DNA from: Sphyrna mokarran
Lineage: Eukaryota
Reading direction: 5' to 3'
NCBI GenBank assembly: GCA_024679065.1
Contig: JAGIQG010000031.1
Span: forward strand, 17,608,001-17,672,000
Length of the DNA stretch: 64,000 bases
Part shown: positions 1 through 64,000 of the stretch, in pieces
How the letters are laid out: every line of letters begins with the position of its first letter
Numbering within the stretch: position 1 is the stretch's first letter
Translations under genes and position numbers: made by a program
Notes under the pieces: generated by a model
Told to the model about the DNA's origin: nothing
Databases searched by the model: none
Seen by the model: only the letters and a program-made list of their open reading frames with translations

Positions 1-19
1 ATGACCTATTGAGCAAGGG

Positions 20-513
<494 letters not shown>

Positions 514-3500
514 TAAGCCGTTTCATCAATCACCTTTTAGTCAGCTGTGAGTGAAGTCTTCGAATTGTGCCTAAGTGTTACCTACATTCTGTACATCAGA
601 CATCATGGCTATTTATGCCTGGCTGTTTCAAAGGGATCACTTTGCAATTGGCTAAGCACCACCTCACTCATGCTGTTGTGGGAATACAAACTGATGCTGA
701 CACTTAGAATGGTTGTCTGATATGAAATATTGACCCTCTCAATTACACTCATTATAGGGGGAGTATTCACTGTTTACACAGGGTGGCAGCAAATTGGAAT
801 TACTTTTACCTTTTTGATAGCCAGCAGATGGAAATCAGGCATTGTATCAAATGGATAGTCAATACAGCCAAAGTGAAAATATGCCCCAGATAACACCTTC
901 ATAGCACTGTGCACATGTTGGGAAAACCGCCATCTAGCTACTTGCTTTTTTTGTTTTGCTGGTTTGTGTCCCAGTTGAGCTGCATGATTCAACGTGCTGC
1001 CTCTTTGCACCTCTTCAAATAGATTGAACTCCTCAACATTTAACGGTAAGCCCAGAGAGAATCCCTCGTTACAGTGTGGAGGAGTTACTAAACAGAAAAG
1101 AGCACTTCAGGGAATAAAAGAAACCAAGGGAGAGAAACTGAGCCAAGCACATTTAGAACTTTCAACAGATGGGAGCCCATCCAGCCTATCAACCTTTCAA
1201 AATACAAATTACATCTGATCTGATTTTAGTCAATAGCATCAACCATTTGTGAAATTACTTATTCTCTTTAGACTTCAAATAATAAATCTTTAAACTCCTC
1301 ATTTATGTTTTGAATTAATTTTAAATTTATGAGCCCACCCTGCCACTCCCCACTAACTGTGATTCCATCAATAACTGATATGAGAGGTTGTCTTCCCTCT
1401 GTACTGATTGAAGCCTGTTGAGGTAAGATACTGCTGTGAGTTCAAGTCCAATTTCAGTGTGATCTGAGTCCCAAATCTGACATCAGTCAAAGTAGTCAAT
1501 GCACAATCTGTACCATTAGGTTCAAAAATGGCTCAATTAGAGTGGATTATGCGAGGTTTTATTTAGCAGAATGCTGCTTGCACGTTATCTTTTATCCCCA
1601 GTCAAGTATTCCAATCATCTAGACAGCGACAACTCCTTTCGACTCTCACTTGTTTCTTCAGCTTCTTCCAATCCCTGCCCTGTAGTGGCCAGAGGACCAT
1701 TAATGTAGCAACCGGTAATTGTCAGTCCTCCTCAATCAATCAGAAATATCTCAGTTAGGATGGTGCAGATGAGATGAACAAGTAGCCACCACACGTTGCT
1801 GAGTCCTGTCACCAAACTACTTCACTTCTAGTTTTCAGATTCCCACCAATCAGTATAATGTAAACTAGTGATCTGCATCAAAGTATGTTTCATGCATTAT
1901 TTGTATAACAGTGATCATTGCAATAGATCTGATTTGTAAACACTGCAAAGAATGTCTGCTACTGACCACAAATGCAACAAAAATATCTAACAAATTTCAT
2001 AATTCATACAACCTTGTGTTCTCATGTGAGTAAGAACCACACTGATGTCAGGATCTTACAACTGCCTGTGGCCAGAAGCAGAATGAGAAATATGAAACTT
2101 TATTTGGGACAGTAAGTGGGGGAATACAGTGGTAAGGCAAAATTTAGCTTTCAACTTCAAAAACCTGGTGCTGAAGTCATGACTCAGAAGATGAAATTCT
2201 GCTGATGTGCTGAATCCAATTTATTGATATGATGTGTCAGAATTGTTGACTGGATTGCCATTTGCTTCAGGCCCCACAATATGGACATACATATTTAATA
2301 CCAACAGAACCAAATTGAAGAAAAAAGAAAAGCCATGATGTCTGTAGAACAAATTGCACTTTCTTTTGTAATCTTTGATCATACAGCAGTGATCCTGTTA
2401 AAGCGCTAGTTAAGAAGATATGCCTAGCAGGGTTTTTGGGGTCATTGTCATGGTAGATAGGCACTTAAAGAACAACCGGCTGTAGGCCTTGAACATTAAG
2501 GAAGTTCCAGTAAATTTACTGTTTTTTTTTGTTGGTCACCTTGAGCAAAAAAAGCAAACTGTAACTGATTATTAAAAGACAAGAATGCTCAAAACCTATC
2601 ACTGAGTTATTGGGGAGAAGGTGAGAGAGAGATTTTTGGAATTGTGATACACTTGGTTTCCGGGTGATATCACACAAGCTGAATTGTTCTTTGATTTTGC
2701 ACAGGTGAGTTGAAACATTTGAGTAGACACTGCGTGTTGTCAGATTTGAAAGGAAGGTTGCAAAACTTTTCCATGTTGAAATATCACTCCTGAAAGCTGA
2801 TAAACCTTCAGAGGATAGTTTCTTGATTCACCGCAAATTGAAAAGTTGTAGAGCAAGTCATTCCACTCTCTAAGTTCTAGCTTCCATTCATTCCCATTTG
2901 TAACACTGTTCATTGTAATAAGTATATTCTATTCATTGCCCACTCCTGAGCTCCAAATACGTACCTCCCTTCATTCTCAGTGTCAACCTTGAGGTGTGCT
3001 CCAGGCCTTTTCCACATGAGGGAATATCTTTGACCCTCTCTTAGTCTTTCCTTCCTTCTACATGCCATACCTTATTAAAATCTACTATTACTTTATCTTT
3101 TCACCTATTATTCTTGAGCATGGAGATTTCCTGAAACACGTAAGCTTTACTCTCTTGTCCCGAGTAATCCATAAAGAAAAGTCTCCTGCTCGTGGCCAAC
3201 TGCTGAACAAGTTCAAAAACAGATCTGAAGCTTGGACATTTCTGCTCAGTTGCTTACCTCCAGGGTGCATTCTCTGGGACCATTATATAATTCAATGTTT
3301 TGTCCCATGTCCCAGATCAGGCCTTTGCAAGAAGTGTCTTGTCTGCATTTCTCATGTTTTATAGGTAATTATTTTGCAAATGTGTTGGGTGTGGTAGGTA
3401 CACGACTTATTTTTGGAGCTGTCCTATTGATGGGGGTTCGGGGAGTGGATCTAGCAAGTAACTGAAGTTTCAGAAGCACACACGTGTGCAGACCACCTCC

Positions 3501-4112
3501 CCGCCCCAACCCCGCCTAAGACTCGTAGGTTGGGTAATGGGTAGGTGGTAGTTGGGAAGTTTCAAGGGTTCATCATTATGCCTTATTTTGGGATCGGACT
3601 TATTCAGACAATAAGAGATAAAGAAATTACAAATCAGTTGTCGAAAAGGGAGACACCATATCAAGGCAATTCTGAAAGATCTATTTTCAGGGTGGTCTGT
3701 ATGTTTAAAATCTGAAAAAAAGTAAATAATTCCCACCAGCAAGCAGATCACTTATCAAATCATGATCATCTTTCCATAATGATAACTCAGATGGAAAAAG
3801 AATGTATAATAGACTTATATAATAGACTTGAGTTAGTGAGCAGGAATTGCTTGCCACCACTCTTACAAAGCAAAGCTCTTCAAGGCTGGACGTCGAATTT
3901 CTCAGTGGTAAACTTTGGGCTGCCTTTGTCTCAACCATATTGATCAAGAAGATTTGGTCTTTGTTTTTCAATGGAGAAACTGAATTGGTGCAACTCACCA
4001 CCACAGTCACAACTAAGCTGGGCAAAGTAAATCAAGTGGTGGTTAGCTCTAGGTACACTTAAGTTCTGAAAGCCTGCATGTCAAGGGAAAGAGGGACTGC
4101 TAATAGATGTGG

Positions 4113-4470
4113 GAACATAAGAACTAGGAGTAGGGACAGGCTGGATACTGGAGCCTGTTCAGTAAGGTTGTGACTGAACTTCTATTCAACTCCAACTTTT
4201 TGCACTAACTCCAGAGTCCTTGTGCCTAATAATCTCTCGATCTTGGAGTTGAATATATCCAAATACATATTCACAGTCAAGGTACTGAATGCCAGATTTT
4301 CACAATCCTCTGAGTGAAGAAATTCCTCCTTATCTGCATCCTACATAGGTGACTTCTGATCTTGAGATTGTAAACCTCAAGTTCTGGAGTCTCCAGGCAG
4401 GGGTAACATCCTTTCCATATCTACTCTGTAAAATCTTCTAAGAATTTAGTACATTTCAGTGAGATCACTG
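4113..4470 (-). mobile_element. CR1 LINE 3' end fragment
   Basis: Tail gaacataagaactaggagtagg and ctctgagtgaagaaattcctcct, homologous to other CR1 3' ends here. Confidence 0.65.
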
Positions 4471-4504
4471 TGCTGTATAAACTTCAGGCACTGGCATTGA
4501 GATA

Positions 4505-4726
4505 AAAGCAAAATACTGCTGGAATCAGTATATGCTGGAATCTGAAACAAAAACAGAAAATGCTGGAAAATCTCAGCAGCTCTGGCAGCATCTGTGGGGA
4601 GAGAATAGAGCCAATGTTTCGAGTCTAAATGATGCTCTGACAAGGGTCATCTGGACTTGAAACGTTGGCTCCCCACAGATGCTGTCAGACCTGCTGAGAT
4701 TTTTGAGCATTTTCTGTTTTTGTTCC
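4505..4726. mobile_element. Penelope-derived palindromic (hairpin) repeat
   Basis: Arms aacaaaaacagaaaatgctggaaaatctcagcag...catctgtgggg and ccccacagatgctg...ctgctgagattt...gcattttctgtttttgtt are reverse complements; related partial copies at ~22865, ~30676 and ~34970. Confidence 0.7.
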
Positions 4727-7700
4727 GGGGCATGAACATGTCGGTTTGAAATCTTTGAATGTTCCTAGTATGGTGCTCACAAAGAAAAGCAAATGAATTG
4801 TTCAGCATTTAAGAAGTGCAATAATTGTATGTGTTCTCAGACTGTGATTAGCACATAGCCACAGAATGCTAACCCACACTGAACCCTGTCCGTTAAAAGA
4901 TATTTTCGAACTTTGAGGCCCTTGGGGGGAGAAAACGAAACAGAATATTGTGTTGATTGTTCTTGGTGTTGACATAAGGGAGTCTGCAAAGAAGAAAACA
5001 TGTAGCATGACATATTTCAGTTCAGGAACAAAAATGGAATGTTCAGAGTTGCACCTAATATAAATACAATGGAGTTATAAAGTTGGAGAAGAGCTCGAGA
5101 TGAGAGATGGGCAACCTATCACACAGTATTTAGGTAGAGTGATGCCCACTCTTTAAGCTTGAGAAAAGCCATAATTGCATCAGATATTTCATCATAATCA
5201 AAAGCATTACAGTTCCCAAATATTAACAATGGATTCATCCTGGTATTGTAATAGTCCTTTTGGGTGTCACATGGAGCATATATTTTACTTGAGGGTATGT
5301 GTAGCTTACCATTTCAATCAGGGAAATATGGAAGGATTCTGATTTATTCTGACAAATTTCCACTGGATGTGTTGACACATCGCCTTGCCTGTTAAAATGG
5401 AGTATTGCAAGAGATTAACTCACCTTGGTCGCTATGTAACTGTATAATCTAATCGATGGGAAGATAATTAAAGATGGTTTGAATTGTGTTAATAGGATCA
5501 CTGCTGTAAGGGGCTGTCCACTGTGGTCACTATTTTCTCTCGTGCCAACTGCTGAGTTATCGAGAAATGGTTCTTATTAGCAATGTTTTATTTTTTACTC
5601 TTGGGAATTGGTTGGGACTGAAAAGAGATCTTTCTACAAAAAGTGTTACATTGAGGAAAACTGACCATGTGGATGGTCCCTTAAACTTTGCATAATGTTT
5701 GGTGAGATTGGGGAAATGGGCTGTCTCTCTTGCTCTCAGTCCTATTGGTCTAGGTATTCAAAAATCCAATAATACAACACATTAGCTTTTCCTTGTATAA
5801 TTTTAATCTCATTCTTTTTACACCTCAAGCTGTTTTTGTGTATTTTCCTGTGCTTGCACATCTTCACATCTGTGATGACCAACCTTACTTGTGAATGTTT
5901 TCTGTACCTCTTTCCCTTCATGTTTCCAATATTATTAAAAAGAAGAATTTTATTTTTGTTTTAATCGTGAGTGAACTTGGGAGGAAGAGTAAGGTAATTT
6001 CTGATACTTGACTCTCTTAAAATTTGTGAATCTAAACCCCCTCTGTTTGGTTTAGGGACATGGTCACTTGTGTAAATTGGCTATTGCATTTAATCAAAGT
6101 AATTTACAAAATGGTCTTAATTAGCAATGAGGAAATAAAAGCCGAAAGAGCATTGAAAAGAGCAAATCTTTCACAAATGCCCTGCCAGGATGGGATTTAA
6201 ACATTGTGGAATTGGCAGAATGTGGTTTGATGCTTAACTTTATTGCTATCCAGACATGGTAATTGTATCTGTCCATCTCAGACAGTCTTCACAGTCCCGC
6301 TTCAACTGGTGCTAGATTTACAACCTCCAACATTGACCTGTGGCCAGACGTCAAAAATGTTACATCTTATTCTTAATCTACTTCATTGAATGCCCACTCC
6401 TTGGGGCACCTGGCTGAGGCCTCCTTTATGTAGAAGGGTCACCTTCAGTTATTAGTGCAATGAAAAAGCTTATCAATATCTAAAAATGAATTATTTTTCA
6501 AGCCAACCTAGAGATGGTTGCACTGCCTGCCAGTAGTGGAATCATGCTCAGTTATGTCTGAGCCTATGCAGGGAGCAATCCCAACAGAACTAATCCAGTA
6601 AAGTGCACTGTCCCTCCCTGAGAAATAATAACTACCTGCATCTTTTCCTCAGTTTTCAGCACAGTGCTTGAGGTGACATTTCAACCTTTTGCACTTCTCT
6701 GTTACACTTGCTGGGCACTTGTTGTCACATTCTCTCAGCATTCTTCACATCTTTTCGAAATCAGCGAATGTTTATTCATTTTCTATTCAGGGATAAGGTA
6801 TAACTCAGAGATGTTGAGATTCTTTGTTAATGAACTGATTCTGTCAAAAATAATCAAGTTAAACTGTGCCTGTGCATTGCCCCCTTAAATTGAGATTGGT
6901 GATGGGGAGATTTAAATAGATGTCTTTTTGGAATGGACCACTGTAAGAGCCAGCTTGTCTTCCCATGTTGTTGTTCTAATGTACCCAGGCTGCAAAGACC
7001 AGAATGAATCAACGGGTTTCAGACTGTGACTGCACTATTTCATCTTTTCCAAGTGATTTTTTGCACAGGTTCATAGAAAGGTTGCTCACGTGACCAAGCT
7101 TCAAATCGTCGGCCAGTGATGAGCAAGAGGTGAAGGAAGTGGGCTGAAGCAGTGATAATTGACTTGTACTTAATTTGTACAAGGGCGACAGCACCACTTT
7201 GTGTTACTTGCTAAAGTCTTTTTATATGGCATTGTTTAAAAACAAGTAGGTCGTTAGCCTCACTAGTCCAATACAATAATGTATAATTTGGCCTTTTCAA
7301 AATTGCATCACTCAAGTGATCCTCAACATTTAATTATAATAATCAGAGCAAAGCAAGACAGCCTTTCATTTTACATTGGAGGTAATAGAAAGGCTAAATA
7401 GATTTTATTTTAAATAAAGTATTCCCCCATCATCGTTGTTGTTAGTGAGACCTTTTATAACCCATCAACAAATACCGATTTTCTTTATTTTTTATGGGAT
7501 AGTATTTTAAGCTTTGGCCATCCTTACTTTCTGGTTTCCTATTGCACAGCCTGAGGTGCTTGTGTGGGTGAGGGGGACCTGCATCAGTCAGGGTCATCCC
7601 TCAGTCTTCTCGGCCAATCCTCAATCTCAGTCTCTTCAACTCATTACTACCAGAGCGACAAGACTACAACGAGCCTCCTTGTCCCTGAGCAAGCATACAG

Positions 7701-7814
7701 GGTAGGTTCAAGAGAATATCTCGGCCAGGGGACCCAACTCTCTGATTGTCAAGCCAAGGCATGCTGCAGCATCCTTCACTAATTATATTTTTTTACATTA
7801 GAATTGTAAGAAAG

Positions 7815-8235
7815 ATTAAAAGAATGACTTGCATTTAAGTAGCAATTGCATGACAGTGGGACATGCCAAATTGCTTGACAGACGATGAAGTGCTTTTGAA
7901 ATCTGGACGTTGTTGTAATGTATGCACAAACATTTTGCACCCAGCAATTGTGCAGAAACAGCAAATGTGAAAATGGTCAGCTGTTCTCGTGATGTTAGTT
8001 GAAAGACAAGTATTGGCCAGGACAATGGGAAGAATTCACCTTCTGATCTCTGAATAGTTTAGTGTCATCTTTTATAACCATTTGAGCTGGGGGGCCTTGG
8101 TTTAATGGCTCATCCAAATGAAAGCACCTCAGCTGGAAATTTTGTGTTCAAGTGTCTGCAGGCAGATTTGAACCAGCAATCTTCTGATTCAAAGATGATT
8201 GTATGCCCAGCTGTGCCATGGCTGATACCACTGCA
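7815..8235 (-). mobile_element. DeuSINE/SacSINE1-like SINE
   Basis: Reverse complement resembles the + copy at 36220-36630 (acagcaaatgtg...gatgttagttga...tattggccaggaca). Confidence 0.55.
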
Positions 8236-8873
8236 AGAACAGCCAGTGTGCAAGGACCAATCCAAAGTGCCTTTTGAACAGTGGTGTTAGACTCCAATTG
8301 TGAGCTGCCCTACAACTTATATAGTATAAACACCTGTGCAGGCCAAAAGTACAGTTCACAAATAAGATGTTTATAATCGGAGAAAGCCACCTTTTTCGGA
8401 AAAATTTGATGTGTCCTCTAAAAATATTTGGGTGGTTTTATTTTTAGCTGTTTAATACCAACTAGGATTATTATCCACAATGTGTGACTGGAATAATGTG
8501 TCGAGGACTTCCAATGTAATATTTAAACTTCCACTGAACTGTACATAAGTTACATCAGCTATCTTCAGATGAAACAACCAGGCAAGTTAGGGACCATGGA
8601 AAAAAGGCAGAAGTGCACAGTCCTACGCAATGTCCATCATGTAAATGGTATCTATTTTTACTTTTTCCGTTATGCATTCTTCTACCTGTGATAACCTTAA
8701 CACTTTTTCAGTGCAAAAATACTACATAAAGTAAGGTAATATTGGAGAACTAGTTGCAAAGTATTTTTCAAAAAGGATCAAAAAGCTCTTTCATTCCTCC
8801 ATGAAAATCAGTTTTCACTGCAAGTAAATCTGAGTGTAACTTTTACGAGGCGCTGAGCCCCCATCCCCAAGTT

Positions 8874-9928
8874 ATAGAACATAGAACACTACAGCACAAC
8901 AGGCCCTTCGGCCCACAAGTTGTGCCGAACACATCAAAACCTACCCAGCCATAGACCTATCTATAACCCCCAATCCCATTGGATCCCATATACTCATCCA
9001 GAAGTCTTTTAAAAGACCCCAGCGAGTTCGCCTCGACCACCACCGACGGCAGCCGATTCCATTCACTCACCACCCTCTGAGTGAAAAACTTTCCCCTAGC
9101 ATCCCCTCTGTACTTGCTTCCCTGCACCTTAAATCTGTGCCCTCTCGTCGCGACCATTTCAGCCCTGGGAAATAGTCTCTGAGAGTCCACCCTATCTATT
9201 CCTCTCAACATCTTGTAAACCTCTATCAGGTCGCCTCTCAACCTTCGTCTCTCCAGGGAGAACAGTCCCAGCTCCCTCAACCTGTCTTCATAAGGCATGC
9301 CTCCCAATCCAGGCAACATCCTTGTAAATCTCCTCTGCACCCTTTCAATAGCTTCCACGTCCTTCCTATAGTGAGGCGACCAGAACTGCGCACAGTACTC
9401 CAAGTGTGGTCTGACAAGGGTCCTATAAAGCTGCAGCATTACTTCCTGACTCCTGAACTCAATCCCTCGATGAATGAAGGCCAGTACACCGTAAGCTTTC
9501 TTAACTACATCCTCCACCTGGGAGGCCGATTTGAGAGTCTTATGGACCCGGACCCCAAGATCCCTCTGCTCTTCCACACAGCTAAGACTCCTACCTTTGA
9601 TAGTGTATTCATTCATTCTGTTGGATCTGCCAAAATGGACCACAACACATTTATCCGCGTTGAAGTCCATCTGCCACTTCTCCGCCCAGTCTTGCATCCT
9701 GTCGATGTCATGCTGCAACTTCTGACATCCCTCCAGACCATGCACAACACCACTGACCTTCGTGTCATCGGCGAACTTACTCACCCATCCCTCCACTTCC
9801 TCATCCAGGTCATTTACGAAAATGACAAACAGCAAGGGTCCTAGAACAGATCCCTGGGGCACTCCACTGGTGACCGACCTCCATGCAGAAAAAGAGCCAT
9901 CCACAACCAAAAGAGCCATCCACAACCA
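8874..9928 (-). mobile_element. Young 5'-truncated CR1 LINE with an uninterrupted RT C-terminal frame (322 aa, 8957-9925) and 3' UTR/tail
   Basis: Motifs SGVPQGSVLGPLLF, KFADDTK and LVRPHLEYC...WSP; (ttctatg)n tail; CpGs retained. Confidence 0.95.
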
Positions 9929-10347
9929 GTTCTGACTGAATGTTCTGGTTTAAATTGAATGCTTACCCAGGTCTTGTGGCAGAGAGTCAAGTTGGTTTAA
10001 AGATAACTGCCTTGATATTTGTGTTTAAAATATGAGAGTCGTACCTGTCAGAAATTACCTTAAAAATGGTTCCACTCTGTGTGTGTTCTTGATAAATTGA
10101 TGTTTTTGCTCAACTGTGTGAGGCCTGAAGCCAAAAGAAGTGTGAATTGCCAGTGTACGTAAGCTGGTGCTATGCTCACACCACATGGATGTCTCTTGTG
10201 CCAAAAAAAGCTGTCCGTTTCTTCCTCCTCTGTGACGATTCTCCTCTTCACTTCCACAACATTCACTAGTCCTATGGTTCTCCCCCTCCCTCTCCTTACC
10301 ACTCCCCTTCCCTCACTTGTTTCTCCTTGTCCCGCTTTGTTTTACAG

Positions 10348-10420
10348 TCACTGTATCCATCAGATTCTAGACAGTGTTAATCATATTCACCAACATGACA
10401 TAGTACACAGGGACCTGAAG
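10348..10420 (+). CDS. CAMK2B: CAMK2B exon 6a (73 nt, gamma-like alternative): (S)[24 protein letters not shown]
   Basis: Boundaries ttttacag|TCACTGTATC...GACCTGAAG|gtcagt; long pyrimidine tract upstream; HRD motif intact; phase 2 to 0. Confidence 0.92.
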
Positions 10421-11311
10421 GTCAGTATCTTCTCACCTTTACAGAAATGAAGAAAAAGACCAAAAAAAATAAAATAATGATACGCTTGAGTCTAAAATCA
10501 TGTCATGTTTACAGGTGCAGAGTTTATTCTGCCTCTTATCGTTCGTCCTCTTTTGTGTCGTTATTTTACATTTTTTTGAAAAGACTTACTTTGCATGGCT
10601 ATCACTACCATTCCGAAAAGTCTCTTGGGTATTCAGCCGTGACAGGCATTCGAAAGCAAATTGATGGGGTATAACAAAATAAGGATCAATGTTACTTGTG
10701 TCTCCAACCACCCAACTCCCTTCTGCTTTTGTGATGCTTCCATCACCTTGTATGCAAGGTAAAAAAAAAAGAATTTGTGTTGCAGTGAAAACTTGCTGCG
10801 CATATTGGAAACAGTATGCCCACCCTCCACAAACTTGTATGTGTTTAAAAGAAAAATGTTGTTCTGGAAAGCATTACCCCTCATGACCTTTGAGACTTCA
10901 AGGGCACGATTGCACTTCCACCCCTCCTGTCCTTCTTGAGTCTGTCATGCTTTATTGCTCTTGACAATGTTCTTTAAGAGAAGCACAGACTGGTTTATGG
11001 CCAGGGCCAAGCATGAGCATGGAACCACTTCCACTTCCTCGTGGCAGCTGCAACAATCTCAATTTCAACCAATTGCTGATATCAAATGAGCAGGGATTAC
11101 AGGGTCATTACGGGGTTCTGCCTGCAAGGAACTTAGTCTCAGCTTTGGAGCCAGAATGCAGACTGTTGTAGATCAACCGTAGGATTGGCCATCAGGGCAT
11201 AGGCCAGCAGTAGTGTCAGATACAGGCAACTAAGGTCGAGGTTGAGTTTGGACTGCAGTCAACTGAAGTTCAGTAATAGTGTTAGCCTGCAGGTCATTGA
11301 AGATTAAGCAG

Positions 11312-12155
11312 TGTGTTACTCCAAGGCGTTTTATGAAGTCAGACATAAATCTTTGAATTGGTCTTGGGTAAGCATATAATGGTTCACTCCTGATATGGTT
11401 CAAGTGATCCACCAGGAAGCTTTCATCAAACAAAGTTTATTAAAGAATGCAGTTGAACTAAAATGAAAAAAAATCAGCAATAATTTTTACCAATTACAAA
11501 AACACAACATTACATATATAATGTAACATTATATAAACATTATATAAATCTTAACAGCTAAATTTACTGTTCCAAATTAAATAAGCTCCGTGAACATAAG
11601 CTCTGTTCTAGGTTTGGGACAGAAAGCAAGTATGCTCACATGATGTTGGACCTTGCAGTTTTCCAATCCCTGCTGTGGATTACTGCTTTTGAATATTGAA
11701 TTGAAACGGGAAAGCTTTCCAGCTCTGCAAGTTTCAGCACACTTCAAGAGATAGAGAAACTACTTCCCTTTAGCTTCTAGCTAGCCAGCCACTGACAGCG
11801 AATTGTCAATCCCGAAAAGAGAGACAAAATACACTGCTTTCAGCCCGCAGTCCAAACAGCTTCTGCCAAAATGAAAAGAAAACTTCAGGATTTCTTCAGA
11901 GGATAAAAAAACTATCCGAAGGCACCTGACCTGTCAGACATTCTTCAGCTAACAATTCCGAAAGGGTCATAAAACTCCAAGACAATGCATGAGGCCCAGA
12001 TTAAAAATAAACAAAATGACCATTACATTGCTTCAGCAACAATTACGTGACACTGGCTCAGGCTGCATAGCATTGAAATAAAAATAACCAGCTGGCTTAA
12101 AAAAACTGGAGAAACATGGTTAAAATAGATTTCTTGAAGGCACAGTAGCATCACA
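11312..12155 (-). mobile_element. Possible solo LTR
   Basis: ~844 bp bounded by TG...CA (tgtgttac...catcaca); imperfect 4-bp flanks gcag/gctg; minus-strand AATAAA near 11436-11441; no coding remnants. Confidence 0.4.
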
Positions 12156-14089
12156 GCTGGGATTGACCTTCAGGAGTATAAACTTACTATTGTCAGCTTT
12201 GAGAGGGCTAACACAGGGATGTGCTAGAGGGCAAAGGCTGCATTTTTGGAACTTGAGACCAGCAGTTGACATTTCACAGATCAAAACATTGGTACCATCT
12301 CCTCAGCTGAGGCACTTCCATCACCAGCAGAAAATAAATTTGTCAAGCCAATCGTTTTCTTCTGTTAAAGTGTGATTGTTTTTTGACATGGGATACATAA
12401 TGCCCTGTAAATAATGCCTAACCACACTCAGCTTACAGGAGTTGAGCACATCATATTGCTGTGGGAAAGGTTATAACAATTTTTACAACGCTAACTCTTT
12501 TATTGACGAGTATGACAGATTATATTCCTTCCACACCTGCCAGTATGAACAATTCTGGTTCTTCCTCGTATAAATGTTGTTCATTATAAGAACAATAATT
12601 TTTTTTTGTTTTCTCTTGGTAATATTTGAGAGTAAATTAGTATTTTCGAGGATCTGATGATCCTCTCCCTGTCCATGATCAGTAATCGAAGTGGCTTTGC
12701 TCCATGTAAAGTCTTCCTGAGGCCAGTTGTCTTTCACTTCCTATTGCTAAAGTCTCTCAGCCTTTATTGGTCTCATTCATGAGGAGTCCAGCAAGTGCTT
12801 GGAACAGTCCTTCTCCCAGTGGACGTCCCCTAGTTTGATGCCTTTGGTAAAAATGGTTGAAGTTGTTAAATAACCACCAAGGGTCATGGCATAGTCTCCA
12901 AGCAATTGATTATATTTTTGCAATAGCAAAATACTAAGTTGAGTGTTGAAAACCCATTTGGATAAACACGGTTGTTAATCCTCTGTCTAGCTTTTTGGAC
13001 CATAAATATTCTGTGGTGTCATGGCAAATTAATTTTCACAGTTTCCAAAGACACTTATAACTATTTATTTCACCCATTATGCATATTTTTTCAGAGTCAA
13101 TGACACAGCATGGTGTGATTATGAAATCATGGCTACGCAATTCATAGAAACAATTTATTCTGAAGAAAAGATTCTTATGACACCTGGTCTCAGTGGGGTA
13201 TCATTTGAACTCTCTGGGTCTTGAATTGGCAGTGAAGCTTGATTGGAGGTAATAGCAGCCGTCTAAGAACCATTCAATAGATTAACAAAATTTGTTTCAA
13301 ATAGCTGAGGAACCACAGGAGGAACAGAGAAGTCACTGAAAAAGGCACAAGTTTCAAATTGGTTTGTATCAAGTGATTGGGACTGAGCAGTGTTTGGAGC
13401 TTAAGATGAGCAGTTTCTGAAGCCCTGTGATAGATGAATAAATTTTGGTCCCGCAAGTCTTTATCACTGGATTTATGCTGTCATTCTGATTTATGGCTGA
13501 GCTTCTCTGCTCTAATGCGGATTCTGCCGTGTGTCATAAAATTTACTTCAGTGAGCTGTAGTAGTCCCAGAAGTGTGGAGTAGAATGGATCATATCCGAG
13601 CTCTATAGCGAACGATGTGCCAGGTTTCAACTTTGATTCCTGCGCCTTCATTCTGATGGGATGACTATTCAGTTTGGTTTGGGTCTATGTACGATAAGTG
13701 ATGGAAAATGAGTCCGCTTTGCTCGGGCCAAGTGGTGAAGGAAGTCGAGGAGACGGGAATCCAGCAGCAGTGAGCTTGGGTTTCAGGTGGTCCTTCTTTC
13801 CATAATTACCTTCTACTGCCACTAGAGAGTGAGGCTATCAAGCAGGTTGGCTGTGGGTCTTAATTTCAGACCAGGAACAGCACTTAGGACTTAGTGCTTG
13901 TGTGTGTGTGTTTAATTACTGTGTTTGGTCTATGAGTCCCTTCCTCACAATAATGAAAATAACCATTTGAAACAAATCCCACATCAGTTGAAAACTACAT
14001 CCATGGGATGTCCATTTCATTTGGAATTAAAGCAATCCAGTGACAAGATTCGGCTGATTTTACCCCCAACTTCCCAGCTCAGCCATTGA

Positions 14090-14377
<288 letters not shown>

Positions 14378-17135
14378 TAACCCTAGCAAGTTGTGTCTTT
14401 TACATATTCTGGTAAACTGTTTTCAATTTCTTTGCAGCTCCGTTGCATTGGTAATTTTAACACGGACCAGGAACTTGGGACTTGTCTTTCTAATTCTCTG
14501 CCAGATCGTTCTTTTTTTGGGAACAGCAGCAGGGGCTGAAAGGGAATAGACGTCACAGTAAAACCTTGGCGCAGGTCCCTATCAAAACTTTATCTGAGTT
14601 TCACTAAAGTTGGTATTTTAAACATATAGAAACTTTGGTGTTGGATGAAGGGTTTGTGATGAATTTGGGATGGATAATATTTAAAAAATGTTTCTTAGCT
14701 TAAAATGTTGACATAAGGAGATCAGGAAAGTACTATGCTGCCAGGCATTTTCAAGCTGAACAAAATCACAAGATGACTGGAAGTTCCCCCAACTCCACTC
14801 TCTTGGGTTTATCTTCAGTCATTCTCTGTAACAACCTAAAAACGTCTTGATTTGTGCTACACAACCTGAAGAGTTTTTGAACTCAACCAGGTCAAGTTGA
14901 AAGACAAGAAGGCGAGTCAGAAATAGTTTGGTCCTCAAGAGTGAAATCCTCCCAAGAGGGCAGCCAGAACACTGTATTCCTCTCTTTGTGGGGAGCGTAA
15001 TGGGGGAGACTTAAAAATGTGAGAAAATGCCTTGAAAGCGTTTACGTTATAAAGGCAATTGTTGAAAAGTCAAATTGTCCTTGTCATCATATTCAGCTAG
15101 ACTGATAATTCAATGCAGTCAATTTTATTACATGATCAAAGTTTGAGATGGATTTTCTTGGGCTTTGACATTGCCTTAAAAGCCCAGCTCAATTTTCTTT
15201 ATCTTGATGGGATGACAAATGTGACTAATGGTGTGGGGGTGAATCTGATGGGCTTTTTATTTCAGGAACAGGAATAGTTTTGGCTCTATGGTTGATTGCA
15301 GCTTGACCTTGTAGAGTTGATGTGTTGAGCATTCTCATTCAGACATCCAAGCCATCATATGGAAACCTGTAAAAATATGGAAGAATAACTCCAGTGTATT
15401 CAGAGGTGAAGGGTTTAGGAGCACTAGCGATAGATTTGGGACACTAGTCATCTGAATATGGACTGAGAACTGTGTTGCACATTGACTCTTGCACTGTGCT
15501 GTATAATGGCTGTGTTTTCTATTTGTGGATGGGGAGGATGGAAAGGGCTCAAGAGGGATGTAATAGAAAATCCGTGTTAAAATTATCAGTTCTCTCTAAC
15601 AAGGCTTGGGCTTTGGTGGCCTTGCCCCTGCTTGCATGTATCTTTTGGCTGGGAGATTCTGTCAATGGGATGTGCTGGAAATAGCATGGCTGCTTTAGTT
15701 CAGAATGTGTGCTTCTAATTGTGAGATTATGCACATTTATATCAACAATTTTTTATTGTTATAAATATTTTACAAAAATGAAGAACAATATGACTTTTAA
15801 AAAGTAAATCAATGTACACTAGTATTTATTTGAGTGTGTTAAAGACTCACATAGTGTTGATGGAAGCTTTTTTGTGTGGTGTGTTAAATTTGTCTTTTTG
15901 GTATCTTGTGATGTGTAAATATTGGGAGTTTCTCAATGCTTTATGAATTCATCATGGTGCCAAGACAATGCACCTGACAGTTAATTCGTGGCTCCCTCGA
16001 AAGGTGACAGCTTTCAAGCCTGCCGCTGTCTACAAACTGAAGAATTCAGGCCCAGATCTGGCGACGCCTCAAGTTCGATCATAATATGTTACTTTGCACA
16101 ATCCAAAATAATTAATTTAAGTCACCAATTCATCATCTTCGCGTTGGTCTTGATGTATATGGGCGGCGAGGAGGAGGCACGCATTCTGAATCAATTACTT
16201 ATATCCTATCTTCCCTGAGGGTAATAATGTCACCCCGACAGCACAGGGATGGCTTTGCTCAAAGGCCTGAACTTCCTTGCTGTTAGATCGGTAGCTTTGT
16301 ATTCCCATTCCCCCCCGCCCAGTGTGCTAGATGATCCGCTCTTCCCTCGAGGTTAACATGGGTTTTGAACCTGGCCCTTCCTGGAAGGTCCATGGTTTGA
16401 CTACCTCCCATTCCACCTCAAATTGCACAGCGTTAATGTCTCTCCTAGACCTCATTCTCTGACCCCAAGTGCACACACGCCCGGACAACAAGGACTGCAG
16501 ACACTGCCAGAGGATTACAAGGTGACTCCTTCCAGTTTATGCTTGTCCTGTGAGTAAGTGCTGAGCTTGAACTCAGCAACTTTCTGTAGGCCTGGGAACA
16601 ATCTCATGCTCCAAGTATTTTACGCAGCTCATGACCTAGCATTGCTACTTGTGAAATTAAACAATTTTGTGCCATTAATGGCTGTGTTTAATCATTTTGA
16701 TCTATTAACAAAGTAATTAAAAAGAAAATTATGAGTGAATGTACACATGTCTCAATGTCTCTTCGCTTTTGTCCAAAAATAATTGATGCTTGGCCAGAAT
16801 CTAGTTTTCCAAACAGTGGTTACATTCCATTTTCTCACCCAATGCTGGCAAGACCTGTAATGCTTGAATGCTAGAATCAAGCATAGCCCCTCTGATCAAC
16901 TGATTGGGTCTCCATCCACATAGACAAATGATAAAGAATAAGAGCCCTGAATGATTTTTGCTTTCTGAGAGTCCAGGGCTTGCGGTATTCGAAATAAATC
17001 TAATGCTATACCAGCCATGATCCACACAAAATAATAATCAATTCTGGAATATTGCTGGTTAGGATGACAGGTGTATATTTATGCTTGATTTTTCTCTCAC
17101 TTCTGAGACAAACTGGTTAATGTCCTTCTAAATGT

Positions 17136-17400
17136 TGAACATAGGAGCAAAAGACCATTCAATCCCTTAAGCCAATTCCACCATTGAAGAAGATTAATGC
17201 TGACCTGTGATCTCAAGCCATCAACCCACCTTTGATCCATATCCCTCAGTACCTTCACTACACAGAATGCTTAACAATCTCAGACTTTAAATCCTAATTG
17301 AACCAAGCATCAATTGTATTTGCTGAAGCGAGTTCAAAATTTAAGCCATCTTTTGCCTGTTAGAAGTATTTCCTTGTTTTCAAGTTATGTCCCTTATGAT
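17136..17400 (-). mobile_element. Old CR1 3' end fragment
   Basis: gaacataggagcaaaagaccattc...ccacctttgatccatatccct, similar to other CR1 tails. Confidence 0.5.
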
Positions 17401-17627
17401 TTAATAATTAGAAGAAACAGCTACCGATTCTTAGAGATTAAATGGTGCAGACGACACAAAGTTGAATAATTAAGAAATTGGAAGGGGTCTGAATTACATG
17501 ACAGAACAATGGAGACCATTGGTGTGTGAGGATATCCCTTCATGCATTAATGCTCTGGGCAAATAAATGAAGGTTAAAAAGTTCTTGATCAAGAGATTGC
17601 TTCTGTTTTAAGAATTCTATTGCATAA

Positions 17628-17774
<147 letters not shown>

Positions 17775-19354
17775 TAATGCATATCCTTTCACTGTATGTT
17801 TTCTAGCTGCTTGGCATATTTGTCTCTTTTACTATGATCTTTCCATATATCACTTGGATTCATTATCAGATATAGACAGAACTCCTGGTGCTAAAAGGAT
17901 CATTTTCATCTTCAATCAGTCTTTTATTTTGTATCTGAAGTTGTGTAAAATGAGTTAGAATGGAAACTCTTTTATTGTTGTTAAGCTTGAAAATGGAGGG
18001 ACAAGTTGGGCTGCTGAAGGAAAAATGAATCAAAATGACTGAATTTTCTTGTGAGTGTTGAAAATATACCTTGTCCAAAGTGTTGGTGAGTCTTGGGTAA
18101 ATAGCCAATATATCAACAGACCCGCTTAGAGGTGATCCAGTTATTGGCAATTGTTTTTCATTTGTCACCGCTCTCTGGCATATGCAGTGAAATCAGCTGC
18201 CATTCCATTCCATGTTATGTGTCAATTTTTCTGTTAGTTTCAACTGACCTTGCTATTCCTCTTGAAAGAGAAATCTGGTCTTATTTAAATTGTGGGATTT
18301 TCTGACAAGGCCCATAAATTTCAATTTCAATGTACCTTGCCAATTTTTACTTGTCAAATAATTATGTACTCTGCTCCTGCTCATTCAGTAGCCCCAATAA
18401 TTCCACATCATTTGTTGAATCATCAGAAATATTGCCTGTTGGCTTCTATCATGACTTGCAATCCTCCTCATTACATTGCTGCATTCCCATTTCATGACTG
18501 ACACTTGTCTTGGATGATATATCAGCATGGGCTCAGTGGCAGCATTTCCTTGTTTCTAGTCAGAAGTCATGACTTCAAGTCCCAATCCAGAAAAGCACTT
18601 GCATTTCAAAAGTATTTTGTTGTCTCCAAAGCACTTTGTGATATCCTGACAATTTGAAAGCTGCAATATAAACATTTGTCATTCTTGCTTCAGTTGGACT
18701 GAGCTTGCTAAGTTCAAAGAATGGCATACAAAGAATAATCTACAGTCCATCCCAAGCAGTTGTTTGCAATTATGACACCATATGCATCAAGTTGCTTCCA
18801 ACACTGACATGTAGATTATGAATAACAGCAAACTTCAACGGATCTAATATAATTGCTTTGAGACAACACTGGAAATCTGCCTGCAAGCATGTGCCAATCC
18901 ACCTGTCAGCATTTTGTGTTTCAACACTTTCAGTCAGTTTTGAAGTATGGTCGATTGACACTAATACTCAGGTTTATCTTTCAGAGAAACTTCTTGTGCT
19001 ATGTGTAAATTTTTTTTCAAGTCTCTGTGGATAATATCTGCCATTTTTCCCAGATCTAGAATCATGCTATCTAATTCAAAATACAAATAAATTACCAAGC
19101 TGGAACCTTTGTTTGAAGCTATGTTTGGTGTCCTCAATAAATCCTTTTCTGTCTAAGTAATCACTGCATCTCCTAAGATTTCCTGCTAGCTTCTTCCCTA
19201 TTGCTGACATCAAACTGATGAAATTGTTGTTGTCTGGATATGTCGTGCTCTTGTTTTAAAGACTGGAAGTGCAATAGTTTCTTTCCAGTTTAAGGGAACA
19301 ATTCCAGATGCTAGGTGGGGGCAAATGGCTCACAGAGGATAGCCTCTGCCACAG

Positions 19355-19650
19355 ACGGCAAGGTGATACAGTAGCTAGTATTGCTGCCTTACAGCACTGG
19401 TGACCCAAGTTCGATTCCTAGCTTGGGTCACTGCCTGTGGAGAGTTCCCTGTGTATCCATTTGGATTTCTTCCGGGTGCTTTGGTTTCCTCCCACAGTCC
19501 AAAAGACATGCTGGTTAGGTACATTGTCCATATTAAATTCTCCCTCCATGTAGCAGTACAGGTGCTGGACTATGGTGACTAGGGAATTTTTACTGTAACT
19601 TAATTGCAATGTTCATGTAAGCCAACTTGTGACACAAATAAACAAACTTC
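19355..19650 (+). mobile_element. HE1-like tRNA-derived V-SINE
   Basis: Pol III B-box-like agttcgattcc; core ccgggtgctttggtttcctcccacagtccaaaagac; tail gtaagccaacttgtgacacaaataaa. Confidence 0.8.
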
Positions 19651-22289
19651 AACTCCCCAAGAAGTGTCAGGTGGATATCATCTGGACAGGCTACCTTATA
19701 TATATTGAGACTTTTAATTCTATTTAAAACACTCGGGTAAATTTTCCAATCCTGCTCACCAGGAAATTGTTGAGGGCACAACAACAATTTGACGAACCAT
19801 CTAAGTTTGAGCTTGGGTTAGAATTTTAGGAAGGGCATGATCAGAAAATCCTGTCTGATGGGCCTTCTGTGTTAAAAGTGTTTTATTGTTAATAATGGAA
19901 TTGAATTCTGACAATAGGATGGACTATGTGAAAGTTGTTATCTTTCACTGCGCTGAAATCACCTCTAGTTCAGGTTCCTAGTCCTGACTAATATTCTAGA
20001 CATGTGCTAAAAGGCAAAAACACTAGTAAAGGTTGAACACAAAGAGGTTGACCATATCGAAGCCAATCTAGAACTACTAATTGCAGAACTTAACCGACTG
20101 AATATGTGACAAGAATCATGCATGTTTTAACAAAAAGGATGAATGGTACAGCTTCTGGGATAACATCAATATCATCATCTGACATGCCTCCAGCGTTCAA
20201 CCTCCCATGCAAACAGTGATCTTCATTCAACAGAAACTGCACTGTCTGTGTATGAACATCATACCTTTTCCACAAACTTATTGTGCAACTGTGGTCATCC
20301 AGATCGGATTGTTCACCATATAGTGAATAAATGGATAAAAACTTCCCTTTAAATTCAAGGCAATCCACCTAACTATGCAGTATTGTGTCTTGTTTATCTA
20401 GCTTGACTTCAACTTGAAAAGCTGCAAAATGTCATTCATGAGATCAGTTCCGAGTGACTGAAATCACGCACTAAAGAGTTTATAATTTTCCATTTATGCA
20501 TCAAGTATCTGATATGGTTTAGGGTTGTGATTGAATTTTTCAAAAAAAAATCAAAGTTTTTCTCGTCATGCCTTTCAAAAATGTTATTTTTGTGTGATCT
20601 GTGAACTCTCTTTGACAGTCTAAGCTTTATTAAGATTGAAGTTGCTGTATTACTGCCAAATCTATTCCTTGACTTTAATGCATGACATAGCTTTAATATA
20701 GGCACCTGCATTTCATCAGGTTTACCATCTGAGGCCATATAATGCACATTATTTTTAGCAAACCTCTCTTGATTTTTCTATTGTGCAGCATCAGTCCACC
20801 TACCCCATCTTTATCATCGACTGTCGCAATGATCTGAAGAATCCACAGCGAAATCAGATTTCCTACAATTAACATACATTTGTCATTCTTGAACAACATT
20901 GTATTTCAGTGTGCAAAAGTCAGAATTCACCCTTCACATAGATGCTGACTTTGCCCTGCTCCAGCTCTCTGCCACTATCCTGGACTCGTATCATTCACAT
21001 TTAGATTTGAACATTCTTGCCATTTTCACTTTATAGCCTCAATCCCGCCACCTCCTTCAGCAAGTCACCTGGAATCTTTCTGCACTCTTATGTTCTTCAA
21101 GTTCTCCTATCTTCAGTAGAAGAGCCGTCAACCTCCTTTTTGGGAGCACTCTAATAAACACCTTTAGTTCTGTTTTCTTTCTCTTTACCTTCAAAGACTT
21201 CCTCACAATTACTGTAACCAATTTATCAACTGTTACCTGGTTACTCTTAGTTCTACAAACTGCTTCATAAGGTGCTACTCTACTAAAAATAGATTGATTT
21301 GTCTTGACATTTTGTTTGAAACATGGTATCTATGACAGTACTGGACTTTGACCAAATGACTTCTGATAGTCGAAAATGCTTCAACTGAGACAAAACTGAC
21401 ATCTTACAGTAAATGATCCAGCATGTTACACTGAGTTAGGTTAAAGTTACTCCCAGTCCCATCAGTTAATCTATTCAACCAACTTTGCTCTTATCTAATA
21501 ACTCAATAGATAAATTGAGAGAGCATTGATAAATTATAGTGGCTCAAAATCAAGACCAACTGTTCTCCTTTGCAGCACATCTCCTTCAACCTTCTCCCTG
21601 CAAATTCAGCCTTTTTAAAAACACAAGACCGGTCCCAGTTAATCATTAATTGTTGACTCACTTGGGTTTTCTCTTTGATTCTTTCTGCTCAGTTTGGTTA
21701 TTGCAGGCCTCGGATTTTTCAGTTGTAAAAGATAAAGGATTCACTTGAAAGTGGTTACACTTGCTTTGAGAGCTCAAAATGTTCAATAGCAAAACAGATC
21801 TGTTGAAGTTTGCGTCAGCCAGCCTCAACTGAAAGGCATGGTCACAATGGATAAAGCTGTAAAGATTAGGTCAGGCACCATTCTATCCTCTCTGAGGTCA
21901 GGCAGATTCATAGAGATTATTAACAAAGCTATGCAGACATCGATATTATCTAACCTTGACTGTCAGAAATCTAATGTGACAAGAACCCTGGTGAACAGTA
22001 ACATCAATTGCATCAGGCCAGGCATATTGCACCGCTACTTGATGCCTAACAAACTGCAATTGACTTCAACACTAAGAATAGAAATATTTTGTTGAATAAA
22101 TTTGCGTTTGCATAGATTTCAGCATCAGGCTACTTAACTGAGTTGTGATTTTTTTTTGCAGTTAGAAAGTTAATTTTAAATAATAATGTCTTGACCCCAG
22201 TGAGAAAGATGCCAGGTTAAACTATCATTGATTAGGTTTCACAGAGAGATGTACCAAAGAAAAGAACATCTCTCTGTACATCTCCTTTT

Positions 22290-22590
22290 GTTCTTTCATG
22301 GGACATGAGCGTTGCTAGCTGGGCCGCCATTTATTGCCCACCCCTAATTGCTGTAGATTTCGAGTCACATGTAGGCCAGACAGGTAAGGATGGCAGATTT
22401 CCTTCCCTAAAAGATATGAGTGAACCTGACGAGTTTTTAATGACAATCAACAGTGGTTTCATGGCCATTATTAGACTTTTAATTACAGATTATTTTTATT
22501 GAATTCAAATTTTATATTATGTCATGGTGGGGTTTGAACTCAGATCCCCAGGTCTCTGGATGATTAGTTCAGTGACAAAGCCAATGCCTC
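22290..22590 (-). mobile_element. tRNA-derived SINE with L2-type tail
   Basis: Tail catttattgcccacccctaattg and head ggggtttgaactcagatcccc (reverse B box); similar copies at 34710-34945 and 48980-49340. Confidence 0.55.
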
Positions 22591-22685
22591 CCCTTAAATT
22601 TCTAGAGAGACAAATGTCCTTGACACTTAAATACAGCACAGTGTAAGTGCAGTCCTTTCTGCATATTTGCAAAATGTATTTGTGA

Positions 22686-22990
<305 letters not shown>

Positions 22991-23207
22991 TGTATTATGC
23001 ACCAGAAGGATTAGGGTAAAAGGTTAGTCTTGCCAGCTGCTCACTTGAGATGAGTGCTGATCTTAAACTGCTAGTGGGAGAGATATTGGGAACAGATAAA
23101 AAGACTCTTCCCTCAAATGAATAGGAAAATATCAGAGGATGTTTTTTGAGTGCAGTCTCAGCTGATGCCACAGATATTCATGGGAAGATATTTACCAAAT
23201 GGCTGAG

Positions 23208-24910
23208 ACTTTAAGTTTTTTGTGTCGGTCTTCATGGTGAAGGACACAAATAGTTTATCGAATATTAAAGATTGAGGGTTGGTAGGAGATGAAGTCCTTA
23301 ATACAATTACTGTTACTGAAGAGGTAGTGCTTGGTAGACTAATGGGACTGAAGGTAGACAAGTTCCCAGGATCTGATGGAATGCATCCCAGGTTCTGAAA
23401 GAAATGGCAGAAGTAATAGCAGATGTGTTTGTAGTTATTTATCAAAATTCGCTGGACTCTGGGGAAGTGCCAGCTGATTGGAAAATAGCTACTGTTACGC
23501 TGCTGTTTAAAAAAGGTAGCAGCCAAAAGGTAGGTAATTACAGGCTGGTTAGCTTAAACTCCGTAGAATCCATCATGAAAGAAAAATAGCAGGACACCTA
23601 GAAAAGAACGGTTCGATCAAGCAGATGCAGCATGAATTCATGAAAGGGAAGTTGTGTTTGATGAATTTACTGGATTTTTATGAAGATATGACTAGTGGAT
23701 GTGGTGTTTTTAGATTACCAGAAGGCGTTTGATGAGTTGCTTCATGAAAGGTTGCTGCAGAAGGTTAGGGTACTGGAGTTGGAGGTAAAATGTTAGCGTG
23801 GATATTAAGGATTGGCTATCTAACAGGAAGCACAGAGTTGGAATAAATGGGTGCTTTTCTGGTTGGCAGCTGGTGATTAGTGGCATGCCACAGGGATTAA
23901 TGCTAGGGCCTCAACTGTTTACCCTATACATGGATGATCTGGAGGAGGGGACTGAGTGTAAGGTAACAAAATTTGCTGATGACACGAAGATGAATGGGAA
24001 AGCAAATTGCATGGAGGACATGGAAAGTCTGCAGAGAGATTTGGAAAGATTGAGTGAGTGGGCGAGGACCTGGCAGATGGAGTATAATATTGGCAAATGT
24101 GAGGTATCCACTTTGGAAGAAATAATAGGGGGATGGAATATTATTTAAATGGTGAAAAGTTGCAGCATGCTACTGTGCAGAGGGACCTGGGGGTCCTTGT
24201 GCATGAATCACAAAAACTCAGTCTGCAGGTGCAGCACGTGATCAAGAAGGTGAATGGAATGTTGGCCTTTATCACAAGGGGGATAGAATATAAAAGCGGG
24301 GAGGTCTTGTTACAACTTACAAGGCACTGGTGAGGCTGCGACTGGAGTACTGTGTGCAGTTTTGGTCACCACATTTCGAAAGGATACATTGGCTTTGGAG
24401 AAAGTACAGCAAAGGTTCATCAAGCTGATACCGGAGTTGAGAGGGTTAGCTTATAAGGAGAGATTGAGTAGATTGGGCTTGTACTCGTTGGAGTGTAGAA
24501 GGCTGAAGGGGATCTACAAGATCTTTACAAGATAATGAAGGGGCTAGATAGGGTAGAGGTAGAGAGATTCTTTCTCTGAGAAGGAAACCAGGACTAGAGG
24601 GCACAGCCTGAAAAGAAGCATAGCTCAAAATAAGGGAGGGTCAGTTTAGAACAAGAGTCGAGGAGGAACTTCTTCTTTCAGAGGATAGTAAATCTCTGGA
24701 ATTCTCTGCCCATTGATGTGGTCGAGGCTACCTCTTTGAATGTGTTTAAGTCATGGGTAGATAGATTTCTGATCAATAAGGGAATTAAGAGTTATGGGGA
24801 GCAGGCAGATAAGTGGAACTGATCCACTTCAGATCAGCCATGATCTTATTGAGTGGCAGGGCTCAAAGGCTAGATGGTCTACTCCTGCTACTATTTCTTA
24901 TGTTCTTAAG
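23208..24910 (+). mobile_element. Degenerate CR1 LINE (RT region to 3' tail), frameshifted
   Basis: ORF pieces 23404 (GEVPADWKIATVTLLFKKG), 23798 (GMPQGLMLGPQLF, KFADDTK) and 24133; tail ctcctgctactatttcttatgttctta. Confidence 0.92.
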
Positions 24911-26799
24911 CCTCTTCTCAAACTCAAAATGGAGTAAGGTTCTCAGAAACAGACTTCCTGCCATTATAGTCTAAGGAGATTACCTGTCACCATTAACCCT
25001 TAAAGGAAACAGCTCCTCTGGTGTTGATTTTTCTGACATGATACCCCTCGCAAACTGAATTAATCTATTAATTTTGTGGTGGTGGTGGTGGTAGGGTGGG
25101 GTTGCAGAATTGCCATTGGGTCTGCACACCACAATCCTCACCAATAAAAGCATGATCCATGTACCCCCAGAGCTTAATTGATGGGGAAACATTTGGTAAG
25201 AAACTATTCCTCCCATGAGTCACTCCACTTCAGTACTGAGGTCCAATACAGGATGATAGTGGAGTTAACACACTTCAGGGAATACAGAATACAACCAGTC
25301 GTACTTATAACAAAATTTAATTGTGCATTAGATCCCAAAACCTGTGCTCCTTCCAGAAAATCAGCAACTCAATGGGATATTTCTGTCTAATTGTGACAGT
25401 TCAGAAGGCAAGGACAAAATCCAAATGAATCTTTATAGCATTTACATTTTAGAATTTTTTTAAAATTCATTTATGGGATGTGGCTGTCACTGATCAGGCC
25501 AGTATTTATTGCCTATCCTTGAATGCCCATGAACTGCTGAAGTACATGTGGTGTAACTATACACCCACAGCACTGTTAGGGAGACATTTCCAGGATTTTG
25601 ATCCAGCAACAGTGGGGAAATGGTGATATATTTCCAAGTCAAGATGCTGAGTAGCTTGGAGGGGAACTTCGAGATGGTGATGTTCCGTTGTTTGCCCCCT
25701 GCCATGTCCTTCTGGATGCTAGCAGTCATGGGTTTGGAAGGTTCTGTCGAAGGAGTCTTCGTAAGTTCCTGAATACATCTTGTAGATGATATACGTTGTT
25801 GTCACTACTTGTGAGTGGTGGCGGGAGTGAATATTTTGTGGAAGGGGTGCCAATCAAGTGAGCTGAATGGTGTTGAGCTTTTTGAGTGTTTTTGGAGCTG
25901 CATTCATCCATGCAAGTGAAGAGTATTCCAAGGCACAACTCCTGAGTTGTACCCTGTATACAGATTCAGGGGAGTTGGGTGCTGAGTTAATTACTCACCT
26001 CATGATTCCTCAACTGTGATCTGGTCCTGTAACCACAATAATTTAAATGGTTGGTCCAGTTCAATTTCTGGTCAATGGTAGCCTTCAGGGATGTTGATGA
26101 TAGAGGTTCAGCAAAGGTAATGACATCAAATGTCAAGGGACAATGGTTAGATTCTCCCTTGTCAGAGGTAGTTATTGCTTGACATTTGTGTGTTACTTAC
26201 CACTTGGCAGCCCAAGCCTGGACATTGTTCAGGTCTTGCTGCATTTAGGCGTGGACTGCTTCAGAATCTGATGAATTACAACTGGTGCCAAACAGTGTGT
26301 AATGAACTGCGAACATCCCTGTTTCTGGCCTTAGAATGGAAGGCAGATCATTGTTAAAGCAATTGAAGATGGTTAGGCCCAGGGCACTAATGTGACAAAC
26401 TGGTGCAGTGTTGTCTTGGAACTGAGATGATTGAATAACCACAATCACGTTCGTTTGTGCCTGGTACGATTCCAGCCTGCAGAGGGTTTCCACCTGATTC
26501 CCATTGGCCCTGTTTTGCTAAGGTCCCTTGATTCCATACTTAGTCAAATGTTGCTTTGATGTCAAGGGACAGTCACTCTCACATCACTTCTGGCATTCAG
26601 TTTGTTTGTCCATGTTTGAACCAAAGCAGTAATGAGGTCAGGAGCTGAGTGACTCTGGCAGAACCCAAAATTAGCATTAGTGAGCAGTTTATTGCTAAAC
26701 AAGTGCCGCTTGATGGCACTGTTGATGACTCCTTTCATTTGTTTACTGATGCTTGACAGTAGACTGTAATTGGTCAATTAGCATTTGTCCTGCTTTTTG

Positions 26800-26957
26800 C
26801 AATAAGAAGCCTCACAACACCAGGTTAAAGTCCAATATGTTTATTTGATAGTAAATGCCACAACGCTTAATATCAAACAAACCTGTTGGACTTTAACTTG
26901 GTGTTGTGAGACTTCTTACTGTATTTACCCCATTCCAATGCCGGCATCTACACATCT
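26800..26957. mobile_element. Penelope-derived short inverted-repeat element inserted in the LINE
   Basis: Arms ctcacaacaccaggttaaagtccaa and ttggactttaacttggtgttgtgag; same family as 56380-56556. Confidence 0.7.
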
Positions 26958-27453
26958 TGACTGCTTTCTATGTATAGGGCAATTTTCCATATTGCTGGGT
27001 AGAATGTCAAATGTTTTAACTGTGCTGGAACAGCTTACTTCAATTCTGGAATACAGCAGAATTGCTGGGTCAGTATATTGTCAAGGCCAGAGATTTTGTA
27101 TTGTCCAATACTTTGAGCATTTCATAATATTACATGGAGTGAACTAAATTGGCTGAATACTGGCATCTGTGATGCTGAGGATCATGCAGAGGAGGTTAAA
27201 CTGGATCCTCCACTTGATACGTCTGTCTAAAAATTGTAGCAAATGCTCCAGTCTTATCGTTAACATTCACGTGCTGGCATCTCCATAATTGACGATGGGA
27301 ATATTTATGGATCCTCCTCCTCCAGTGAATTGTTTAATTGCTCACCACCTTTCACGGCTGAATGTGGCAGAGCTACACTGCTTAGATTTGATTAATTGAT
27401 TGTAGAATCACTAAATCTTCTACTTGCCACCTATGATGTTTGGCACGCAAGTC

Positions 27454-29866
27454 ATTTTTGAAAGGAAAGGCAGCGGGCAAACAATGACAGGCATTTAGAG
27501 AACAAATAATTGAACTCCAGAATTTGTTTATTCCTGTTTGATGCCAGAGTGACACCAGGGAATTGTACCCAAACTATAACTTACAAAGGAAATTAGAGAT
27601 GATATCAGATTCAAGGAAGAAGTGTACAAGTTGGCAAGGAAAAGCAATAGGCCTGAGGATTGGTTTAAAATTCAGCAAAGGACAACCAGGGGATTGATTA
27701 AGAAGGAAAAATGGAGTTATGAAAGTAAGCTAACCGGGGGCATAAACTGACTGTAAAAATTTCTGTAAAAAGAAAAAGACTGACACAAATGAAAATGGGC
27801 CCCTTGCAGTCAGTAACTGGAGGATTCATAACAGGAAATAAAGAAATGGGTGAGGAATTAAATTTGCTTCAGTCTTCACAAAGGAAGACATGAATAATGT
27901 ACCACAAATGCTGAGAGAAGCATGTTTTAATGAAGAGCTGAAAGAAATCAGCATTAATATAGAAATGGTTTTGTGGAAATTGATAGGATTGAAGGTGGAT
28001 AAATCTCCAGGTCCTGACAGTCTTCTTCCCAAAGTACTAAAGGAAATGGCAAAGAAGCAGGAGATTCATTGGTGGTTATTTTCCAAAATTCTTTGGACTC
28101 TGGAATAGTTCTTACAGATTGGAGGGTAGCTAATGTAAACCCGCTATTCAAAAAGGATGGTTGAGAGAAAAGAGGAATTATAGACCAGTGAGCCAATCAG
28201 AAAATTGCTCATTTATGCCAACTCTTGTTTCCTATCTGCTAACCTGCTTTCTGGCCATCTCAAGACATTGCCTGCAATTCCACTTGCTTTAACTTTACGT
28301 AGTAGTCTATTACGTGAGACCTTGTCAAAAGCCTTCTGAAAGTCTAAATAAACCACATCCACTGGTTCTCCTCGATCAACTCTGCTAGTCACAGCCTCAA
28401 AAAATTCCAGTAGATTTGTCAAGCATGATTTCCCTTTTGTAAATCCATGCTGACTTTGTCTGATTATACTATTGCCTTCCAAATGCCAAGTTATGAAATC
28501 CTTAATAATGGATTGTAGCAACTTCCTCAATACTGATATCAGGCTCAATATTCGGTGAAGACTATGAGGACCTGGAGATTTATCCACCTTCAATCCCATC
28601 AATTTCCACAAAACCATTTCTCTACTGATGCTGATTTCCTTCAGCTCTTGATTTAAACACGTTTCTCTCATCATTTGTGGTATATTATTCATGTCTTCCT
28701 TTGTGAAAACTGAAGCAAATTTAATTCCTCACCTATTTCTTTATTTCCAGTTATGAATCCTCCAGTTACTAACTGTAAGGGGCGTACACTCATTTTTGTC
28801 CGTCTTTTTCTTTTTACATATCTACAGAAACTTTTACAGTCGGTTCAATGTCCCCTCTAGCTTACTTTCACAATTCCATTTTTCCCTTCTTAATCAATTC
28901 CCCAGTCCTCCTTTGCTGAATGGGATTCTGAGGGATCTGTGCTAAGACCCCAATTGTTCACACTATAAATGATTTGGAAGAGGGAATTGAATGTGTTATC
29001 TCCAGATGTGCACATGGTACAAAGTTAGGTGGGAGAGTGAGCCATGAGGAGGATGCAGAGATGCTTCAGCGGGATTTGGACAGACTGAGTGTGGGCATGT
29101 GCATTTAGATGCTGTATAATGTAGATAAATGTGAGGTTATCCACTTCAGTAGCAGTAATAGAAGACAGATTATGACTTGAATGGATGTAAATTGAGAGAG
29201 GTGGATACTTGATGCGATCTTGGAGTCCTCATGCATCAGTCACTGAAAGTAAGCATGCAGGTATAGCAGGCAGTGAAGAAAACAAATGGTTTGAGTATAG
29301 GGATAGAGATGCTTTGCTGCAATTGGTGAAGCCATACCTGGATTATTGTGGGCAGTTTTGGTATCTTTGTCTGAGGATGGGTGCCCTTGTGATAAAGGGA
29401 GTGCAGCGAAGTTTACTAGGCTGATTCCTGAAATGGTAGGTTTGTCATATAAGGTGAGACTAAATCTGTTAGGTTTATAGTCACTGGAGTTTAGAAGAGT
29501 GAGAGGGAATCTCATAGAAGCTTATAAATTTCTAACAGGGTTGGGGACAGTGTAGATTCAGAAGGAATGTTCCCAGTGGTGAGGGTAGTCCAGAACTAGA
29601 GGTCATAGTTTAAGGATAAGGGATATACTTCTTGGACAGAGGTGAGGAGAAATTTCTTCACACCAGAGGGTGGTGAATATAGCTGAGGCCAAAATGTTGT
29701 CTGATTTCAGGAAGAAATTAGATATAATTCTTGAGGCTCAAGGGAACAAAGAATGTGTGAGGAAGGGGGCATGAGGATATTGAATTTCATGATCAGGCAT
29801 GGCCAAATGAATGTTGAAGCAAGCTCAAAGGGCCGAATGGTCTTCTCCTACTTCTCGTATCTACGT
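27454..29866 (+). mobile_element. CR1 LINE with internal inversion (~28192-28547) and inverted duplication (~28557-28921)
   Basis: The + ORF at 27890 and the - ORF at 28213-28692 begin with near-identical peptides (MNNVPQMLRE.../MNNIPQMMRE...); the - segment carries QHGFTKGKSCLTNLLEFF; the + strand resumes at 28922. Confidence 0.9.
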
Positions 29867-30210
29867 AGTCCTGCAATGTAACTTCACTGTGTTGATACCT
29901 CATGTTTAGGTGTGCCTGGTGCGGCTCCTGGCATGCCCTCATCATTGATGGTAATGGTAGAGTGGGGGAATATGCTTGGCCATGAGGTTAGATTGTGGTT
30001 GAGTACAGTTCTGCTGCCATTGCTGCTGATGATAGTTGTTCAGTCTTGATGATAGTTGTTCTGATCATGCCATGCTTCACAACTCGATGAAGTGTATCCT
30101 CAGTGTGAAAACAGGACTTTGTCTCCACAAAGAGTGTGTGGTGAGCACTCCTAACAAAATTGTCATGTCCAGATGTACATCTAATGAGGCTGTGAATGTC
30201 TCCGGCTTAA

Positions 30211-30408
<198 letters not shown>

Positions 30409-30675
30409 TGAAAGTAACTTGATTTGACCAGCATGATAGCAAAATGCAACACCTTTCCAATCCTAATTACTCATTTATTTTCCATCACCCTCCCAGTCAC
30501 AGCACTCAACTGACCATTTGTATAGAAAGTCCTGACATTGCACACTTCCTCCCAAGAGCTAGTGGTGTGCTACCCCTACTCCAAACATGGACCTAAATAG
30601 CAGTTTTACAAATTTACAATTGGTTACTTCGTTGGAAAAACCCAAATAGCCCACAGTCAATACTACAAGAGTAGA

Positions 30676-31165
30676 GGAAGCTGGAGAAACTCAGCAGGTT
30701 GAATAGTGTAAGCAGAGAAAACAGAGTTAACATTTTGAGTCTCTTTGGCTCTTCATCAGAACTAAAGAGTGGGAGAAATGTGTTCGATATTAAGCTGTAC
30801 CTGTGAGAGATTGCTACAAGCTGTACCAATGTTAAGAACAAAAGACAGATGGGCTGGTATGGGGGACGTGAACATTATGATAATAAATGTATGAGATTTA
30901 TTTCTTAAAAAGGATTTAAGATGGACGAGAAATTTGTTGAACACTATATTGAGTCCTGAGGGTTGTAACATGCTCATCTTAAGATGAGATGCTGTTCCTC
31001 CAGCTTCCTTTGGGTTTCAATGGAGCATTGCAGGAGGCCAAGGATGGACACCTGATCATGAGAATGGAATGCTGAGTTAAAATGGCAAGCAAACAGAAGG
31101 TTGGGGTCATGCTTCTAGACTGAGTTAATATATCTGCAAAGTGGTCACCCAGTCTATGGTTAGAT
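30676..31165 (-). mobile_element. Penelope-like element fragment
   Basis: Begins with the gctggagaaactcagcagg...acagagttaacattttgagtc arm and continues into gagatgctgttcctccagctt...gcaaagtggtcacccagtct, which I recognise as Penelope-type sequence. Confidence 0.5.
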
Positions 31166-32129
31166 CCCTAATGGAGAGAGAACAATAAATGTGCCTTGCC
31201 AGAGATGAATCCTCCTCTTTAAATATAATCCCAGAGATAGTATGAGTTATCAGGTCTCTGACCAGTAGCTTAGGCATGCAGAAAACAACCATTTGCTCTG
31301 AGTTGGTTCAGTCTGCAGATCTTGCCATCATAGTGGTGCAACAAGTTTCCCATTGCTTTAGCAGTCAAGTTCACCCAGACACATGCTCAAACATTGTCTG
31401 GAGCAGAAGTGCATAAGAATGCTAGTCCCCAGTGATGGCTCTATCTTTCCTCCTTCCATCAATGTGTTGTGTTGATTACCTGATCATTAAAAATGCTGTG
31501 GACTGTCTTGCTTAATCAAGTCTGCTCCATGGGTCAGTTTGTTGCCACTGCCAGACAAACTGCTCAGAGAGCCAACTAATCCCTCCCCTCTGATGAGTTG
31601 GCCATTAGATAATTGATCAAACGTGGGTGTGTGTTTGAGTCTTGATTCAGTAGGAACTTAGCAGTTTAAAAAAAAAGTTCATGATGGATCAAGTGTAAGG
31701 TTAGCAGCAATATCTTTTCATTCGTTAGTTGCTGGTGGCAACAGCTTTGGTTCTACTTTATCTGGGAATAGACAAGTCTAAGACTGCAGCCAGATCAGTA
31801 GTGTAGAGAAATAAATTCTGGCTTTTTTTTCAGTTATCACTGAGCAATGATCTGACAGTTGTCAATAACATCATTGGTTGCAAAGGATAGTGTGTGTCAC
31901 AAAAAATCTGTCTTTCCGATAACGAATATACAGATGGGTAAAGCATGTTCTATTTTTTCTACATATTTTGGTTATCCAGCTTCAACAATTGGCCATTCAT
32001 TGTATTTAAGCAATATAAATGATCTCATACTGAAGGATATCTTATTTTATACCACTGAATTTGACATTGTGATTCCTCTTGTGCAAGATTAATTTCCTGT
32101 AGCATTAATTGGTTAATGCAATCACTTGT

Positions 32130-32570
32130 GTTTTTAAAGTGCCTTTAATGCAATAACAGATCCAAAGGCAATGTGGTGAAGCAAAATTTTACACTGAGCA
32201 CCTTCAGAGATATTAGGGAAGATGACCAAAATCTTAGGCAAGGACAGATTTGAAGGATGGTCTTGAAGAAATTGAGAAGGGAGGGAGAGGGAATTTCCCA
32301 GCTGAGTGCCATAGCATTTGAAAACAGAGCCACTAGCAGTTGAGCATAGAGTCATAAAATTTAAGAGCAATTAAAATTAAGGATCGTCAAGAGATCCTGA
32401 CCAGAATTAGAAAAGTGGAAATATCTTTTGAACGCTCTGAGAAGAAATTGCCGAGATAGGGAGAGGTGAAGCCATGAAGGAATGTGAAATGGTCAATATT
32501 GAAATTGGATATTGCTTAACTGGGAGCCTGGACAGATTAGAGACAGGTGATGTGTGAATGGACTTGCTGC
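32130..32570 (-). mobile_element. L2 LINE 3' fragment
   Basis: gatattagggaagatgaccaaa...gagggaatttcccagctgag, similar to the fragments at 56180-57080 and 58900-60010. Confidence 0.5.
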
Positions 32571-32772
32571 AGTCTTTGAAAATGCTTTTGTAACCCATTT
32601 ATTTTAAATTAGAAATGAAATCTACTTAATACTGACCAATAACTCTCACCTCCATTTGATGCAAGTAAAAGAAATAAATATGAACAGAAAGTGAACTTGT
32701 GAATAAGATGCATGCCATTTCTTGCTCTTGCAAGTTCTCTTGTCTTATTGCAGTTTTTCTTTCCTATGCTAG

Positions 32773-32895
32773 TTTCCTTCCCCTGAGTGGGACACAGTTA
32801 CTCCAGAGGCCAAGAATCTCATCAACCAGATGTTGACCATTAATCCTGCCAAACGTATTACTGCCACTGAGGCTCTGAAACACCCCTGGGTCTGT
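32773..32895 (+). CDS. CAMK2B: CAMK2B exon 10 (123 nt): [41 protein letters not shown]
   Basis: Boundaries atgctag|TTTCCTTCC...GTCTGT|gtaagt. Confidence 0.97.
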
Positions 32896-33347
32896 GTAAG
32901 TATTCACATACTCGCGTTGATCGGGAGAGGGAAGAATAGCTTCAGCTTGCATCATCATTCACAGACATAGCGTGAATCCAGTTTCAAAATTGGATCACTT
33001 TGACCATTACAAATCAGAAAGCAGAAATTTTGCATCTTACGATCTATTCACAAAGTAATATCAGTTAACCATTTCACAGATGTTATTGCAGAATGTTATT
33101 GCTGTATATAATGTGGGTTGTTCACATATAACTCCTCCATTTGGGATGATGATCAAGTGTCCCAGATTAAAAGGGGTATGAAGAAGATTCTGATGATGCT
33201 CAGTTCACACTCTTTAAAAAAAACACTTGGCCTAATGAGTTAATATAGAAAGTATACTGTTTTTAATGGACAGAGGAAATGAATGGGATAAATATGTTCA
33301 CAGTAATTAAAGCAAGAAATGATCTTACAGAAAAACATTTTGTTTAA

Positions 33348-33494
<147 letters not shown>

Positions 33495-33689
33495 TGAACT
33501 TAAGAATCTTCTATTCTAATTATTGGTGCGTTGAGTCTTGTGAAGACAGTTTTCAAAACATTTTGATAGTTTTCTCTTCTCTTCCTTTGGATCTGGACAT
33601 GAAAAAGAGACTTGCCCTAGTGCACAGTTCCCTGCCCAGTTATAGAATATTGTTTTCGGTATTAGACAGCGTAAGGACCAGCGTGTTTC

Positions 33690-34945
33690 ATATTCATTTA
33701 AGGGATGTGGGCATAGCTGGCTAGGCCAGCATTTATTGCCCATTCCTAATTGCCTTTGAGAATATGGTGCTGAGTTGCTTTCTTGAACTGCTCCATGTGG
33801 TGTAGATACATCCACACTGCTGTTTGGAAGGGAATCTAGGAATTTGACCCAGTGGCACTGAAGGGTGGCCATATATTTCCAAGTCCACATGGTAAGTGGC
33901 TTGGAGGAGAATTTCCAGATGTTGGTGCCCCCATGTATCTGCTGCTCTTGTCCTTCTAGATGATAGTGGTCACGAGTTTGGAAGATAATGTCTAAGGGAT
34001 TTGGTGAGTTGCTGAAGTGCATCTTGTACATGGTTCATCCTATTTGTCAGTGGTTGAGTGTGAATATTTGTGCAAGGGATGCTTTGATTTGAGTGGTGAC
34101 GAGCTTCTTCAGTGCTGTTGCAGCTTCAGTCATCCAGGCAACATTGAAGTTTTTTAAAGTTTATTTATTAGTGTCGCAAATAGGCTTATATTAACAGCAA
34201 TGAAGTTACTGTGAAAATTTCCAAGTTGCCTTATTCCAGTACCTGTTCAGGTACACTAAGGGAAAATTTAGCATGGCTAAAGCACCTAACCAGCATGTCT
34301 TTCAGACTGTGGGAGGAAACCAGAGCACCTGGACAAATCCCACGCAGACACAGGGAGGAGTTGTAGACTTGGCATAGACAGTGATCCAAGACTGGAATTG
34401 AATGTGGGTCCTTGACACTATGGGCAGCAGCACTAACCATTTTGCCTAATGCCATTCTCCAAGTGGTGTTCAAATGGGGAGCACTGATTCATCAACTGAG
34501 GAAGAGGATGGGTGGGGCAACCATCAGGAAGTTTCCAGCCCATGTTTGACCTGATGCCATGAGATTTCCTGCACTGTTGAAACTCCTGGGGCAGTTCCCT
34601 TCCAGATTTATATCACTCTGCCATCAACAGTGCTGGGCCTGTCCTCCTTTTAGGATAGACATGCCCAGGGATGGTGATGGTGGAGAATCAACCACATAGC
34701 TGTGGGTATGGCATCACATGTAGATTTCCTTTGTTAAAGGACATTAGTGAATCAGATAGGTTTTTACAACAATCAACTATGGTCTCATGGTCGTCATTAG
34801 ACTTGTAATTCCACATTATTTTCATTGAATTATTGAAATCTTACTCAAATTCATCACCTGTCATACTGGAATTCAAACCAGAGTCCTAGAGTATTATTCT
34901 GGGTCTCCAGATTGCTAGTCCAATGACAGTATCACTACGCCACTT
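33690..34945 (-). mobile_element. L2-type LINE 3' part interrupted by an HE1-like SINE (34155-34455) and followed by another SINE
   Basis: 33690-34140 is homologous to 25465-25920; the 34155-34455 segment is the reverse complement of the 19355 SINE. Confidence 0.75.
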
Positions 34946-35119
34946 CTAAATCAGCTAATTAACTGCAAGCAAAGAAAAAAATCACCAAAGGCTGGAAATT
35001 CTCAGCAAGATAGCTAGTATCTGCAGAGAGAAACAGAATTAAGATATCAGATTAATAATCTATCTTTTGTCAGAATGACCTTGCTGATTATATTCAGCAT
35101 CTCGATTTTTATGTTTCCC

Positions 35120-35340
35120 TTTGGGAGGGATAAATGCTGGCCTTATACATGGAGAGACTAAATGCTGTTTGTTGAATCTCGCCAAGGGATCTTCAGTGTG
35201 CACCTGAAGAGGGTTAATAGTGCCTCAATCTCATATCTTATCTGAAAATGCAGCACTTGCTCAGTTTGAGGAGTGTGTCTTGAACCCACAACCTTTTTAC
35301 TTGAAGGTGAAGGGCTATCATTGAGTGAAGATTGACACAT
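35120..35340 (-). mobile_element. DeuSINE-like fragment
   Basis: gggatcttcagtgtgcacctgaagag...tctcatatcttatctgaaaatgcagcac...cttgaacccacaacc. Confidence 0.45.
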
Positions 35341-35869
35341 GTACTACACATGTACAAATAAAAGTAAAAACCTTTGTGATCAGCAAACTCAGATCACAAG
35401 TAGATAAAACAAATTGAATTATAAAGTATCTGCACAGTGATTTGGTAAAATCCAGAAAGTTGCCATTCAATCCATTTTTGAAGGTTAGACATTTCTAGTA
35501 ATTGCACAATACTTGGGAAAAAAAAATTTGGAAAATACCAACTCGTACACAGAAGACGAAAGAAACACAAGAGATTTGCATTATACCTTTTCATATAAAT
35601 GTATCACACACCATGAATTATATTCTGTGATGTAATGATTAAACTGTTCAGTGGAACAATATTGAACCTCAGATGGTCTCAAAAGTTAAATATGTCACAA
35701 CGTAGTTTGTCCATTGTGTTTCATTTCCAAACTGCTAACTTGATTTATTTAAAAGGTAATAACTGAAGTAGAAACAATTTAAATTGCATAATCTTTTGTA
35801 GGTGTTGAATGAATAAGTCACCAGACCTGATATCTTAAGTCCATTGCTGCTAATTACAAACCCAAGATA

Positions 35870-36215
35870 AAGTTGCAGCCTCACTGTATGCAGTTCTGGT
35901 CGCCACATTATAGAAAGGATGTGGTTACACTGGAAGGGATATAGAGGAGATACACCAGGATGTTGCCTGAGATGGAATATTTAAGGAAAGTTTGGATAGG
36001 CTCGGGTTGTTTTCTCGAGAGCAGAGCAGAAGAGATGGGATGACTCTCGTCCTTTAAAAGGTACCTGGATGAGTACTTAGCATGCCATAACGTTCAAGGC
36101 TATGGGGCCAAGTGCTGGCAAGTAGGACGAGGTGGGCAGATCAGGACCTTTTATGTGTTAGTGCAGATTTGATGGACCTAAGGGCCTCTTCTGGACTGTA
36201 ATGTTTTGTGATTTT
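35870..36215 (+). mobile_element. CR1 3' fragment, internally deleted
   Basis: tgcagttctggtcgccacattatagaaaggatgtg...gggcctcttctggactgtaatg. Confidence 0.7.
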
Positions 36216-36219
36216 GTAA

Positions 36220-36630
36220 GTCATTTGTGGCTGAGTGGATAACACTCATCACAGGTCAAAGAGCCATGTGTCTTAGCCTCACTCCAGAGACTTGGAGCAT
36301 GCAATCTAGATTAACAGTCCAAGAAGACGATGCACTGTTGGAGCTATGTGGACTATCTTTCATTTGAGATCTTGAACTGAGAGGCCCTGACTATCCCCTC
36401 AGTTGTGCAAAAAAACCCTCTAGTACAATTTGACAAACAGCGGGGATAGTTTCCTTTGCGTCTCAACCAAGATTTATCCATCAACTAATATCACTGAAAT
36501 TAATGATCATTTATCAACTGCTGTTTGTGTATACAAATTAGCTGCTGCATTTCCTACATTGGAATATTCCTGCATTTTAAAAGTCCTGAATTGAAATGCT
36601 TTGGAACAAACTTTTGATTATGAAAGTTGT
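36220..36630 (+). mobile_element. DeuSINE/SacSINE1-like SINE just upstream of exon 12
   Basis: tRNA-like head gtggctgagtggataacactc and body caagatttatccatcaactaatatcac...acaaattagctgctgcatttcctacatt. Confidence 0.55.
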
Positions 36631-36700
36631 TTGAATGTGATTGTGATATGACAGTTTAAATTATTTCTATTGGCTGACATTTTCCTTCTCTCCCATCCAG

Positions 36701-36743
36701 GGTGCCATCCTCACCACTATGTTAGCAACACGAAACTTCTCAG
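36701..36743 (+). CDS. CAMK2B: CAMK2B exon 12 (43 nt): GAILTTMLATRNFS (CaM-binding segment, T306/T307)
   Basis: Boundaries cccatccag|GGTGCCATC...TTCTCAG|gtacgt. Confidence 0.96.
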
Positions 36744-37164
36744 GTACGTTTCTAATCAGCCAATTCTCTCATTGAACCCAGAGTCAGATCTCTTCTGGAA
36801 CTCCGATGTACAAATTAATTGCGTGCCATTGATGTTTCTGGCATTTCAGGAGCTTGGCTTATTACTCATTCTAAATAACCCATAAGCATCTGCTTTTATT
36901 GAGTTGAAAAATAGCTGCCTCAGAATAAACCAGTATGACGTATTTTCACAGCTGATATACACAGTATGGGCCAAATGGCCTATTTCTGCACCTAACAATT
37001 CTAAAATATAGTCAGGCGCCATACACAAAGTTGAAATAGTAACAATTTTTTTCAGCAGTAAACTTCTTCAAGAGGCCCACAGTACTACAGGTGCTTTGGG
37101 AAAATGAATGCTAAGCAGAGGAAGGAGAGCTGAGGAGTTGGTGAACAGAAAATGGATTTTGTGG

Positions 37165-38082
37165 AATGTAGGAGCAGGCCTAGGTCACCTGGCTTATCTG
37201 ACTGTTTCAGTGAGGTTATGGCTGATATTTGACCTCACTCTGTTTAGCCCACATTTGTCCAAATCCCTGAATATCTGTGGGGAACAGAAATCTATCAACC
37301 TCAGATTTAACATTAATACTTGCTCAGCATTATGTGCCTTATGTGGAACAAATTTCCAAACCACAACTGTCCTTCGCTTGTAAAAATGTTTGTTCATTTA
37401 TTCTGAAAGACTTAGCTCTAACATGTCGACTCTACCCCCATTCATGGACTCTCCAAATAGTTTTCCCAGCCCATAAGTTGCACCGATGATATCCCTACCT
37501 ACTAGGCTTACCTATAACCCTCTATGTTACTAAGTCCCATGTACTTATCCAAAAGTGTCTTAAAAGACCCGATCGAATCTGCCTCACCACCACTGTAGAC
37601 AGTCGATTCCACATGCTCACCACCCTCTTGAGTGAAAAACTTACCCCTGACATCTCCTCTGTATCTACTCCCCAGTACCCTAAATCTGTGTCCTCTTGTG
37701 GCAGCCATTTCAGCCCTGGGAAAGAAGCCTCTGAGAATCCACTTGATCAATACCTCTCAACATCTTATACACCTCTATCAGGTCACCTCTCATCTTTTGT
37801 CTCTCTAAGGAGAACAGACTGAGTTCTCTCAACCTATCTTCATAAGGTATGCCACCTAATCCAGGAAACATCCTTGTAAATCTCTTCTGCGCCCTTTCAA
37901 TGCCTTCCACATGCTTCCTGTAATGAGATGACTAGCATAGTACTCCAAGTGGGGTCTGACCAGGGTCTTATACAGCTGCAGCATTATCTCCCGACTCCTA
38001 AACTCAGTTCCTCAATTGATGAAGTACACCATACGCCATCTTAACTACAGCCTCTACCTGCGAAGCTGCTTTGAGCATTCTA
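37165..38082 (-). mobile_element. Two adjacent CR1 3' fragments; 37469-38082 is the same subfamily as the 8874-9928 copy but frameshifted
   Basis: ORFs 37508 and 37710 share FPRAEMAATRGHRF...RGKFFTQ and EDRLRELSLFSLER with the 8957 ORF. Confidence 0.88.
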
Positions 38083-40877
38083 AATTAACTTATTGACTCT
38101 TCTTGTCATTCAACCTCTGCTGTTCTTTTATCATTCTGATATATCATGTGAAGTTAGAGGGATGGAGATATTTAAGGAAAAAAGTCAAGAAAATTGGTTG
38201 CAAGTAGTTGAAGTGTCTGCAGATTTTGCTGGAAATAGTTTGTTAAGGTGCGCTCGTGATCAAAGCATGAGGAGTAGACAGTTTGAGAAGGGACATGAGG
38301 CTGAAGTCAGTATGTAGCAGGAGTGGGTGAGACATGGAATTGAGAATGGGTGGGGGTTCAAAAGCTAAGTCATTGATTTATAACATGTATGTAGAGACCA
38401 AATGTTTTGTATGGGACCAGTTTCTAGCTGCAGTACAATTTGTACACGTTTTCCTCAGTACCTTTGCATTTTCAGCTTCACTTTTCACCTTTTGTGAAGC
38501 ATATATTTTTGCACGATAATAGATTATTTTAAACAGTCTCATATCTCAGAGTGTCTCATATCATGCACATGATCATTCTTTCATTTTACAATTCTTTACA
38601 GTGACTTCGAACATTTTAACTGCAAGATTTGAGGAGCTTAACATTTTTCAACCTTCATATGAAAAAAAGCTATTAAATTTTTCCATTGCTGTACTTGTTT
38701 CCTCATCTGCTTATTATAAGAATGTTGGCAAATCAAGGATTGGTAACTTAAAAGAAAATGTTTCAGGGATTTCAAGTCTGCCGGAATAAAAGTGTCAGCT
38801 TCCCACTGTAATTGTCACTGCAATTGTTCACCTCCTTCCTTCTCTGATTCACAGCAATGTGTTCTGACTCATCATGAGAGTGTCAGACTGCTCAATATGG
38901 AGAGCAAATATGATTGTGCAGCATGGATGATAAGATCTGTTCAGTATAAGGGCAGTATTCAGTTTGTCTTGCTCCTCCATTCTGTGAGTTGGGTTTGCTC
39001 CTTCCCTGTATTTATATACAGCCTGTTCAGTATAAAAGCAATGTCCATTACATGTCATAGACCTTTGTAAGTCCAACTACTTTTATCTCCTTTCTGATAA
39101 ATTACCTTGGACGAATTAATGGACACATATTTATTCCAAAGCAGCCCATGTTCTGACGATAAGGAATTATAATTGTGAAATTATGACAGTTATACATTTT
39201 TTACTTAATTTGTGGGAAGTGGGAGTCGTTGCCAAGCTATCATTTATTGCCCATCCTGAACTGTCTGATTAATCATACCTGGTTAATGTCTGCTCTAGCT
39301 TGCTCTCCCTTTGATAAGAAATAATCTGGAAAAGAATGCCTGTTCCATCTATGCACATTCCTGTTGATTGATCCTTCGCTTTTGGTTACTCTAAATATTG
39401 ACTCCAGCTTGGCAATGTGTTCAGCACAATTGCACTGCCTATATTTGTAGCTGAGACACCCTTGGTCCTCCCTTCCAATTGGCCCTCCATTCATGGTGGA
39501 GAGAGAATTCAAGGCAATTTGCTCCCCTGCACTCTCAAGCGTCCCATGCTTAATTGTGAAGCTTGTTATCAGAAGCAACCCTGGATCACAGCAGACTGTG
39601 TGCATTCTCAATCATCAGTCCAATTAAAGGATACAGATGTTAAAATATTAATTCACGGCATGCGGGTTTTGCTGGAAAGGCCAGCTTTATTGCACATCTG
39701 TACATGGCGTTGAGAAGCTGGTGTTCTGTCTGCTGGAGCCACTGCAGTGATATTCCTACAGCAGTCACAGCAGTGTTGGCATGATTGAGTGGCTTGGTTA
39801 GCCATTTCAGAAGGTAGTTCAGTGATTTAACAATGAGATTTGAGCTCACGTCGCTAGGTCATAAGTCTGGATCTCTAGATTGCATGTCCAGTAATGTAAC
39901 CAATGGTGCTACAATTCTCTGAAGCCCAGGTAATGCACCTGCTATCACCAGGAAAATCTTTCCTGACAGCACTTGCTAGACAAGGTATCTGGAATCTGTT
40001 CGGTTGAAGGAGAGAAGTGTTTCCTGTTCCTGATATACTGGTGGGTTTCAATTCATTGACGACTGTGTTTGTGTGTGTTGTGAGTGAGAATAGTTGGTGG
40101 GGATGATGTAGATGTTGCTAGACAAAGGAAGAGAGAAGAGAAGGGAAGTGAACAAAATTGCATGATGAAGCAGAAGCATTTCTGGGAGGATAGGGTAGCA
40201 GATATTGGCATGCAAAGTTAGTAAAATTTGAACCATTGTAGAATTAATGAGATTTCTGCTGAAGTTAGAGGGTGTCTACATATTTGCTGTTTCTGTTCAG
40301 TTTATAAAATTCTGAGTCATATTTACCCTGATTTGACTGAACTTTCAGAAGAAAGGTAGAATTCCTAATTATCTGCTGCAACTTATGCCCCAGTAAGCTG
40401 CCAATATTGTTGTGGTTCCCAGCTTAGCTGTGAAATTGCATCCATGATCAGCAAAATTTGAGAGTTAAACAGGATATCAAAATTGTACACCAAAAAAAAT
40501 GAGAATCTCTTGGCATTGTGAAGAGACAGCCTCTGGAGATCTCTTTCATGCCCCTGTCTGGTTCATTGATTTTTGATGGTTGATGTAAAACCAGTTAAAC
40601 TCCATAGTATGAGAAATACTTTGAATCACTGTAATTGAATTGGAGCCTTAAATAGTTATCCATGTGCATCGTTCCAGATGCAGTGGTCAAAGAAGTGCCA
40701 AATTTCGATTTATATGCAAAAAAGGAGTTCCAATGACTGCAGATGTGCATCAGGATTTGACAAAAATTCATAGAAATATGTGGCATAGTAATCCACCTGG
40801 AATAAATTCAGTGTGTAGTGAAGCAGTGCTGAGTGTTTTGCTGATGTTACTTGCTTTCTTTTTATTCCCGCCAACAG

Positions 40878-40949
40878 TGGGCAGACAAACCACTGCGCCA
40901 GCTACAATGACAGCTGCCGCCAGCGCGACTGTTGGTCTCGTTGAACAAG
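40878..40949 (+). CDS. CAMK2B: CAMK2B exon 13 (72 nt, F-actin-binding variable exon): [24 protein letters not shown]
   Basis: Boundaries ccaacag|TGGGCAGA...GAACAAG|gtagac; phase 1 to 1; resembles mammalian [25 protein letters not shown]. Confidence 0.94.
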
Positions 40950-42196
40950 GTAGACGTGTGCGGGCGGACACTGCAGGTGGAGGGCATGCTCAGAACTAAT
41001 GCTCTGCTTTCATATCTTGTGAACGTACCCTACCTCATGTATTTGTTGTCTGAATATTTCAATTCCATTTTAACTGGCTGGGCAGCAAGGAGAAGTTTTG
41101 GGTGATTTTTTTTTTAATGTGAGGACCATCAGAATGAGAAAGGAACTCCCATTACAGGCACTCAATCAAATAGGCATCTGTTTGATTTCAAATAATTTGT
41201 GAATGAGTAATGCTTGAGATCAGCCTTTGAGCTGCTTGGCAAAAGCATATTTTAGCCTAAGTATTAATGTACAATTGGTGCAGTTCTTCTGAATGGTTCA
41301 AGTTGATGACAGTAAACACCTGCTGTATCCAAAGGCACTGACCATAAAGTTAGAACTCGGAAAACCAGCAAGCTGCACTTGCTGTGTGGTATAGCCGAGA
41401 TTGCAATGTCCATTTGCTGCAGTCAGTTTGGTTTACATGTTTTTTAACCTTACTGGTCCTTTAAGTGTCTGTCTTGCTTGATGCAGTCTATTTTGTATGC
41501 CCCTGTCTTGCACAACTGTGCAATGTTTTATGTAGCACAATTGCTGTCGTCTGAAACAAGTCAGGTGTGGGTTTTAAACATGACAAATTGAATTTGGTTT
41601 CCTCAGTTTAGATCATCTCTAATATTTAACAGGCGCGCTAGGCATTGACATATCTTTCTATCTGATCTCTGGGGACTAATCTTCCACTTAATTTTTCGAA
41701 GGGCAATGGTGTGTTGTTCGAGTGAGAGAAAGAATGCTGTAGAATATTTGGATTAACTAGTGTTAATGAGTTTGGAATGCTGCCTGTCCAAATTGTGCCT
41801 GGATATATAAGTCCAGTCAAAAGAGTACTCTTTCATTCCTCTCAGTTGATACGTGCATTATGATGTGCCACCATCACACAAACAGAAGCCTGCCTCTTCC
41901 TTCCCTACTTGAAACCCTTACCTGAATTGAATAATCTAACCTTAACTAGAACACCCATTAAGGTGTTAACATGGACTTGCTCAACCTGACATTTGCCAGC
42001 CTGGGTCCCTGAACCTGACTGATAACCCAGTGATCTTAGCTAGGTCTTCCAGTGTAGACACTGAGTGAAGAGAGTATTGGGCTTGAGCATTATGCAAGAC
42101 TCATTACGCCAGCTGACATTCAGTCTCAGATTTAGATAGTAGTTGTGAATATGCAAGTCTGTGCTAAGGAGGAGAGGTGGTGTTGACAGTATTGTA

Positions 42197-42768
42197 TATC
42201 CTGGGGATAAGAATGTCGTGTCAGTATAGTGTGAGGATAATTTTCTTTTGGGAACTAGTCAAATACTAGATCAGTCAGCTTTTCCAGAATCTGTTAAATG
42301 TCCCTTCAATATCACAGAAGCTTTGCTAGCAATGAGCTTTATGCAGTTAAACACTCAGAGCTAAAGAAATGAAGATTATACTTGAATGTTATTCAAGTGT
42401 AATCTCATTTAAGCAGTGCACTCCTGGATACTACTAACAGTGGGGAGAAAAAGTAGCCTTATATCAGAATTCCCAATTATTGCCAGTACTTGGGGGAAAA
42501 AAATACAAAAATCAAACAGATTTTGTTAAAATAACAATTGTATTTGGCTTGTCTGAGTTTCCACTCAGTTATAAAGACACTGAGGCAGCTGTGTTCGTGA
42601 AACATTCACTCAAAACTATCTCAACATCGTTGCAGAGTAAGATGTTAAGAGCGAAAGAGAGGAATTTTAGAAACAGGAGGGATTAAGTTGATGTGGCGGA
42701 AGTGGAGCTGGGTTTGCATACCCTGGGGATGATATGTAGTGTCAGTATAGTGTGAGGATAATTTTCTT
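42197..42768 (+). repeat. ~50-bp direct repeat pair (42197-42247 and 42718-42768)
   Basis: Identical 30-mer gtgtcagtatagtgtgaggataattttctt, preceded by cctggggat in both copies. Confidence 0.85.
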
Positions 42769-42925
42769 GCCTTGCCAACTGATTTGTTGCTTCGACATGT
42801 CAATGGCTGTACTTGCACTTTTGAAAAGTGAATGCTGCATGCGGAAAGAAAAAACCATATGCATGTGAAAATGGGGCTTGCTTGCTCTGTTTTGTGTGTT
42901 ACAAGGTTATTTCTCCCTCTCGCAG

Positions 42926-42961
42926 TATCTCGTGGCAGTGGGATGAGTTGCATGTGTGGTG
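42926..42961 (+). CDS. Candidate unannotated 36-nt cassette exon (VSRGSGMSCMCG) in the CAMK2B linker
   Basis: Boundaries ttatttctccctctcgcag|...|gtaaaa; phase 1 to 1; no stop codon; three TGCATG motifs nearby. No transcript evidence. Confidence 0.35.
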
Positions 42962-45247
42962 GTAAAATAATATGAAGATAATACAATTCTTTACAGGGTC
43001 ATGTGCTGGAGAGCAGTTAAGCATGAGACCTTCTGAAATGGTTCAACTAAAAAGGTTTAAATAGAAATAACACACTGCTTCAGATTAAAAATGATACTTT
43101 GGTTGAAGGTTCTTTCTTGCATAAGTTTCCAGGGAAACAGTCTAAATTCACTTAGAATTCACACTTCTCCAATTTCCAATCAGAGAATTCAATTGACCTC
43201 TCTCCTTCCTTTTGTTGGTAGGCCACAAGGGCAATCAATATTGACTACGTTTTTTCTAACCCCATCCTTTTTGGAGAAACTATTGGTCTTCTGTGAACAT
43301 ATCCTTTCATCAAACTCCTCATAGAGGTTGCATCTTACAGCCCTTCCCAAATAAACTAATTGCATTCGTTCCACCCTCAATAATCCAGCTTGAATACTCT
43401 CCTCGATCCCTCAGCACAGCACTCTTCATGGGATTCCCCTTTCTATCCCTCAGACCAAATCTCTTCTCCTTTTCCCAACAACCAAATGATAGTGGCATCT
43501 CTGTCTGAAAAGAATGCAACTCAAATCAAGTAAATTAACCTAACCCGGACTCAATAACTCTTCTCCAAAATGAAAGACATCTGTTTGAAAGGAAATGCAA
43601 ATACTTTCCTTCTTCTTCATAGATATTTCTGACTTTGGAGCATGGTTGTGATACAGTTTGTTTGATTTGGTCTTGGACACTGCTTTTCAGAGCTATGCAC
43701 CAGAGGCATCTCCATTCGGGCCATGTTTGCTCAGAAGATTCATTCCTTCTGAGAACTGCCAGGGTCGTAAGCTTTCCTTGCTTTATGCATAGTGGCCATG
43801 GGCAATTGTAAATAGGATTGATGTAATGTTTCAACTGCTTTCAAAGTCGTGCTGCAGAAAGATAGGCACAATCATGGGAACGTGGAGACCTGAGACCCAT
43901 TGAACCACAAGGAACTGTTGAAAACTGGCCACTATGTGATTTAATTTCTTGTCTTTCTCTTTTGAATCATCTATCTCCTTGACTCCACCTCTACTTATTG
44001 CAAGGTAAGCAGTAATGTGATTAGGGCTTCACTGCCATTCCAACAAGCTCCGTACTTAACTCTGCTAATGTTGGTTTGTTTTTGACCTAACCTCTTCGTT
44101 TTTTTTTTCTCTTTTGCTGTTTTCACCCCAGTTTAGCCACAGTCATGCCTGAACAGATGTGTAGATTGGCAGCAATACATTATGTAAGATACAATATTGG
44201 GTTTAGTTGGAGTTTTTAAAGCTTTCTAAAAATATGGATATTTTTCTCCATGTGGATGGAGATTTATATGATGGTGACACTGAAACCATCCTTTATTTTG
44301 GTTTGCATGGTTTGAAATTGTCAAGGTGACATTTGGAAAACTTTCCACTATGATGACTAAATTTGTGTATATCAGTGCCTGGGGTTACATTAGGGTTCAC
44401 ATTACAACTGGGACTTGCAGATTAATTTCTTTTAAAACAATGAAATCAATCATAGATTTATGGCAGCTTAAGTGACACGATAAGATGGCACCAGAATTCA
44501 CATCTGGTTTTGAAGAAAAACTGAAGATTTAAATTTTGGAATTCTGAATGTCCTCAATGCCTCCATTTTATCACCAATTAATTTCCTAGTTTGCGAGAAC
44601 TGTACCAAATCAGGCATGAAGATTGTAGCATTTCCTTTACAGGCTTACATTTGTGTTGGATTTTGTATTGACTTAAGTGTCCAATGGATAGTTGGCCTTT
44701 CATTTTGATTGTGGAGACCACTGGGCACATTGTTCCTGGCTGTCATTCCTCCAAATTCCCAATCTTTCATTTTTTAGCAGCAACACTAGAAGGCTTCTTG
44801 AGAAAGTGTGTGTGATTCGGGCTCATTCCTGAGGTTTTGGAACAGCAAATTCTGGGACCAATTTCAGGGTAGAGTGCTGGAGTTTGCAGTTGATGTTAAG
44901 ATAATAGCAGTGAGCAGCAATTGTGGAATGCAGACTCTGAAAAAATTTCAGCTGGGATTTGCAAAAAGTTTTTTTTTCATGTGTGCTTTTTATATAAGGC
45001 AATGAACAACTCCAAAACTGCAATAAGCAAAAATGACTAGTTCAAAATTATTTTTTAAATTTCATCTTCTGAATGTGAGCAAGGTTGGCATTTATTGCCA
45101 CCCTTAATTGTCCTTAAGGTGGTGGTGAGTTATCTTCTTGAGGCATTGTTAGTGGTCTCCGACTGTGGTGTTTGGCTGGAAGATTGTTTGGCATACACTC
45201 TTTTTACTTACTGATATATCAGTTGCCCACATGTATAAAACAATTGA

Positions 45248-45545
45248 ACCATTAGAACCCCTACAGTGCTGAAGGTTATTTGGCCCATGAAGTCTGCATC
45301 AATTCTCTGAAAGAGCAACTTACCCAGGCCCACCCTCTTGCCCTATCCCAGTAACTCCATTCGTTTTACCATGGCTAATTCATCTAATCTACACATCTTT
45401 GGAGTGTGGAAGGAAATCTGCAGGAAACCCACACAGACATGATGAGAACATGCAAACTCCATGTAGTCAGTCACCCAAGGGCAGAATTGAACCAGGTGCC
45501 TGGTGCTTTGAGGCCGCAGCACTAATCAATGTGCTATTTGCCATT
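45248..45545 (-). mobile_element. HE1-like V-SINE with CR1-type tail
   Basis: tgtggaaggaaa...gaaacccacacagac...tgcaaactcca...cacccaagg...aattgaacc. Confidence 0.75.
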
Positions 45546-46381
45546 CTTTACAATTAATTAATTTAATTAGTTATTAAATTGACTACATAACCTATCGGTG
45601 GTTCGGATTGAGCCACAAAAGATATATCATTTCACAGGTAAGTGTACAAGAATTTTACAAGGGAATGGATTAGAATCTTTGGGTAAAACCACAACGGTAT
45701 TGCAGATGATTTACAGTAATGCTATTTCTCTTGGTACGCTTCTGATGCATCTAATCCAAATTTTTATTCCACGATTTACTTTTTCTTTTGAGGGATTGAA
45801 GTTACTGGTAACACAGTTGAAAAATTAAATTGTGACACAACATTTGGGATTGCCTTGAACAACCTCTTATTTGAATATGGTAGATTAATGTAAATATTGA
45901 TGACATGATGGAGCCCGACCACGTGGGTAAAGCAAACATTGCAACCCCTTTAACAGAATATCTTTAAAGATCTTCCCTTGAACTGTGAGCTCATAGTTTA
46001 TGATATGTGACTTGTTAATTCCCCCAAGCCAATTCTTTAGAGAATGGGGGAGGAATTCTCTCAATGCGCAAGTACACCAGAGGCAGGCAGGCAGCTGGGA
46101 TTTTTGTAGAGGGGCTCATGAGTTTACGCTGATGTGCACAGTCACAGTTAGGCAAATGTTGGACCTGTGTATGCAACAGGAAGAACAAGGGAGTCAAAGA
46201 CCCTGTTTGTCGCTCAATGTTATTGAGCATCTGAGCTGGTTTATTTGTACTTGGACAGGGTGTTATGTTTGCAATATTTATAGCACAATTGAAAACAGAT
46301 ACAATATAATCCTGACAGGAAAGTCATGGCAAGTTCAGATATAAATGTAATTTTCTTTTCTTTTCCATTTTCAAAATACAG

Positions 46382-46422
46382 CAGCCAAAAGTTTATTAAA
46401 CAAGAAGGCCGATGGAGTCAAG
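46382..46422 (+). CDS. CAMK2B: CAMK2B exon 14 (41 or 38 nt, NAGNAG acceptor): (A)AKSLLNKKADGVK
   Basis: Boundaries aaatacag|cag|CCAAAAGT...GTCAAG|gtaggt. Confidence 0.95.
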
Positions 46423-48979
46423 GTAGGTTTTCAGCTCAACCTCTGTCTTTCCTTTCTCTTCACAGTCGGTTGGTCGATCCTTATTTGCTTAATTTTTATA
46501 TTTTTAGTTTGCATTTTCTGGCTTCTGTTAGTGCCTGCTATCACAGTTGAACAATACAAAAGGCGCTTTCAAAATAAAAAGCAAGCAATTATGCAAGATA
46601 TTCAAAAGTACTAAATGAACTGCAAATTAGTAGTCCAGCTACAAAATGGGCGACTGCATTGATTCAACATATAAATATATTGTATACCTCTGGATAAGGC
46701 ATTTAGCTGCATTTGACCCAAGGGAAACTGAATGGGCAAGCTTCAAACCAAAGGTTTAACTTCACAAAATCTTTGGCATTTATTCAGTAGAAAAGACGAT
46801 GTAAAAAAAGATTAATTATTGCTCCATTGTGACTTCCCTCCCAACACGTTCTTCTTCCCCACATCCTATAATCACACAAACAATGTTATGCATCCAGGGC
46901 TGAGGTGATGCATGTAGTGTGATTAATATCAGAGTACACTTCAGCAGTGATCAATGAGGTAATGTTATGCGTGGCTACAGTCACAATACAAACCAGTTTC
47001 ACACATTGTGGGAGTTCAAATCAGTTAGAAATCACTTAAGATCAATGTTAAAAAAAATCTTTCCATTACAGTTCTTTATAAGCCAGTATTGTTGGTTTTT
47101 CAGTTGATTTCCTTTGAAAAATGATGCAAACTGTATAGTAAAGGCCAAAATAACCTTGCCTTCAGATGAAGTTCAGAGGCAGTAAGTTAAGTTCTATTTT
47201 GTTTTCTCATTCCTCTTGTGCTATCCCGTCTTATCATCCTTCAGTTTAGGTGTGCACTCTTAGTGGAAGTTGGTGGGCATTGAACAGAGGGAAAAATGGT
47301 GAGATAAACATTAGTGATGTTTTTCCCTTCCCTGATGTTTTGAAATGCCCAACCAAAACCAGCAGATGTTGTGGGAAAAATATTCAGACGAGTAGCCGGG
47401 GCTTGAACTTGAGTATTTGCTGTGAAGCCAAATGCTCTTGTCTCTGCAACTTATGTACCTGCTCGGACAAGCACATGGTAAGGTTACCATTAAGTAATCA
47501 TATTGGACAACCAGCAGAGACTGGTTGTACCATCTGCCTCGTCACAGACAACTGGGCAATTCAAGTGAAATGAATAATTAGTTCCTGATATCACAGCTCA
47601 GACGTTTTTTAGTATCACTTAAATGAAAAATTAAGCTAAAATGGGAAATGTTTCAGCTTTTTATAATGTGACATTCTTTCCATGAACAAAACAAGTTATA
47701 ATCTTACAGTTTATCCAGATGACTAGACCTTGTGTCAACAGTGTGCAATCCACTATTGACTGGGAAAAGGAATCCATATTACACAACTTGTAAGGTGTAA
47801 GTCTGCAAGGTGTGCTGTTTTAAACCTGTTCTAAAAACAGATTTTGTTTAAAGACTTAAGAATATCTATTCGGCCTGTCAGTATTTAAAATGGTTGACAT
47901 AGCCCATAATTGAATAAAAGCTTTAACCAAGTGCTTCTGTCAGAAAGGCTACCATTTTTACTTTTACTGTTGCTGTAGTCTACCAAGCATTTCCACTTTT
48001 TAATTCTGTTTCCAGATTTCTTTTGATCCTAATTTGTCAATTACGAATAAGCATCAGTATGTGGTTTTGCAGACAATTACAAAGCAGCAGCTGAAAAGAG
48101 CAGTCTATTGACATGGTTGCTCATTATCAGCAGATTGTTGAATAAGTTTGGGCAGTCGTGATGAGGATGATCTGTAATAGTTCAGGGCTTGGAGATTTAA
48201 TGAATTACTTACTGTTATATAATTGGATCAGTAGTTTAACAAGCTCAGTCACCTTTTTTGCCCCAAGCACACGATCTGCCTCCCATCTTGAGCATAGTTC
48301 AGTGGTAAAATGACCAGCAGATATCCCCTGTATTGGCACTAAGTGTAGAGATGCAAGTGTAATGGCAGAAGGAAAGGATGGTTTTGATTTATTGGGTGAT
48401 GTCTGTACATTTTGTAGTGTAACTGGCAGACAGTACAATGTCCACAATATGTGACCAAAGCTACTGATCGGATGAGGAAGAATTGGGAAACGGATGTAAT
48501 CTTGTGCGATATTTCTGATCATTTGCTTCAAAATGCTCTGGAGTGAAATTTCTTCCTTGAAAAATGTTCATGAAAATCTTGGCCAAAAACAAAATTCAAC
48601 GTGAAGAATTTTACCCCTACTTATTTCAGTCATCTGTTTCTCCAGTAAGAGAAGTACCGTGCATGTTAGAAACAGCCTCCGCCTGGGACTGAGTTGTGCA
48701 TTCTTGAAAAGTTCTAATCTTGAACAAAGCACTACAAAGTGGCCACTGAATGAAAAAAATGGGGCTGTATGGGCAGCTTGTTGCAATCACAGAAGAGTGC
48801 AGGGTTTTTTTCTTAAACCAACAAAGAGAGTGCATTCAAGGAACTTCTTTCTCAAACATCTGTTTCGTCTAGCTTAAACATTAGTAATTAATGCTTCGAT
48901 GTATTAGAAATATTCATTGATTTAAATGTTAAAAAATGCAAAATTTAACAGCAGAACTAATATGCAACCAATTTATAGG

Positions 48980-49345
48980 GCACGGTCACACAGTGGTTAT
49001 GCTATTGGATGAGTAATCCTGAGGTCTGGACTAATAATTCAGATGTATCAGTTCAAATCCCACCACAGCATCTGGGAAACTTCAGTCAGTAAATAAATGT
49101 GGAATTTAAATGCTTGCAGCAGTAATGGTTACCATAAAACTATTACGCAATTCACAGTATTAGCCTGTATGTGACTTTTATACACAACAACGTGGCTGAC
49201 TTCTAGCTGCACTGAGTTAGCTGAGCAAATCACTCAGTTCTGTGCAAGATGATGGCTCACACCACTACTATTTTGAGGACAATTTGAGATGTGCCACAAG
49301 TACTGGCCCGGTATCAATGCCCACATGTTGTTGAATGAACAAAAC
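48980..49345 (+). mobile_element. tRNA-derived SINE with L2-type tail
   Basis: cagtggttatgctattggatgagtaatcctgagg...gttcaaatcccacc...atgcccacatg...gaatgaa. Confidence 0.55.
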
Positions 49346-49867
49346 AGTTGTGTTATTTAAAAAAATTCAAATTATAAATGTATTCAGCAACAGAAAAAAA
49401 TTAGGTTTCATAAATGTAATGCCATTAAAGCGAGCCAAATGCCCAATCTGAGAAAGTAAAGATGAATAGCTGTTAAAATCTGAGCAGTTGGTTTGTAGTG
49501 TGCTTTAATTTTTAATATTCTAATGATAAAGACTCTGAAAATGTACCAGTCAGGCAATTTGTCCATTAATTCCTCAAGAAACAGCTTCCCACCCTCCCTA
49601 TTAAGATGATAGTGATTGACCAAGGACGTTGCATAAGTGTCTTAGAAGATGAATTGTTTTAACTTAATTTATTAATTGTTGGCATCCCTCAGTTCCAGCA
49701 GTGTCAGAATAAAATGGAATATTTCATGAGTGGCAGTTTTAAATTTTACAAATGAAGGAACCATTTGCACTGATTGCAGACCATAAAACCAACCAGTTTG
49801 ATCCTCATTGGAATCAAGAAAGGCCTAGCTACATATATGCAATCTTTGTGCATTTGGGTGTATAGTG

Positions 49868-50525
49868 TATAAGTTCATAAGATATAGAAGCAGAATTAGG
49901 CCATTCAGCCCATTGGGTCTGCTTCACCATTCGATCATGGCTGATATGCTCCTCAAACCCATTTTCCTGCCTTATCTCCATAGCCCTTAAATCCTTTACC
50001 AATTAATAAATCTGTCAAACTCCCCAAGTTTACTCTCAGTCTTTGGGACAGCAAACTCCATAGATTCACAACACTTTGGGAGAAATAGTTTCTTCTCCGC
50101 TCTATTTTAAATTTGCTCCCCCAAATCCTAAAACTATGACCTCTTGCCATAGAATGCCCCACAAGAGGAAACATCTGCTCCACATCTATCCATAGCTATT
50201 ATCATCTTGTATACCTCAGTTTGATCTGCTTCGTTCTTCTAAATTCCAGACAGCATAGGCCTAAACTGTTCAATCTCTCTTCATACCACAAACCTTCATC
50301 TCTGGAATCAAACCGAGTTTGATTTTCAACCACCTCCAATGCCGCTACATCTTTCCTAAAATAAGAGGACCAAAAATGTGCACAATACTCCAGGTACAGC
50401 CTCCCTAATGTCTTGTGTGGTTGCAACACAACTTGTTACCTTTATATTCCATTCCTTTAGCTATAAATGCCAATATTCCATTTGCAATCTTTATTATCTG
50501 CTATACCTGCATGCTAGTTTTATGT
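49868..50525 (-). mobile_element. CR1 3' fragment
   Basis: ORFs 49953 and 50202 (LEYCAHFWSSYFRKDV; RRNYFSQSVVNLWS); tail cataagatatagaagcagaattaggcc. Confidence 0.88.
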
Positions 50526-53500
50526 AGAAAGATCATTGCTCTTTGAGGAAGGAAACTTAGACCTTAAACTTGGTATGGTTGAGTGAGCACTTGATTGCAT
50601 TCAATGCGGCGGCTTGTTACCACCTTCTCAAAGGGGATTACAGATGGCAGTCAATTCTGGCCTTGTCAGCAATGCCCACATCCCATTAATGAATAAAGCA
50701 AAAATTAAAATTGTCTTTCAGATTTGTAGTAATGATGTTGAACTATATTCATATAGAAGATGACACTCAGATCCTTACGCTGCCGTGAAGACATGAACTA
50801 CACATGGTCAAACCAAGTAACTGATTTTTGACTTGAAATAGCCTCCTGGACATTTTATGACATGTCTGATGATGGCTAGTTTAGATGAGGGCAAGTGACA
50901 TTCATAGCAGATTTGAGATATGTCCGTGAATGGTAAATAATTGTAAGTCTTATTATTGTTTATACTTGTCCACTGTTTTGATGGCCAGTAGGATTTTTTT
51001 AGTCATTTAATTTTGCCAGAAGTATAACAAGTTGTCATATTTCCCTCCCATAATACTATAGTACTATTACTGCATGACAAGAAATGCTGATAATGGAAGG
51101 TCTAATTTGATGACTAAACTGCCAAGTGAAGAGAAACAGATATTAGCAGTCAGGTTGATGTGATGTGTCTCACGGCCTGTGACTCATATCCACAATTCCA
51201 CTCTGGATTGTCCCTCACCTTCCATTTGTGAAGTGGGTGGCACACTGTCCTTGTATGATGCTGACTGACTTGAGTGCTGTCCATTGACTATGAGCAAGAT
51301 GAACTTGTGTACCACTGCTGTTGGGCCTGTGGTAAGGTTTTGACTCTTTATTCTGCATGCATTCCACAATTCTGTCCAATTGGGTAGGTTAACGACAAAC
51401 CACAGGATAAATGTTAGCTGCTGTTTTCCCAAAGAGCCTGTGCCATTTTGAGTGTTTTCAAGTCGATTTTTATATTTTCATCAAATGGCAGGCCGGTGTT
51501 ATTTGTGCTCTTTTATGTACACAATGATGTTGCAAATAAGTTGGTGTAACACAGCTTTGGAAGCTGCTCAGCAATTCTGATACTCTCCAGATGACCCTGT
51601 TTGTTTGCATGTCCAGCATCTTTGTATGCATAGCTGTAGTACTGTGAGGCAAAGCACTCTTAAGCAACACAGTAGACAAGGGCCAGCATTACAGTCTGTG
51701 TTCTGGCTGTGCTCTCCAATCACATTCCAGCAAGTTTTCAAACCAAGCTCACTCTGGTTTATACTTTCTGGTCTGTATTGATGAGATGAAGTTGACAGAT
51801 GAGAGTGAAAGCATAAAATCATTGCAATCCATTTAATTTTAAAATTGCAATTTGGTTTGAAGATCATCTACAGATCAGGAATTGCTGTTTGGATGGAAAA
51901 AGCAAGAATTATAACATTAATTGACACTTTCTGAAGGGTAGAAGAAGAAAAATACCTGTCAGATATGAACAAGCATGAACTTGTTTGTCTCCATATTGTT
52001 GGATAGGTTATATGAAATGAAGGGATAGATCATCCCATGTGGAGGATCGGTTGATATGACAGTATAGATTATAGCTGCTGCTACTGTAACCAAGAAAATG
52101 GGCATTACTATTCAAGTAGAAGTACAGATCCATTACGATTTTTCTTCCCAAAGTCTCTTCAAAGATTATTTCTGGGAGGGAGACAGAGGAGATTGGAAAG
52201 TTATTATTCTATTGCCCTCGTTAGAAAGAAAGTATTTGACTGGTGCTTCCGCGGGCATGAATGGTCCTCTGGTCACTCCTTCATGCATCTATTTATTCCT
52301 AAACCATGCCCTGTCTTTACCAAGTAATGATAATGATCAGAAGTATAAGATCTGGCTGATTGAGGCAGTTTTTAAAGATCCTAACTGCAATCAGCCAACT
52401 CAAACTAGGATAGCAGATGGAAACTAGGAGCTGCCTGCTCTGAATGACTCAGTATTACATCAGTCCAAGCCATGCAGTTTATTGTAAACTGTGTTTCACA
52501 TATCTGCTATGAAATGATTGCAAATGATGTGTTTGCCAAAATCTTCTCATACCATATGCAATTCTCTAACTAAATTGCATTGTTGGCAAACAATTTCTGA
52601 GTTAGAAGTGGAGAGAAGTCAGGATGATATAGTGGCCTGAATCTTTTGACCTGCTTGCTGCGGCAGTTGTCGCAAGTGGGATGGAGAATCTGACGGACAA
52701 GCAAAAAGTCTGTTGAATTTCTATGCCATGGGTGAGCAGGACCAGGAAACCTTTTAGAAGGTGTGTCTTTGCAAAGCAATTATGTGCATTGTAGCCTTCA
52801 CAGTGTCGGGAGTTAAGATTTTTATTTTATTCACAGATTTTTGATACATGAAGCATTGTATTTCTTCTAACATGTTGTATGTTTCAGGTTTTCACTGCAA
52901 AATATTAATTTTATTGTGATTCTTAATGCTGAGCAGTCAACTACTTATTTCTGCTTGGCAAATGACGGTACACCTCAATGCATCTACAATGCATTTATTG
53001 GACCTCCCATGTTCCAGTTGCATTCTGTGCCTTCTTTAAACTATTTGGAATAAATTTGTGCCTTTGTAATGCCCATTGGATAACAGTAAACATGGTTAAG
53101 CTAGCATTACTTTTGGTTACTTCTTAACCTTTATATACAAATGCCACACTCAACACTAAATGGCGAATACTCCAACTTAATCATGAAATAAGTGCAGTAA
53201 CGGTGTTGTGAAGGAGACTGTACTCTGTTGCCTCAAAACGGTCTTTTAATTGATACTTTCTTTCTCAAAAAGCAGGAATGGTTTAAAATCATTTGCATAT
53301 GTTCAATGAGTATTTTTCCAGAATATCTGTTTCTAGGGATTAATCCACTTGGTGTTTTGTATTTGTTTGATCTTTATCCCTATGTCAGTTGAACATGATT
53401 TAGTCTTTCTCTCAATTTGACTTCACTTTCTTCAGTGCATCTTTGTTTAAATATGATATATTTGTGACTGAGCTGTGCCAGAGCAGCCTAGTCTTGTTCC

Positions 53501-55060
53501 TCAACCATATATTGGCCTATGTCTTCAGGGTTGACAAGTTAATTGATTCACTGCTTATTTATGTATCAGTGGTTATTAGCTGACAGTGAAGTTGAGCAGC
53601 AGATGTGAAGAGCATGCTGCAAGTTTTACCCACCCTTGATTTCCAGTTCTGCTAAGGTGGAAGGTTCAGAGCGGAGGTGAGAGGCTTCCCCTAAGAGACA
53701 AAAAGACAGGAAGAGGGCAAGGCAATTTATGGTGCTCTTAGGCCTCAGCCTTTCTTCTTGTACAAGACTGGCAGGGAAGGAGTTAAAGACAGCAACTAAC
53801 GTTTTTAAAAACAAAATTTGGAGGGGAATTTAAGTAAACAAGGAGAACATCTCCAAGTGCCTTATTTTAACACCGTGGATTAATCCCTGGTTTTAAAGCT
53901 ATGCAAAATAAATTAATGACACTAATGCTCCGGTGACTGGTTTCAGAGAAGTGTAACGTTAACACAAAATACAGCAACAATCCCATATGGAAGCACAGAG
54001 AGAGTCATAAAGGTACACACTGCAACATTCAGGTCCATCATTACATTCTGCATGAACTATCCTTTACATAAAACCCCTTACTTGAAACAAGTCCTTTGGT
54101 CATTCATTTTGTTACAATGATCATTTGTTTTTTTGCTTGACGGTACATGTAGTGGGGGTAAGAAAACTATTTAGGGCTTGGTATTGTTCACCTGTGTGGT
54201 AGCGTATTTTTACATTCTACCTACAGTCTTGGTTTCTCTCTTGCTTCCTTTTGACAGCACTCTGCCCTGTTCTGTCCCCTTCCTTTTATATTTTAATTTG
54301 CTGTTTATCTACCAGGTTGCACATTTCTATCCATCATTGGTCTGTTGGAGGGATGATGGGAAAACCAAGTGGACCTTCATTCTGAACTAGTCTAATTGTG
54401 TACTGAGAGGTTCAAGGTAGTAAATGAGCATCTTCAGCACTACAGGGAAGTTCATCTTGAAGTGAAGATTTTTCAGAAGGCAAAAAGGTTTTAAAAGTAA
54501 TCAGCTTGCATAGATAATGTCTACTGTGGCACTTTGCACCAGGTTGTGGAAATTGGTCTACATGTTTGGTGAATTTTCCCTCTCAGCAAGATTGGTAAGA
54601 AGAATAGGAATGACAGCAGCAAATAATGAAAGCTGTAGATTTTAAGAAGAAGGTGTTTTGTTTCCTCCAAGTATCCTTCACCAAATGAATGAAGAAAAAA
54701 TACAGGAAAAGGTTTTAAAATAGTTAAGAGTCCATTTGACAACAGTTGTTGCTGGTATCACTCCAAGAGAGCAAGATGTTTACAAATGTGCATCAAGTTA
54801 TTTATTCAGTGCTCATCAGTGTAGATTCTTTTTGTATACAGTTATATTCCCTCTAAGTACTCTTATACCATCCCAGGCTTTTGCTTCTCAATCAGATGCC
54901 AAAAGAATAGAAAGTGTGGGATGAGCATCTTCAGTTCTGTGCAGAAAATTGTTCTGGAATTGTTTTCGTTTGAGTAGAGAAGATTAAGGGAAAATTTAAT
55001 GCTTGAAATTATGATAGAGTACATAAAAAGAAACTGTTTTCACTGGTAAAAAGGTTAGTA

Positions 55061-56108
55061 AAAGAAGATGCAGATTGGCATAAGAACCAGAGGTGAGGCT
55101 TTTTTTTAAGGCACTGGGTTTTGGTGATCTTGAATACTCTGTCTGAAAAGTCAGTGCAACAAATTAAATTGTAAATTTCAAAAGAAAAATCAATATTTCC
55201 TTGAAATGGGAAAAAATGCAGTGCTCTGGGGCAAGAACAGGTGATCAATCTTTCAAAGGGCTAGTAAAACCATCTTGGCTGAGAGACCACTTCCTATGCT
55301 GTCAGGTTCCATGACGTCTACTTTCCTGATGTATTCACTTGTGGCCCAGCACATCATGATTGACATTGTGCTTCTCTTTAGAGTATTGGTCAAATTCAAA
55401 CAAATATTTACATTTAATGGATTTGCTATATATTTGAATTTCACGCCATTATTTGCGGCAGGAAATCAACACTGATGTTGGCACATCTGACGCAGCCAAA
55501 GCACTCGGTTTGCTATTCAAGTAAGAATTCAGATTAGAAATTGTCATTTCCTTGCTTTTCATGTGCCATAAATCCATGGGAACAAAAATTTAAAATTGCA
55601 GGAAACCCTGATATTTTCTCATTCATTTTTGTCATTCATGCTGTGGCAAACATGGAAATCATTAGACAGATCTCCAAAAGAGCTGCCCACTACGTTCCAT
55701 ACTTGGGTCCTTTTTCCATTATCATTTTTGTTTAAATATTTATCCACTTCTCTGCTGAAAAATGAATGCTCCTGAAAATATGTGCTCATTGAGCCAAGTG
55801 CATGATGGTGACTATCTAGTAAACTCTCAAATTAAAAAGTGAGGAGTCACCCACTGCACTCTAGTCAACTGCTAATAGGTCCAAAGAAGATGCAGACTGG
55901 CATAAGAACCAGAGGTTCGGCTTTTTTTAAGGCACTGAGTTTTGATGATCTTGAATAATCTGACAAGTCAGTGCAATAAATTAAATTAAAACAAAAGAAA
56001 AATCAATATTTCCTTGAAATGGGAAAAAATGCAATGCTCTGGGGCAAGAACAGGTGTTCAATCTATCAAAGGGCCAGCAAAAGCATCTTAGCTGAGAGAC
56101 CGCTTCCT
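55061..56108 (+). repeat. ~230-bp direct duplication (55061-55295 and 55883-56108) of an old CR1 3' remnant
   Basis: Both copies read aaagaagatgcaga.tggcataagaaccagagg...caaaagaaaaatcaatatttccttgaaatgggaaaaaatgca.tgctctggggcaagaacaggtg...gctgagagacc.cttcct. Confidence 0.9.
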
Positions 56109-56179
56109 GTATGGGAAAAGAAAGAGATTATCCAATAACCTGAATTCCAAGAGAAGGTAGGAATTTACTATAGTAGCAA

Positions 56180-57080
56180 CTTGCATTTATGAAACCTCTT
56201 CAAAGTTGCTCATTCAGTCAAAGATGAACTGCAAGTTAACACAGAATTATTGGTTGGGCAAGGGGGTGAAGGAAGTATGGGAAAGGGGGAGTTAGCTAAA
56301 AGCTTCGTTGGATAAGGGTTTTAAGATTAAAAGCAGAGAAAGAGACATAGAGGTTCAGTTATGGGCACACATGACAAACATGATGTGGAGATGCTGGCGT
56401 TGGACTGGGGTAAACATAGAAAGAAGTCTTACAACACCAGGTTAAAGTAACAATTCTCTACTAACCTGATGAAGGGGCAAACCCCGAAAGCTTATGGGTT
56501 TACTATCAAATAAACTTGTTGGACTTTAACCTGGTGTTGTGAGACTTCTTACAGTACATGACAAAGACAGATATGGCTGAAGGCACAATCACTAATGCAG
56601 GAAGTGGGGGTGAAGGATAGACGGACAAAAGTCCAGTTAGAGGGATGTTTGCAGTGCTGAAAGACAGCTTTGAAATAATGCAAAATGGCCAGTACATGAA
56701 GGAGAGATCAGGCAGAAAAGCATGTGAGTGGATTGTGATGGTGACAGTGCATGGATGTGTGTTTTCTGAACAAATGAGTTGAAGTAGGTAATGTTGTAGA
56801 GTTGGAAGGAAGTTTCATTGTGATGGAGGGATGAGATGATGTCAGAAGTTGAGCTCAGGGATGTATGAGGTAGCAAGGTTTCAAGTAATCTAATTCAGCC
56901 TGAGACAGTGGCTGGAACTGCCATGAAGGAATATGATCTGTGGCATGAACCAAAGACAGTGGAATTATGGAACACTGCATGTTGAATAACACAGTTGAGG
57001 GAGATGGCAGAGAAGTAGAACTGGATGTTGTCAGCATACATTGCAACTGAGCCCATGTTTTCAGATGATGTTATAAAGTG
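56180..57080 (-). mobile_element. Old L2 LINE fragment with a nested Penelope-derived element
   Basis: Tail aacttgcatttat...; gttgtcagcatacattg (reverse YADD-type motif). Confidence 0.5.
56380..56556 (+). mobile_element. Penelope-derived inverted-repeat element containing a minimal hammerhead-like motif
   Basis: Arms acaacaccaggttaaagt and actttaacctggtgttgt flank CTGATGA-A-GGGG-CAAA-CCCC-GAAAGCTT (56466-56493). Confidence 0.7.
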
Positions 57081-58899
57081 GCCAAAGATCAGATCAAGTG
57101 CATTTTAAAGGTATTAAGTTATCAAAGTAATAAGATTAGCAACTTGGAACTTGAAGAAATAGACTCTAATGGTAGAAGTTCACAATGAGGTATATATAAA
57201 TTTCAGGGAGAAACAGCATTAACTGACTTCATACTCTGTTTCCTCATAGCACCAATACTGATTGTTGATTTTTCTAAAACAGCTTATTCACAACTATTTG
57301 AAGTGTAGATGTAATGCAAAGAAGGAACAAGCATTTGGTTAAATCATGTCAGAAAGGTGTGACAGTCTAAGTAGCTGAATCAGTCATTAAAACCTTGAAT
57401 CCCAAATGAAGAATGCAGCTGAAGCAGACAAATTGCTTTGCTAACCCAATGGATTCGTGAGACTCCACTACGAAAAGCAGTTAGGTTATGTCTTGCGCAA
57501 TTACCACATCTTGATGTTTTAATTTGACCAATAATGAATTGAACTTGAGTGAAATAACAAAGGACACGTGCATTTGGGAAAATTAGGTAATTTGTTACTC
57601 ATAAGGCAATGAAACGGAAAAACTATGAACTTACATATTTGACAGAATTTTCCAGCCTCTAAGATGTATTCAATCAAGATTAATTTCCATTGTCCCTTCA
57701 AAAGAAAACATGAGTGAATTGTTCAAAGTAATAGGACCTTTTAGTGGAGTTGCAATGACTGAATAAATAGGTGCAATTTGCTTGTGGGCAGACAATCTCA
57801 GAAAAATCAGCACTCGGAGTTAAAAGGCAGACTACTGATCACAGTTTCCCATCATCCGCTCGAGCAATGTCATATTTAAGGATATATTTAGCTAGTTTTA
57901 TTGTTACAAGCCCATTAAGAATATTGGTTGTCCACAGTAAATTCAGTATTTCTTTGTCATGGCCCTTGGTGATGGTATTTCAGAGCTGTTAGCAGTCGTT
58001 ACTAAAGGGAACCAACATACTGTGGCAGGGTTGTTTATTTAGGCCTCCTGCATTTCTGTGCATCAAGTATAAGTAAGGATGAGGAAGCTAATCTGAGGCC
58101 TAATCTCGTTCAGACCCATTCAGCTCCTTGCTAAAGCTGAGTATTTGAAATCCTTACTGTTGAGTTTCCACTTGACTCAGACTTGAGGCTTGTTTGGACA
58201 AACGCTTTACTCAATTAAAGCAGCCTATTCAGGTGCAACCAAGAATTAAAAAGGCACGAGCATTATTTGAAAACCTGTCAGAATAATTAGATTGCCTATT
58301 GATTGGTAAGATTCAGGAGACAGCTGTATTTTAACAGCTGTGAGAAACAGGAGCAACCAGTTTAAGGAAGAAAAGAACTAATTATAAGGTCATTTCTTTT
58401 AAAATAAAATTTGAAGGAAAACCATACTTGTGTAAATACTTTCATTAAACATGTAAAACTGCAAGCCCAAACAATACATTAACTAATCTAATCAAAAGCA
58501 TAGCCTTTAAATGCTACGTAACATTTGAGGGTACCTGATTCAGGTCCCATCTCTTAAATTCTGATTTTATCCATATAGGCTTTGGAGGAGATGATTCTGC
58601 ACCATAACCATCCAGTTCAGTGCTCTGGTTTTCCTTCCAGGTTCAATTCACCTGCACACATTTGGCCTCCATTCTTGTTGCTGTTTGACATTTTATTAGT
58701 GTTGAAAATTCTTTTTTCCTTTATACTTGGCATTTTTGAATATATTTTCTATTGCATGTACCATCCATGGCCAAATCAGGAGACTTTTTTCATTCTACAC
58801 TTCTCACCATGTTGTCAGCCCCCAGTAAGTGCAATAGTCATTCAAATCCACAAGAACTGCTAATCAATATCCCAATTATCTTACAAAATCAAACCACAA

Positions 58900-60010
58900 C
58901 TCAGTAATATCTTTATAGCACCTTTAACATCATCAAACAAATTTTGACTCTGGGTCATATAAGGACAAATTGCGATAGGTCACCAAAAGCTTTATTGAAG
59001 TTTTTTATGGTTTGCCTTATCAGAGGAGTGAGAGAATAAGGGAGCAACTTCCAGAGTTTAAAAGCTTGGAAGGCGAAGGAATTGATTGATCCCATTGATG
59101 GAGCAGTTAAATCATGGTTGTTCAAGCGTCCAGACTGGGGAGCACAGAAATCTTGGAGGATTGTTCGCTTCAAGGAGGTTATAGAGATAGGGAAGGGTGA
59201 GTCCAAAGAGGGATTTGTCACAATGAGGAGAATTTCAAAATTGAAGCTTACCCAGTTGGCAGCATGTAAGTCACTGAGCACAAGAGTGATGGATGAACAG
59301 GACCTGATGTGAGTTAGGACATGGGAAACAATTTTTGTTCTCATTCATAGAAAGTGCAACATGGGATTTCCATGTTCATTGAATGAGACGAATTTGAAGT
59401 AACAAGGCACAAAGGAGGGTTTCAGCTATAGTGGATCTGAAGTCATAATGGAATCCAGCAATATTATAGAGTTCGGAAGGAGGCTATCTCATTGATGGAG
59501 AGTATATGGCAGTGGAAGATCAGCTCAAGGTTAGATGATACCAAAACTATGAACGGTCTGGTTCAAACTCAGTGCCTAAGAATAAAGATAAAGTCAGAAA
59601 TTAAGAATGAAGTTTATGGTGGTGACCAAAGACATTAATATCAGTTTCCCCAATATTTTAAGTCGAGAAAATTCCGCTTATCTGGTCCTGGCTAAGCATA
59701 ATAGCAAATCATAGGTAGTGGAAGGGAGGGAGAAGTTAAGAGAAGGGTGAATCAGTATTACTTGGCAGTTTTGAAGTTGTGTTTTTGAAAGATGTTATTA
59801 AAAGGCAGTATATATTAGCTCCTTGGGGTAATAGTGCAAGTATTGGAAGAGAAACCATTGCAGGGGATTATCCAGTTAAGGCTGAATTGATCAGCGAGTC
59901 CAGTGCCACTCAGCTAAACAATGGTGGAAAGTGTTAGAGGATAGTGTTATCAACTGTTGAAGTTTGCAAACAGGTTGAGAAAGGCAAGGAGAGACAGTTT
60001 ACTATGGTCA
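58900..60010 (-). mobile_element. Old L2 LINE fragment
   Basis: The - ORF at 58955 (LTHIRSCSSITLVLSDLH...NFEILLIV...AFQAFKLWKLLP) is a degenerate form of the L2 C-terminus (HITPVL..LHWL). Confidence 0.65.
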
Positions 60011-60464
60011 CATATGATGTCAGTTGTTACCTGTGAACAAGATAAACTATGTTCAACTGACTCCAAAGCTCCATTTTGTGTATCACATCTTGCCCTCATC
60101 CCTCCATCTGCTATAAATCCTACCCACATTGTGAATGAGACACCAGGACTGCTGTGAGCCATTGACTTGAGGGTGCCCTTCATATGATTGAGTGTCTCAT
60201 GTCACACAAAAGCTCTCTCTCAAATACCCAGCTAAGGTTAGAAATTCATTGCATGAAGAATTAGAAATGCAAACTGTTATTTAAAGTGCTACTTTTTTCA
60301 CAGTCATTCCTTTTCTGTTGTCATTTTTAGAAGTTTCCATTTTGATGTTGCTGATATTCAACTTTCTCTAAGGATAGGAAAACGAGATTTCCTTTTGCTT
60401 AACCAAATCAAAGCTTTCTCTTTAACCTCTTCCCAACTGTACACCCTTTGAGGATAAGAATGAT

Positions 60465-60575
60465 TGGCCATGCAAAATTTCCACGAGCAGGGTTAAGGGG
60501 ACAGGGCCTGGGTGGGATTGTTGTTGACGCAGGCTCGATGAACCAAATGGCTCTTTCTGTACTGTAGGGATTCTG
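60465..60575 (+). mobile_element. HE1 SINE/CR1 3' end fragment
   Basis: attggccatgcaaaatt...gggcctgggtgggattgttg...gctcgatgaaccaaatggctctttctgtactgtagggattct. Confidence 0.6.
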
Positions 60576-63439
60576 TGAGCCAGGGAGAACAGAACCTGCA
60601 TGTAAGGTCATCTCAGTGTGTCATTGTCTGTCATGGGTACCCTGGCATATGAGTGCTGCTCATGAGTAATGTGATCTCAGTTTTCCCTTTGATGCCAGGC
60701 TGGGACATAAAAGCACAGCATTAAATTCAGAACTAAATTGTGGGATAATGGCATTCTGTTACTTTTTGACAAGTTCATTTCAAAATGTTTGGTTTTGTCA
60801 AACTTCTTTCCATTCCTTAGTTTGAATATTGCTTCATTAAAAGGGTCAGTTGGTGGGGAAGCCATCTATCAATGAAGTCTGCAGGTTTCCCAAGTGCCAG
60901 ATTTGATATTGCAGATTTAGTGTGGAAGATTGAAGCTGTTTATTGGCACTTCTGAATTAGATCTTGAAGTAGGAACATATCTATTCAAATCATCTTTTGG
61001 GATTGGATTTTATCCCAAGTTTGTCTATTGAATCTCAGTTCAGCATATTTAGTGATTTTAAGTGTTAATTCTTTAGATTATGCTTTGAAGTTGCAGTGCT
61101 GAGTCTGGAGGATGAATGTTTTGATCGGCATTGGGAGAGGTGAGCAGAAATGAAAAGCTCAGCTGGCTTAGCAGAGGCCTGTGAATCATGCACCTTCTCC
61201 CTCTGAAACAAATGTAGTCAACTGTGATGCCAAAGTAGGACTTCTCAGCCACACTAATCAATGCTCAACAAAGCTGACTGCCTGATGCAAACTATTATTT
61301 TAGGAGATGGAAGGCTGTCACTATCTAACTCAGTGTGGACGCAACCAAAACAAAACAACTAAACATTGTGTTTCAAGCCAAAGCATCTCAATGATATTTT
61401 GGATATGAAATATTTAGAAGCAAAGATGGGGTTGGAGATTTTGTGTGGAGAGCTTAGGAAACTTGCTTTTTTCCCTTTTAAGAGCTGTTTGTTGCTGCCA
61501 ACACCCTCAGTTATCAGTGCTGAATGAGGAGTCAATTGTTGGGCCGTGCCTCAAAAACTTGCAGGAATTGTTGGGATGATATTGGTGCTGTAGCCTATGC
61601 AATTTAGTCACAACATAGCTCCCGGCCAGACAAAGATGGGTCAACCAATGACAGATAAGTGAATAACTCTGGACCTTGACTTATTGTTTAGAGTGAAAAC
61701 AAAGAATAGTGTCAATCTTAAAAAAAAGATCCACTGCTTTTACATGATAAAGTTATGTTTACATACCAATGTAAACTGCAAACTCATCCCTTGTGTAATG
61801 AAACATTGAAGGAGTTAGTTGGGTCAAGGTGTTAACAGCTTTGAAATACTGAAACTTGGTCTATTTGAAAAAAGTTGTGTAAGGTCACCTATGGCTTTCA
61901 AACTCCTCCTTTTGTTTTTCTACTTTTATTTGAACTGCAAATGGGTAGAATGTTCAAAGACCAAACTAATGCAAATCTGAAGTACTGTCACTGGATGCAA
62001 AAGAGAAAATGATGGGTTCTATTCTCCAATGCTGCCACACATGTTGGCAAGCAGAAGCAAAACAAATGGATCAATAAACAAATTTCGGAAACTTCAGAAA
62101 TAAGATAGAAAATGTGTTGTATAATCCTGTTTTTTTAAATTGCGCTTTAGGAAAGAAAAAAGGTCATGTGGGCCAGCCTGGCGCTCATGCAGGAGGTCGG
62201 GGCCCATGAGACCTCAACCTTGCCCGATTCTTCAAACTGCCCATTTCAATTGGGAGAGTTCTGCCACCTTATCCTACAGGTACCAAATCAAGTGTTCCAC
62301 AAGGTGGTGGGTGAAGGAAGGTTGGCCAAGGTTGGACAAGAGGACAAATGAGCTGTCCTTCCTGTTTTCTTTGATTCACTTTGGAAAAGGATTAGCTGTG
62401 ACTATTATATGGGTCTGTGAGGCACCAGCTTCCTCCCTAGGCAAGCTGATTAAGCAAAAGAGGCAAACATCAAACAAGAAATAGAAGAGAAAATGTTAAG
62501 ATTAAAAAGAAAATTATCTAAATTAAGAAAAAAATTGCCCCATTGAGGAATTTTTTTTGAGTTTGGCTGGAAGGTGGTTGGGTGAAGTGGTGGGAAAAGA
62601 GGTTTATAAAATTACCATCAGTGATGTCTCACATAAAATGCATGATCGAAAATATCTCAACTAATGTCATAATTTATACCAAAGTGTATGCATGTTCACA
62701 ATTCTTCCTTTGAGCATTCTACCTGAGTATGGAATGAGCCCTTTCACCAGTGCAGGCATGCTGTTAATGGCTCCTGTGTGGAGTTGTCTCAGAATTTGAA
62801 TTCACAATGAAAGATTTCTCTTCCTGTGAAACAATTAGATTTGGTTTTCTGCTGTGAAGCATTGTGCAGGGAATTTATTCAAATTGAAATATTACCAAAA
62901 AAGAGCAATTGAGTTTAAAATTAACCTTTCAACATGTTTCAATAAAGATTGATTTTAAATCAAATGGGCTGATGAAAGGGTGGTAAAAGCTATTTTTAGT
63001 TCCATTCTTTGATTAATTGTAATTTATGCTATAAAGCTGCAGCATCCCTTTTGTTGTTAACACTGAATCATTTAAAGAATGATGTTCTAAAATTTCCATT
63101 TGCCATCTCAGTCACGACATGAATCCTGGTCACACGGTCAGAGATCCAAGTGAAAATCTGATTCACTGGATTGGATAATGACTTGCTACTCAGTGATCAG
63201 TATGATTAGCACAGACCAGTGCTGCATTCAGTCTAATCCAGGTCCTTCTCTCAGGGAAGCCTACAGATAACCTATAGTGGGATTCAGCTGCCTCTGGGAA
63301 GACTTTTTCCTTGACTACAATGCTTGAAAAGAACAAGATTTTGTTATCCATTTAACAGATAGAATCATTGATAGAGAATAACAAACAAATAGACTTGACC
63401 AAGCAACTGGGTTGACATACAAGTCTCAGTCGCAAGACT

Positions 63440-63600
63440 CAGGAACAGGAGTAGACCATTTGGTCTTTCAGATTTGCTCTCTCCATTTGTTACAACTGTT
63501 TTTTTGGGCACTCTTCTTTCCCCAATTCTCATCCCATTGTTGCATGTTTTCTCTCAGGTTCCCCACCTCAAACCTGGTTTGTCTCTTTTTTCAGTCTTGG
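63440..63600 (-). mobile_element. Old CR1 3' tail fragment
   Basis: caggaacaggagtagaccatttgg...tgctctctccatt. Confidence 0.4.
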
Positions 63601-64000
63601 TCATTGCCCTCACCTGTCAGAAAGGACAATGGTGGAGCTTAAACTGTGAATTTCTTCACTAGCTGGCCTTTCAACAATTGCAACCAAGACAAAATCACTT
63701 TGCAGAATGGAATAATTCTGCTTTACTGCCATTCATTTCTTCCCGGTCTCTCCCTTTTGACTAGTTGATTTCAACATTTCATCTTAATGAAGAGCCTGAA
63801 ATGAACTGGAACAAAGGGTGAAAGTCCAAGATGAAAAACAGTCAAAAACCTCAATCATCTTTGAACACGCATCACACCTTCTCCAGTGACTAAACAGATT
63901 GGAGATGCAAGATCTGTAAATAAGGTGCCTGATTGCCATCCCATTACTCGATCACAATAAAGCTGATCCAGAGTAAGCTGATACTGGAAAATTTTCCTAT

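Follow-up and report, generated by a model that had tools for sequence, protein, structure and literature searches.

Why should a gene for the beta form of CaMKII contain an exon whose peptide is almost that of the gamma form? This question is raised by a 64,000-nt stretch of the Sphyrna mokarran genome (the window), in which exons 5 to 8 and the splice-site elements described below lie on the + strand. Exon 6A of CAMK2B (10348-10420) is 73 nt long, with AG directly upstream and GTCAGT directly downstream. The first base of this exon completes the serine codon opened by the last two bases of exon 5 (447-512), the upstream common exon, and 24 residues are then encoded. The best PDB match of the peptide is human CaMKII-gamma (2v7o), with identity at 23 of 24 residues and D for E at the remaining position (E = 8.3e-9); an earlier sequence-only reading had placed 6A one residue from the gamma peptide, and this match bears it out. 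A second 73-nt exon, 6B (14272-14344), which is of the type used in mammalian beta and alpha, follows after an intron of 3851 nt, and its peptide is the same as that of delta 6B in this genome. The two exons are homologous neighbours that agree in length and phase and have intact splice sites. Of their 24 residues 16 are identical, as are 41 of the 72 bases, and the eight residues that differ sit just upstream of the catalytic HRD motif. When exon 5 was joined to the downstream common exon 7 (17667-17769) through either 6A or 6B alone, 80 codons were read with no stop. With both exons included, the frame closed at codon 70 of 104; with exon 6 skipped altogether, it closed at codon 28 of 56. 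As far as sequence can tell, 6A of CAMK2B is very probably one of two tandem kinase-domain exons, likely spliced one at a time, with a single origin before the CaMKII genes split. Messages including or skipping both exons would meet an early stop and may be removed through nonsense-mediated decay.

Several other features of the gene were observed. The acceptor of exon 7 (17640-17666) is pyrimidine-poor and ends in CAAAG, as does that of the gamma gene. A 66-nt linker exon with AG/GT ends lies at 53947-54012 and was first matched by the shark isoform P0138 among 11 isoforms mapped. Another linker exon at 40877-40975 has a short form that stops at 40948 and a form longer by 27 nt in isoform P0091, indicating an alternative donor. 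The linker exons of CaMKII have been treated previously (PMC4801060).

The likeness of 6A to gamma could also reflect copying between genes. Exon 6 of this genome's own gamma gene (C905:24032664-24032736) is separated from 6A by two substitutions in 24 residues and by eight in 72 coding bases, and 6 of 22 shared codons differ at silent sites versus 184 of 328 in the other exons (p = 0.013). The acceptors of the two exons have 15 of 20 bases in common, and exon 4 of beta and gamma is similarly close (4 of 18 shared codons; L056:7278-7334 versus L053:2184-2240). These values speak for an old pair in which gene conversion, from gamma into beta 6A or in the opposite direction, took place shortly after the two genes separated. 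However, silent divergence is equally low between beta 6A and delta 6A (4 of 18 shared codons, p = 0.027) and between gamma exon 6 and delta 6A (6 of 18, p = 0.026), despite six residue differences (the beta and delta 6A peptides are identical at 18 of 24 residues). A count by eye gave only 2 differences in 73 bases between each delta exon (6A and 6B) and its human counterpart, compared with 13 of 73 for gamma exon 6 and 15 of 73 for beta 6B. The delta exons are thus nearly unchanged from fish to human, and selection is able to keep the silent sites of these exons from changing. Moreover, beta and gamma are sisters, so that shared derived residues are expected, and the D residue is found in beta of both sharks and ray-finned fish, so that any conversion must be older than their split. 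Constraint therefore explains the low silent divergence better than conversion, and a very old conversion between beta and gamma is unlikely. Recent conversion and misassembly are excluded by the eight differences in 72 bases, and the near-identity to the species' own CAMK2G exon at silent sites, which the sequence-only reading had named as evidence against its view, was not seen. As side observations, exon 5 of beta and gamma is also low in silent differences (7 of 21 shared codons), the near-unchanged delta copies (C1:117746110-117747167) point to strong silent-site constraint, and the gamma exon 6 peptide starts with Q where the other exon-6 copies in this genome start with H.

The preferred reading, an old pair with two usable exons, was also compared with the distribution of 6A among proteins. 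The exact 6A peptide was present in 105 of the best 120 proteins (of 4460 matches); among those 105, 100 extend to exon 8, all of them with the beta marker, and five do not include that region. Such recurrence speaks against a chance likeness. The named sources are sharks, rays, reedfish, bonytongues, tarpon, herrings, a tetra and catfishes, and the chimaera sequences with exact 6A are fragments without the beta marker. Pairs of predicted shark beta isoforms carry either exon, and in two catfish gene models 6A is followed by 6B. A search of sequencing runs gave five with small shares (0.05-0.13), none of them recorded as RNA. Nearly all of the database isoforms with beta 6A are automatic predictions, a point that favours a silent relic, in which only 6B would be used. 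Such a reading is very unlikely, since beta of sharks, rays and ray-finned fish has retained the exact peptide, the splice sites of 6A are intact, and open, although diverged, versions persist in frogs and a snake. The example accessions for beta with a 6A-type exon are XP_041065996.1, XP_028653806.1, XP_040201953.1 and XP_026573785.1. Searches of the ESM Atlas returned generic kinase clusters only.

Frogs and mammals were surveyed with a score on exons 7-13 only, blind to exon 6, in which the best 120 of 8000 scored proteins were considered. A diverged 6A was found in 12 of 55 frog beta representatives, and 6A was found in none of 65 mammalian beta representatives, 62 of which contain a whole 6B, two begin inside 6B and one is without the region. 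The 19 further mammalian proteins listed in two 6B-led clusters were all 6B. One of nine bird and reptile proteins in these clusters, a snake's, was 6A-type, in a sample that leans to 6B and says little on birds. The human exon list also gives a single exon 6 for beta (bioRxiv 10.1101/721589). On these protein annotations, mammalian beta apparently lost 6A late. The sequence-only reading had regarded the retention of both copies as special to cartilaginous fish. This part did not hold: human and mouse delta keep both, beta 6A also occurs in ray-finned fish, frogs and a snake, and in the present genome gamma and alpha each have one copy. The frog 6A is identical across 12 representatives (P0289 and 11 others) and yet far more diverged than the fish exon; the divergence of beta 6A in tetrapods (frogs and the snake P0405) suggests a shift followed by renewed constraint.

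The identity of the gene in the window is central to the question, because 6A has its best match in gamma and several database isoforms with the 6A peptide are named gamma, which would be explained if the gene were CAMK2G or if a gamma exon had been misassembled into a beta gene. Four CaMKII genes are present in this genome, on contigs C894 (which holds the window), C905, C1 and C446. A protein tree built without exon 6 (263 sites) placed the window gene with named beta proteins and the C905 gene with named gamma proteins, with modest support of 72 and 68, respectively. At 12 sites outside exon 6 that separate human beta from galago gamma, the window gene is beta-like at eight, gamma-like at three and neither at one; the statement of the sequence-only reading that nearly all other diagnostic positions are beta-like was thus right in direction but somewhat strong. 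The window gene contains KEAY, encoded in exon 8 (22768-22851), and DFHR, and the C905 gene contains KDPY and DFHK; KDPY is found in all three other CaMKII genes. The neighbourhood agrees with the tree. The loci on C905, C446 and C1 have NDST neighbours (on C905, on the same strand and 0.45 Mb downstream), and none of 15 NDST matches falls on C894; thus, the combination of gamma markers outside exon 6 and an NDST neighbour, by which CAMK2G is recognised, is not that of the window gene. A hexokinase-family gene lies on C894, 0.74 Mb from exon 1 of CAMK2B. It is likely GCK, because its exon scores in the pattern of single-domain glucokinase (approximately 70 bits, versus 98 summed over the two domains of hexokinase 2). 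In the human gene order, CAMK2B has glucokinase nearby and is not known to have an NDST neighbour. A search for YKT6 using the Pfam Longin domain yielded seven matches in the genome, none of them on C894. In addition, this genome has its own gamma gene on C905 with its own exon 6, the gamma-named isoforms with 6A carry beta markers, and the same 6A exon occurs in beta genes of many other species. By tree and neighbourhood, the window gene is CAMK2B, and the possibility that it is CAMK2G, by synteny or by misassembly, is highly improbable. Beta markers are present along the full length of those isoforms to which at least one source gives the name gamma or delta (P0019, P0023, P0041, P0046, P0056, P0089, P0094, P0095, P0117, P0121 and P0124), and 6A has probably misled their automatic naming. 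The C1 gene is read as delta from its exons, which correspond to human delta 6v1 and 6v2, and the C446 gene appears alpha-like in its residues, as judged by eye.

The exon content of the four genes shows how the pair was distributed. In this genome, beta and delta contain 6A then 6B (separated by 912 nt in delta), gamma contains only the 6A type and alpha only the 6B type. Gamma likely lost 6B and alpha 6A, one copy each. Remnants of the missing exons were sought by local alignment of the exons with their flanks to the exon 5-7 introns of gamma and alpha (15 query-intron pairs, 60 shuffles each), and none was found. Three scores exceeded the shuffled maximum; one corresponded to the gamma exon's own acceptor, and the other two, obtained with delta 6B in both gamma introns, corresponded to a repeat with 186 matches in the DNA examined.

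A tree of the six exons of this genome grouped them by type and not by paralogue (support 99), with 6A apart from 6B of the same gene, and the two by-gene trees tested were both rejected (AU p = 7e-181 and 0.004). The 6A donors of beta, gamma and delta all read GTCAGTAT. The 6B acceptor of beta has 18 of 20 bases in common with delta 6B and 5 of 20 with alpha, and a 127-nt block that includes intron flank is common to beta 6B and delta 6B (86% identity, E = 7e-35). Short exons under strong constraint can converge, as reported for other genes (PMC9741552), but with by-gene trees rejected, the intron flank shared, the 6A donor the same in three genes and the A-then-B order conserved in both, separate duplications of exon 6 in beta and delta followed by convergence deserve almost no credence.

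The age of the pair follows from the order in which the genes separated. Outside exon 6 (284 residues), nine sites of this genome's genes favour (alpha,delta)|(beta,gamma), and one and zero sites favour the alternatives (bootstrap 100, in an unrooted quartet). A fly-rooted tree places the root between (alpha,delta) and (beta,gamma) (bioRxiv 10.1101/721589). With this root, the first split separates beta from delta, and the pair, present in both, is therefore older than that split. The first split of the four vertebrate CaMKII genes was the first genome duplication. The 6A/6B pair thus likely has a single origin and would predate the split of the four CaMKII genes, a date that depends on the paralogue tree and on a literature table entry, "Chordata", for which species are not stated. 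The sequence-only reading had arrived at the same date, before the vertebrate genome duplications, and the exon tree together with the rooted quartet supports it. Its explanation that the beta-gamma difference of mammals reflects differential loss of ancestral alternative exons is borne out in outline by the exon content of the four genes.

Fly CaMKII is A-like at exon 6, and among 47 representatives with the REFY marker, of which only two are named (both molluscs), 43 are A-like, none is B-type and four are neither. In a look-up of ten representatives aimed at lamprey, tunicate and lancelet proteins, four bore a species name, two of them molluscs and two teleosts. Type A is for this reason likely the old type and B a probable derived copy. 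The four residues that constitute the "gamma signature" are missing in fly and in delta 6A, and must therefore have arisen later, on the beta/gamma branch; the signature marks the form of 6A found in beta and gamma, and it postdates the pair itself. The history proposed for the pair is as follows. First, the old type A would have given rise to the copy B before the four genes split. Second, gamma would have lost B and alpha would have lost A. Third, and later, mammalian beta would have lost A.

The splice sites of the two exons differ in ways that may bear on their control. The 6A acceptor (10270-10347) has a long pyrimidine tract, with 85% C/T over 40 nt, and the 6A acceptors of the three genes are 85-90% pyrimidine. 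The AG-free stretches at these acceptors are 76 nt in beta, 83 nt in delta and 117 nt in gamma, compared with 14-52 nt at six other acceptors of the window gene. In beta (14242-14271) and delta, the acceptors of 6B are poor in pyrimidines, at 60% and 55%, respectively, and contain ACTAAC at approximately -30 and TGCATG at -9; alpha has neither motif. TGCATG, which we take to be an RBFOX-type word, also occurs downstream of 6A, at +172 in beta (10592-10597) and +90 in delta, with none within 400 nt in gamma; it occurs 35 times on the + strand of the window and is weak alone. Read as protein, the 6B acceptor gives PLVFACS, which was found in 52 of the best 120 short proteins, including named sequences of teleost beta and of squamates; the PLVFACS-coding acceptor is altered in beta models of bird, frog and chimpanzee.

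CaMKII alpha and beta show a brain bias, and QKI is low in neurons. RBFOX proteins are abundant in neurons, and a block by RBFOX on a neuronal exon therefore fits poorly. QKI has been reported to repress exons with ACUAA branch points, and the efficient skipping of a model exon needed two ACUAAC elements (PMC13004596); beta 6B has one within 400 nt. Long reads of mouse Camk2d showed that 6A and 6B are mutually exclusive, and that 6B makes up approximately 10% in the olfactory bulb and is absent from ventricle and soleus (PMC12060085). A neuron-permissive 6B would fit both the motifs and these mouse delta data. Herein, we tentatively propose that a neuronal splice switch has been left as a fossil in the CaMKII family, a proposal to which we give slightly less than an even chance. 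First, 6A would be the default exon, used generally in the ancestor, and the weak 6B acceptor, with a QKI-type branch point and an RBFOX-type word, would hold 6B off outside neurons. Second, in alpha and in mammalian beta, both genes of the brain, the neuronal copy 6B would have become fixed and this cassette lost; gamma would have fixed 6A, and in mammals only delta would have kept the switch. Third, non-mammalian vertebrates would make an undescribed beta-6A kinase, which would have diversified into additional types in frogs and the snake. The eight residue changes before HRD may fine-tune the kinase.

Two other modes of control were considered. When the paralogues were compared with one another over exons 5-7, and matches with more than eight copies in the DNA examined were dropped, no paired intronic elements emerged, only the exons, the flanks of 6A and 6B, and short or out-of-register matches; a docking-site model is thus unsupported by this comparison. 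Steric exclusion is unlikely because the intron between 6A and 6B is long in both beta and delta.

The pair reported here belongs to a known class. Two versions of exon 6 of CAMK2D (6A/6B, also 6v1/6v2) have been described in human and mouse (bioRxiv 10.1101/721589 and PMC12060085), and CAMK2D is included among genes with mutually exclusive exons (PMC5740500). The CAMK2D event has been dated "Chordata" (event 41 in the supplement of PMC8373072 and table S2 of PMC9741552), a class that in these papers means shared with tunicates or lancelets, and the residues of the exon cluster beside the predicted ATP site (PMC9741552). The beta pair matches this event in exon, length, phase, A-then-B order, splice sites, either-or frame logic and clustering by type, and the 6B peptide is identical. 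It differs in that the pair is in CAMK2B and that beta 6A has gamma-type residues. Exon 6 of the other paralogues is undiscussed in the accessible text of the published CAMK2D 6A/6B work (bioRxiv 10.1101/721589, PMC12060085, PMC8373072 and PMC9741552). RefSeq and UniRef isoforms of CAMK2B from sharks, rays, ray-finned fish, frogs and a snake already encode 6A-type beta, with the exact peptide in fish; these entries are automatic and uncommented, and some are named gamma or delta despite beta markers. Likewise, an either-or pair is whole in some paralogues and single in others for FYN compared with SRC, YES1, FGR and FRK, and for CACNA1C and CACNA1D compared with CACNA1F and CACNA1S (PMC9741552 and PMC4494069, in the parts accessible). 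CaMKII differs from these cases in that a late extra loss is indicated in mammalian beta. CaMKII is missing from section 12 of PMC9741552, on isoform separation after duplication, and "CAMK" is absent from PMC4494069 (main text and two supplement files) and from the main texts of PMC4417111 and PMC7954323. No paper was found in the searchable literature on the beta exon-6 pair, on the four-gene pattern of loss or on a shared repressor-type 6B splice site; subscription papers on CaMKII evolution and on zebrafish CaMKII, and bioRxiv supplements, may already state the first two. The beta pair therefore adds one more member to a known class, and represents in a sister gene the event already known from delta; its age had been tabulated before, and the mechanism is not new. 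The present additions are the pattern across the four genes, the observation that beta 6A persisted as far as frogs and a snake but was apparently lost in mammals, and a splice-site motif that can be tested.

Thus, the largest cluster of beta-gamma differences in the kinase domain is recast as splice forms that were kept or lost. This affects CaMKII trees that take in exon 6, as well as the naming of fish isoforms in databases. For work on beta in fish and Xenopus, a second kinase form is predicted, and the eight residues beside the catalytic loop offer a clean test. For human CAMK2D, in which the control of exon 6 has been called unexplained (PMC12060085), the shared splice-site features may provide a hypothesis at the level of motifs.
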